Source: Eledone cirrhosa
Lineage: Eukaryota
Direction of reading: 5' to 3'
Assembly: GCA_964016885.1 (NCBI GenBank)
Contig: OZ024740.1
Span: 420,980,001-421,044,000, forward strand
Length of the DNA: 64,000 nucleotides
Shown here piece by piece: positions 1-64,000 of the stretch. A model generated the notes under the pieces. That model saw nothing but the letters and a program-made list of their open reading frames with translations, was not told the origin of the DNA and did not search any database. The position numbers were made by a program, and so were the translations under genes. How positions within the stretch are numbered: position 1 is the stretch's first letter; each line of letters opens with the position of its first letter.

Positions 1-9
1 AGAGAATTT

Positions 10-222
10 GGGTGGTGGGGTGGCGCTGATGGTGATGGTGATGGTTGTGATGGTGGTGGTGGTGGTGGTTGTAGTTATGGTAGTGGTTGTGATGGTAGTG
101 GTGGTGGTGGTTGTAGTTGTGGTTGTGATGGTAGTGGTGGTGGTGGTAGTGGTGGTGGTAGTAGTAGTGGTGGGGGTGGTTGTGATGGTAGTAGTAGTAG
201 TAGTGGTGGTGGTAGTGGCAGC
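10..222. repeat. (GTG/GTA/GAT)n trinucleotide low-complexity tract
   Basis: Degenerate GGT/AGT/GAT triplet run. The poly-Val ORF 8..238 is just its translation. Confidence 0.9.
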
Positions 223-1599
223 AGGAGGAAATATTTAACAGAATTATTAGTTGTTTACAATTCCTCTTATATTGTATTATATAATTTTGTTTAGTTTTCC
301 CTTTTTTTTCTGAATTACTGTTTTATATATAAATTGATTATATTTCATCTTGACAAACTGACATTCAATTGTGTTTCATGTGTTTCATATATTGTTATAT
401 AATTCTTATTGTTGTGTAAATAGATGAAGACAAATAAAATGTCAGTGTGGCATATGTTATTGGGGAGGATATTGCTGGGGTTATGGGAGTCTTGCAGTCT
501 CTCAGACAATCCCTTTGTCTCTCATACAATTATTATTATGTTTTAATATTCATGGCTCCTTAAAAGTGGCAGAATTAGTAGAGCAGAGCTGAACATAATG
601 CTTTGAGGTATTTAGTTACATTCCTTTATGTTCTGAGTTCCAATACCACCAGAATCAATTTTACTTTTAATCCTTTAGTGTTGTATTTAAGCATAAGATA
701 AACAAGCTACAGCTTAGGGCTGCACAACTTGCAAGGGTCTCAATATGTTTTCAATTTATGTAAGACCTGGTGAAATATTTTTAAGATGGAGCCCCTAAGT
801 TTATATATTTTACAGCCTTTTCTTTTTCTCTTCTCTCTCTCTATTCTCACCCTTGATGGTGTCTAACATTGAATGGTTTTGACTTAACACCATTTATTCA
901 AATATTAGGGCATTCATATAGGGACTTAAAGGCATCAAGAAGCTGTCCATCAATCCCATACTCCTGTAACAGAATAATCCTGTGTTTTACCTGGCGAAGA
1001 TTCAAAACCGAATCTGAGGGTTCTCACCTCTAAAACCACCTATTGTTGGAGTTTCCCACCATTGTCCTGTCAAGAGACAAGTATGATAAACGTACATACC
1101 ACTTGACTTGTGGCCCCAGGTTCTTGACAAATGAAACACACATGGCTACTCATAAATCAACCCATATACACATCCTTCTAGCTATAGGGTTATAAATACA
1201 AGTACTTTGGGAATCCATCAGAGAGACACGAAGCAGCAGTCTGAGAATTACGATGTAGCCAATTCACTTTTACTCTATCTCTCTCTCCTGGCCTAAGGCT
1301 CTCACATTTCATACCAGCTTGACAAATTTGACTAACTACAGGATAAACACATGCACACACGCAGTAGGTTTACTTGTATTTTTCCCCTACTCTTTCGTCT
1401 TCCTGTTATTTCAAGTCTATTATATTGTATTGATACATGCATACACACAAGCTCGAAGTAGCTAGTCAGCAAATAATGTAGTGATAGTTGCTGTCGCAAT
1501 TTTATTACTTGATGTACCAACAAGTGATTATTGTTATTGTAAAATAAACATTGTCAACATCACAATTCTGACATTATTCTTTTTATCATTTATCCTGAA

Positions 1600-1830
1600 G
1601 AGAATACATTTATCCACTGCACTCCTGCCAAATCTTCCATAAGTCTCATGGAATGTTGTCATATGTTTTTTGAGGTCTATGAAACAAGTATACACCTTTT
1701 GGCAATACTCCCATGATTTCTCAAAGACCTGCCATAATGTGAATATTTGGCCGGCAGACCTGCATCTGGGGCGAAAGCCACACTGCTTGTCAGCTAGCTT
1801 GGACTCAACAATATCACTATATCCTTTTAC
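1600..1830 (-). mobile_element. Decayed LINE (RTE-like) reverse transcriptase fragment
   Basis: ORF 1534..1848(-) contains QCGFRPRCRSAGQIFTLWQVFEKSWEYCQKVYTCFIDLKK, matching the non-LTR RT motifs QxGFRxxRSxxDQIFxLRQxxEK...FIDLxKA. Frameshifted afterwards. Confidence 0.85.
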
Positions 1831-2017
1831 CAGACCCTGCCTCGCCATTCCTACATCTTTTTACCAGACACATCTTACACCCTCATCAATCTTACTAAAA
1901 AGTCGATGGTAAAGTGGGGGGGGGGGGTTTATTTATATTCAGGGTAAATATTTTGCCGATTTTCATGAACATCAAAATTCTTCATAAATGAGGTGTTAAA
2001 ATATTTTTGCTTTTAGA

Positions 2018-2245
2018 GTGAATATTACACCGGTTTCACTTTGGAGGTGGATATTACACCAGTTTCACTTTGTAGGTGAATATTACACCAGTTTCACTTT
2101 GGAGGTGAATATTACACCAGTTTCACTTTGGAGGTGAATATTACACCAGTTTCACTTTGGAGGTGAATATTACACCTGTTTCACTTTGGAGGTGAATATT
2201 ACACCTGTTTCACTTTGGAGGTGAATATTACACCAGTTTCACTTT
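2018..2245. repeat. 29-bp minisatellite, about 8 copies
   Basis: Unit gtgaatattacaccagtttcactttggag; period 29 read directly (ggagg at 2101 and 2130). Confidence 0.95.
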
Positions 2246-2480
2246 TGACATGAAATTCATATTTCCTATTGTATTTTAGATGTTTTGAAATAATATGGCC
2301 TTCAAAACAGTCGGAAATTGGTAAAGAAATCATTACGTAATGGAGTTGTGAAACAAACTATACTCAAAACAACATTTAAAACATTTTAAATATAAAAAAA
2401 AACTTCATAAATATATTTTCCACTCATGAAGTTTTCAAAACCATTTAAACATATTGTGTTGATTAGCTGTCTCAACTTAA

Positions 2481-2701
2481 CCCTTTAGCATTCAAACCGG
2501 TCATATCCGGCCAGAAATGTCTCACCTCTTTCTGTTCAAATCGGCTGTAACTGGTCACTCATACTGATGTTAACGTAGTTTTTTCAAGATAAATAACATA
2601 AAAATCTCATAGATTTGATATTATGTGAGATAATTATGTAAGATAAAGTGTTTACTACCAAAATACAATAGTATATATAGAGGAATGTGAATGCTAAAGG
2701 G
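2481..2701 (+). mobile_element. piggyBac-like MITE, complete
   Basis: 14-bp terminal inverted repeats ccctttagcattca / tgaatgctaaaggg, flanked by TTAA at 2477-2480 and 2702-2705. No coding capacity. Confidence 0.85.
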
Positions 2702-3326
2702 TTAAACAGGGTTTTGTTTTTACCCATTTCTCAGACATAAAATAGGGGTCAGCTTTTATCTTGATTGGCTTCTATTTGAGTATATACTATATGTCATTCG
2801 TATTTTGTTACTTTATTTTCGTTTACTTGTTTCATTTACCCCCCCCCCCCCCCCCCTAGCAGTTTCTACTGGTTTATGTTGTCTTTAATGTTTACACCAC
2901 CATCACCATCATCATCATCACGCCAACATTTTGTCCACTTGTAACAGTGTTAAAGCAATATATGTAGGACTTAATTGAAAGGGAAGGGCAGTCAAACAAA
3001 CCCACCCACAACCATAATTACGCACACACCTACAACCATAATTACACACACACACACAAACACAATCACACACACAAAAACACAATCATGATCACACACA
3101 CACACAACCATGATCACACACAGACACAGATACAACCATGATCACACACACAACTATGATCACATACACACAGATACAACAATGATCACACATACACTTC
3201 ATGTAGCTAGGTTTTGTATTATTTTTAGTAATCTGGACAACATTTTATGTCTTACCATGCTACCGTTATTTGTTTCTATTGTCTATTATCTAAACTTTAA
3301 ACATATCACAACATTTAACAGTTTAA

Positions 3327-3785
3327 GTTTACTTTCAATACTGTTTTAATATCACTTTAAAGACCAGTTTACTTTCAATACTGTTTTAATATCACTTTAA
3401 AGACCAGTTTACTTTCAATACTGTTTTAATATCACTTTAAAGACCAGTTTACTTTCAATACTGTTTTAATATCACTTTAAAGACCAGTTTACTTTCAATA
3501 CTGTTTTAATATCACTTTAAAGACCAGTTTACTTTCAATACTGTTTTAATATCACTTTAAAGACCAGTTTACTTTCAATACTGTTTTAATATCACTTTAA
3601 AGACCAGTTTACTTTCAACACTGTTTTAATATCACTTTAAAGACCAGTTTACTTTCAATACTGTTTTAATATCACTTTAAAGACCAGTTTACTTTGAATA
3701 CTGTTTTAATATCACTTTAAAGACCAGTTTACTTTCAATACTGTTTTAATATCACTTTAAAGACCAGTTTACTTTCAATACTGTT
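3327..3785. repeat. 40-bp minisatellite, about 11.5 copies
   Basis: Unit gtttactttcaatactgttttaatatcactttaaagacca; near-identical copies. Confidence 0.97.
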
Positions 3786-5769
3786 AATGAGAGGAATGTT
3801 TCTGAGGTCACCATTTGACCTGTTGACATAATGAAATATATATTCTCTATTGTCTGAAGTGCTAAGACAATAGGTTCTGAAATATAAATTCCTAGAACTA
3901 CACCCACTAACATTAACCAAATTGTTAACAGGCCAATGAGGAGGTCTTTACATGGTCATTTGAACCATTAGAAATACTAACCAAATATTCCTCAAGTCAC
4001 ACCATGCCATCTTATAAAAAAGGAAGGGTATATTGTGCTTCTAAATATACAAAACAGAAGACTGTAACCCCTTTTCTTCTTCCCATTCTCCATCTCTTTT
4101 TTCTTCTTCTTCCTCTTGCTTCTTCTGTCTTCTTTTTCCTCCTCTTCCCCCTCCTCCTCCCATTCTATTCCTTACATTGTAAAAGCTGTCCAAAGTCTCC
4201 ACACATAAAAGGAACAAACTTTCTCTTTTCACTCTCAGTATTATACTTCTGTTTACTTTCATACTTTTTATTCTGCAATAACTTAAGCTGTTTTGTTTTT
4301 AATCTGGAGATATTTTGTTTTTGTCAGTTTATGTCTTGTTAAAGACTTACAGTTCTACAGGAATTAGTGGGAATTATTTTTATTTAGATTTACTTTCTGG
4401 GACTACATTATTAAGATTCCATTTCTTTTTGTGTATATTTCAAAGTTGGTCAGAAAATACAAGTATTCTTTTAAACATTGACTCAGCTAGTGTCAGATAA
4501 ATATATACATATATATTAGGTCTGAACATAATTGTTTCTACTTTAGGCAGAAGGCCAATGGAATCAAGTTCCCATTGTCACTGGCTCCGTCTCTCCAGTC
4601 ATTTCCTGAATGTTGTTTTAACTGGGGAAATGATCTTCAAATAATTGTATGTGATGATGATGATAACGGTTTCTGGTTTAGATACAAGGTCACAAGTTGG
4701 GATTTGGGTGCAGTTGGTTCAAGCTGCTCAGGTACTTGACTGATAATTTATTTTATCAACTCCAAAAGGCCGCACACACCTGGTGGGATTGAAATTCACA
4801 AGGTAAAGTGACTAGGTAAAATAAATGAAATGATATAGCTACAATCAGGTAATCGAGGCCTAGTTGTGAATTTTAGCTCACCAAAATCATTCCCTCCTTC
4901 CTTAACTTAACCTTTAACTTACAGACAGTTCATGTACCCTCTCATTGTCATTGCGTTGCTACCTGGAGCTAATTTAAGAACAAACACCGAGTCTAATCGC
5001 TGGGTACCAATTAAAAAAAAAAAATAAAACGTAGCTAATGATTACTTTTACTGGCTTTTAAAATATTCATCTAAGACAAACACCCTTCCCCCTTCCACAT
5101 ACCCTCTCCCTCCTTCCAAGTACCCTCTATTCCTTCCAACCACCCTCTACCCCTTCCAACCACTCTCCCAAACATACACACATACACCCCTTTCTCAAGC
5201 ACCCTCTCCCCCTCCAGGCATCCCCCACCCTTTCCAACTACTCTCTCCTCTTTCAACCACACTCTCCCCCTCTTCCCAAGCACCATCTCCCCCTCCAACC
5301 CCCCCCTCCCAACCACTCCCCCTCCTCTTCCCAAGCCCACTCTCCCACTCCTAACCCCCCTCCCCCTCCAGCCACCTTCAGTTCAAGTAGTTCACCACAT
5401 ATCCAACCTGATGTCCAACTGGTCAACAGTCTACATGTTCCTTGATGGCCTGTAAACATGTACACACTGTCATTGTCCGACTGTCATTTCGAGTCCACAG
5501 ATGGTTCAGAATGAGAAAAGCAAAAAAGAAATTTGCTCAATTGTGGTGATCTCACACATTTTTAATCTTTTCATCTTGTTTTCTTCTTCACTTTTTTAAA
5601 CTCCACCATTCCCTGTTATTTTATGTACACCGTCCACACCATTATTGTTGTCTATATTGTTTACACGTTTATATATGTAAACCCTCTCTGTCTCTGTATT
5701 GTTCCCTATATGTCGGCCCTTGTAGCCAATCATCATCATCATTTGAAACAATTATTTTTATTATTATTA

Positions 5770-5958
5770 AGCGTTAGACTCCATGCTTTACAGCATAGAG
5801 TTATGACCCTTTATGTTCTGAGTTCAAATCCCGCCAGGGTTAACTTTGCCTTTCATCCTTACGGGGTCGATAAAATAAAGTACCAGTAATACACTGGGAT
5901 AATTTCTGGCCTTGTGCCAAAAGTAGAAACAATTATTATTATTATTATTATTATTATT
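5770..5958 (+). mobile_element. tRNA-derived SINE family B with (ATT)n tail
   Basis: Box B gagttcaaatcc, body tttgcctttcatccttacggggtcgataaaataaagtaccag, tail ggccttgtgccaaaagtagaaacaattattatt. Matches copies at 6265, 10333 and 11090. Confidence 0.8.
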
Positions 5959-6260
5959 AGGCTAGCTAACTTGAGGAGAGGGGTGCTCTCCCTGGGTGCC
6001 TTAGAAGCGCAGGGTGGTTCAGGATTGGTGGGGTACCCGAGTCACCCCAGGATCGTCCACCCCCTATCGGGGAATTTATTTTGTTATATTTACGCATAGT
6101 TTATTTTATATTTTTATATCTTCATTGTTAAATTAGTCTTGCCATTGTACACTTTTACTCGACCTTATTGTAAACCCCCACTGTCCCTGTCTTTGTATTG
6201 TCCCTACATGTCGGCCCTTGTGGCTAATAAATGAAATCATTATTATTATTATTATTATTG
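5959..6260 (+). mobile_element. Probable 3' end of a non-LTR retroelement with (ATT)n tail
   Basis: Ends gtcggcccttgtggctaataaatgaaatc(att)n. A diverged copy of the same end lies at about 5678-5770. Family not identified. Confidence 0.45.
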
Positions 6261-6264
6261 TTGT

Positions 6265-6386
6265 TGAGTTCAAATCCCGCCGAGGTTAACTTTGCCTTTC
6301 ATCCTTACAGGGTCGATAAAATAAAGTACCAGTAATGCACTGGGATAATTGCTGGCCTTGTGCCAAAAGTAGAAACAATTATTATT
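6265..6386 (+). mobile_element. SINE family B, 5'-truncated
   Basis: Near-identical to 5820-5940 from box B to the tail. Confidence 0.8.
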
Positions 6387-6534
6387 AATCAAATTAATCT
6401 CTCACCTCCCCCCACCCTATTTACTTCTCTCTCTTCCAGTTGGGCCTCATTGTTTTATCTCATTTCCTCCTTCTTATTCTTCTTCTACTTCTCTCTTTCT
6501 TTCACAACCATTCATTCTCTATCATTCTCTTTCA

Positions 6535-6977
6535 CACTCTCTCTCCCTCCCTCTCTCTATCATTCTCTCTCTCTCTCTCTCTCTCCGTTTTGCCTTCCTT
6601 TTTTTTTCTTTTTCTCATTCCCCTGTTTAATCCCCCACCACCACCTAGTCTTTATCTTTTTTATCTGATCTCTCTCTCTCACACTCTCACTCACTCACTC
6701 ACTCACTCTCTCTCTCTCTCTCTCTCTCACACACACTTTCACTCACTCACTCTCTCTCTCTCACACACACTTTCACTCACTCTCTCTCTCTCTCTCTCTC
6801 TCACACACACTTTCACTCTCTCTCTCTCTCACACACACTTTCACTCTCTCTCTCTTACACACACACACACTTTCACTCTCTCTCTCTTACACACACACAC
6901 ACTTTCACTCTCTCTCTCTTACACACACACACACTTTCACTCTCTCTCTCTTACACACACACACTTTCACTCTCTCT

Positions 6978-7009
<32 letters not shown>

Positions 7010-7021
7010 TTTTCACTCTCT

Positions 7022-7052
<31 letters not shown>

Positions 7053-7143
7053 TTTCTCTCTCTCTCTTACACACACACACTTTCACTCTCTCTCTTACAC
7101 ACACACACACTTTCTCTCTCTCTTACTCACACATACACTTTCA

Positions 7144-7181
<38 letters not shown>

Positions 7182-7190
7182 CTTTCTCTT
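6535..7190. repeat. Compound (CT)n/(CA)n microsatellite
   Basis: Alternating ctctct and acacac blocks with tttcact spacers. ORF 6440..7234 (SLSHTHF) is spurious. Confidence 0.9.
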
Positions 7191-8154
7191 CCCCCTCTTT
7201 TTTACACACATGTACACCACACACACCAAACTGAATTATTTAACAGTTGTCCTTAAGCACTTCTTAGTGTGTTCCTGACACTTCCCCATCATCAGCAGCT
7301 CCATCACTACTATCACTCATACCACCACCATTACCACCACCACTACCACCTATACTTCAACTAACACCCCTACCACTATCACCTATACTAACACCACCAC
7401 CACCACTACCACCTATACTTCAACTAACACCTCCATTTAGTAGTTTCTTTGACACTTAATCCTTAAGTTATATCTTCCATTTTTTTGAAGCACAACTTTG
7501 TGTGTGTGTTGTATGTGCATGTGTGTGCATGTGTGTACATCTGTGTACATCTGTGTACATCTGTGTGCATAGATTACATTTTCCTTTCTCTATTTCTTTT
7601 TTTTAATTCTTATATTTCTGAAAAATATTTTAAATATCTTTAATTTAATTTCTTCAATATAGATTTAAAATATTTTTTCTCCATCTCTCTCTGTCTCTCC
7701 CTCTCACCCCTCCCTACCTCTCGCTCTCTCTCTCTCACGCTTCTCTCTCTCCCTCTCACCTCTCCTAGAGAGAGAGAGAGAAAGATACTTTCTCTCTCTC
7801 TCCCCTCCCTCACACTCCCCCCACCCTCTAATCACATTCTACCTTTCTCACTTTCTCACATTAACAATCAGACTTTACACATATAATCCCTTATGCACAC
7901 ACACACCAATGCAAATACACACACACACACACCTAAGCACACACCCACATACACACCTATCCACTCACACACACACCTATCCACTCACACACCCACCAAT
8001 GCACACACACACACACACACCTATCCACACACACTAAATGTCTACCAATTCTGTTACTTCAAGTGGATCTAGAATATGAAATTCTTTTTTACTGTGTTTT
8101 GATTTGTGGTTTCTTAATCCTTCACACTATGTTTGGGTGTTTATCCTAGTTTTT

Positions 8155-8201
<47 letters not shown>

Positions 8202-8279
8202 TTACTATTTAACTATTTAATATCCATTTTCCTTGCTAGCATGGGTTAGACAATGATATATAATATATATATGATACAT

Positions 8280-8617
8280 GGAGGCACATGGCTTAGTGGT
8301 TAGAGTATTGGGCTTGCAATCGAAAGGTTGTGAGTTCAATTCTCAGACCGGATGAATTATTGTTTCCTTGAGCAAGACACTTTATTTCACATTGCTCCAG
8401 TTTACTCAGCTGTAGAAATGAGATGATAGGGACTGGGGGCCCTATCATTCCACTGCAAAGTAGCCATGGAGGTGCCACGGCAAAAAAACACCCAGCACTC
8501 ACTGTAAATGAGGTTGGTGTTAGGAAGGGCATCCAGCTGTAGAAATCAAGCCAGAATCAGTTGCCGTCCCACCCTTGTAAGCAGGGAAAAGCAGACGTAA
8601 AATGATGATGATGATGA
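8280..8617 (+). mobile_element. tRNA-derived CORE-type SINE family A with RTE tail, full length
   Basis: Box A tggcttagtgg, box B gagttcaattc, CORE-like ccttgagcaagacactttatttcacattgctccagtttactcagctgtagaaatgag, 48-bp module, then tail cacccttgtaagcagggaaaagcagacgtaaaa(tga)n. Confidence 0.88.
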
Positions 8618-8681
8618 TAATACATGTATATATATCTAACCCATGCTAGCGTGGAAGATGGACATTAAATGAAGATGATGA

Positions 8682-8730
<49 letters not shown>

Positions 8731-9134
8731 TATCATCATCATCATCATGATCATCATTTAACGTCCATTTTTCACACTAGCACGAGTAGGAAAGGCTGTC
8801 CTTTTGTAAGCAATCAGGTTGGAGGACTGTGTTTTGCTCACACAGAACTGATTTTGGCTATATATATATTTATATATATATATATTATTATTACCATTAA
8901 ATGTCCATTTTTCCACACTAGCATTACACATACACACACATATATATATATATATCATCACCGTTTAATGTCCATTTTCCACACTCTAACTTGGGTTGTA
9001 TTCCATATATCTTTTTCCTTCTTTTTACTAAATTGTAATAACAAAAGCATTAGTTAGGTAACATGTATTGGAATATTTGTAAGGCTATTAAATGATTTAG
9101 GAAATCTAGTGTATCATCCTAATTTGTTATATGT

Positions 9135-9345
9135 CATCACCATCATCATCATCACCGTTTAATGTCCATTTTTCCATGCTAGCATCGGTTAGAAGAGTTG
9201 TCTCGTTGTGAGACAAGTCAGATGACCATGTTTTACTCATACAGAACTGTTTCTGGCTTGGTTTCTATGGCTGGATGCCCTTCCTAATGCCAAAGACATT
9301 TACAGCATGGGCTGGATTTTTTTTTTTTTATCGTGGCACCAAAAC
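9135..9345 (-). mobile_element. Short RTE family-2 3'-end fragment
   Basis: (cat)n...tttaatgtccatttttccatgctagcatcggtt...ggctggatgcccttcctaatgcca is the reverse complement of the LINE end at 17350-17500. Similar pieces at about 8640-8685, 8735-8860, 9925-10125 and 38880-38930. Confidence 0.7.
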
Positions 9346-9371
9346 AACCAACTGGCAGGTTGGACTGTGTA

Positions 9372-9680
9372 TCATCATTTCATTCATTTCATTTTACGTC
9401 CGCTTTTCCCTGCTTGCAAGGGTGGGACGGCAACTGATTCTGGCTTGATTTCTACAGCTGGATGCCCTTCCTAACACCAACCTCATTTACAGTGAGTGCT
9501 GGGTGCTTTTTTGCAGTGGAATGATAGGGACCCCAGTCCCTATCATCTCATTTCTACAGCTGAGTAAACTGGAGCAATGTGAAATAAAGTGTCTTGCTCA
9601 AGGAAACAACACATCACCCGGTCTGAGAATTGAACTCACAACCTTTCGATTGCAAGGCCAATGCTCTAACCACTAAGCCA
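9372..9680 (-). mobile_element. SINE family A, internal deletion in the 48-bp module
   Basis: Reverse complement of 8280-8617; lacks part of the module (gggtgcttttttgcagtggaatg). Confidence 0.88.
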
Positions 9681-10289
9681 TATATATATATTATATTATA
9701 TATATATTTAGAATAGGTACTTTGTATCTCTGTGTGTCGGAAGAAAGGACCTATATGGTTAGCTCCAGGAAGGACATCCAGTTGTAAAAGACGGTCTCAA
9801 AATGTCTCATCGAAGCCATGCTAGCATGGGGAAATGGATGTAAAAATGATGATGCTGAAGTGCCACAAATAGTGTCAGATGAAACACCATAGGAAAGGAA
9901 AGCAAAGAAATGCAGACATACACATCATCATCATCTTTGTCACCATTATCACCATTTAATGTTTATTTTCCATGAATGGGTTAGATAGGATGTCATATTA
10001 TGAGGCTAGACAGGTCAGGTAGCCGTATCTCGCTCATATTCACTGTTTTTGGCTTGGTTTTCTACAGCTAGATGTCCCTACTAACAATAACCCCTTTACA
10101 GTGTGTACTGGGAGCTTTTTTCATGGCCAGAAGGCTCATTTGGCCGGTGCTTATCCCAGTTTAGTGGTGTGAAGTGACTGAGAGTACAAGACTTCCTTCT
10201 AGACAGGATGCCAGTCCATCACTGGGTTAAACCCTCAGCTAAATGAAGTATTTTGCTCAAGAACAAAACACACAACCCAGTCAAGTCAA

Positions 10290-10760
10290 TTGAAAGTGTG
10301 CCATTTCCCATCACAACACCCAACCTCATAATTGTTTCTACTTTTGGCACAAGGCCAGCAATTATCTCAGTGTATTACTGGTACTTTATTTTATCGACCC
10401 CGTAAGGATGAAAGGCAAAGTTAACCTCGGTGGGATTTGAACTCAGAATGGCAAGGGACGTAACTATGCGTCAAAGCATGGCGTCCGACCCTCTACCGAT
10501 ACTGCCAATCCAACACCCAACCTCATAATGCATGGATTACATGTTCCACAAAGAACCTGTCTGGAAAAGGCTTCCACATCCTCCATATTCTCCTGACCTT
10601 GTTCCTTCAGATTATCATTTATTCTGATATTTGCAATTCTTTAGAGGCACTTGAAATGGACCTACATGGCTTTTCTCCTCAAAACCATCTGATTTCTATA
10701 GGAATGGCATAAGAAACCCTTTACGGGGTAGGAAGAATGTTATTGACTATATACTTGGTG
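10290..10760 (+). mobile_element. Mariner (Tc1/mariner) transposase fossil interrupted by a SINE
   Basis: From 10562 reads WKRLPHPPYSPDLVPSDYHLF* (mariner HPPYSPDLAPSDYHLF). Rejoining across the SINE gives HHNTQPHNAWIT (about HDNARPH). Downstream SKPSDFYRNGIR resembles the mariner C-terminus. Confidence 0.85.
10333..10510 (-). mobile_element. SINE family B with 19-bp target-site duplication
   Basis: Flanked by a perfect direct repeat caacacccaacctcataat at 10314-10332 and 10511-10529. Confidence 0.9.
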
Positions 10761-10797
10761 AAATTAGTGTGTAACTTGTGGCTTTTTATCTCTTTAA

Positions 10798-10975
10798 CCC
10801 TTTAGCATTTAAAGCGGCCATATCCGGCCAAAATCCTCTCACCTCTTTCTGTTCAAACCGGTCGTAACTGGCCATTCATACTGATGTTAAGGTATTGTTC
10901 TCAAAATAAATAATATCAAAATCTCATAGATTCGATATTATGTGAGATAAATCCTTTACCGTGAAAATACTATAT
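10798..10975 (+). mobile_element. piggyBac-like MITE, right end missing
   Basis: TTAA followed by ccctttagcatt; colinear with 2481-2670. Confidence 0.8.
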
Positions 10976-11089
10976 TAAATTTAGGGTAATTAAGGCTTAA
11001 TGCCTAAAACCAAAACTGATATTACTTACGGGATGACCTTTTATCTCTCTCTATATATATGTTTATTGTGTTTAAGCAGGCGTTAAATA

Positions 11090-11272
11090 AGTGTTTCTTC
11101 TTTTGGCACAAGGCCAGCAATTACCCAGTACATTACTGGTACTTTATCTTATAAACCCCATAAGGACAAAAGGCAAAGTTAACCTCGGCGGGATTTGAAC
11201 TTAGAATGGCAAGGGCCATAACTCTATGCGTCAAAGCATGGCATCCGACCCTCTACCGATACTGCCAATCCA
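11090..11272 (-). mobile_element. SINE family B
   Basis: Near-identical to 10333-10510. Confidence 0.85.
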
Positions 11273-12020
11273 CCACAGACGTGAAATAATGGTGATGATG
11301 ATATATATTTATATTATATTATTTTTTTTCTTTCTCTTTTACATTCATTTCTAAACACCTCTGAACTGTGTATTACAGTAATTTCCAGTTGGTCTGTATT
11401 TCTGCAGCTTTCTTATAAAGCCAGGACATTCTGTTAAGACATCTAAAATTACAGTAGTTTAAAACTAATTAATGAGAGAACAACTTTACACTTCACTGTC
11501 TCCTGTCTTGAAAATGTTCCTCTAGTCAAATAAACATTCTTTGATATATCTCTGTGTGTGTGTGTATATATATATATGTGTGTGTATATTTATGTGTGTG
11601 TATATATATGTGTGTATATATACGTATGTGTATATATATATGTGTGTGTGTGTATATGTGGTTCAGTAAATTTGTGGGGTTCTGAGGAGGGGACCAAAAT
11701 CAACATTGTATGCTATTACTCTATTACGTGTTCTAGCTGACAGGCTGGGGCCATGCTGGTCCAGCTTTGTTTTTAATATATATGTGTGTGTGTTTGGATG
11801 TACGTATGTAGCTTGTTAAGTATATAAACATGTATATATATATATATATGGGATAACAAATTATCGTTATAAGTAATCCAGTTAGAGGTTGTGAGTACTC
11901 TGTATTGTGGATAGTTTTAACGTACGGCGTTGTTTGACTCAACAAGAGGTTTCCTTAGTTGGATGGTGAGTACCTGGGAATTCCTATGCAGGTTATTCTT
12001 GGAGTAATAATAGTGAAATA

Positions 12021-12306
12021 GTGAAGAATAACATGGTCAACAGTACAAAAAGGGTTTTATTTACAGTATTAACAATTGTTTCATTGATTAGGTCTAAAGA
12101 TTGTTAATCACTCGAAGTTGTGTCACTCAATCTTAAATACAGTGTATGCCTAATCAAATCATCGGAATAACACTTATTCCGATGATTTGATTAGGCATAC
12201 ACTGTATTTAAGATTGCTAATCACTCAAAGACATCCTAATCAATGAAACAATTGTTAATACTATAAATAAAACCTTTTTTGTACTGTTGACCATGTTATT
12301 CTTCAC
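12021..12306. repeat. Foldback element: 72-bp outer arms and a perfect 43-bp inner palindrome, with degenerate hammerhead motifs on both strands
   Basis: Arms at 12021-12092 and 12235-12306. Inner arms at 12128-12170 and 12174-12216 around a cac loop. Confidence 0.9.
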
Positions 12307-12315
12307 TCTTTCACT

Positions 12316-12357
12316 ATATATATATATACATAGATATATATATATATATACATATAC

Positions 12358-12394
<37 letters not shown>

Positions 12395-12475
12395 AATATA
12401 TATACATATATATATATACATATACATATAAATATATATACATATATACATATATATATATACATATACATATAC

Positions 12476-12542
<67 letters not shown>
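12316..12542. repeat. (TA)n/(TATACA)n microsatellite
   Basis: Read directly; abuts the LINE tail. Confidence 0.95.
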
Positions 12543-12548
<6 letters not shown>

Positions 12549-13786
12549 CATCATCATCATTTTACGTCCGCTTTTCCCTGCTTGCAAGGGTGAGATGGGT
12601 CTTATTCAGCACAGCATCTCTCCACTCGTCACGGTCCCTCGTCATCTCCACCGTGAGCTTCAATGATCTGAAGTCTGTTCTCACCACCTCCGCCCATATT
12701 TTTCATGGTCTACCTCTACCACGTCTTCCTTCAACTGGCATTTCCTGGCACTTCTTCACCCATCGGTCATCCTCCATGCGCATCACATGTCCATACCACC
12801 TCAGTCTCCTCTCCCGTACACTACATTCTATCCCTCTCAGACACAGTTTCTCTCTCAACACATTTATGCTGGGGCGTTCACGCACATTTACACTGCACAT
12901 CCAACGGAGCATGCTTACCTCATTTCTCTCCAACCGTTGCATATCCTCTGCAGTTGCTGCCCATGTCTCACTACCATGCAGCATCGCGCTCCTCACACAG
13001 GCATCATACAACCGGCCTTTCGTACGCAGGGAGAAACCCTTCTTCGTCAACAGAGGAAGCAGCTCCCTAAACTTCTTCCAACCCGTCCTTATTCTAGATA
13101 CTATGGCCTCGGAACACCCTCCTCCCATGCTAATCTGATCTCCTAGGTACCGGAAGCTATCCACCACTTCTATAGCGCCCTCCTGCATTTGAAAAATGTG
13201 TCTATCAATGCGACTTCTACTGTCTAATTTCCCTGTACATCTACTGCATACATATTTCTCCCTACCTGTTAGTTTGCCTGCTATCCCGCTACATCTCCTG
13301 TGTACCCAGGATCTGCATTGTGTGCATTTTATAGAATTTATGCCAGTTTCTTTTCTGCATATCGAACATGGCCATTTCCCTGACAGAATCAGGGTTTTGT
13401 CCTCTTTTCTACTCATCAACACTTTTATCTTAGCTAGGTTCACTCTCAGTCCTCTTGCTTCCAACTGCTGTTTCCATAGCCAGAATTTATTCTCTAGCTC
13501 CTCTACTGATTCTGCTATAAGAACCAGATCGTCAGCATAGAGAAGTTCCCATGGACAGCCAGTCTTAAACTCCTCTGTTATGGCTTGGAGGACTATAATG
13601 AACAAGAGCGGGCTGAGGACCGAACCCTGATGTACTCCTACTTGTATCTGGAATTCCTCACTAAACTCCATTCCTACCCTGACTTTACTGAGAGTACCTC
13701 TATACAAAGTTTGCACTGTCCTCACAAGCCATTCCTCAACACCTAGCTTCCTTAGGGACCCTATCAAAGGCCTTCTCTAGGTCAAT
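12543..13786 (-). mobile_element. RTE-clade LINE family 1, 5'-truncated (RT, PHD-type finger, 3' tail)
   Basis: ORF 12703..13767: [45 protein letters not shown]. After one premature stop the frame continues to [13 protein letters not shown] and a (tga)n tail. Confidence 0.95.
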
Positions 13787-13898
13787 AAGGGGAACGAGCT
13801 AGACAGTAAACAATCAAAGATGGTATTGCAACGAATTCCTCACTTTTCGTTGCATTACCATCTTTGATTATTTACAGTCTCTCTCCTTCCCCTTATTT
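13785..13898. repeat. Imperfect hairpin with arms of about 50 bp
   Basis: aataagggga..agacagtaaacaatcaaagatggtattgcaacgaa pairs with ttcgttgcattaccatctttgattatttacagtct..tccccttatt. Confidence 0.85.
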
Positions 13899-14461
13899 AC
13901 GTGTCCCAACGACTTTCTTTAGCCGTTGCTCGCACCAACCGGAGGTATATGGTCTTTAAAGCGATGAAATACCAATGAAGGTTGGAAGATCACTGATGAA
14001 GGACTAAATTTATTCATATGTAACCCATTTGCAACCACGCAGCACGCCATGTTTTCATATTTATATATATATATGTTTTATAACCTTCTCGTTTGTTTTT
14101 CTAAAATAACAATCTCGTTCGTTTAATTTTGGCCAAAAATTCTAGAGTTTATAAAATGGCCTCCTTGCCCCTCCTAATCTTTACTACCCCCCCCCTCCCA
14201 TATCGTATCGTATACGCGCCTGCAAGTTCCTCCCCCTCTCTCAATCACTCCCTTCTCCCACCAAATATAAAATAAACCTGTTACGAGGTACGAATCTCAG
14301 AATTTGTCAAATCTTATTAATGGTCACACTGCTCGCTCTCCTGTGAAATGTAATGTAAAATGCTATTTTCTTTTCTTGTCTCTCCATCTTCCCGGTCCAT
14401 CTCAATGCTATTCTATAATTCTGTCGGGTTGTTCTAAATATTATTCGCTTATTACTGTTAT

Positions 14462-14545
14462 ATGCTTGTCCAATTATGCCCAAAATTCGAGGATTTTATT
14501 TAAATGCTTGTCCAATTATGCCCAAAATTCGAGGATTTTATTTAA
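14462..14545. repeat. 42-bp tandem duplication
   Basis: atgcttgtccaattatgcccaaaattcgaggattttatttaa x2. Confidence 0.9.
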
Positions 14546-14599
14546 ACCTTCTTGCTAACTACACCATACCCCTCCCCCACTCGCCACCATTATTATTTC

Positions 14600-17500
14600 G
14601 ACCAATCATAAGTCAGCGGCCTATGCTATCACTTCTTCCGGTTGCCTTTTGATATGATGGATGGACTAGGGAATTCTGGAGAGTCTGAAAAATCTGGACA
14701 CTCAGTGACAATGCCAAAGATAAAGACAAATTCACCTCATGCTGCCGGACGAAAAGGCAAGGACTCCTCTTTATTTCGGCCGTGGATGGCCAACATAACC
14801 CCAACCCCAGCCCCTCACCCCTCCCCGCGCCCCACTGTTCCCACCCACCAAACGCAATCCCAAACTTCAGAGTTGGTACCATGAATGTAGGCACCTTAAA
14901 AGGTCGCTCTAACGAGGTTGTAGAAATGCTTGAACGTAAGGAGGTTGATGTTTAATGTATCCAAGAGACCAGGTGGAGGGGTGGGTCTGCTAGATTCATT
15001 GTGGGTAAAAAACGATGCTATAAGCTTTTCTGGGTGGGAAATGACAATGGGCTGGGTGGGGTAGGAATCATGTTAGCAGAAAAATGGGTAGATAAGATAA
15101 TAGACGTAAATAGAGTGAACGACAGAATAATTAAAATAAGACCTGTCCTAAATAGAACTACCGTGACAGTAATATCTGCGTACGCACCCCAATCCGGACT
15201 GCCTGGCGTTATAAAAGAGAGATTCTATGAGACATTGATGCTCACTAACTCCCAAATAACTGACAGTGACTACATAGGCAATGTGTCAAGGAAAACCGTG
15301 ATATTGTCGGGGAGAAGTGTGTCCTTAATGATGATGGTGTACTTGCCATCACTGACACTGATAAGAAGATAGCTTGGAAGTGTCACTACGAAAGGCTACT
15401 AAATGAAGAGAATAATTAGGAGAAAGAGTCTTCCCCCACATCGATCCAATAGAGGGACCAGCAGTGTTAGTTGAAGGTAGTATAATAAGTAAGGCAATCA
15501 AAGATATGAAGACGGGTAAGGCGGCTGGGCCTTCGGAAATAGTTGCTGAAATGCTGAAAGCATCTGGAATGGTGGGACACACTATGGTCACCCAGATAGT
15601 AAACCAAGTCATACAGAATGGGGTCGATCCGAAGGACTGGCGTAGCAGCATCATCATTAACTGCTACAAGGGTAAAGGAGATGCCCTAGATAGGGGTAAA
15701 ACTATAGAGGCATTAAATTAATTGACCAGGTCATGAAGGTCACAGAAAAAGTAATAGCGCAACTAATCAGAGAACGAAATGATCTAGATGAAATGCAGTT
15801 TGGGTTTGTGTCAGGTAAAAGTACCACAGACGCTCTTTTCATTGTACGACAACTACAGGAGAAGTACCTAGCTAAAAGTAAACCCCTCTACTTAGCTTTT
15901 GTTGACTTAGAGAAAGCTTTTGACAGAGTCCGCCGCTCCATTATCTGGTGGGTTCTTAGAAAACTAGGTGTTGACGAATGGCTTATGAGAGCTATACAAG
16001 CCATATATAAAGAAACAGTCAGCAAGGTTAGAATTAACAACGAATATAGTGAAGAGTTTAGCGTAAAAGTTGGTGTTCATCAGGGCTCCGTCCTTAGCCC
16101 CCTCCTATTTGTTATTGCCCTTCAGGCTATAACAGAGGAGTTCAAGACCGGCTGCCCATGGGAACTCCTATACGCAGATGATCTAACGCTCATAGCTGAA
16201 TCAATGGCTGAACTAGAGAAGAAATTCCAAATATGGAAGCCTGGCCTAGAATCAAAAAGGCCTTAAAATTAACCTGTCTAAGACTAAAGTTCTAGTTTGT
16301 AGGAAGGAAAATAGGGCACTAGTCCCATCTGGGAAATGGCCATGCTCAGTGTGTAGGAAAGGAGTAGGCAGAAACTCCATTTTATGTCCCAAATGCAAAG
16401 TATGGGTGCATAAAAGATGTAGTGGGATCACAGGTAAGCTAACTAAGAATATAGATTTTATATGTGGCCGGTGCTCTGGTGCAATAAGTAGCAGCAAGTG
16501 CCCACAGAATACTAGCTCATTCCATTGCACAGATGGTTCTATAGAAATAGTGGACACCTTCCGTTACCTGGGTGACAAAATCAGCAGTGGTGGAGGGTGC
16601 TCTGAAAGTACAGTAGCTAGAGTCAGAACGGGATGGAAAAAGTTCAGAGGGCTTATACCACTATTAGCCGCTAAAGGGTTCTTACTAAAAATGAAAGGCA
16701 GGCTGTATGATGCCTGCATACGAACAGCAATGTTACATGGCAGTGAGACCTGGGCATTGTGTGCAGAGGATATACGCAGACTAGAGAGGAACGAAGCTTG
16801 CATGCTCCGCTGGATGTGTAATAGTAATATACGTGAACGGCAAAGCATAAACGAACTAAGGGAGAAATTAGGAATAAGAGGGATCAGATGATGTTTACTC
16901 GAGAGAAGACTACGTTGGTATGGTCACGTGATGCGCATGAAAGACGACAGTTGTATAAAAAAGTGCAGGGCGATAAAAATAGACGGTAGCCACGGAGTAG
17001 GCAGACCCAGAAAAACCTGGGACGACTTGATAAATTCCGACCTCACACACTTACACCTCTCAAAGACAATGTCACTGGACCGAGATCTTTGGTGCTACAC
17101 AGTAATACAGAAGACCCGCCTGGCCTAAGTACAAAGCGAAACCTACAGCCAGTAGGCACCTCTAACAAAAATACACCCCGTCCCACTACACCCACCCCAT
17201 CCACACCACTCCTTTCAATGTAAAGTTATGTTGGTACCACAACATCCAGGCCGAAACAAATGAGGTTGTGTAGGTGTCACGACAAAAAAAACACACAGTC
17301 CACGTAATGTGGCCGTGTAGGTAACACGGTAAAAACCTCCCAGTCCAGACTGTAAACGTGGTTGGTGTTAGGAAGGGCATCCAGCCGTAGAAAACCCGCC
17401 AGACAATCCTATACGAGCAAGTCAACCAATCTTGCCTCAAGTGGGAAAATTCCCGTCCAAACCCATGCTAGCGTGGAAGATGGACGTTAAACGATGATGA
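14600..17500 (+). mobile_element. RTE-clade LINE family 2, near full length but inactivated (APE, RT, PHD-type finger, 3'UTR)
   Basis: APE motifs GTMNVGTL, V*CIQETRW, GGVGIML, ISAYAPQ. RT motifs QFGFVSGKSTTDALF, FVDLEKAFDRV, QGSVLSPLLF, YADD. Internal deletion near 15280, plus stops and frameshifts. Ends aacccatgctagcgtggaagatggacgttaaacgatgatga. Confidence 0.95.
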
Positions 17501-17519
17501 TATATATATATATATATGA

Positions 17520-17910
17520 TGTAGTGGATTTCCCAGCTGTGTGCCGGGCGCTCGGAAAGATCAGCCTTCCTTGAGTGCTTGGAAAAATAAATTTCCTCTC
17601 TTTCGGTAAACGAAACTACTCGGAGCGGCTCGATTTGCCCCGGGGCCCGTCGCACCGCCTGTTTTGACCGCCATATTATACTCATACCTATAAACTCTAG
17701 GCTTAGGCATAACTGTTAGCTGTATCATGCCTCCCTCTGCTGGCACGTAAATAAACCCCTCCTGTGTGAATTAATAGTATTCGTTTGGTATAGACGATGT
17801 CCTGTAGAAGCTGGTTGACTTCCCGCTAGCACACCCGAAGCCTATCGCAGCTACGTTCCTAGAGTACTCGGAAAAATTAATTTCCATTTATTTCGCTAGA
17901 CGATACCACA
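17520..17910 (+). mobile_element. Possible LTR of an LTR retrotransposon
   Basis: GC-richer block bounded by TGTAGT...ACCACA, with tataaa near 17688 and aataaa near 17750, followed by a TGG-starting PBS-like tract at 17917. No second LTR or TSD seen. Confidence 0.4.
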
Positions 17911-18487
17911 CGAAACTGGCTGACACGTGGTTAGGAGGTGATGGCTGGGATTTACAATCGAAGGCTTTTATCTTTACTCTATATCCTACCTTGATAACTT
18001 ATTGATATTCCCTATAATACACTTAACCTTTTCATATAAGACTCTCTCTGTAATTTCATTAAATAAATCTAGCAACACAAACCTTTAATTTTCTATTAAT
18101 TTTCTATTAATTTTCTAATAATTTAATTTCATCCTATAACTCTTAACATAAGTTAATGTTCCAATTTCTGTTCACACATTAGACCATACAGACACCCATA
18201 TATATGCCTTTGTTAAAATATGGGTTCTTTGGAATAACTACAGCATGACTGTAGTGTGACACTTACGCTGACTTTTTTCTTTCTTTCTTTCTTCTTTTTT
18301 TCTTCTCTGACGGAGAGGTGGTAGTACATTATAAGCTTTCGCCCCCTCACCAGATGGTCATTAGTAGACCGAGTTGCCATCACTTGAGGGCGACTGACCG
18401 AGGTGAAAGCAGCTAGTTGGTCAGTCGTCCTCTCTGTCTCTGATTATCGGACCCATGGATTTTATATATTCCTTTGTTATATTTCGA

Positions 18488-18545
18488 ATACCTGATGATA
18501 TCACCGGATTCATATGGAACCGGGTCATTGAAATGATCATAGTAT
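18488..18545 (+). ncRNA. Minimal type I hammerhead ribozyme motif (Penelope/retrozyme type)
   Basis: Stem I atac/gtat, core CTGATGA 18492-18498, stem II hairpin ccgg...ccgg, GAAA 18530-18533, palindromic stem III atgatcat, AUA site at 18539-18541, then AATAAA at 18546. Confidence 0.65.
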
Positions 18546-18608
18546 AATAAACTTTTCAAGGATTTACACCAGTCCAGCCTCCTGTTATTTTATTTGTAAT
18601 AATTAATG

Positions 18609-18944
18609 GAGGCACATGGCTTAGTGGTTAGAGCATTGGCCTTGCAATCGAAAGGTTGTGAGTTCAATTCTCAGACCGGGTGATGTGTTATTTCCTTGAG
18701 CAAGACACTTTATTTCACATTGCTCCAGTTCACTCAGCTGTAGAAATGAGATGATAGGGTCTAGGGGCCCTATCATTTCACTACAAAATGGTCGTGGAGG
18801 TGCCACTGCAAAAAAGCACCCAGCACTCACTGTAAATGAGGTTGGTGTTAGGAAGGGCATCCAGCTGTAGAAATCAAGCCAGAATCAGTTCCCGTCCCAC
18901 CCTTGCAAGCAGGGAAAAAGCGGACGTAAAATGAAATGAATGAA
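18609..18944 (+). mobile_element. SINE family A, full length
   Basis: Colinear with 8280-8617; possible aattaa TSD. Confidence 0.9.
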
Positions 18945-19097
18945 TTAACTCCGTATTAGCACCACCAACTACACAAACGAAGACGGGTGAACTGCACTAC
19001 GTTGAGTACTCTCCATAATATTACATCAAGATTGACCATACGGAATGACCAATTCTATCTAGTGGTGAACCAACAAATCTAAATAAATATATATATA

Positions 19098-19738
19098 TAA
19101 ATGAACTAATTGAGAAATTAGGAATAAGAGGGATCAGATGTTGTTTACTTGAGAGAAGACAGCTGTATAAAAAAGTGCAGGGCGATCAAAATTGATGGTA
19201 GTTACGGAGTAGGTAGACCCAGAAAAACCTGGGACAATCTAATAAATTCCGACCTTACACACTTGCACCTCTCTAAGACAATGTCACTGGACCGAGATCT
19301 TTGGTGCTACGGAGTAATACAGAAGACCCGCCTTGCCTATGTACAAAGTGAAACCTACTGTCAGTAGGCACCTCTTAACCAAATATACACCACAATCCAC
19401 TACTCCTACCCTATCCTCCCACTCCCACCAACCTCTCTCTGTAAAGTTGGTACCACAACATCCAGTCCAAATAAATGAGATAATGAGATTGTATAGGTGT
19501 CACGACAAAAAACACACAGTCCACGCTGTAATGTGGCCGTGTAGGGAACACGGTAAAAAGTTCCCAGTTCCACACTGTAAATGTGGTTGGTGTTAGGAAG
19601 GGCATCCAGCCGTAGAAAACCTGCCAGATAGTCCTATATGAGCGAGACATGGTCACCTGACCAACCTTGACTCAAATTGGGACAACTCCCATCTAACCCA
19701 TGCTAGCGTGGAAAATGGACATTAAACGATGATGATGA

Positions 19739-19741
<3 letters not shown>
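19098..19741 (+). mobile_element. RTE family 2 LINE 3' end, 5'-truncated
   Basis: Colinear with 16846-17500 (SCIKKCRAIKIDGSYGVGRPRKTWD...QKTRLA); the (gat)n tail abuts (TA)n. Confidence 0.93.
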
Positions 19742-19822
<81 letters not shown>

Positions 19823-21269
19823 CATATGCTGCAACACTGACCCTTCGATTCTTTTAAATCTCTCTCTCTATATATATATTATATATAATATAGAAATTGC
19901 TTCTACAGGACTAGAACAGTTTCATTCGAAGGAAATCTTACTTACTGTGGTTACCCCCATTGAACCTTGGATACATACATATATATATATATATATACAT
20001 ATATATACCCACACTTAAAGTTTGTATTTTCAAAAAATATAAGCAGTATTCACTGAAAGAGATGTCAATCTCACAGTTGAGTGATCTGTCCATGTTAAGT
20101 ACTGGTTGTACAACTAAACTCTCTAAGCTGGTGCCCAAGCATGACTGCAATCCTGTAATGGAAAACAGCATATAGACGTAATCTGATTTAACTTTGTAAA
20201 ATATCCAAAGTAAATCTAAGCTCTGTAAATCTAAGCTCTGTATATTTCTCTAGTGAGTCATAAGTAACCGGGCAGTCAATACACTTTTATTGCAAGATTC
20301 ACAAATAACTTTTTGAACATCCACTTTATTTGTGTGATCAGCCAGGGTTATATATTTTAAACTAATTTTGTTTGATGTATTTATGGTTCCTTAGAATGTC
20401 AGATAGAATGCTTTGCAGTATTTGTTTCGCCTCTCTGTTCTCTGACTCAAATCCCACCGAGGTCAATTGGCCTTTTATCTATTTGAGATTGATAAAAAAA
20501 AATACCAGTCAAATACTGGAGTTGATTCTTCCTCTATATCTCTTTCTCTCTTCCTTTCTCTCACTCCCTATCCTTCTTTGGAAGAAATCTACTGTATTCA
20601 AACCTAGAAAGGAGATGGGCCCCACCATTTGTTTTTTTTTAAATGCCCTAGAAACACTGTATATCAATACGGCGGCCCTTATGACTCCCTCAGGATTTAG
20701 GGACCTTCATGTAATGTCTTACGAGAATTTCAGTAAATATCATTTGGAATATAAATGGACTGGTTACTTATGACTCAGCCATCTCCACTACACAATTTTT
20801 GTTCACTTTATTTCTTTCACTCTGTTTTACTCACGACTATGACATGTTTTGTTAAGGTTTACCATAACATTCTTTTATATAACTTTCTAGAAGAAACATC
20901 AACTGTCATTCTATTATTTACATTCTATTATTTACATTTATTTATTAGTAGTAGTAGTAGTTTTTTTCTCCTTTTTTTGACAACTTGCTTGTCAACTTTC
21001 CTAATATTACATTGTCAGACTTGTGTATATTATTTTGTGTTTATACTTTAGTGGGTGGGTGGGGGTTGATATATAGAAGTAGGTTGTCTAGACGAACCTA
21101 TGTGAGTTGAAACAAAACATACATTGATTATTATAATATATGTGTGTGTGTGTGTGTGTATATACATGTGTATGTGTGTAGATATATATATATATGCATA
21201 TGTATGTGTTAAATAAAAGTTATTTCTATGATAAAATAAATATACCTATTCTCTAGCACTAAGTACCTT

Positions 21270-21345
21270 TTTTTGACATTGGTTGCCTCCCAATTTTTGA
21301 CATTGGTTGCCTCCCAATTTTTGACATTGGTTGACTCCCAATTTA
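21270..21345. repeat. 24-bp tandem repeat x3
   Basis: Unit tttttgacattggttgcctcccaa. Confidence 0.9.
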
Positions 21346-21373
21346 TCAGGATCCTATATATACATATATATAT

Positions 21374-21695
21374 CAATTCTCGGACCGGGTGATGTATTGT
21401 TTCCTTGAGCAAGACACTTTATTTCACATTGCTCCAGTTTACTCAGCTGTAGAAATGAGATGACAGGGACTGGGGTCCATATCATTCCACTGCAAAGTGT
21501 GCCACGGCAAAAAAAAAAGCACCCAGCCCACACTGTAAAGTGGACGTGTAGGCGCCACGGAAAAAAGCACCCAGCACTCACTGTAAATGAGGTTGGTGTT
21601 AGGAAGGGCATCCAGCTGTAGAAATCAAGCCAGAATCAGTTCCCGTCCCACCCTTGCAAGCAGGGAAAAAGCGGACGTAAAATGATGATGATGAT
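21374..21695 (+). mobile_element. SINE family A, 5'-truncated, with an extra 48-bp module
   Basis: CORE-like segment and tail as in the 8280 copy; two tandem gcacccagc.cactgtaaa units. Confidence 0.88.
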
Positions 21696-21817
21696 ATATA
21701 AATGTGCATCTATATATATATATATATGTGTATGTATATATAGATATATATATGTGTGTGTGAGGTGGAAGATTGACTGTGAGCGCAAGTGGTTTCGGCT
21801 AGTAACCTATATGTATA

Positions 21818-21850
<33 letters not shown>

Positions 21851-21900
21851 TTGTGTGTGTGTATATATGTGTGTGTGTAAATATATATATATATGTGTAA

Positions 21901-21932
<32 letters not shown>

Positions 21933-21957
21933 ATATATGTGTGTATGTGTAAATATC

Positions 21958-22151
21958 GTCATCATCATCATCGCTGTTTAATGTCTTTCTTAAGCTTGCA
22001 TGAATTAGATGGGGTGTCAAGTTCTGAGACTAGATAGGCCAGGTGACCATGCCTTGCTCATATATAATGTGGTTTGGTTTCCATGGCCGGATGCCCTTCA
22101 CGACATCAACCACTTTACAGTGTGGACTGCAAGTATTTTATCATGATTCTA
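21958..22151 (-). mobile_element. RTE family-2-like 3' tail attached to the 48-bp array
   Basis: catcatcatc..gtttaatgtc..gcttgcatgaattagatgggg..caggtgaccatgccttgctcata..ggccggatgcccttcacgacatcaaccactttacagtgtgg matches the reverse complement of 19570-19740. Confidence 0.8.
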
Positions 22152-23250
22152 TACCACTTTACAGAGGGGGCAGGGTACATTTTATTGTGGAACCCACACT
22201 ACCACTTTACAGAGGGGGCAGGGTACATTTTATTGTGGAACCCACACTACCACTTTACAGAGGGGGCAGGGTACATTTTATTGTGGAACCCACACTACCA
22301 CTTTACAGAGGGGGCTGGGTACATTTTATTGTGGAACCCACACTACCACTTTACAGAGGGGGCTGGGTACATTTTATTGTGGAACCCACACTACCACTTT
22401 ACAGAGGGGGCTGGGTACATTTTATTGTGGAACCCACACTACCACTTTACAGAGGGGGCTGGGTACATTTTATTGTGGAACCCACACTACCACTTTACAG
22501 AGGGGGCAGGGTACATTTTATTGTGGAACCCACACTACCACTTTACAGAGGGGGCTGGGTACATTTTATTGTGGAACCCACACTACCACTTTACAGAGGG
22601 GGCAAGGTACATTTTATTGTGGAACCCACACTACCACTTTACAGAGGGGGCTGGGTACATTTTATTGTGGAACCCACACTACCACTTTACAGAGGGGGCA
22701 GGGTACATTTTATTGTGGAACCCACACTACCACTTTACAGAGGGGGCTGGGTACATTTTATTGTGGAACCCACACTACCACTTTACAGAGGGGGCTGGGT
22801 ACATTTTATTGTGGCACCCACACTACCACTTTACAGAGGGGGCAAGGTACATTTTATTGTGGAACCCACACTACCACTTTACAGAGGGGGCTGGGTACAT
22901 TTTATTGTGGCACCCACACTACCACTTTACAGAGGGGGCAGGGTACATTTTATTGTGGAACCCACACTACCACTTTACAGAGGGGGCTGGGTACATTTTA
23001 TTGTGGAACCCACACTACCACTTTACAGAGGGGGCAGGGTACATTTTATTGTGGAACCCACACTACCACTTTACAGAGGGGGCAGGGTACATTTTATTGT
23101 GGAACCCACACTACCACTTTACAGAGGGGGCTGGGTACATTTTATTGTGGAACCCACACTACCACTTTACAGAGGGGGCTGGGTACATTTTATTGTGGAA
23201 CCCACACTACCACTTTACAGAGGGGGCTGGGTGCATTTTATCGTGGTCCC
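22152..23250 (-). repeat. 48-bp minisatellite, about 23 copies, retroelement-derived
   Basis: Unit accactttacagagggggc(t/a)gggtacattttattgtggaacccacact; period 48 (22153, 22201). Confidence 0.97.
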
Positions 23251-23557
23251 AGCAGTATATCATTAGGGTACATATGTAGAGGCAGGGATGAGAGATCTTG
23301 TGTGGGGGGAGTGAAGCTACATGTTGCTTGCTGAGGGGGAAGGGGTCATTCTACCATGAGAGAGCAAGCATCGGGACTTGTAGGTGACTTTGAAGATAGT
23401 CAGTTGCATCTGGCTGTGTGGGAGTGGTGGTGTGGTGTTGAGGTCAGGCTGACCTTGTTGGACAAGGGAGGTGTGTGGTGGTGTGGTGTTGGGGTCAGGC
23501 TGTGAGGTTATTTTTACAAAATGAAAAAAAACGAGATGTTCTACACAAGTGAAAGTA

Positions 23558-23778
23558 TAAGGAAAAAAGATGAAATCGAAAATGCAACTGGAGTCTTTTT
23601 TTTTTTAAATATATTTATTGAGATGGAGGGTCTGTGGTTTTAAAAACCACAAACCCTCAATCTCAATTCTACTTTTGAAAAGCACAAGAACTGCGAAACC
23701 GGTAAAGGAACCAAATAAATATATTTAAAAAAAAAAAAAGACTCCAGTTGCATTTTCGATGTCATCTCTTTTCTTTAT
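23558..23778. repeat. Foldback element with a degenerate hammerhead motif
   Basis: Arms gatgaaatcgaaaatgcaactggagtctttt..aaatatatttatt and aataaatatattt..aaaagactccagttgcattttcgatgtcatc. Inner hairpin at 23618-23666; gaaaccggta at 23695-23704. Confidence 0.8.
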
Positions 23779-23839
23779 ATATATATATATATATATATAG
23801 AAGGTGTGTGCATGTATGTATATACATACTTATATGTGG

Positions 23840-23879
<40 letters not shown>

Positions 23880-24070
23880 ATAACTAGAAATTGATTAACA
23901 TATATATAAACATGAATAATCACAGGAGATAAATTTTACAAGTGTGTAACCACACATAGCTAGGTAGGTAACTAAATAAAGTTGACTAGAACTTCAAAAA
24001 TAGATACCTTATAATATGATTAATCTTCCCTGTTTATATTCCATTAAAGAAATATATTTCACCAATTAAT
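23880..24070 (+). mobile_element. Dispersed repeat, homologous to 35539-35730
   Basis: aactagaaattgattaacata..cacacatagctaggtaggtaactaaataaagtt..gaacttcaaa..tagatacctt is shared with 35539-35730. Both copies start at a (TA)n tract. Confidence 0.75.
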
Positions 24071-24390
24071 CAGATGGTAAATCACGGAAGTGGATATTTT
24101 TTGATCTTCAACAAGGAAGAAAAATTTCCAACACTACGAGTTCAAATCTGCAACTGGCTACTACCACGTGTTGTGTTTACACATCATAGCAGCTTCGTCT
24201 CAGTGGCGTGAATAGGGTTTTCGACAACTAGAAACAGCAGTCGATTCCTTTCAACAGAGTTAGCTCTACAATTAAGGAGCCGTATTTATATATCTATATC
24301 CAAATTTTCCGGGTGATATGACGCATGCCGTTATGGCATGACACCCATAATTTCGATTTAGATTAAATTCATTTAATTTATCTTAATTTT

Positions 24391-24436
<46 letters not shown>

Positions 24437-24589
24437 AAGCATATAATCATCATGATCACTATTTAACGTCCATTTTTACATGCTAGAATAAGGGGGTACA
24501 CCGGACAAAAAAAAATAGCAAAACAAACAGTTGTGTGTATAAATATATATATATAATGTGTGTGTATGTGTCTGTGTGTTATATATTTG

Positions 24590-25170
24590 TAATAATAATG
24601 ATAATGAAATTATTGTGTACAGTGCTCAGGTGCACTACAACTCATCAAAGGTGCATGTATAGTACATAGAATAATGTACAAATGTCAGGAAAATGAACTG
24701 TGTATGAGTCATGATATACATGTGTGTGTGTGTGTGTGTGTGTATGGAGGGGGGATATGAGGTGTAGTGTTGGCAAATCTCAGGAAGCATGGAGGTTTTA
24801 AAGGATGTAGTGTCTTGGCAGCTTACAACTGATGCAGGTAGTTTGTTCCATGCTTCAGTAACTCACTTTGTAGACATGTCCACAGGTGTTAGACACATGG
24901 AATTCAGAAAGGTACTCAGAGTTGTTGTTGGCAAGATGGTTAATAATTTTGTGGGTGTTTACCAAGTCAGTTGCCAGACGTCGGAGCTTCAATGTATCCA
25001 TGCCCAGGAAAGCAAGGTGTTCAGAGTATGGTAGATGCCTGATGGAGGGTATTCGCCTGGTTGCACGTCTCTGAATAGTTTCCAGGGGGTCAATGTTCTG
25101 AGCAAGAGGAGGGTTCTACACTGGTGATGCAAATTCTAAGTGTGGCCGCACCATAGCTATATACAGCTTT
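24590..25170 (-). mobile_element. CR1-like LINE 3' fragment
   Basis: Minus-strand translation KLYIAMVRPHLEFASPV*NP...LETIQRRATRRIPSIRHLPYSEHL...LKLRRLATDL and RVTEAWNKLPASVVSC...SFK match CR1 ORF2 C-terminal motifs; (TTA)-type tail at 24590. Confidence 0.85.
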
Positions 25171-25509
25171 CAATAGATAGTTGGAGAGTGGCAGACAAAG
25201 GTCTTGTTGAGTGGTATGTGTGTGTTATATTTATGTATATATATATGTGTGTATGTGTTATATTTATGTATATGTGTGTGTATGTATATTTATATACATG
25301 TATGTATATTATTCACTTTTCAACCTGTCTAATTCTTCCCACATTTAACCACACATTTTCAACTTTCTATAAAGGAACATTTTATTATATTTTCTCACAA
25401 CTAAATTTAAATGTCTGAAGCCATAAAATTATTTTCTTTTTTCTCAAATAATTGGCAATATTTTCATGTTACTTTTTAAAAAATTGTTTTCCTAGTTTCA
25501 GTAAATCAA

Positions 25510-26607
25510 GTGTGACCATGTTAATGACCTCCTTTTAGACTATAGTCAACTGAAGTGTGACCATGTATGTGTACCTCCTTTTAGACTATAGTCAACTGAA
25601 GTGTGACCATGTATGTGTACCTCCTTTTAGACTATAGTCAACTGAAGTGTGACCATGTATGTGTACCTCCTTTTAGACTATAGTCAACTGAAGTGTGACC
25701 ATGTATGTGTACCACCTTTTAGACTATAGTCAACTGAAGTGTGACCATGTATGTGTACCACCTTTTAGACTATAATCAACTGAAGTGTGACCATGTATGT
25801 GTACCTCCTTTTAGACTATAGTCAACTGAAGTGTGACCATGTATGTGTACCACCTTTTAGACTATAGTCAACTGAAGTGTGACCATGTATGTGTACCACC
25901 TTTTAGACTATAGTCAACTGAAGTGTGACCATGTATGTGTACCACCTTTTAGACTATAGTCAACTGAAGTGTGACCATGTATGTGTACCTCCTTTTAGAC
26001 TATAGTCAACTGAAGTGTGACCATGTATGTGTACCACCTTTTAGACTATAGTCAACTGAAGTGTGACCATGTATGTGTACCTCCTTTTAGACTATAGTCA
26101 ACTGAAGTGTGACCATGTATGTGTACCTCCTTTTAGACTATAGTCAACTGAAGTGTGACCATGTATGTGTACCACCTTTTAGACTATAGTCAACTGAAGT
26201 GTGACCATGTATGTGTACCTCCTTTTAGACTATAGTCAACTGAAGTGTGACCATGTATGTGTACCACCTTTTAGACTATAGTCAACTGAAGTGTGACCAT
26301 GTATGTGTACCACCTTTTAGACTATAGTCAACTGAAGTGTGACCATGTATGTGTACCACCTTTTAGACTATAGTCAACTGAAGTGTGACCATGTATGTGT
26401 ACCACCTTTTAGACTATAGTCAACTGAAGTGTGACCATGTATGTGTACCTCCTTTTAGACTATAGTCAACTGAAGTGTGACCATGTATGTGTACCACCTT
26501 TTAGACTATAGTCAACTGAAGTCTGACCATGTATGTGTACCTCCTTTTAGACTATAGTCAACTGAAGTCTGACCATGTATGTGTACCTCCTTTTAGACTA
26601 TAGTCAA
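25510..26607. repeat. 46-bp minisatellite, about 24 copies
   Basis: Unit gtgtgaccatgtatgtgtacc(t/a)ccttttagactatagtcaactgaa; period 46 (25601, 25647). Confidence 0.97.
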
Positions 26608-26675
26608 ATGCATAATCAACTTTCAAGAGTGAAAAATGAAGTTAGCCTGTATATGTGTGTGTATGTGTGTTTATG

Positions 26676-26734
<59 letters not shown>

Positions 26735-26806
26735 ATATATATATATATATATATAGTATATTAAAAACATTTTTTTTTAAATTTTCGCTCTACATGGCTG
26801 AATACA

Positions 26807-27214
26807 ATAAATGTAATCTGAGTTTTTCAAATATTAATAATAACATTCGATTCGTTGAGAAACAAGCCTCATTTTAACGCCATTTATCACTCGTAAACAG
26901 GATACTGACTGGCTAGTCTGATGATATACTGATCTGACTGATCAGCAGTCTGCTAATATGCAAATCAGGCCAATCAGTCACTAGAAAATAGCATATATTT
27001 TCACTAGCTCTGACAGTTGGCAGGTGAGTGGTGAGCTGTACTGATGAAGGGTAATACCCAGAAACAGTGTCTGCAGTTCTGTTTACATGCCAATACAAGA
27101 GTAAGAATGAAGGGTTCATTCTACTGACATGGCTTTAAAAATGAGGCTTGTTTGCATAATTGCAAACGTATCGAATGTTATTATTAATATTCGAAACACT
27201 CAGATTACATTTAT
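26807..27214. mobile_element. Foldback element with arms of about 80 bp enclosing two hammerhead motifs
   Basis: Arms 26807-26883 and 27129-27214 (ataaatgtaatctgagt..atattaataataacattcgat..aaacaagcctcatttt..gccat and its reverse complement). (TA)n tracts on both sides. Confidence 0.8.
27033..27079 (+). ncRNA. Type I hammerhead ribozyme motif
   Basis: Stem I gagctgta/tgcagttc (8 bp, 2 G-U), core CTGATGA 27041-27047, stem II gggt-aat-accc, GAAAC 27061-27065, short stem III, GUC triplet at 27069-27071. Confidence 0.75.
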
Positions 27215-27416
27215 CATATATATATATATATATATAGGAAAATGTTTAACCCCGACGGCAGAGCTCAAGCCGTTTCAGTGGCTATTTCTGGACTAAATTA
27301 GAATTTTTAACGTGGTAAATAAATATATAATATATATATATATATACACACACATATAATTTAGTTTTTCAAGCTATTTTGATAAACATTTCAATGTTCC
27401 CTTTATTTCATTTCAG

Positions 27417-27519
27417 GTCGGAGTAGTAAGAAAATACCTAGAAAAAGATCAAACTTTAAAGGTGAATGATCTTAAGGATGCAAATGCCTTACTTGATGGG
27501 GGTGATGTTCTCTTCACTG
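27417..27519 (+). CDS. DDAH: Internal exon of dimethylarginine dimethylaminohydrolase (DDAH-like)
   Basis: Polypyrimidine tract and tttcag acceptor; phase 0 start; translates [34 protein letters not shown](G); donor g|gtaagt in phase 1. Matches human DDAH1 [34 protein letters not shown] as I recall it. Absent from the ORF track. Confidence 0.9.
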
Positions 27520-27685
27520 GTAAGTACTTTCTGATCCCTATATACTGTCTCATGTTTTGGTTTGGGTGTTGTTTCAGGGGATGATGGGAGATCTGACCTT
27601 CTTTGAGGAGTTACACTAAAAGGCTTGGCAGAAAAGTTCATAGGCTGACTATGAAGAATTGATGCTAAAGCTGTGAAATCTTGTA

Positions 27686-30600
27686 TGTAAAGTGGTTGTG
27701 CGAGTGTCTTGACAAAAAGCACCCAGAACACACTGTAAAGTGGTCATGTAGATGTCACAACAAAAAGCACCCAGCACACACTGTAAAGTGGTTGTGTAGG
27801 TGTTACAACAGAAAGCACCCAGAACACACTGTAAAGTGGTCATGTAGATGTCACAACAAAAAGCACCCAGCACACACTGTAAAGTGGTTGTGTAGGTGTT
27901 ACAACAGAAAGCACCCAGAACACACTGTAAAGTGGTCATGTAGTGTTACAACAGAAAGCACCCAGCACACACTGTAAAGTGGTTGTGTAGGTGTTACAAC
28001 AGAAAGCACCCAGAACACGCTGTAAAGTGGTCATGTAGTGTTACAACAGAAAGCACCCAGCACACACTGTAAAGTGGTTGTGTAGGTGTTACAACAGAAA
28101 GCACCCAGAACACGCTGTAAAGTGGTCATGTAGTGTTACAACAGAAAGCACCCAGCACACACTGTAAAGTGGTTGTGTAGGTGTTACAACAGAAAGCACC
28201 CAGAACACGCTGTAAAGTGGTCATGTAGTGTTACAACAGAAAGCACCCAGCACACACTGTAAAGTGGTTGTGTAGGTGTTACAACAGAAAGCACCCAGAA
28301 CACACTGTAAAGTCGTCATGTAGATGTCACAACAAAAAGTACCCAGCACACACTGTAAAGTCGTCATGTAGTGTTACAACAGAAAGCACCCAGCATACAC
28401 TGTAAAGTGGTTGTGTAGGTGTTACAACAGAAAGCACCCAGAACACACTGTAAAGTCGTCATGTAGATGTCACAACAAAAAGCACCCAGCACACACTGTA
28501 AAGTCGTCATGTAGTGTTACAACAGAAAGCACCCAGCACACACTGTAAAGTGGTTGTGTAGGTCTTACAACAGAAAGCACCCAGCACACACTGTAAAGTG
28601 GTTGTGTAGGTGTTACAACAGAAAGCACCCAGCACACACTGTAAAGTGGTTGTGTAGATGTTACAACAGAAAGCACCCAGCACACACTGTAAAGTGGTTG
28701 TGTAGGTGTTACAACAGAAAGCACCGAGCACACACTGTAAAGTGGTTGTGTAGATGTTACAACAGAAAGCACCCAGCACACACTGTAAAGTGGTTGTGTA
28801 GGTGTTACAACAGAAAGCACCCAGCACACACTGTAAAGTGGTTGTGTCGGTGTTACAACAGAAAGCACTCAGAACACACTGTAAAGTCGTCATGTAGTGT
28901 TACAACAGAAAGCACCCAGAACACACTGTAAAGTGGTCATGTAGTGTTACAACAGAAAGCACCCATCACACACTGTAAAGTGGTTGTGTAGGTGTTACAA
29001 CAAAAAGCACCCAGACCACACTGTAAAGTGGTTGTGTAGGTGTTACAACAGAAAGCACCCAGCACACACTGTAAAGTGGTTGTGTAGGTGTTACAACAGA
29101 AAGCACCCAGCATACACTGTAAAGTCGTCATATAGTGTTACAACAGAAAGCACCCATCATACACTGTAAAGTGGTTGTGTAGGTGTTACAACAGAAAGCA
29201 CGCAGCACACACTGTAAAGTGGTTGTGTAGGTGTTACAACAGAAAGCACCCAGCACACACTGTAAAGTCGTCATGTAGTGTTACAACAGAAAGCACCCAG
29301 CACACACTGTAAAGTGTTTGTGTAGGTGTTACAACAGAAAGCACCCAGCACACACTGTAAAGTGGTTGTGTAGGTGTTACAACAGAAAGCACCCAGCATA
29401 CACTGTAAAGTGGTTGTGTAGGTGTTACAACAGAAAGCACCCAGCATACACTGTAAAGTGGTTGTGTAGGTGTTACAACAGAAAGCACCCAGCATACACT
29501 GTAAAGTGGTTGTGTAGGTGTTACAACAGAAAGCACCCAGCACACACTGTAAAGTGGTTGTGTAGATGTTACAACAGAAAGCACCCAGCATACACTGTAA
29601 AGTGGTTGTGTAGGTGTTACAACAGAAAGCACCCAGCATACACTGTACAGTCGTCATGTAGTGTTACAACAGAAAGCACCCAGCATACACTGTAAAGTGG
29701 TTGTGTAGGTGTTACAACAGAAAGCACCCAGCACACACTGTAAAGTCGTGATGTAGATGTTACAACAGAAAGCACCCAGCACACACTGTAAAGTGGTTGT
29801 GTAGGTGTTACAACAGAAAGCACCCAGCACACACTGTAAAGTCGTCATGTAGGTGTCACAACAGAAAGCACCCAGCACACACTGTAAAGTGGTTGTGTAG
29901 ATGTTACAACAGAAAGCACCCAGCACACACTGTAAAGTGGTTGTGTAGGTGTTACAACAGAAAGCACCCAGCACACACTGTAAAGTCGTCATGTAGTGTT
30001 ACAACAGAAAGCACCCAGAACACACTGTAAAGTGGTCATGTAGTGTTACAACAGAAAGCACCCAGCACACACTGTAAAGTGGTTGTGTAGGTGTTACAAC
30101 AAAAAGCACCCAGACCACACTGTAAAGTGGTTGTGTAGGTCTTAAAACAGCAAGCACCCAGCGCACACTGTAAAGTGGTTGTGTAGGTGTTACAACAAAA
30201 AGCACCCAGACCACACTGTAAAGTGGTTGTGTAGGTGTTAAAACAGCAAGCACCCAGCACACACTGTAAACTGGTCATGTAGGTGTTACAACAGAAAGCA
30301 CCCAGCACACACTGTAAAGTGGTTGTGTAGGTGTTACAACAGAAAGCACCCAGCATACACTGTAAAGTGGTTGTGTAGGTGTTACAACAGAAAGCACCCA
30401 GCATACACTGTAAAGTGGTTGTGTAGGTGTTACAACAGAAAGCACGCAGCACACACTGTAAAGTGGTTGTGTAGGTGTTACAACAGAAAGCACCCAGCAC
30501 ACACTGTAAAGTTGTCATGTAGTGTTACAACAGAAAGCACCCAGCATACACTGTACAGTCGTCATGTAGTGTTACAACAGAAAGCACCCAGCATACACTG

Positions 30601-33600
30601 TAAAGTGGTTGTGTAGGTGTTACAACAGAAAGCACCCAGCACACACTGTAAAGTGGTTGTGTAGGTGTTACAACAGAAAGCACCCAGCACACACTGTAAA
30701 GTCGTCATGTAGTGTTACAACAGAAAGCACCCAGCACACACTGTAAAGTCGTGATGTAGGTGTTACAACAGAAAGCACCCAGCACACACTGTAAAGTGGT
30801 TGTTTAGGTGTTACAACAGAAAGCACCCAGCATACACTGTAAAGTGGTTGTGTAGGTGTTACAACAGAAAGCACCCAGCATACACTGTAAAGTGGTTGTG
30901 TAGGTGTTACAACAGAAAGCACCCAGCATACACTGTAAAGTGGTTGTGTAGGTGTTACAACAGAAAGCACCCAGCACACACTGTAAAGTGGTTGTGTAGG
31001 TGTTACAACAGAAAGCACCCAGCACACACTATAAAGTGGTTGTGTAGGTGTTACAACAGAAAGCACCCAGCACACACTGTAAAGTGGTTGTGTAGGTGTC
31101 ACAACAGAAAGCACCCAGCATACACTGTACTGTGGTTGTGTAGGTGTTACAACAGAAAGCACCCAGCACACACTATAAAGTGGTTGTGTAGGTGTTACAA
31201 CAGAAAGCACCCAGCATACACTGTAAAGTGGTTGTGTAGGTGTTACAACAGAAAGCACCCAGCATACACTGTAAAGTGGTTGTGTAGGTGTTACAACAGA
31301 AAGCACCCAGCATACACTGTAAAGTGGTTGTGTAGGTGTTACAACAGAAAGCACCCAGCATACACTGTAAAGTGGTTGTGTAGATGTTACAACAGAAAGC
31401 ACCCAGCACACACTGTAAGGTGGTTGTGTAGGTGTTACAACAGAAAGCACCCAGCATACACTGTAAAGTGGTTGTGTAGATGTTACAACAGAAAGCACCC
31501 AGCATACACTGTAAAGTGGTTGTGTAGATGTTACAACAGAAAGCACCCAGCACACACTGTAAAGTGGTTGTGTAGGTGTTACAACAGAAAGCACCCAGCA
31601 TACACTGTAAAGTCGTCATGTAGTGTTACAACAGAAAGCACCCAGCACACACTGTAAAGTCGTCATGTAGTGTTACAACAGAAAGCACCCAGCACACACT
31701 GTAAAGTCGTCATGTAGTGTTACAACAGAAAGGACCCAGCACACACTGTAAAGTCGTCATGTAGTGTTACAACAGAAAGCACCCAGCACACACTGTAAAG
31801 TGGTTGTGTAGGTGTTACAACAGAAAGCACCCAGCACACACTGTAAAGTCATGTAGTGTTACAACAGAAAGCACCCAGCATACACTGTAAAGTGGTTGTG
31901 TAGGTGTTACAACAGAAAGCACCCAGCACACACTGTAAAGTGGTTGTGTAGATGTTACAACAGAAAGCACCCAGCACACACTGTAAAGTGGTTGTGTAGG
32001 TGTTACAACAGAAAGCACCCAGCACACACTGTAAAGTGGTTGTGTAGGTGTTATAACAGAAAGCACCCAGCATACACTGTAAAGTCGTCATGTAGTGTTA
32101 CAACAGAAAGCACCCAGCATACACTGTAAAGTGGTTGTGTAGGTGTTACAACAGAAAGCACCCAGCACACACTGTACTGTGGTTGTGTAGGTGTTACAAC
32201 AGAAAGCACCCAGCACACACTGTAAAGTCGTCATGTAGTGTTACAACAGAAAGCACCCAGCACACACTGTAAAGTCGTGATGTAGGTGTTACAACAGAAA
32301 GCACCCAGCACACACTGTAAAGTGGTTGTGTACGTGTTACAACAGAAAGCACCCAGCACACACTGTAAAGTGGTTGTGTAGGTGTTACAACAGAAAGCAC
32401 CCAGCATACACTGTAAAGTGGTTGTGTAGGTGTTACAACAGAAAGCACCCAGCATACACTGTAAAGTGGTTGTGTAGGTGTTACAACAGAAAGCACCCAG
32501 CACACACTGTAAAGTGGTTGTGTAGATGTTACAACAGAAAGCACCCAGCACACACTGTAAAGTGGTTGTGTAGGTGTTACAACAGAAAGCACCCAGCACA
32601 CACTGTAAAGTGGTTGTGTAGGTGTTATAACAGAAAGCACCCAGCATACACTGTAAAGTCGTCATGTAGTGTTACAACAGAAAGCACCCAGCATACACTG
32701 TAAAGTGGTTGTGTAGGTGTTACAACAGAAAGCACCCAGCACACACTGTACTGTGGTTGTGTAGGTGTTACAACAGAAAGCACCCAGCACACACTGTAAA
32801 GTCGTCATGTAGTGTTACAACAGAAAGCACCCAGCACACACTGTAAAGTCGTGATGTAGGTGTTACAACAGAAAGCACCCAGCACACACTGTAAAGTGGT
32901 TGTGTAGGTGTTACAACAGAAAGCACCCAGCACACACTGTAAAGTGGTTGTGTAGGTGTTACAACAGAAAGCACCCAGCATACACTGTAAAGTGGTTGTG
33001 TAGGTGTTACAACAGAAAGCACCCAGCATACACTGTAAAGTGGTTGTGTAGGTGTTACAACAGAAAGCACCCAGCACACACTGTAAAGTGGTTGTGTAGG
33101 TGTTACAACAGAAAGCACCCAGCACACACTATAAAGTGGTTGTGTAGGTGTTACAACAGAAAGCACCCAGCACACACTGTAAAGTGGTTGTGTAGGTGTT
33201 ACAACAGAAAGCACCCAGCACACACTGTAAAGTGGTTGTGTAGGTGTTACAACAGAAAGCACCCAGCACACACTATAAAGTGGTTGTGTAGGTGTTACAA
33301 CAGAAAGCACCCAGCACACACTGTAAAGTGGTTGTGTAGGTGTTACAACAGAAAGCACCCAGCACACACTGTAAAGTGGTTGTGTAGATGTTACAACAGA
33401 AAGCACCCAGCACACACTGTAAAGTGGTTGTGTAGGTGTTACAACAGAAAGCACCCAGCACACACTGTAAAGTGGTTGTGTAGTTACAACAGAAAGCATC
33501 CAGCACACACTGTAAAGTCGTCATGTAGTGTTACAACAGAAAGCACCCAGCACACACTGTAAAGTCGTCATATAGTGTTACAACAGAAAGCACCCAGCAC

Positions 33601-35137
33601 ACGCTGTAAAGTCGTCATGTAGTGTTACAACAGAAGGCACCCAGCACACACTGTAAAGTCGTCATGTAGTGTTACAACAGAAAGCACCCAGCACACACTG
33701 TAAAGTGGTTGTGTAGGTGTTACAACAGAAAGCACCCAGCACACACTGTAAAGTGGTTGTGTAGTTACAACAGAAAGCACCCAGCACACACTGTAAAGTC
33801 GTCATGTAGTGTTACAACAGAAAGCACCCAGCACACACTGTAAAGTCGTCATGTAGTGTTACAACAGAAAGCACCCAGCATACACTGTAAAGTGGTTGTG
33901 TAGATGTTACAACAGAAAGCACCCAGCACACACTGTAAAGTGGTTGTGTAGGTGTTACGACAGAAAGCACCCAGCACACACTGTAAAGTGGTCATGTAGT
34001 GTTACAACAGAAAGCACCCAGCATACACTGTAAAGTGGTTGTGTCAGTGTTACAGCAAGCACCCAGCACACACTGTAAAGTGGTTGTGTAGGTGTTACAA
34101 CAGAAAGCACCCAGCACACACTGTAAAGTGGTTGTGTAGGTGTTACAACAGAAAGCACCCAGCACACACTGTAAAGTGGTTGTGTAGGTGTTACAACAGA
34201 AAGCACCCAGCACACACTGTAAAGTGGTTGTGTAGGTGTTACAACAGAAAGCACCCAGCACACACTGTAAAGTCGTCATGTAGTGTTACAACAGAAAGCA
34301 CCCAGCATATACTGTAAAGTGGTTGTGTCGGTGTTACAACAGCAAGCACCCAGCACACACTGTAAAGTGGTTGTGTAGGTGTTACAACAGAAAGCACCCA
34401 GCACACACTGTAAAGTGGTTGTGTAGGTGTTACAACAGAAAGCACCCAGCACACACTGTAAAGTGTTTGTGTAGGTGTTACAACAGAAAGCACCCAGCAC
34501 ACACTGTAAAGTGTTTGTGTAGGTGTTACAACAGAAAGCACCCAGCACACACTGTAAAGTGTTTGTGTAGGTGTTACAACAGAAAGCACCCAGCACACAC
34601 TGTAAAGTGTTTGTGTAGGTGTTACAACAGAAAGCACCCAGCACACACTGTAAAGTGTTTGTGTAGGTGTTACAACAGAAAGCACCCAGCACACACTGTA
34701 AAGTGGTTGTGTAGGTGTTACAACAGAAAGCACCCAGCACACACTGTAAAGTGGTTGTGTAGGTGTTACAACAGAAAGCACCCAGCACACACTGTAAAGT
34801 GGTTGTGTAGATGTTACAACAGAAAGCACCCAGCACACACTGTAAAGTGTTTGTGTAGGTGTTACAACAGAAAGCACCCAGCACACACTGTAAAGTGGTT
34901 GTGTAGGTGTTACAACAGAAAGCACCCAGCACACACTGTAAAGTGGTTGTGTAGGTGTTACAACAGAAAGCACCCAGCACACACTGTAAAGTGGTTGTGT
35001 AGATGTTACAACAGAAAGCACCCAGCACACACTGTAAAGTGGTTGTGTAGGTGTTACAACAGAAAGCACCCAGCATACACTGTAAAGTGGTTGTGTCGGT
35101 GTTACAGCAAGCACCCAGCACACACTGTAAAGTGGTT
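27686..35137 (+). repeat. 47/48-bp minisatellite, about 7.45 kb and 155 copies, retroelement-derived
   Basis: Unit ctgtaaagtggttgtgtaggtgttacaacagaaagcacccagcacaca, with 47-bp variant ctgtaaagtcgtcatgtagtgttac... Copy number estimated from length/period. Confidence 0.98.
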
Positions 35138-35270
35138 GGTGTTAGGAAGGACATTCAACCATAGAAACATTTCTGTATGAGCAAGACAGTCACCTGACCT
35201 GACTTTCCTCAAACAGGGCCATCTATCTAACCCATGCTAGGACAATAGATGTTAAATGATATTGATGATG
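35138..35270 (+). mobile_element. RTE family-2-like 3' tail terminating the array
   Basis: ggtgttaggaaggacattcaaccatagaaac..tatgagcaagacagtcacctgacc..ctaacccatgctaggacaatagatgttaaatgatattgatgatg is colinear with 19589-19740. Confidence 0.85.
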
Positions 35271-35564
35271 GTGAACAATGAAAACAAAGAAGGCAAGGTT
35301 TAGTGCTTGATTAGTTCATTGTTTTATGATCATTTTGAAAGGGTGAATGAATCATTGAAATATCAATATATTGACTGTTCAATAGCAGTAACTCCATCAC
35401 TCTCCACACAATAGATCCATCTCACTGTTCTCATAATGGACAATGAACCAGAATCATTAGTCAGAATATATATATAAGCGTGGTGATGGACGTTAAATGA
35501 TGATGATGATGACAATGATATATATATATATATATATCAACTAGAAATCGATTGACATATATAC

Positions 35565-35826
35565 AATAAACATATGAAACAATCACAGGGGATAATTTGT
35601 AAAGAGTGTAAGCACACACAGCTAGGTAGGTAACTAATTAAAGTTTAACGAGAACTTCAAATATAGATACCTTTTAAAAATGTTTAATCTCTTTTGTATA
35701 TATTTCATTAAATAAAGAAATATATTTCACCTTTTAAAAAATCAAGTTAAACTTTATTTAGTTACCTACCTAGCTGTGTGTGATTACACTCTTTACAAAT
35801 TATCCCCTGTGATTGTTTCATATGTT

Positions 35827-35830
<4 letters not shown>
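35565..35830. repeat. Foldback with 85-bp inverted arms
   Basis: 35565-35649 versus 35746-35830, near-perfect reverse complements, between (TA)n tracts. Confidence 0.9.
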
Positions 35831-35889
<59 letters not shown>

Positions 35890-36231
35890 ATATTAGGATA
35901 GACATAATTGCTGCTCTCTGTTTTTATTTCATCAAAGATCTCTTTCTTCCCTCTAGTGGAAGTCAAATTTTAGGAAGTCTGTTACACATCTTATTTCAAA
36001 ATATGTTAGTTATTGTCATTTTATCACCCGCTCTATTGTCTTGAAATAACCTTTTAAAGTATCTAAAGCTGCAAACTATTTTCTTTGCACTTAATATTTA
36101 TTTATAGAAAAGGCCATATTAAAATATGTTGTTCATAAATAATTTCTTATCTGATTTCAATTTGTTTCTAGGAATTTCTGAAGTATTAAAATATTATTGT
36201 GGTCTTTAGCATCTGAAATTCTCTGAAGAGA

Positions 36232-37729
36232 TTCTGTTGTCTAAATGATCTGGTACAACTATGGTAGATCAGTATCTGTTGTCTAAATAGTCTGGTACAA
36301 CTATGGTAGATCAGTATCTGTTGTCTAAATAGTCTGGTACAACTATGGTAGATCAGTATCTGTTGTCTAAATAGTCTGGTACAACTATGGTAGATCAGTA
36401 TCTGTTGTGTAAATAGTCTGGTACAACTGTGGTAGATCAGTATCTGTTGTGTAAATAGTCTGGTACAACTGTGGTAGATCAGTATCTGTTGTCTAAATAG
36501 TCTGGTACAACTGTGGTAGATCAGTATCTGTTGTCTAAATAGTCTGGTACAACTATGGTAGATCAGTATCTGTTGTGTAAATAGTCTGGTACAATGATGG
36601 TAGATCAGTATCTGTTGTCTAAATAGTCTGGTACAACTATGGTAGATCAGTATCGGTTGTGTAAATAGTCTGGTACAACTGTGGTAGATCAGTATCTGTT
36701 GTGTAAATAGTCTGGTACAACTATGGTAGATCAGTATCTGTTGTCTAAATAGTTTGGTACAACTATGGTAGATCAGTATCTGTTGTCTAAATAGTCTGGT
36801 ACAACTATGGTAGATCAGTATCTGTTGTGTAAATAGTCTGGTACAACTGTGGTAGATCAGTATCTGTTGTGTAAATAGTCTGGTACAACTGTGGTAGATC
36901 AGTATCTGTTGTCTAAATAGTCTGGTACAACTATGGTAGATCAGTATCTGTTGTCTAAATAGTCTGGTACAACTATGGTAGATCAGTATCTGTTGTCTAA
37001 ATAGTCTGGTACAACTATGGTAGATCAGTATCTGTTGTGTAAATAGTCTGGTACAACTGTGGTAGATCAGTATCTGTTGTGTAAATAGTCTGGTACAACT
37101 GTGGTAGATCAGTATCTGTTGTCTAAATAGTCTGGTACAACTATGGTAGATCAGTATCTGTTGTCTAAATAGTCTGGTACAATTATTGTAGATCAGTATC
37201 TGTTGTGTAAATAGTCTGGTATAACTATGGTAGATCAGTATCTGTTGTGTAAATAGTCTGGTACAACTGTGGTAGATCAGTATCTGTTGTCTAAATAGTC
37301 TGGTACAACTATGGTAGATCAGTATCTGTTGTCTAAATAGTCTGGTACAACTATGGTAGATCAGTATCTGTTGTCTAAATAGTCTGGTACAACTATGGTA
37401 GATCAGTATCTGTTGTGTAAATAGTCTGGTACAATGATGGTAGATCATATTGTGTTGTCTAAATAGTCTGGTACAACTGTGGTAGATCAGTATCTGTTGT
37501 CTAAATGATCTGGTACAACTGTGGTAGATCATATTGTGTTGTCTAAATAGTCTGGTACAAATATGGTAGATCATATTGTGTTGTCTAAATAGTCTGGTAC
37601 AACTATGGTAGATCATATTGTGTTGTCTAAATAGTCTGGTACAACTGTGGTAGATCAGTATCTGTTGTCTAAATAGTCTGGTACAACTATGGTAGATCAG
37701 TATCTGTTGTCTAAATAGTCTGGCACAAC
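36232..37729. repeat. 42-bp minisatellite, about 36 copies, plus about 1 more unit at 38077-38129
   Basis: Unit tctgttgt(c/g)taaatagtctggtacaact(a/g)tggtagatcagta. ORF 36186..37739(-) is its translation. Confidence 0.97.
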
Positions 37730-37731
37730 AT

Positions 37732-38076
37732 GGAGGCACATGGCTTAGTGGTTAGAGCATTGGCCTTGGAATCGAAAGGTTGTGAGTTCAATTCTCAGAC
37801 CGGGTATTGTGTTGTTTCCTTGAGCAAGACACTTTATTTCACATTGCTCCAGTTTACTTAGCTGTAGAAATGAGATGATAGGGACTGGGGTCCAAATCAT
37901 TCCACTGCAAAGTGATCGTGGAGGTGCCATGGCAAAAAAAAGCACCCAGCACTCACTGTAAATGAGGTTGGTGTTAAGAAGGGCATCCAGCTGTAAAAAT
38001 CAAGCCAGAATCAGTTCCCGTCCCACCCTTGCAAGCAAGGAAAAAGCGGACGTAAAATGAAATGATGATGATGATG
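37732..38076 (+). mobile_element. SINE family A inserted into the 42-bp array
   Basis: Full head, CORE, module and tail; the array sequence resumes (aactatggtagatcagtatctg) directly after the (gat)n tail. Confidence 0.9.
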
Positions 38077-38756
38077 AACTATGGTAGATCAGTATCTGTT
38101 GCCTAAATAGTCTGGTATAACTGTGGTAGGCCAGCCTTCTAAAGTGGAAAGGGGCTGATTGAACTAAAGAAATAAAATTTCCATTAGTCTTTCTATTGCT
38201 GATACTATCTGCTGGCTGGAGGTGGAATTTGAACTCAGAACTCACATAGCCAGATCAGATACCACAAAACATACCATCCAACTCTTTAATGAATCCCACC
38301 TTGGGACTGGTACTTTATTTCCTGACCCTGAAAGACAGCAGGAATATGTGTAAGCATGATGTAACCCTCTGTCCTGTCTGAAAGGTCAGTAGTTCTGATT
38401 AAGTACTGACTTGGTCTATAATGACCCGTCCAACTCTTGCTCTGTATGTGTATGTGTGTGTATCATTATCATTTAACATCCATTTCCCTTTTTTCCCTGC
38501 TAGCAAAGGTTGGCTGAGTTGTCACAGACCAAATCAGTAGTCAGAGCTGCTGACCTCTCTGTTGAGCTAGGTGCCTGCACCATCCCCCTTACTTGCATTC
38601 TCACACTCTACCAAGTATCTTAGACAGGCTGGGAGCCTGCTTCTTTTCCAGGCTCTACTGAGTACATTTTAAAAGGGCATCAACACTAGAGAGGTTGTCA
38701 TGACTTTGACACAGCTGAAGAATCATCTCAATCTTTTGTTTGACTGAATGCCCTTC

Positions 38757-38810
<54 letters not shown>

Positions 38811-39084
38811 AACTGTCTCTGTGGCCTAGTGGGAGGTATTAGAGACAGTGGAGATCCTGGTCTGGGGTTCAATTTTAGTCCTACCCATGCTAGTGTGGAA
38901 AATGGCCGTTAAACGATGACGATGATGATGATATATATGGTGGACTCTAGCTCATCAATTCCACCCAGACTTATCACAATCTTTTACCAAAATTGATCAA
39001 ACAGACGATTTACAGTACCATATTCCATAGATGTAGTTAAGCATCTAATTACATTGATCTTCTTTAATTAATTATTGGAGGAAT

Positions 39085-39285
39085 CTGATAGTATCACCTC
39101 AAACACCAGTGAATTTGATAGTATCACCACCACCACCACCACCAGTGAATTTTATAGTACCACCACCAGTGAATGTTATAGTACCACCACCAGTGAATGT
39201 TATAGTACCACCACCAGTGAATTTGATAGTACCACCACCAGTGAATTTGATAGTACCACCACCAGTGAATTTGATAGTACCACCA
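39085..39285. repeat. 24-bp minisatellite, about 7 copies
   Basis: Unit gtaccaccaccagtgaatttgata. Confidence 0.9.
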
Positions 39286-39601
39286 CAACCCCACCATCAC
39301 CACCATAACCATTAGACTGTCACTCCTCCAACCACTACCAACACTATCACTAACAAGGTGGCCCTCTACATGGTTCTTTGACTTGCTAGATATAGCAGCT
39401 AAATCTCTCTTAAATCACATCCTATAGTTTAAGAAAAGGAGACATTGGATAATGTATGCCTAGAAAAAAGCCGGAATGTCATAGCCGGAATGCCCTTAAT
39501 TATAAATCTGTTCAATCAGACAAATAACAACAGCAACAATACCAACAACATGATCATACCCACTGATATTACTGTGTTGTCATAACCCTTGGTCTTCTTA
39601 G

Positions 39602-39810
39602 CCCTTTAGCATTTTACATTACTCTATGTATACTATTGTACTTTCACGGTAAAGGCTTTACCTCACATAATATCGAATCTATAAGATTTTGATATTATTT
39701 ATTTCGAGAAAAATACTTTAACATATGTATGAGCAGCCAGTTATGACTGGTTTGATCAAAAAGAAGTGAGAGAATTCTGGCCAGATATGGCCAGTTTAAA
39801 TGCTAAAGGG
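39602..39810 (-). mobile_element. piggyBac-like MITE, complete, reverse orientation
   Basis: ccctttagcattt ... aaatgctaaaggg followed by TTAA (39811-39814); left flank is ttag. The interior is the reverse complement of the 2481 and 10798 copies. Confidence 0.85.
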
Positions 39811-40344
39811 TTAAATTGGTTATTCCATGTTGTTATGGGTGGGATGAATCTAAAAAAATTGTTGTCATATTCTTAATCTAATTTCTAGATGTGGCTCTAA
39901 ATTCTTGTCCGTTTAGATTACATTATTCCATGTTTTTCCTTAGATTCTCAGCACCCTAGACCTAGAGCCCATCGCCACTCCACCACCTCACATTCTTCTG
40001 TGACACAAGAGTTCTTTCCCTTGCCTTCAATTATCTCTAGTGTTATTTTAAATAGATTTGTTTATGAAATCTTTGATTTTTATTAATAAAACATATTTAG
40101 CTGATAGATAGAAATGGAGAGACATGGAGGTTTACACAATAGAGTCCAATGTTATATATAGATGTTCTATACTAATTCTGTATATGTTGTTAGAAAGTCC
40201 AGAGTAAGGTTGAAAATAAAAATATTCTAGTCATGTCCACCTGGTATTTTAAATCTCATCTGTATCAATTTACTTTAAGCTTACGATCTATTACAAGTTT
40301 CTTGATATTATTTTATCCACCCCTCCAACCTTATCTCATTCACT

Positions 40345-43300
40345 TTCACCTTTACATATCAATACCACCAATACCACCCTTCACCATTACATACCAATAC
40401 CACCAATACCACCCTTCACCATTACATACCAATACCACCAATACCACCCTTCACCATTACATACCAATACCACCAATGTCACCCTTCACCATTACATACC
40501 AATACCACCAATACCACCCTTCACCATTACATACCAATACCACCAATGTCACCCTTCACCATTACATACCAATACCACCAATACCACCGTTCACCATTAC
40601 ATACCAATACCACCAATACCACCCTTCACCATTACATACCAATACCACCAATGTCACCCTTCACCATTACATACCAATACCACCAATGTCACCCTTCACC
40701 ATTACATACCAATACCACCAATACCACCCTTCACCATTACATACCAATACCACCAATACCACCCTTCACCATTACATACCAATACCACCAATACCACCCT
40801 TCACCATTACATACCAATACCACCAATGTCACCCTTCACCATTACATACCAATACCACCAATACCACCCTTCACCATTACATACCAATACCACCAATGTC
40901 ACCCTTCACCATTACATACCAATACCACCAATACCACCCTTCACCATTACATACCAATACCACCAATGTCACCCTTCACCATTACATACCAATACCACCA
41001 ATGTCACCCTTCACCATTACATACCAATACCACCAATACCACCCTTCACCATTACATACCAATACCACCAATGTCAGCCTTCACCATTACATACCAATAC
41101 CACCAATACCACCCTTCACCATTACATACCAATACCACCAATACCACCCTTCACCATTACATACCAATACCACCAATGTCAGCCTTCACCATTACATACC
41201 AATACCACCAATACCACCCTTCACCATTACATACCAATACCACCAATACCACCCTTCACCATTACATACCAATACCACCAATACCACCCTTCACCATTAC
41301 ATACCAATACCACCAATGTCACCATTCACCATTACATACCAATACCACCAATACCACCCTTCACCATTACATACCAATACCACCCTTCACCATTACATAC
41401 CGATACCACCAATACCACCCTTCACCATTACATACCAATACCACCCTTCACCATTACATACCAATACCACCAATGTCACCATTCACCATTACATACCAAT
41501 ACCACCAATGTCACCCTTCACCATTACATACCGATACCACCAATGTCACCCTTCACCATTACATACCAATACCACCAATACCACCCTTCACCATTACATA
41601 CCAATACCACCCTTCACCATTACATACCAATACCACCAATGTCACCATTCACCATTACATACCAATACCACCAATGTCACCCTTCACCATTACATACCGA
41701 TACCACCAATACCACCCTTCACCATTACATACCGATACCACCAATACCACCCTTCACCATTACATACCAATACCACCAATACCACCCTTCACCATTACAT
41801 ACCAATACCACCCTTCACCATTACATACCAATACCACCAATGTCACCCTTCACCATTACATACCGATACCACCAATACCACCCTTCACCATTACATACCG
41901 ATACCACCAATGTCACCCTTCACCATTACATACCAATACCACCAATGTCACCCTTCACCATTACATACCGATACCACCAATACCACCCTTCACCATTACA
42001 TACCAATACCACCAATGTCACCCTTCACCATTACATACCGATACCACCAATACCACCCTTCACCATTACATACCGATACCACCAATACCACCCTTCACCA
42101 TTACATACCAATACCACCAATACCACCCTTCACCATTACATACCAATACCACCCTTCACCATTACATATCAATACCACCAATGTCACCCTTCACCATTAC
42201 ATACCAATACCACCAATACCACCCTTCACCATTACATACCAATACCACCCTTCACCATTACATACCAATACCACCAATGTCACCATTCACCATTACATAC
42301 CAATACCACCAATACCACCCTTCACCATTACATACCAATACCACCCTTCACCATTACATACCAATACCACCAATGTCAGCCTTCACCTTTACATACCAAT
42401 ACCACCAATGTCACCATTCACCATTACATACCAATACCACCAATACCACCCTTCACCATTACATACCAATACCACCCTTCACCATTACATATCAATACCA
42501 CCAATGTCACCCTTCACCATTACATACCAATACCACCAATACCACCCTTCACCATTACATACCAATACCACCCTTCACCATTACATACCAATACCACCAA
42601 TGTCACCATTCACCATTACATACCAATACCACCAATACCACCCTTCACCATTACATACCAATACCACCCTTCACCATTACATACCAATACCACCAATGTC
42701 ACCCATCACCATTACATACCAATACCACCAATGTCACCCTTCACCATTACATATCAATACCACCAATGTCACCCTTCACCATTACATACCAATACCACCA
42801 ATGTCACCCTTCACCATTACATACCAATACCACCAATGTCACCCTTCACCATTACATATCAATACCACCAATGTCACCCTTCACCATTACATACCAATAC
42901 CACCAATGTCACCCTTCACCATTACATACCAATACCACCAATACCACCCTTCACCATTACATACCAATACCACCAATGTCACCCTTCACCATTACATACC
43001 AATACCACCAATGTCACCCTTCACCATTACATACCAATACCACCAATGTCACCATTCACCATTACATACCGATACCACCAATGTCACCCTTCACCATTAC
43101 ATACCAATACCACCAATACCACCCTTCACCATTACATACCAATACCACCAATGTCACCCTTCACCATTACATACCAATACCACCAATGTCACCATTCACC
43201 ATTACATACCGATACCACCAATGTCACCATTCACCATTACATACCAATACCACCAATACCACCCTTCACCATTACATACCAATACCACCAATGTCACCCT

Positions 43301-46300
43301 TCACCATTACATACCAATACCACCAATGTCACCATTCACCATTACATACCAATACCACCAATACCACCCTTCACCATTACATACCACCAATACCACCCTT
43401 CACCATTACATACCAATACCACCAATACCACCCTTCACCATTACATACCAATACCACCAATACCACCCTTCACCATTACATACCAATACCACCAATGTCA
43501 GCCTTCACCATTACATACCAATACCACCAATGTCACCCTTCACCATTACATACCAATACCACCAATACCACCCTTCACCATTACATACTAATACCACCAA
43601 TGTCAGCCTTCACCATTACATACCAATACCACCAATACCACCCTTCACCATTACATACCAATACCACCAATACCACCCTTCACCATTACATACCAATACC
43701 ACCAATGTCAGCCTTCACCATTACATACCAATACCACCAATGTCAGCCTTCACCATTACATACCAATACCACCAATGTCAGCCTTCACCATTACATACCA
43801 ATACCACCAATACCACCCTTCACCATTACATACCAATACCACCAATGTCAGCCTTCACCATTACATACCAATACCACCAATGTCAGCCTTCACCATTACA
43901 TACCAATACCACCAATACCACCCTTCACCATTACATACCAATACCACCAATACCACCCTTCACCATTACATACCAATACCACCAATACCACCCTTCACCA
44001 TTACATACCAATACCACCAATACCACCCTTCACCATTACATACCAATACCACCAATACCACCCTTCACCATTACATACCAATACCACCAATGTCACCCTT
44101 CACCATTACATACCAATACCACCAATACCACCCTTCACCATTACATACCAATACCACCAATGTCACCCTTCACCATTACATACCAATACCACCAATACCA
44201 CCCTTCACCATTACATACCAATACCACCAATACCACCCTTCACCATTACATACCAATACCACCAATGTCACCCTTCACCATTACATACCAATACCACCAA
44301 TACCACCCTTCACCATTACATACCAATACCACCAATGTCACCCTTCACCATTACATACCAATACCACCAATACCACCCTTCACCATTACATACCAATACC
44401 ACCAATGTCACCCTTCACCATTACATACCAATACCACCAATACCACCCTTCACCATTACATACCAATACCACCAATGTCAGCCTTCACCATTACATACCA
44501 ATACCACCAATGTCAGCCTTCACCATTACATACCAATACCACCAATGTCACCCTTCACCATTACATACCAATACCACCAATACCACCCTTCACCATTACA
44601 TACCAATACCACCAATACCACCCTTCACCATTACATACCAATACCACCAATACCACCCTTCACCATTACATACCAATACCACCAATACCACCCTTCACCA
44701 TTACATACCAATACCACCAATGTCACCCTTCACCATTACATACCAATACCACCAATACCACCCTTCACCATTACATACCAATACCACCAATGTCAGCCTT
44801 CACCATTACATACTAATACCACCAATACCACCCTTCACCATTACATACCAATACCACCAATGTCACCCTTCACCATTACATACCAATACCACCAATACCA
44901 CCCTTCACCATTACATACCAATACCACCAATGTCACCCTTCACCATTACATACCAATACCACCAATACCACCCTTCACCATTACATACCAATACCACCAA
45001 TACCACCCTTCACCATTACATACCAATACCACCAATACCACCCTTCACCATTACATACCAATACCACCAATGTCAGCCTTCACCATTACATACCAATACC
45101 ACCAATGTCACCCTTCACCATTACATACCAATACCACCAATGTCAGCCTTCACCATTACATACCAATACCACCAATGTCACCCTTCACCATTACATACCA
45201 ATACCACCAATGTCAGCCTTCACCATTACATACCAATACCACCAATACCACCCTTCACCATTACATACCAATACCACCAATGTCAGCCTTCACCATAACA
45301 TACCAATACCACCAATACCACCCTTCACCATTACATACCAATACCACCAATGTCAGCCTTCACCATTACATACCAATACCACCAATACCACCCTTCACCA
45401 TTACATACCAATACCACCAATACCACCCTTCACCATTACATACCAATACCACCAATGTCAGCCTTCACCATTACATACCAATACCACCAATGTCACCCTT
45501 CACCATTACATACCAATACCACCAATGTCAGCCTTCACCATTACATACCAATACCACCAATGTCACCCTTCACCATTACATACCAATACCACCAATGTCA
45601 GCCTTCACCATTACATACCAATACCACCAATGTCAGCCTTCACCATTACATACCAATACCACCAATACCACCCTTCACCATTACATACCAATACCACCAA
45701 TACCACCCTTCACCATTACATACCAATACCACCAATGTCACCCTTCACCATTACATACCAATACCACCAATACCACCCTTCACCATTACATACCAATACC
45801 ACCAATGTCACCCTTCACCATTACATACCAATACCACCCTTCAGCATTACATACCAATACCACCAATGTCAGCCTTCACCATTACATACCAATACCACCC
45901 TTCACCATTACATACCAATACCACCAATGTCACCCTTCACCATTACAAACCAATACCACCAATACCACCCTTCACCATTAGATACCAATACCACCAATAC
46001 CACCCTTCACCATTACATACCAATACCACCAATGTCACCCTTCACCATTACATACCAATACCACCAATACCACCCTTCACCATTAGATACCAATACCACC
46101 AATGTCAGCCTTCACCATTACATACCAATACCACCAATACCACCCTTCACCATTACATACCAATACCACCAATACCACCCTTCACCATTACATACCAATA
46201 CCACCAATGTCACCCTTCACCATTACAAACCAATACCACCAATACCACCCTTCACCATTACATACCGATACCACCAATACCACCCTTCACCATTAGATAC

Positions 46301-49300
46301 CAATACCACCCTTCACCATTACATACCAATACCACCAATACCACCCTTCACCATTAGATACCAATACCACCAATACCACCCTTCACCATTACATACCAAT
46401 ACCACCAATACCACCCTTCACCATTACATACCAATACCACCAATACCACCCTTCACCATTACATACCAATACCACCAATACCACCCTTCACCATTACATA
46501 CCAATACCACCAATACCACCCTTCACCATTACATACCAATACCACCAATGTCACCCTTCACCATTACAAACCAATACCACCAATACCACCCTTCACCATT
46601 ACATACCGATACCACCAATACCACCCTTCACCATTAGATACCAATGTCACCCTTCACCATTACATACCAATACCACCAATACCACCCTTCACCATTAGAT
46701 ACCAATACCACCAATGTCAGCCTTCACCATTACATACCAATACCACCAATACCACCCTTCACCATTACATACCAATACCACCCTTCACCATTACAAACCA
46801 ATACCACCAATACCACCCTTCACCATTACATACCAATACCACCAATACCACCCTTCACCATTACATACCAATACCACCAATGTCACCCTTCACCATTACA
46901 AACCAATACCACCAATACCACCCTTCACCATTACATACCAATACCACCCTTCACCATTACATACCAATACCACCCTTCACCATTAGATACCAATACCACC
47001 AATACCACCCTTCACCATTACATACCAATACCACCAATGTCAGCCTTCACCATTACATACCAATACCACCCTTCACCATTACATACCAATACCACCAATA
47101 CCACCCTTCACCATTACATACCAATACCACCAATACCACCCTTCACCATTACATACCAATACCACCCTTCACCATTACATACCAATACCACCAATACCAC
47201 CCTTCACCATTACATACCAATACCACCAATACCACCCTTCACCATTACATACCAATACCACCCTTCACCATTACATACCAATACCACCAATACCACCCTT
47301 CACCATTACATACCAATACCACCAATACCACCCTTCACCATTACATACCAATACCACCAATACCACCCTTCACCATTACATACCAATACCACCAATGTCA
47401 GCCTTCACCATTACATACCAATACCACCAATACCACCCTTCACCATTACATACCAATACCACCAATGTCACCCTTCACCATTACATACCAATACCACCAA
47501 TGTCAGCCTTCACCATTACATACCAATACCACCAATGTCACCCTTCACCATTACATACCAATACCACCAATGTCACCCTTCACCATTACATACCAATACC
47601 ACCAATACCACCCTTCACCATTACATACCAATACCACCAATGTCACCCTTCACCATTACATACCAATACCACCAATGTCAGCCTTCACCATTACATACCA
47701 ATACCACCAATGTCACCCTTCACCATTACATACCAATACCACCAATACCACCCTTCACCATTACATACCAATACCACCAATGTCAGCCTTCACCATTACA
47801 TACCAATACCACCAATACCACCCTTCACCATTACATACCAATACCACCCTTCACCATTACATACCAATACCACCAATACCACCCTTCACCATTACATACC
47901 AATACCACCAATACCACCCTTCACCATTACATACCAATACCACCAATACCACCCTTCACCATTACATACCAATACCACCAATACCACCCTTCACCATTAC
48001 ATACCAATACCACCCTTCACCATTACATACCAATACCACCAATACCACCCTTCACCATTACATACCAATACCACCAATGTCACCCTTCACCATTACATGC
48101 CAATACCACCAATACCACCCTTCACCATTACATATCAATGCCACCAATGTCAGCCTTCACCATTACATACCAATACCACCAATGTCACCCTTCACCATTA
48201 CATACCAATACCACCAATGTCAGCTTTCACCATTACATACCAATACCACCCTTCACCATTACATATCAATACCACCAATACCACCCTTCACCATTACATA
48301 CCAATACCACCAATACCACCCTTCACCATTACATACCAATACCACCAATGTCACCCTTCACCATTACATACCAATACCACCAATGTCACCCTTCACCATT
48401 ACATACCAATACCACCAATGTCACCCTTCACCATTACATACCAATACCACCAATGTCAGCTTTCACCATTACATACCAATACCACCCTTCACCATTACAT
48501 ATCAATACCACCAATACCACCCTTCACCATTACATACCAATACCACCAATGTCACCCTTCACCATTACATACCAATACCACCAATGTCACCCTTCACCAT
48601 TACATACCAATACCACCAATGTCACCCTTCACCATTACATATCAATGCCACCAATGTCAGCCTTCACCATTACATACCAATACCACCAATGTCACCCTTC
48701 ACCATTACATACCAATACCACCAATGTCAGCTTTCACCATTACATACCAATACCACCAATACCACCCTTCACCATTACATATCAATACCACCAATACCAC
48801 CCTTCACCATTACATACCAATACCACCAATGTCACCCTTCACCATTACATACCAATACCACCAATGTCACCCTTCACCATTACATACCAATACCACCAAT
48901 GTCACCCTTCACCATTACATACCAATACCACCAATGTCAGCTTTCACCATTACATATCAATACCACCAATACCACCCTTCACCATTACATATCAATACCA
49001 CCAATACCACCCTTCACCATTACATACCAATACCACCAATGTCACCCTTCACCATTACATACCAATACCACCAATGTCAGCCTTCACCATTACATACCAA
49101 TACCACCAATGTCACCCTTCACCATTACATACCAATACCACCAATGTCAGCTTTCACCATTACATATCAATACCACCAATACCACCCTTCACCATTACAT
49201 ATCAATACCACCAATACCACCCTTCACCATTACATACCAATACCACCAATGTCACCCTTCACCATTACATACCAATACCACCAATGTCACCCTTCACCAT

Positions 49301-52300
49301 TACATACCAATACCACCAATGTCACCCTTCACCATTACATACCAATACCACCAATGTCACCCTTCACCATTACATACCAATACCACCAATACCACCCTTC
49401 ACCATTACATACCAATACCACCAATGTCACCCTTCACCATTACATGCCAATGCCACCAATGTCAGCCTTCACCATTACATACCAATACCACCAATACCAC
49501 CCTTCACCATTACATACCAATACCACCAATGTCACCCTTCACCATTACATACCAATACCACCAATGTCACCCTTCACCATTACATACCAATACCACCAAT
49601 ACCACCCTTCACCATTACATACCAATACCACCAATGTCACCCTTCACCATTACATACCAATACCACCAATACCACCCTTCACCATTACATATCAATGCCA
49701 CCAATGTCAGCCTTCACCATTACATACCAATACCACCAATACCACCCTTCACCATTACATACCAATACCACCAATGTCAGCCTTCACCATTACATACCAA
49801 TACCACCAATACCACCCTTCACCATTACATATCAATACCACCAATACCACCCTTCACCATTACATACCAATACCACCAATACCACCCTTCACCATTACAT
49901 ACCAATACCACCAATACCACCCTTCACCATTACATACCAATACCACCAATGTCAGCCTTCACCATTACATACCAATACCACCAATACCACCGTTCACCAT
50001 TACATATCAATACCACCAATACCACCCTTCACCATTACATACCAATACCACCAATACCACCCTTCACCATTACATACCAATACCACCAATACCACCCTTC
50101 ACCATTACATACCAATACCACCAATGTCAGCCTTCACCATTACATACCAATACCACCAATGTCACCCTTCACCATTACATACCAATACCACCAATACCAC
50201 CCTTCACCATTACATACCAATACCACCAATGTCAGCCTTCACCATTACATACCAATACCACCAATACCACCCTTCACCATTACATATCAATACCACCAAT
50301 ACCACCCTTCACCATTACATACCAATACCACCAATGTCAGCCTTCACCATTACATACCAATACCACCAATACCACCCTTCACCATTACATACCAATACCA
50401 CCAATACCACCCTTCACCATTACATACCAATACCACCAATACCACCCTTCACCATTACATACCAATACCACCAATACCACCCTTCACCATTACATACCAA
50501 TACCACCAATACCACCCTTCACCATTACATACCAATACCACCAATGTCAGCCTTCACCATTACATACCAATACCACCAATGTCACCCTTCACCATTACAT
50601 ACCAATACCACCAATGTCACCCTTCACCATTACATACCAATACCACCAATGTCACCCTTCACCATTACATACCAATACCACCAATACCACCCTTCACCAT
50701 TACATACCAATACCACCAATGTCACCCTTCAACATTACATACCAATACCACCAATGTCACCCTTCACCATTACATACCAATACCACCAATACCACCCTTC
50801 ACCATTACATACCAATACCACCAATGTCAGCCTTCACCATTACATACCAATACCACCAATGTCACCCTTCACCATTACATACCAATACCACCAATACCAC
50901 CCTTCACCATTACATACCAATACCACCAATGTCACCCTTCAACATTACATACCAATACCACCAATGTCACCCTTCACCATTACATACCAATACCACCAAT
51001 ACCACCCTTCACCATTACATACCAATACCACCAATGTCAGCCTTCACCATTACATACCAATACCACCAATGTCACCCTTCACCATTACATACCAATACCA
51101 CCAATACCACCCTTCACCATTACATACCAATACCACCAATGTCACCCTTCAACATTACATACCAATACCACCAATGTCACCCTTCACCATTACATACCAA
51201 TACCACCAATGTCAGCCTTCACCATTACATACCAATACCACCAATACCACCCTTCACCATTACATACCAATACCACCAATGTCAGCCTTCACCATTACAT
51301 ACCAATACCACCAATACCACCCTTCACCATTACATACCAATACCACCAATACCACCCTTCACCATTACATACCAATACCACCAATACCACCCTTCACCAT
51401 TACATACCAATACCACCAATACCACCCTTCACCATTACATACCAATACCACCAATACCACCCTTCACCATTACATACCAATACCACCAATGTCAGCCTTC
51501 ACCATTACATACCAATACCACCAATGTCACCCTTCACCATTACATACCAATACCACCAATACCACCGTTCACCATTACATATCAATACCACCAATACCAC
51601 CCTTCACCATTACATACCAATACCACCAATGTCAGCCTTCACCATTACATACCAATACCACCAATGTCACCCTTCACCATTACATACCAATACCACCAAT
51701 GTCACCCTTCACCATTACATACCAATACCACCAATGTCAGCCTTCACCATTACATACCAATACCACCAATACCACCCTTCACCATTACATACCAATACCA
51801 CCAATGTCAGCCTTCACCATTACATACCAATACCACCAATGTCAGCCTTCACCATTACATACCAATACCACCAATGTCAGCCTTCACCATTACATACCAA
51901 TACCACCAATGTCAGCCTTCACCATTACATACCAATACCACCAATGTCAGCCTTCACCATTACATACCAATACCACCAATGTCACCCTTCACCATTACAT
52001 ACCAATACCGCCAATACCACCCTTCACCATTACATACTAATACCACCAATGTCACCCTTCACCATTACATACCAATACCACCAATACCACCCTTCACCAT
52101 TACATACTAATACCACCAATGTCACCCTTCACCTTTACATACCAATACCACCAATACCACCCTTCACCATTACATACCAATACCACCAATGTCACCCTTC
52201 ACCATTACATACCAATACCACCAATACCACCCTTCACCATTACATACCAATACCACCAATACCACCCTTCACCATTACATACCAATACCACCAATACCAC

Positions 52301-55300
52301 CCTTCACCATTACATACCAATACCACCAATGTCACCCTTCACCATTACATACCAATACCACCAATGTCACCCTTCACCATTACATACCAATACCACCAAT
52401 ACCACCCTTCACCATTACATACCAATACCACCAATGTCACCCTTCACCATTACATACCAATACCACCAATGTCAGCCTTCACCATTACATACCAATACCA
52501 CCAATACCACCCTTCACCATTACATACCAATACCACCAATACCACCCTTCACCATTACATACCAATACCACCAATGTCACCCTTCACCATTACATACCAA
52601 TACCACCAATGTCACCCTTCACCATTACATACCAATACCACCAATACCACCCTTCACCATTACATACCAATACCACCAATACCACCCTTCACCATTACAT
52701 ACCAATACCACCAATGTCAGCCTTCACCATTACATACCAATACCACCAATACCACCCTTCACCATTACATACCAATACCACCAATACCACCCTTCACCAT
52801 TACATACCAATACCACCAATACCACCCTTCACCATTACATACCAATACCACCAATACCACCCTTCACCATTACATACCAATACCACCAATACCACCCTTC
52901 ACCATTACATACCAATACCACCAATGTCAGCCTTCACCATTACATACCAATACCACCAATACCACCCTTCACCATTACATACTAATACCACCAATACCAC
53001 CCTTCACCATTACATACCAATACCACCAATACCACCCTTCACCATTACATACCAATACCACCAATACCACCCTTCACCATTACATACCAATACCACCAAT
53101 ACCACCCTTCACCATTACATACCAATACCACCAATACCACCCTTCACCATTACATACCAATACCACCAATACCACCCTTCACCATTACATACCAATACCA
53201 CCAATACCACCCTTCACCATTACATACCAATACCACCAATACCACCCTTCACCATTACATACCAATACCACCAATACCACCCTTCACCATTACATACCAA
53301 TACCACCAATACCACCCTTCACCATTACATACCAATACCACCAATACCACCCTTCACCATTACATACCAATACCACCAATACCACCCTTCACCATTACAT
53401 ACCAATACCACCAATACCACCCTTCACCATTACATACCAATACCACCAATACCACCCTTCACCATTACATACCAATACCACCAATACCACCCTTCACCAT
53501 TACATACCAATACCACCAATACCACCCTTCACCATTACATACCAATACCACCAATACCACCCTTCACCATTACATACCAATACCACCCTTCACCATTACA
53601 TATCAATACCACCAATACCACCCTTCACCATTACATACCAATACCACCAATACCACCCTTCACCATTACATACCAATACCACCAATACCACCCTTCACCA
53701 TTACATACCAATACCACCAATACCACCCTTCACCATTACATACCAATACCACCAATACCACCCTTCACCATTACATACCAATACCACCAATGTCAGCCTT
53801 CACCATTACATACCAATACCACCAATACCACCCTTCACCATTACATACCAATACCACCAATGTCAGCCTTCACCATTACATACCAATACCACCCTTCACC
53901 ATTACATACCAATACCACCAATGTCAGCCTTCACCATTACATACCAATACCACCAATACCACCCTTCACCATTACATACCAATACCACCAATGTCAGCCT
54001 TCACCATTACATACCAATACCACCAATACCACCCTTCACCATTACATACCAATACCACCAATACCACCCTTCACCATTACATACCAATACCACCAATACC
54101 ACCCTTCACCATTACATACCAATACCACCAATGTCAGCCTTCACCATTACATACCAATACCACCCTTCACCATTACATACCAATACCACCAATACCACCC
54201 TTCACCATTACATACCAATACCACCAATACCACCCTTCACCATTACATACCAATACCACCAATACCACCCTTCACCATTACATACCAATACCACCAATGT
54301 CAGCCTTCACCATTACATACCAATACCACCAATACCACCCTTCACCATTACATACCAATACCACCAATGTCAGCCTTCACCATTACATACCAATACCACC
54401 AATACCACCCTTCACCATTACATACCAATACCACCAATGTCAGCCTTCACCATTACATACCAATACCACCAATACCACCCTTCACCATTACATACCAATA
54501 CCACCAATGTCACCCTTCACCATTACATACCAATACCACCAATACCACCCTTCACCATTACATACCAATACCACCAATACCACCCTTCACCATTACATAC
54601 CAATACCACCAATACCACCCTTCACCATTACATACCAATACCACCAATACCACCCTTCACCATTACATACCAATACCACCAATACCACCCTTCACCATTA
54701 CATACCAATACCACCAATACCACCCTTCACCATTACATACCAATACCACCAATACCACCCTTCACCATTACATACCAATACCACCAATGTCAGCCTTCAC
54801 CATTACATACCAATACCACCAATACCACCCTTCACCATTACATACCAATACCACCAATGTCAGCCTTCACCATTACATACCAATACCACCAATACCACCC
54901 TTCACCATTACATACCAATACCACCAATACCACCCTTCACCATTACATACCAATACCACCAATACCACCCTTCACCATTACATACCAATACCACCAATAC
55001 CACCCTTCACCATTACATACCAATACCACCAATGTCAGCCTTCACCATTACATACCAATACCACCAATACCACCCTTCACCATTACATACCAATACCACC
55101 AATACCACCCTTCACCATTACATACCAATACCACCAATACCACCCTTCACCATTACATACCAATACCACCAATACCACCCTTCACCATTACATACCAATA
55201 CCACCAATACCACCCTTCACCATTACATACCAATACCACCAATGTCACCCTTCACCATTACATACCAATACCACCAATACCACCCTTCACCATTACATAC

Positions 55301-58300
55301 CAATACCACCAATACCACCCTTCACCATTACATACCAATACCACCAATACCACCCTTCACCATTACATACCAATACCACCAATACCACCCTTCACCATTA
55401 CATACCAATACCACCAATGTCAGCCTTCACCATTACATACCAATACCACCAATACCACCCTTCACCATTACATACCAATACCACCAATGTCAGCCTTCAC
55501 CATTACATACCAATACCACCCTTCACCATTACATACCAATACCACCAATGTCAGCCTTCACCATTACATACCAATACCACCAATACCACCCTTCACCATT
55601 ACATACCAATACCACCAATGTCAGCCTTCACCATTACATACCAATACCACCAATACCACCCTTCACCATTACATACCAATACCACCAATGTCAGCCTTCA
55701 CCATTACATACCAATACCACCCTTCACCATTACATACCAATACCACCAATGTCAGCCTTCACCATTACATACCAATACCACCAATACCACCCTTCACCAT
55801 TACATACCAATACCACCAATGTCAGCCTTCACCATTACATACCAATACCACCAATACCACCCTTCACCATTACATACCAATACCACCAATGTCAGCCTTC
55901 ACCATTACATACCAATACCACCAATACCACCCTTCACCATTACATACCAATACCACCAATGTCAGCCTTCACCATTACATACCAATACCACCAATACCAC
56001 CCTTCACCATTACATACCAATACCACCAATGTCAGCCTTCACCATTACATACCAATACCACCAATACCACCCTTCACCATTACATACCAATACCACCAAT
56101 GTCAGCCTTCACCATTACATACCAATACCACCCTTCACCATTACATACCAATACCACCAATGTCAGCCTTCACCATTACATACCAATACCACCAATACCA
56201 CCCTTCACCATTACATACCAATACCACCAATGTCAGCCTTCACCATTACATACCAATACCACCAATACCACCCTTCACCATTACATACCAATACCACCAA
56301 TACCACCCTTCACCATTACATACCAATACCACCAATACCACCCTTCACCATTACATACCAATACCACCAATACCACCCTTCACCATTACATACCAATACC
56401 ACCAATGTCAGCCTTCACCATTACATACCAATACCACCAATACCACCCTTCACCATTACATACCAATACCACCAATGTCAGCCTTCACCATTACATACCA
56501 ATACCACCCTTCACCATTACATACCAATACCACCAATGTCAGCCTTCACCATTACATACCAATACCACCAATACCACCCTTCACCATTACATACCAATAC
56601 CACCAATGTCAGCCTTCACCATTACATACCAATACCACCAATACCACCCTTCACCATTACATACCAATACCACCAATGTCAGCCTTCACCATTACATACC
56701 AATACCACCAATACCACCCTTCACCATTACATACCAATACCACCAATGTCAGCCTTCACCATTACATACCAATACCACCAATACCACCCTTCACCATTAC
56801 ATACCAATACCACCAATGTCAGCCTTCACCATTACATACCAATACCACCAATACCACCCTTCACCATTACATACCAATACCACCAATGTCAGCCTTCACC
56901 ATTACATACCAATACCACCAATACCACCCTTCACCATTACATACCAATACCACCAATGTCAGCCTTCACCATTACATACCAATACCACCAATACCACCCT
57001 TCACCATTACATACCAATACCACCAATACCACCCTTCACCATTACATACCAATACCACCAATGTCAGCCTTCACCATTACATACCAATACCACCAATACC
57101 ACCCTTCACCATTACATACCAATACCACCAATGTCAGCCTTCACCATTACATACCAATACCACCAATACCACCCTTCACCATTACATACCAATACCACCA
57201 ATACCACCCTTCACCATTACATACCAATACCACCAATACCACCCTTCACCATTACATACCAATACCACCAATGTCAGCCTTCACCATTACATACCAATAC
57301 CACCAATACCACCCTTCACCATTACATACCAATACCACCAATACCACCCTTCACCATTACATACCAATACCACCAATGTCAGCCTTCACCATTACATACC
57401 AATACCACCAATACCACCCTTCACCATTACATACCAATACCACCAATGTCAGCCTTCACCATTACATACCAATACCACCAATACCACCCTTCACCATTAC
57501 ATACCAATACCACCAATGTCACCCTTCACCATTACATACCAATACCACCAATACCACCCTTCACCATTACATACCAATACCACCAATACCACCCTTCACC
57601 ATTACATACCAATACCACCAATGTCAGCCTTCACCATTACATACCAATACCACCAATACCACCCTTCACCATTACATACCAATACCACCAATGTCAGCCT
57701 TCACCATTACATACCAATACCACCAATACCACCCTTCACCATTACATACCAATACCACCAATGTCACCCTTCACCATTACATACCAATACCACCAATACC
57801 ACCCTTCACCATTACATACCAATACCACCAATACCACCCTTCACCATTACATACCAATACCACCAATGTCAGCCTTCACCATTACATACCAATACCACCA
57901 ATACCACCCTTCACCATTACATACCAATACCACCAATACCACCCTTCACCATTACATACCAATACCACCAATACCACCCTTCACCATTACATACCAATAC
58001 CACCAATACCACCCTTCACCATTACATACCAATACCACCAATACCACCCTTCACCATTACATACCAATACCACCAATGTCAGCCTTCACCATTACATACC
58101 AATACCACCAATACCACCCTTCACCATTACATACCAATACCACCAATGTCAGCCTTCACCATTACATACCAATACCACCAATACCACCCTTCACCATTAC
58201 ATACCAATACCACCAATGTCAGCCTTCACCATTACATACCAATACCACCAATACCACCCTTCACCATTACATACCAATACCACCAATACCACCCTTCACC

Positions 58301-61300
58301 ATTACATACCAATACCACCAATGTCAGCCTTCACCATTACATACCAATACCACCAATACCACCCTTCACCATTACATACCAATACCACCAATACCACCCT
58401 TCACCATTACATACCAATACCACCAATGTCAGCCTTCACCATTACATACCAATACCACCAATACCACCCTTCACCATTACATACCAATACCACCAATGTC
58501 AGCCTTCACCATTACATACCAATACCACCAATACCACCCTTCACCATTACATACCAATACCACCAATGTCAGCCTTCACCATTACATACCAATACCACCA
58601 ATACCACCCTTCACCATTACATACCAATACCACCAATACCACCCTTCACCATTACATACCAATACCACCAATGTCAGCCTTCACCATTACATACTAATAC
58701 CACCAATACCACCCTTCACCATTACATACCAATACCACCAATGTCAGCCTTCACCATTACATACCAATACCACCAATACCACCCTTCACCATTACATACC
58801 AATACCACCAATACCACCCTTCACCATTACATACCAATACCACCAATGTCAGCCTTCACCATTACATACCAATACCACCAATACCACCCTTCACCATTAC
58901 ATACCAATACCACCAATACCACCCTTCACCATTACATACCAATACCACCAATGTCACCCTTCACCATTACATACCAATACCACCAATACCACCCTTCACC
59001 ATTACATACCAATACCACCAATACCACCCTTCACCATTACATACCAATACCACCAATGTCACCCTTCACCATTACATACCAATACCACCAATACCACCCT
59101 TCACCATTACATACCAATACCACCAATACCACCCTTCACCATTACATACCAATACCACCAATACCACCCTTCACCATTACATACCAATACCACCAATGTC
59201 AGCCTTCACCATTACATACCAATACCACCAATGTCAGCCTTCACCATTACATACCAATACCACCAATGTCAGCCTTCACCATTACATACCAATACCACCA
59301 ATGTCAGCCTTCACCATTACATACCAATACCACCAATACCACCCTTCACCATTACATACCACCAATACCACCCTTCACCATTACATACCAATACCACCAA
59401 TACCACCCTTCACCATTACATACCAATACCACCAATACCACCCTTCACCATTACATACCAATACCACCAATACCACCCTTCACCATTACATACCAACAAC
59501 CACCAATACCAGCCTTCACCATTACATACCAATACCACCAATACCACCCTTCACCATTACATACCAATACCACCAATACCACCCTTCACCATTACATACC
59601 AATACCACCAATACCACCCTTCACCATTACATACCAACAACCACCAATACCACCCTTCACCATTACATACCAATACCACCAATACCACCCTTCACCATTA
59701 CATACCAATACCACCAATACCACCCTTCACCATTACATACCAATACCACCAATACCAGCCTTCACCATTACATACCAATACCACCAATGTCACCCTTCAC
59801 CATTACATACCAATACCACCAATGTCAGCCTTCACCATTACATACCAATACCACCAATACCACCCTTCACCATTACATACCAATACCACCAATACCACCC
59901 TTCACCATTACATACCAACAACCACCAATACCACCCTTCACCATTACATACCAATACCACCAATACCACCCTTCACCATTGCATACCAATACCACCAATA
60001 CCACCCTTCACCATTACATACCAATACCACCAATGTCACCCTTCACCATTACATACCAATACCACCAATGTCACCCTTCACCATTACATACCAATACCAC
60101 CAATACCACCCTTCACCATTACATACCAATACCACCAATACCACCCTTCACCATTGCATACCAATACCACCAATACCACCCTTCACCATTACATACCAAT
60201 ACCACCAATGTCACCCTTCACCATTACATACCAATACCACCAATGTCACCCTTCACCATTACATACCAATACCACCAATGTCACCCTTCACCATTACATA
60301 CCAATACCACCAATGTCACCCTTCACCATTACATACCAATACCACCAATGTCAGCCTTCACCATTACATACCAATACTACCAATACCACCCTTCACCATT
60401 GCATACCAATACCACCAATACCACCCTTCACCATTACATACCAATACCACCAATACCACCCTTCACCATTACATACCAATACCACCAATGTCACCCTTCA
60501 CCATTACATACCAATACCACCAATGTCACCCTTCACCATTACATACCAATACCACCAATACCACCCTTCACCATTACATACCAATACCACCAATGTCACC
60601 CTTCACCATTACATACCAATACCACCAATGTCACCCTTCACCATTACATACCAATACCACCAATACCACCCTTCACCATTACATACCAATACCACCAATA
60701 CCACCCTTCACCATTGCATACCAATACCACCAATACCACCCTTCACCATTACATACCAATACCACCAATACCACCCTTCACCATTACATACCAATACCAC
60801 CAATACCACCCTTCACCATTACATACCAATACCACCAATGTCACCCTTCACCATTGCATACCAATACCACCAATACCACCCTTCACCATTACATACCAAT
60901 ACCACCAATGTCACCCTTCACCATTGCATACCAATACCACCAATACCACCCTTCACCATTACATACCAATACCACCAATGTCAGCCTTCACCATTACATA
61001 CCAATACCACCAATACCACCCTTCACCATTACATACCAATACCACCAATGTCACCCTTCACCATTGCATACCAATACCACCAATACCACCCTTCACCATT
61101 ACATACCAATACCACCAATGTCACCCTTCACCATTGCATACCAATACCACCAATACCACCCTTCACCATTACATACCAATACCACCAATACCACCCTTCA
61201 CCATTACATACCAATACCACCAATACCACCCTTCACCATTACATACCAATACCACCAATACCACCCTTCACCATTACATACCAATACCACCAATACCACC

Positions 61301-64000
61301 CTTCACCATTACATATCAATACCACCAATGTCACCCTTCACCATTACATACCAATACCACCAATACCACCCTTCACCATTACATACCAATACCACCAATA
61401 CCACCCTTCACCATTACATATCAATACCACCAATGTCACCCTTCACCATTACATACCAATACCACCAATGTCAGTCTTCACCATTACATACCAATACCAC
61501 CAATACCACCCTTCACCATTACATACCAATACCACCAATACCACCCTTCACCATTACATACCAATACCACCAATACCACCCTTCACCATTACATATCAAT
61601 ACCACCAATGTCACCCTTCACCATTACATACCAATACCACCAATACCACCCTTCACCATTACATACCAATACCACCAATACCACCCTTCACCATTACATA
61701 TCAATACCACCAATGTCACCCTTCACCATTACATACCAATACCACCAATACCACCCTTCACCATTACATACCAATACCACCAATACCACCCTTCACCATT
61801 ACATACCAATACCACCAATACCACCCTTCACCATTACATACCAATACCACCAATACCACCCTTCACCATTACATACCAATACCACCAATACCACCCTTCA
61901 CCATTACATACCAATACCACCCTTCACCATTACATACTAATACCACCAATACCACCCTTCACCATTACATATCAATACCACCAATGTCACCCTTCACCAT
62001 TACATACCAATACCACCAATGTCAGCCTTCACCATTACATACCAATACCACCAATGTCACCCTTCACCATTACATACCAATACCACCAATGTCAGCCCTT
62101 CACCATTACATACCAATACCACCAATACCACCCTTCACCATTACATACTAATACCACCAATACCACCCTTCACCATTACATATCAATACCACCAATGTCA
62201 CCCTTCACCATTACATACCAATACCACCAATGTCAGCCTTCACCATTACATACCAATACCACCAATGTCACCCTTCACCATTACATACCAATACCACCAA
62301 TGTCAGCCTTCACCATTACATACCAATACCACCAATACCACCCTTCACCATTACATACCAATACCACCAATGTCACCCTTCACCATTACATACCAATACC
62401 ACCAATACCACCCTTCAGCATTACATACCAATACCACCAATACCACCCTTCACCATTACATACCAATACCACCAATGTCACCCTTCACCATTACATACCA
62501 ATACCACCAATGTCACCCTTCACCATTACATACCAATACCACCAATGTCACCCTTCACCATTACATACCAATACCACCAATACCACCCTTCACCATTACA
62601 TACCAATACTAACCAATGTCACCCTTCACCATTACATACCAATACCACCAATGTCACCCTTCACCATTACATACCAATACCACCAATGTCAGCCTTCACC
62701 ATTACATACCAATACCACCAATACCACCCTTCACCATTACATACCAATACCACCAATGTCACCCTTCACCATTACATACCAATACCACCAATACCACCCT
62801 TCACCATTACATACCAATACCACCAATGTCACCCTTCACCATTACATACCAATACCACCAATACCACCCTTCACCATTACATACCAATACCACCAATACC
62901 ACCCTTCACCATTACATACCAATACCACCAATGTCAGCCTTCACCATTACATACCAATACCACCAATACCACCCTTCACCATTACATACCAATACCACCA
63001 ATGTCACCCTTCACCATTACATACCAATACCACCAATACCACCCTTCACCATTACATACCAATACCACCAATGTCACCCTTCACCATTACATACCAATAC
63101 CACCAATACCACCCTTCACCATTACATACCAATACCACCAATGTTCACCCTTCACCATTACATACCAATACCACCAATACCACCCTTCACCATTACATAC
63201 CAATACCACCAATGTCAGCCTTCACCATTACATACCAATACCACCAATACCACCCTTCACCATTACATACCAATACTACCAATGTCACCCTTCACCATTA
63301 CATACCAATACCACCAATGTCACCCTTCACCATTACATACCAATACCACCAATGTCACCCTTCACCATTACATACCAATACCACCAATACCACCCTTCAC
63401 CATTACATACCAATACCACCAATGTCACCCTTCACCATTACATACCAATACCACCAATACCACCCTTCACCATTACATACCAATACCACCAATACCACCC
63501 TTCACCATTACATACCAATACCACCAATACCACCCTTCACCATTACATACCAATACCACCAATGTCAGCCTTCACCATTACATACCAATACCACCAATGT
63601 CACCCTTCACCATTACATACCAATACCACCAATGTCAGCCTTCACCATTACATACCAATACCACCAATACCACCCTTCACCATTACATACCAATACCACC
63701 AATGTCACCCTTCACCATTACATACCAATACCACCAATGTCACCCTTCACCATTACATACCAATACCACCAATGTCAGCCCTTCACCATTACATACCAAT
63801 ACCACCAATACCACCCTTCACCATTACATAACCAATACCACCAATACCACCCTTCACCATTACATACCAATACCACCAATGTCACCCTTCACCATTACAT
63901 ACCAATACCACCAATGTCACCCTTCACCATTACATACCAATACCACCAATACCACCCTTCACCATTACATACCAATACCACCAATGTCACCCTTCACCAT
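40345..64000. repeat. 35-bp satellite array, >23.6 kb (roughly 680 units), continuing past the window end
   Basis: Unit ccaataccaccaat(accaccc/gtcaccc/gtcagcc)ttcaccattacata, with 26-bp variants lacking one 9-bp subrepeat. Count estimated from length/period. Confidence 0.99.

Follow-up and report, generated by a model that had tools for sequence, protein, structure and literature searches.

A hammerhead-bearing repeat inserted between TA tracts in the Eledone cirrhosa genome and its likely place among Penelope-related retrozymes

The locus and its hammerhead motifs

The window analysed here is a stretch of 64,000 nucleotides from Eledone cirrhosa (GenBank assembly GCA_964016885.1, contig OZ024740.1, forward-strand positions 420,980,001 to 421,044,000), and all coordinates below are those of the window. 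The element under study lies between two (TA)n tracts, at 26672–26761 and 27215–27236, to the left and right of the insertion target. It comprises a tail on the minus strand (26779–26806), which extends past the usual 3′ end of the repeat and occurs on the inverted arm only; an inverted, 5′-truncated second copy, also on the minus strand (26807–26883), which consists of the 3′ part of the monomer and carries no hammerhead; and a main arm on the plus strand (26879–27214), which is a 5′-truncated monomer with an untailed end. Five nucleotides at the junction (26879–26883) are common to both arms. The stretch before the 3′ end (27094–27214, plus strand) is occupied by a predicted run of hairpins, the first of which has a compensatory pair, and a similar run occurs in a sister family (family B, described below).

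Outside the element and relevant only as context, an exon-like segment of 103 nt (27417–27519, plus strand) lies between AG and GT, matches DDAH1 with an E-value of 0.0018 and is found 345 nt after the predicted ribozyme cut site, on the element’s strand. The segment gave no Pfam match, a search of the genome with PF19420 gave none either, and short motifs revealed no further DDAH exons in the window or in the 100 kb either side, so the host gene call rests on one exon. The initial annotation had placed the element on the sense strand of a DDAH intron, about 345 nt upstream of an exon; the strand, the distance and a DDAH1-like exon all stand, but the gene is represented by that single exon. 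Long, homogeneous minisatellite arrays surround the exon at 22152–23246 (48 nt), 25508–26607 (46 nt) and 27686–35138 (48 nt), with others at 36233–37733 (42 nt) and 40345–64000 (35 nt), the last of which runs for more than 23 kb with a strong GC skew. Retroelement fragments encoding a reverse transcriptase (RT) plus a PHD finger lie at 12706–13776 (minus strand) and 15700–16888 (plus strand).

The main arm contains a type I hammerhead motif at 27033–27079 on the plus strand (motif 1), with an 8-bp stem I (27033–27040 paired with 27072–27079), a core made up of CUGAUGA (27041–27047), GAAA (27061–27064) and a GUC ending at 27071, after which the cut is predicted, and a 4-bp stem II with an A.A apposition at its base. 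Every one of these elements, including the GUC and the A-A at the base of stem II, had been listed in the initial annotation and was confirmed in place; in addition, stem/loop III carries a 3-nt deletion after 27065. The motif lies within a hammerhead domain with an extended stem I (27017–27093, plus strand), which in the family has 21 pairs and a 2-nt bulge. A strict descriptor matched motif 1 alone within the 64-kb window and matched none of 4,000 random 250-mers with the same dinucleotide make-up. The proposed check against Rfam hammerhead models came back negative: there were no matches at gathering threshold in the whole window, and the 13 weak matches obtained up to E = 10 in 26300–27700 did not include any hammerhead family.

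Motif 1 has the three-helix order of CUGANGA, GAAA and NUH, and has A.A in place of the usual paired base of helix II (G10.1-C11.1). A mismatch at this place has a precedent in the axolotl retrozyme ribozyme HHR_Amex2, with U.U rather than A.A at the base of stem II, which self-cleaves 22% as a monomer and more as a dimer (PMC7229834). Constrained folding energies put the cost of the active monomer fold at about 7 kcal/mol, and the domain is predicted to fold independently of the inverted arms. Judged by its sequence, the downstream hammerhead motif (27033–27079) is real. Hammerheads that have a palindromic stem III, fold as dimers and show low activity in vitro have been described (PMC4209133). 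Motif 1 shares with known dimer-type hammerheads a palindromic stem III suited to dimers and an extra base after A9, and differs from them in a shorter stem II (4 bp against 7–8), a longer stem I (21 bp against 4–5) and the missing G10.1-C11.1. As a side observation, other hammerhead families near GIY-YIG ORFs (L064, L065, L068, L074; L066, L070, L073) share a U.U mismatch at the base of stem II.

An upstream stretch within an octamer-repeat region (26912–27008, plus strand; motif 2) had been read as a second hammerhead. The letters are present, and a relaxed descriptor of them likewise seldom matches by chance (0 of 4,000 random 250-mers), but only 2 bp of ‘stem II’ close in register and the active fold, when imposed, costs 13.4–18.7 kcal/mol, as against about 7 for motif 1. 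The region is a 33-nt octamer repeat that in the family reads CUGCUGA or CUGCUAA, with CUGAUGA in just one of 274 family octamer-repeat units, and few family members share the changes, at 26914 and 26921, that build the motif in the window copy (two of its 15 family-rare letters). Since motif 2 is made by family-rare changes and has a costly fold, with neither an inherited core nor foldable helices II and III, it is likely not a ribozyme and would be a near-match selected post hoc out of thousands of copies. In one other copy, the 33-nt octamer unit has expanded into a long minisatellite (L231:460-1350).

The repeat family and the state of the window copy

A 436-nt query gave 3,084 candidates in the 3.0-Gb genome. 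Exact matches numbered 1,305 for the 34-nt core and 5,103 for an 18-mer downstream, outside the ribozyme, with none for the reversed control of either. When loci were mapped on a natural copy, the end of a monomer ran into the start of the next; 29 full monomers were recovered, the tail of each passing straight to the next monomer start, together with 10 tandem pairs set 353–444 nt apart, in six of which both cores were intact. Two or more consecutive hammerhead units are therefore found in the family (these 10 pairs), with one unit in the window copy. Base counts gave a GC content of about 35% over the 3′ 255 nt, and the repeat has the form expected of a retrozyme: a short (150–450 bp), low-GC, non-coding monomer with a type I hammerhead. 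A literature search, with most subscription papers and bioRxiv supplements outside its reach, found no description of this repeat family.

The core was intact in 22 of 36 family copies. A 36-pair structure evaluated on those 36 copies plus the window had 93.6% of cells paired, compared with 33–44% in slid controls, and its pairing was reached by none of 500 shuffles, a control that ignores relatedness; a single pair, which is not part of the ribozyme, accounted for 14 of the 16 two-sided changes. Stem I stays paired in its common variants, and none of 14 polymorphic columns lies in the core. Divergence within the family was 3.1% in the core and 5.0–5.7% in the flanks, a small difference of the kind expected because copies decay after insertion. 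ADAR-type editing before insertion was considered and rejected, A>G and T>C changes occurring at 12.8 and 12.4 per 1,000, respectively. A diverged subfamily in a sequencing run under another organism code (X4), the make-up of which is unspecified, lends weak support: its common differences within the core, stem II and stem III are confined to loop II and a 10% variant.

A profile search of the genome found sister families of the hammerhead repeat, in which 11–12 of 12 core bases are kept, compared with 1–10 of 16 stem bases, while all stems pair and stem III is palindromic. Family B (L192, L283, L285, L184), which forms tandem arrays with a period of 396–468 nt, aligns colinearly with the window family over 173 of 296 columns; family C is represented by L103/L137 and L280, with a further related copy at L156:1887. 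The base of stem II is A.A in the window family, U.U or U-A in family B and G-C in family C and the related copy. The search for homologous copies and stem covariation that had been called for thus found thousands of copies and, across families, a core that is kept while stems change and stay paired. The core proved better conserved than the stem bases across families and only slightly better conserved than the flanks within the family, so that conservation of the core amid changing but paired stems appears to find its stronger evidence in the comparison between families.

Stem III of the family is a 10-nt self-complementary stretch, in keeping with the earlier view of a hammerhead built for dimer pairing. 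The window copy is 3 nt shorter there, and the predicted energy of the stem III self-duplex falls from −8.8 kcal/mol in the family to −4.2 kcal/mol, a loss that would halve dimer pairing. This short form has 32 exact matches genome-wide, against 2,582 for the long form. As a subfamily trait the short loop III was rejected, since 30 of the 32 matches, when read, proved to sit on mixed subfamily backgrounds; the deletion seems to recur on unrelated backgrounds, like a mutation hot spot. The cost of the active monomer fold is the same in the window copy and a family copy (7.0 kcal/mol), so the case for a weaker window copy derives entirely from dimer pairing. Overall drift is ordinary: 15 of the 336 letters of the window copy are rare in the family, which is mid-range among the 29 monomers. 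With a shortened stem III and no tandem partner, the window copy is predicted to be unlikely to cut a DDAH-like pre-mRNA, contrary to the earlier proposal that it was set to cut the intron or release a piece of about 69 nt. The locus itself is an ordinary mobile-element insertion, one among thousands, and a role as a control switch for the surrounding gene is improbable.

Insertion anatomy and the nature of the element

The two arms of the window copy (26807–26883 and 27129–27214) are 81% identical over 86 columns, and the left arm runs on to about 26779, so that a tailed inverted arm (26779–26883) faces an untailed main arm (26879–27214). The same one-tail pattern emerged from a survey of 68 loci picked by the 18-mer outside the ribozyme, of which 66 gave an end. 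Head-to-head pairs made up 34 of the 66, with one tailed and one untailed arm in 30, both arms scored untailed in four and none with tails on both; the other 32 were single-arm ends, 23 untailed and nine tailed. Arm ends are of two classes, separated by about 24 nt, and most lie next to TA tracts; inner arm ends differ from copy to copy and arm lengths vary freely. The targets are microsatellites, and target duplications are unreadable in TA tracts. Some other insertions (L324/L325, L336/L337, L346) are perfect palindromes whose centre of symmetry is the six-base stretch across the cut site, a form that could come from the annealing of two cDNAs ending at that point.

We conclude that the element is probably a decayed copy of a protein-free repeat of about 400–440 nt with a single type I hammerhead, likely inserted into TA repeats by a Penelope-like RT/endonuclease acting in trans. 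On the sequence features examined, it would belong with the non-LTR retrozymes or non-autonomous Penelope-like elements; a 2026 preprint treats the former as non-autonomous Penelope derivatives (bioRxiv 10.64898/2026.07.22.740005). Copy number, arrangement, tail and TA targets all support the original suggestion of a small non-autonomous ribozyme-carrying element of this kind. Animal non-LTR retrozymes (Cervera and de la Pena 2020, PMC7229834; Li et al. bioRxiv 10.64898/2026.07.22.740005) likewise have a type I hammerhead and a monomer that is non-coding, low in GC and a few hundred nucleotides long, and occur in thousands of copies, as monomers and tandem dimers, alongside Penelope-like elements; they differ in forming arrays, where our family mostly forms truncated head-to-head pairs with a one-sided tail, and the 10-nt self-complementary stem III sets it further apart from them.

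The anatomy also resembles that of endonuclease-positive Penelope-like insertions, for which PMC8557442, PMC3846280 and PMC11167929 report partial tandems, an inverted 5′-truncated copy, a tail at one end, microsatellite targets and a hammerhead upstream of two end positions; an inverted 5′-truncated copy with a one-sided tail of about 24 nt is what we see in 30 of 34 pairs. Unlike those elements, the repeat has no ORF, a tail of about 24 rather than 30–40 nt and no parent element found to share it. In vitro, a Penelope-like enzyme has been shown to nick each strand and extend it, with synthesis beginning at two positions inside the RNA that delimit the tail (PMC11167929). The mechanism we propose would begin with the transcription of source loci holding two or more tandem monomers, probably from an octamer-plus-TATA module, the hammerheads of which would cleave best as dimers via the self-complementary stem III. 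The enzyme would then make a nick in each strand of the DNA and begin cDNA synthesis at two sites near the monomer end that lie about 24 nt from each other, and the two cDNAs would end up joined head-to-head, in many cases across a few bases common to both. The window copy would be one such product that has since drifted, and little or no cleavage is predicted for it within a DDAH-like pre-mRNA. The genome is rich in GIY-YIG/RT elements, in line with this account; against it, only one of nine predicted retrozyme dimers cleaved in vitro in a published test (bioRxiv 2026.07.22.740005).

The copies might instead be stumps of the pLTR of a full-length autonomous Penelope-like element, with no independent retrozyme family; most copies are indeed 5′-truncated, Penelope pLTRs carry hammerheads (PMC4209133), and our reading covered a few hundred of several thousand loci, with searches that score top candidates only. 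However, an ORF encoding RT plus GIY-YIG is absent from the element and from the 64-kb window, none was found attached to the repeat as its body, and a search of 79 free 5′ flanks, 50 GIY-YIG loci and about 50 Neptune loci turned up no autonomous parent that uses the hammerhead repeat as its pLTR. In the 29 full monomers, the tail is followed by the start of another monomer at the place where an autonomous element would carry its ORF, and sister family B forms arrays of 396–468-nt period, which makes the stump explanation unlikely. A MITE or foldback DNA transposon, with terminal inverted repeats of about 80 bp, a TA target and a chance hammerhead-like interior, would account for the inverted arms and TA flanks; the inverted arms of about 80 bp noted at the outset do exist, but fixed terminal inverted repeats they are not, given inner ends that vary among copies, single arm ends at 32 of 66 loci, one-sided tails, tandem monomers and a core conserved across families while stems change. 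We regard this as extremely improbable.

That two working ribozymes cut the intron of a DDAH-like transcript as it is made, close to its 3′ splice site, or free a 69-nt fragment and so affect the host transcript, seems very unlikely too. The core of motif 1 is intact, lies on the exon’s strand 345 nt upstream and belongs to a domain predicted to fold without interference from the arms, and the rarity by chance of motif 2, with two of the 15 rare letters building it, might be taken to favour such a role. Against this, motif 2 is not inherited and needs 13–19 kcal/mol to fold, the stem III deletion is found again in copies of unrelated subfamilies, motif 1 has no tandem partner and the host gene is known from one exon. 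Many of the thousands of copies must in any case land in introns, as do about 43% of retrozyme copies in Xenopus (bioRxiv 10.64898/2026.07.22.740005).

Possible cut-site starts, a candidate partner enzyme and a promoter-like module

Taking the element as a retrozyme-like repeat moved in trans, we offer as a tentative and rather doubtful reading that the genome holds a fossil record of the ribozyme at work in vivo, with cut-site starts from cleaved RNA, two-RNA insertions made with a Neptune-type enzyme and an octamer-plus-TATA promoter common to the superfamily. Such a record would bear on the in vivo role of Penelope-type hammerheads, and the 5′ ends of this family could show whether cleaved RNA is a substrate. 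In a first sample, five of 124 arms began with the base that directly follows the cut, and arm ends were more frequent in the 30 nt after it (36 of 89) than in the 30 nt before (8 of 53; p 0.0015). Among 110 other arms, none began at that base (18 of 75 ends after the cut versus 10 of 57 before), and no start at the cut site was seen among 58 family-B arms. Genome-wide, edge patterns for a start at +1 matched 265 times, with 186 matches at 0 and 104 at +2, out of about 3,062; on reading, real ends accounted for 22 of 50 at +1, seven of 43 at 0 (12 with palindrome centres) and 15 of 48 at +2, a few being indels on inspection.

Real ends at +1 are about 3.5 times those at +2, a ratio inseparable from T/TG microhomology with TA/TG flanks, and the probability of no +1 excess given that microhomology ranges from 0.006 to 0.68 by assumption; either this microhomology or stalling of the RT in stem I could explain the apparent excess. 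In the one reconstituted Penelope system, cleavage was dispensable and RNA ends at the cut site were not observed (PMC11167929). A literature search on cut-site truncation, which likewise left out most subscription papers and bioRxiv supplements, found no account of it.

Mixed junctions could name the enzyme moving a retrozyme. At three loci the hammerhead repeat is joined directly to one Neptune-type family: L132 and L268 are head-to-head junctions, the first obeying the one-tail rule and the second breaking it, while in L162 a piece of the RT, 100 nt long, lies in line with the repeat, flanked by TA tracts. Two of the three came from the 79 free 5′ flanks and the third from 30 Neptune loci; a fourth mixed locus adjoins a different family, not the Neptune-type one. 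The RT of the joined family was identified by Pfam, and its clade, which we take to be Neptune, was assigned from motifs. The Neptune repeat has no sequence in common with the hammerhead repeat, and its tail is about 36 nt long. Elsewhere, the breaks at two independent mixed junctions (L238, L251) fall at nearly the same place in the Neptune-type ORF, to within about 2 nt, and the Neptune-type pLTR (L132:4063, L063:5922 and related loci) contains a core resembling that of a hammerhead, which begins with UUGA and has GAAA and a 4-bp stem II that covaries, but no evident stem I.

A putative promoter module is kept in families A, B and C. It consists of an octamer, ATGCAAAT (26958–26965, plus strand), 88–94 nt before the core in the three families, and a TATA-like stretch (26994–27001, plus strand), 46–51 nt before the core in all three, for which a promoter role is inferred. 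The promoter of newt satellite 2 is said to have an octamer. In the window copy, a 9-nt deletion after 26981 shortens the spacing between octamer and core. Newt satellite 2 is similarly a hammerhead-bearing tandem repeat with a possible internal promoter, reported, as cited in PMC2220036, to be of the snRNA type, compared with which the putative promoter here has its octamer and TATA-like stretch about 43 nt apart.

What the first reader, a model, noticed from the sequence alone, without database searches (positions are those of the whole stretch)
27686..35270. A 48-bp module in the RTE LINE 3'UTR and SINE body repeatedly seeds kilobase minisatellites
Seen: the 7.45-kb array runs without a break into an intact RTE family-2 tail (35138-35270). 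The 22152-23250 array is attached to the same kind of tail on the minus strand (21958-22151). The two units align without gaps at 36/48 positions (ctgtaaagtggttgtgtaggtgttacaacagaaagcacccagcacaca vs ctgtaaagtggtagtgtgggttccacaataaaatgtacccagccccct), yet each array is internally homogeneous, so they expanded independently. The same module occurs as about 2-3 degenerate tandem copies in the LINE 3'UTRs (about 17260-17365 and 19485-19590) and as about 1-2.5 copies in SINE A (9372, 8280, 21374). Inference: the retroelement disperses a proto-VNTR that then amplifies in place, loosely analogous to the SVA VNTR.
Basis: partly seen in the sequence, partly recalled or inferred. Interest (0 to 1): 0.72.

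Follow-up and report, generated by a model that had tools for sequence, protein, structure and literature searches.

The report
Jumping-gene tail seeds thousands of minisatellites
A short 48-letter piece near the end of a common jumping gene sits at the core of long repeat arrays at many places in this animal's genome, most likely because it multiplied in place after each copy landed; this is a large new case of a known process, and no job for the arrays is shown.

Summary
Confirmed. The 7.45-kb array (156 units) and the 1.1-kb array (23 units) each run into a retroelement tail; their units match at 36/48 and never intermix. The module occurs as 1-4 degenerate copies in LINE 3' ends and a tRNA-SINE. 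Among arrays fetched genome-wide, 32 of 34 A-type and 10 of 21 B-type adjoin a tail (chance 1%). Four unit types follow successive LINE subfamilies and the SINE. Tails are older than array homogeneity in 29 of 30 pairs and arrays carry private variants, so growth after insertion is likely. In unselected DNA, 9 of 106 module stacks have 7 or more units (about 11,000 arrays genome-wide, range 2,000-33,000). Corrections: the tail is decayed, not intact; arrays are not shown to move as SVA does; the module supplies only 9 of 93 sampled minisatellites in a genome that makes them from many seeds. Closest known: Ogre 3'UTR satellites, squamate SINE-derived satellites, Alu/B1 minisatellites. The scan noted a 48-bp satellite of this kind before on other DNA (e1-9585604). 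New member of a known kind; function none shown.

The parts
27686..35138 (+). Array A: about 156 copies of the 48-bp module (A type), 50 unit variants, one 9-unit block duplicated
35139..35270 (+). Decayed LINE-type 3' tail ending in GAT-like repeats, directly after array A
22121..23268 (-). Array B: 24 modules (B type), homogeneous core 22152-23246 plus degenerate end modules
21958..22120 (-). Older, more decayed tail of the same kind after array B
14866..17500 (+). Broken LINE: endonuclease, reverse transcriptase, PHD finger, 3' UTR, GAT tail (5' limit not fixed)
17216..17349 (+). Unexpanded module stack (2 clear, 1 weak copy) in that LINE's 3' UTR
19100..19740 (+). 5'-truncated LINE copy with 2 modules at 19477-19574 and tail
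18606..18945 (+). tRNA-headed SINE with 1 module and a shortened tail
   Evidence: (tRNA 28.1 bits, just under the 29-bit cut-off)
8278..8615 (+). SINE copy, 1 module
9379..9681 (-). SINE copy with an internal deletion, part-module
21373..21695 (+). 5'-truncated SINE copy, 2 modules
37730..38075 (+). SINE copy, 1 module, inserted near the end of an unrelated 42-bp array
9140..9358 (-). Short old tail fragment with 1 module
9940..10146 (-). Short old tail fragment with 1 module
27417..27519 (+). Exon-like DDAH segment between AG and GT; array A begins 166 bases after it and is probably intronic (next exon not located)
   Evidence: E 0.002; no further exon found
27596..27685 (.). Piece of another dispersed repeat that abuts the 5' end of array A

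Best explanation
The two arrays are copies of a 48-bp module from the 3' end of a LINE family and its partner SINE, and they most likely grew in place after insertion by slippage or unequal exchange between neighbouring near-identical modules. Shown: the module is a fixed part of several LINE subfamilies and of a tRNA-SINE (usually 1-2, up to 4 copies); arrays adjoin the tail; each array has its own variants. Inferred: retrotransposition scattered on the order of 100,000-200,000 such seeds; in roughly one in twelve a misalignment in register (48, 49 or 98 bases) made a first perfect duplication; repeated turnover then lengthened and homogenised the array while the tail decayed as single-copy DNA. 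Whether slippage, gene conversion or crossover does the work is not resolved. The arrays are most likely neutral by-products.
For: Tail adjoining: A 32 of 34, B 10 of 21, 4 of 4 unclassified, against 1.1% by chance; the same 32 of 34 count with only the window's own LINE/SINE tails as queries. Unit type follows tail type between A and B (Mantel r 0.56, P 0.0004, n 30). Four unit types: A, B, a 49-bp SINE type (17 loci examined, 14 with a tRNA head, 7-49 modules) and a second-module LINE type (7 loci examined, 4 with tails); plus a mixed 49/98-bp array from the youngest LINE subfamily that starts with the native module order. Tail divergence exceeds within-array divergence in 29 of 30 (median ratio 3.5); no two array tails are closer than 11%. 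Of 531 units from 57 arrays, 408 are nearest to their own array, 72 tie, 51 nearer another. Array A has 3 private changes in 94-97% of its 48-base units, array B 4 in 91-100%; end units keep the family state more often (25% against 13%) and lie further from the array consensus (n 41, P 1e-5); a 9-unit block is repeated (shuffles at most 4). 13 of 36 non-B arrays keep LINE sequence upstream (my reading of the pair list). Unselected DNA: 3 of 46 and 6 of 60 stacks have 7 or more modules.
Against: 11 of 21 B-type arrays have no detectable tail and 0 of 21 show LINE sequence upstream, so their parent is not shown to be an autonomous LINE. Within A, unit and tail distances do not correlate (r -0.11, P 0.78). 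For young SINE arrays, head divergence (0.6-5.9%) is like within-array divergence (2-6%), so the timing test does not separate growth at insertion from growth later. Tail age was measured against a consensus of 8 neighbours, which inflates it where subfamilies are thinly sampled, and within-array divergence used modal-length units only. No orthologous unexpanded allele was seen. Length polymorphism was not measured, so VNTR status is untested.
Confidence: 0.85

Rival explanations
1. Nothing is special about the module: this genome turns any local sequence into minisatellites, and retroelement tails are hit because they are common.
For: Minisatellites cover 9.5% of 790 kb sampled evenly and 16.8% of 400 kb on small contigs. 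Only 2 of 35 and 7 of 58 minisatellite loci are module-derived. Three of the five kilobase arrays in the window (46, 42, 35 bp) are unrelated and had no match in 1.67 Mb of fetched DNA. Flanks of module arrays hold other arrays at 109 per Mb against 44.
Against: Unexpanded stacks cover 0.4-1.0% of bases but give 6-12% of minisatellite loci, about tenfold more. Arrays keep the module's own period and register across loci, which random seeding would not give.
Confidence: 0.12
2. SVA-like mobilisation: source elements with long arrays are transcribed and retrotransposed whole, or reverse transcriptase slips repeatedly on the modules during insertion.
For: Young SINEs with complete head, 7-46 modules and near-intact tail exist, and their arrays hold no run of four T on the sense strand, so polymerase III could read through. 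Three young LINE copies share one 111-bp duplication with the same junction, so small changes in module number appear to be propagated by retrotransposition. Many arrays begin inside a module with no upstream LINE sequence.
Against: Unit order is different at each of 17 SINE loci, and array heads are no closer to each other than to unexpanded heads. Array tails are at least 11% apart. Slippage at insertion would leave units as diverged as the tail, which fails in 29 of 30. 41 of 46 stacks have 1-2 modules. For the two window arrays the tails are old and no target-site duplication remains.
Confidence: 0.1
3. One ancestral satellite was scattered by rearrangement, and retroelements later captured a piece of it.
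For: Very long arrays exist (at least 24 kb of matches on one contig, and one filling an 8.5-kb stretch). A-type units are about 90% alike across loci.
Against: Arrays sit at the module's fixed place before the tail, in four subfamily-specific forms; only one pair of array consensuses was identical; flanks are unrelated except for common repeats.
Confidence: 0.03

Closest known systems
Satellites from tandem repeats in the 3' UTR of Ogre/Tat LTR retrotransposons (Lathyrus FabTR families; PMC7004042, passages read)
   Same: Short tandem repeats in a retroelement 3' UTR are dispersed with the element and some expand into long arrays in place.
   Different: Ogre is an LTR element; expansion there is limited to primary constrictions and gives a few large satellites, whereas here a LINE and a SINE give many dispersed 0.3-30 kb arrays.
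SINE-derived satellites (sSat) of squamates (PMC10702118, abstract and Discussion read)
   Same: Tandem arrays of part of a SINE with a longer terminal unit matching the SINE up to its end; many loci; homogeneity rises with length.
   Different: There the seed is an ordinary SINE segment; here the element already carries a degenerate tandem module, shared by LINE and SINE, and each array keeps private variants.
TE-derived human minisatellites, including LTR12 and L1PA with internal repeats in their consensus (PMC3389668, abstract and part 1 of Results read); mouse B1 VNTR family and MaLR Ms6-hm/Hm-2 (seen only as table rows and references in PMC9659126)
   Same: Multi-locus minisatellites from one element segment, lengthened by local duplication with age.
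   Different: Alu-derived arrays average 2.3-2.4 units in that paper; here arrays reach 20-170 or more units and about 8% of seeds have expanded.
SVA VNTR (properties recalled; PMC8327921 passages only mention its exclusion)
   Same: Head, central tandem array and LINE-dependent tail, as in the expanded SINE copies.
   Different: In SVA the long VNTR is part of the mobile unit; here typical copies carry 1-2 modules and no array was found copied.
RTE-generated microsatellite families in Lepidoptera (PMC2887409, abstract read)
   Same: RTE 3' ends seed repeat families at many loci.
   Different: Those are terminal microsatellites made during retrotransposition; this is an internal 48-bp minisatellite upstream of the tail.

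Membership tests
TE-derived minisatellite/satellite (Ogre 3'UTR, sSat type) | Unit homologous to a fixed segment of the element | tested here: met
TE-derived minisatellite/satellite (Ogre 3'UTR, sSat type) | Array still attached to the element's end in the right orientation | tested here: met
   A 32 of 34, B 10 of 21, chance 1.1%
TE-derived minisatellite/satellite (Ogre 3'UTR, sSat type) | Many short stacks, few long arrays | tested here: met
   41 of 46 stacks have 1-2 modules, 3 have 8 or more; 6 of 60 have 7 or more
TE-derived minisatellite/satellite (Ogre 3'UTR, sSat type) | Expansion by local duplication after insertion | tested here: met
   indirect, and not resolved for young SINE arrays
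TE-derived minisatellite/satellite (Ogre 3'UTR, sSat type) | Orthologous locus with fewer units in a relative | tested here: inconclusive
   Contigs of other runs stop at the repeats
VNTR | Copy number differs between alleles | not testable with these tools
   Only short-read contigs were laid
SVA-like composite retroposon | The long VNTR is part of the mobile consensus | tested here: not met
   Typical copies carry 1-2 modules
SVA-like composite retroposon | Copies at different sites share array structure and have target-site duplications | tested here: not met
   Private unit orders at 17 SINE loci; tails at least 11% apart; no duplication at the two window arrays. Sample is small.
RTE-clade LINE (parent) | Endonuclease and reverse transcriptase in one coding region | tested here: met
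   Exo_endo_phos E 5e-5, just under cut-off; RVT_1 E 4e-27; the copy is broken by stops and frameshifts
RTE-clade LINE (parent) | 3' end in short tandem repeats | tested here: met
   GAT repeats at 17490-17500
RTE-clade LINE (parent) | Groups with RTE in a reverse transcriptase tree | not tested
   No clade-labelled references were returned; a PHD finger follows the RT
tRNA-derived SINE with LINE tail | tRNA-like head and tail shared with a LINE | tested here: met
   Rfam tRNA 28.1 bits against cut-off 29, E 0.011; tail and module shared
Conserved RNA pseudoknot | Covariation beyond relatedness and CpG decay | tested here: inconclusive
   80% paired against 77 (1 of 500 shuffles), but pairs with two-sided change 7 against 6.3 (236 of 500); fold z-scores -0.8 to 0.3

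The most novel reading that the evidence does not exclude
The module is a small RNA pseudoknot that this LINE lineage and its SINE must keep in tandem to be copied, so selection on the RNA keeps renewing a minisatellite seed in every subfamily; and the youngest tRNA-SINEs with 7-46 modules are themselves mobile, a polymerase III counterpart of SVA that is now spreading kilobase VNTRs over the small chromosomes.
Probability: 0.1. Interest if true: 0.7.

Novelty: new member of a known kind. Interest (0 to 1): 0.42.

Why it matters
It gives thousands of natural replicates of minisatellite birth from one known seed, each dated by its own tail and spread over several element ages, which would let one test how seed identity, age and chromosome setting control expansion. 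It also means repeat annotation in this genome will split single insertions into LINE plus satellite, and that some introns (probably the DDAH gene here) gain kilobases this way. The principle itself is established in plants, reptiles and mammals, and no function is shown.

Tried and rejected
Genome-wide pattern counting of four tandem copies was not available for this genome, so counts rest on best-scoring DNA hits and on evenly spaced samples. Orthologue test: contigs of a related organism (X1) and of runs near-identical to the window (X18, X19) end at the flanking repeats and show nothing on array length; runs with small shares were not used as evidence. Idea that the youngest LINE subfamily cannot expand because its modules have diverged (longest perfect repeat 6-9 bases against up to 27 in an older copy): rejected, since L218 is such an array. 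Idea that seeds expand more often on small contigs: array density is higher off the largest contigs (0 in 570 kb against 9 in 620 kb), but per stack it is 0 of 23, 3 of 13 and 6 of 70, P 0.20, so not shown. Hairpin-driven instability: module folding is no better than shuffles. Rfam gave no family for the module. Target-site duplications: none. DDAH family search found no exon, so the gene model is open. Protein homologue search named no clade. Assembly artefact was considered and rejected: array A has 50 unit variants in a non-random order.
Full report
Observation. Tandem Repeats Finder gives a 48-bp array of 156.3 copies at 27686-35138 (93% matches) and one of 22.8 copies at 22152-23246 (97%). 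Their majority units match at 36 of 48 places; the nearest A and B units differ at 10 places. Array A passes without a break into a tail with GAT-type repeats; array B, on the minus strand, does so after one more degenerate module. The tail of array A is decayed: 70% identical to the window LINE, four small deletions, 14% from its nearest tail among 96; tail B is 30% from its nearest.

Parent elements. The LINE at about 14866-17500 has an endonuclease (E 5e-5, just under cut-off), RVT_1 (E 4e-27) and a PHD finger, a 3' UTR of about 370 bases and a GAT tail. This fits the RTE clade as described in PMC2887409 (abstract) and PMC9115989 (one Results section and passages), but no tree was made, so the clade is a label by anatomy. 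The SINE has a tRNA-like head and shares module and tail. That the animal is an octopus-like mollusc is my recollection of this repeat tail and the wording of earlier scan notes, not a call result. Array A begins 166 bases after an exon-like DDAH segment and abuts a piece of another dispersed repeat.

Genome-wide test. Six units of A and of B were searched in G000 (3.0 Gb): 1604 and 1164 candidates, 40 scored each. I fetched 33 distinct A-hit loci (35 stretches) and 20 of the 28 B-hit loci that I could list; these are the best-scoring hits and so lean towards arrays like the window's. Of 66 array rows I dropped 5 (two further pieces of one array, one overlap, one 200-bp unit, one degenerate 5-module stack); 2 more had ends outside the stretch. 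A tail lies within 200 bases of the 3' end in 32 of 34 A-type, 10 of 21 B-type and 4 of 4 unclassified arrays, against 1.1% of random positions. The tail profiles were seeded partly from these arrays, but BLAST with only the window's LINE and SINE tails also gave 32 of 34 for A. LINE sequence lies upstream of 13 of 36 non-B arrays by my reading of the pair list, a SINE head upstream of 1, and nothing recognisable upstream of the 21 B arrays. The B parent may be an older LINE or a short non-autonomous element (compare bipartite RTE elements, PMC5786205, passages); this is open.

More unit types. A search with a SINE-type array (1048 candidates, 40 scored) gave 17 loci that I examined: 14 have the tRNA head, 0.6-5.9% from consensus, with 7-49 modules of 49 bases. 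A search with a second-module LINE array (1403 candidates) gave 7 loci examined, 4 with tails. An unselected stretch held a mixed 49/98-bp array of the youngest LINE subfamily that begins with the native module order. So the module has expanded in each element type looked at.

In place or mobilised. Among 96 near-full LINE-type tails, those with arrays lie a median 12% from a local consensus, while units lie a median 4.3% from their array consensus; the tail is the more diverged in 29 of 30 pairs, and no two array tails are closer than 11%. Unit and tail distances correlate across A and B (r 0.56, P 0.0004) but not within A (r -0.11). Of 531 units from 57 arrays, 408 are nearest to their own array, 72 tie and 51 are nearer another. 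Array A carries 3 private changes in 94-97% of its 48-base units and array B 4 in 91-100%; end units keep the family state twice as often as inner units; a 9-unit block of array A is repeated 12 units later, where 300 shuffles gave at most 4. These are marks of turnover inside the array after insertion. Limits: the local consensus overstates tail age where sampling is thin; units of odd length were left out of the divergence figure; and for young SINE arrays head and array divergence are alike, so timing is not resolved, though unit order differs at each locus and array heads do not cluster. Three young LINE copies share one 111-bp duplication, so small steps in module number probably do travel by retrotransposition.

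Base rates. In 79 evenly spaced 10-kb stretches (an 80th did not exist) there were 46 module stacks: 24 single, 17 double, 2 of four, and 3 of 8, 9 and 23 modules. Scaled by hand this is about 175,000 stacks and about 11,000 arrays (Poisson range 2,000-33,000). In 40 stretches on five small contigs, 6 of 60 stacks had 7 or more. Module arrays are 2 of 35 and 7 of 58 minisatellite loci while unexpanded stacks cover 0.4% and 1.0% of bases: an enriched seed in a genome where minisatellites already cover 9.5-17% of sampled DNA. The window's 46-, 42-, 40- and 35-bp arrays matched nothing in 1.67 Mb of fetched DNA. Top hits of the SINE and second-module types lie mostly on small contigs (11 of 20 and 23 of 32, on 5.6% of the genome, hand-listed), but elements are also denser there and the per-stack rate does not differ significantly (P 0.20).

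Why a tandem module. By eye the module could form two crossed helices with a few compensating changes between subfamilies (noted). On 32 modules the structure gave 80% pairing against 77% in shuffles (1 of 500) and beat all slid controls, but pairs with two-sided change were not above chance (236 of 500), CpG decay can mimic some of them, and folding energy is ordinary. It remains a lead.

Known relatives and novelty. The process is described for Ogre 3' UTR repeats (PMC7004042, passages), squamate SINEs (PMC10702118, abstract and Discussion), human elements (PMC3389668, abstract and part of Results) and, in a review table, mouse B1 and MaLR (PMC9659126, passages). I found no paper on this module or these arrays in searches (listings); the recent octopus repeat annotation PMC13282606 (first third and word search) has no occurrence of 'satellite' or 'minisatellite' at a word start. 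The library lacks most subscription papers and Repbase, and I opened no supplements, where such repeats may be listed. Earlier notes of this scan describe a 30-kb 48-bp satellite with the same proposed origin, LINE-derived arrays and a pseudoknot stack in this genome; they are not independent support, and none lay near this window.

Verdict. Real, correctly read in its main claim, and larger in scale than the window shows; a new member of a known kind with no function shown. Interest 0.42.

Noticed in passing
window 36233-38110: A 42-bp array (35.8 copies) has a full SINE inserted near its end, with about one more unit beyond it.
   Followed up: partly
window 25508-26607, 40345-64000, 3326-3785, 2018-2245: Further minisatellites (46, 35, 40, 29 bp) unrelated to the module; the 35-bp array runs at least 23.6 kb to the window's end. 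Only the 29-bp unit had a match in 1.67 Mb of fetched DNA.
   Followed up: partly
window 16250-16891 and 12703-13776 (minus): Both LINE copies encode a PHD finger after the reverse transcriptase; many homologues share this layout.
   Followed up: partly
L059:7504-7733, L155:4869-5123, L159:3707-3819: Three young LINE copies share a 111-bp duplication of the last module plus the tail start with the same junction.
   Followed up: partly
G000:C28:12742000-12772000 (L060-L062): A-type module array filling three adjacent 10-kb stretches, with higher-order repetition; ends not seen.
   Followed up: no
G000 C23-C27: SINE-type and second-module arrays cluster on the smallest large contigs, which also hold more elements and are poorer in G+C in the sample.
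   Followed up: partly
L156:8264-9287: A 60-bp array whose unit resembles a piece of another dispersed repeat (seen at window 39615-39680), suggesting that other elements also seed arrays.
   Followed up: no
L142:6834-7594 and L151:3551-4076: Related 40-bp arrays on two contigs: a second multi-locus minisatellite family.
   Followed up: no
L074:1213-1617: Two 98% identical copies of a 200-bp unit that holds a module and tail start of another subfamily.
   Followed up: no
L193 and L168: Arrays flanked by an inverted or repeated piece of the same SINE.
   Followed up: no
window 27417-27519: Exon-like DDAH segment; a related organism's contig (X1) covers it at about 91% identity.
   Followed up: partly
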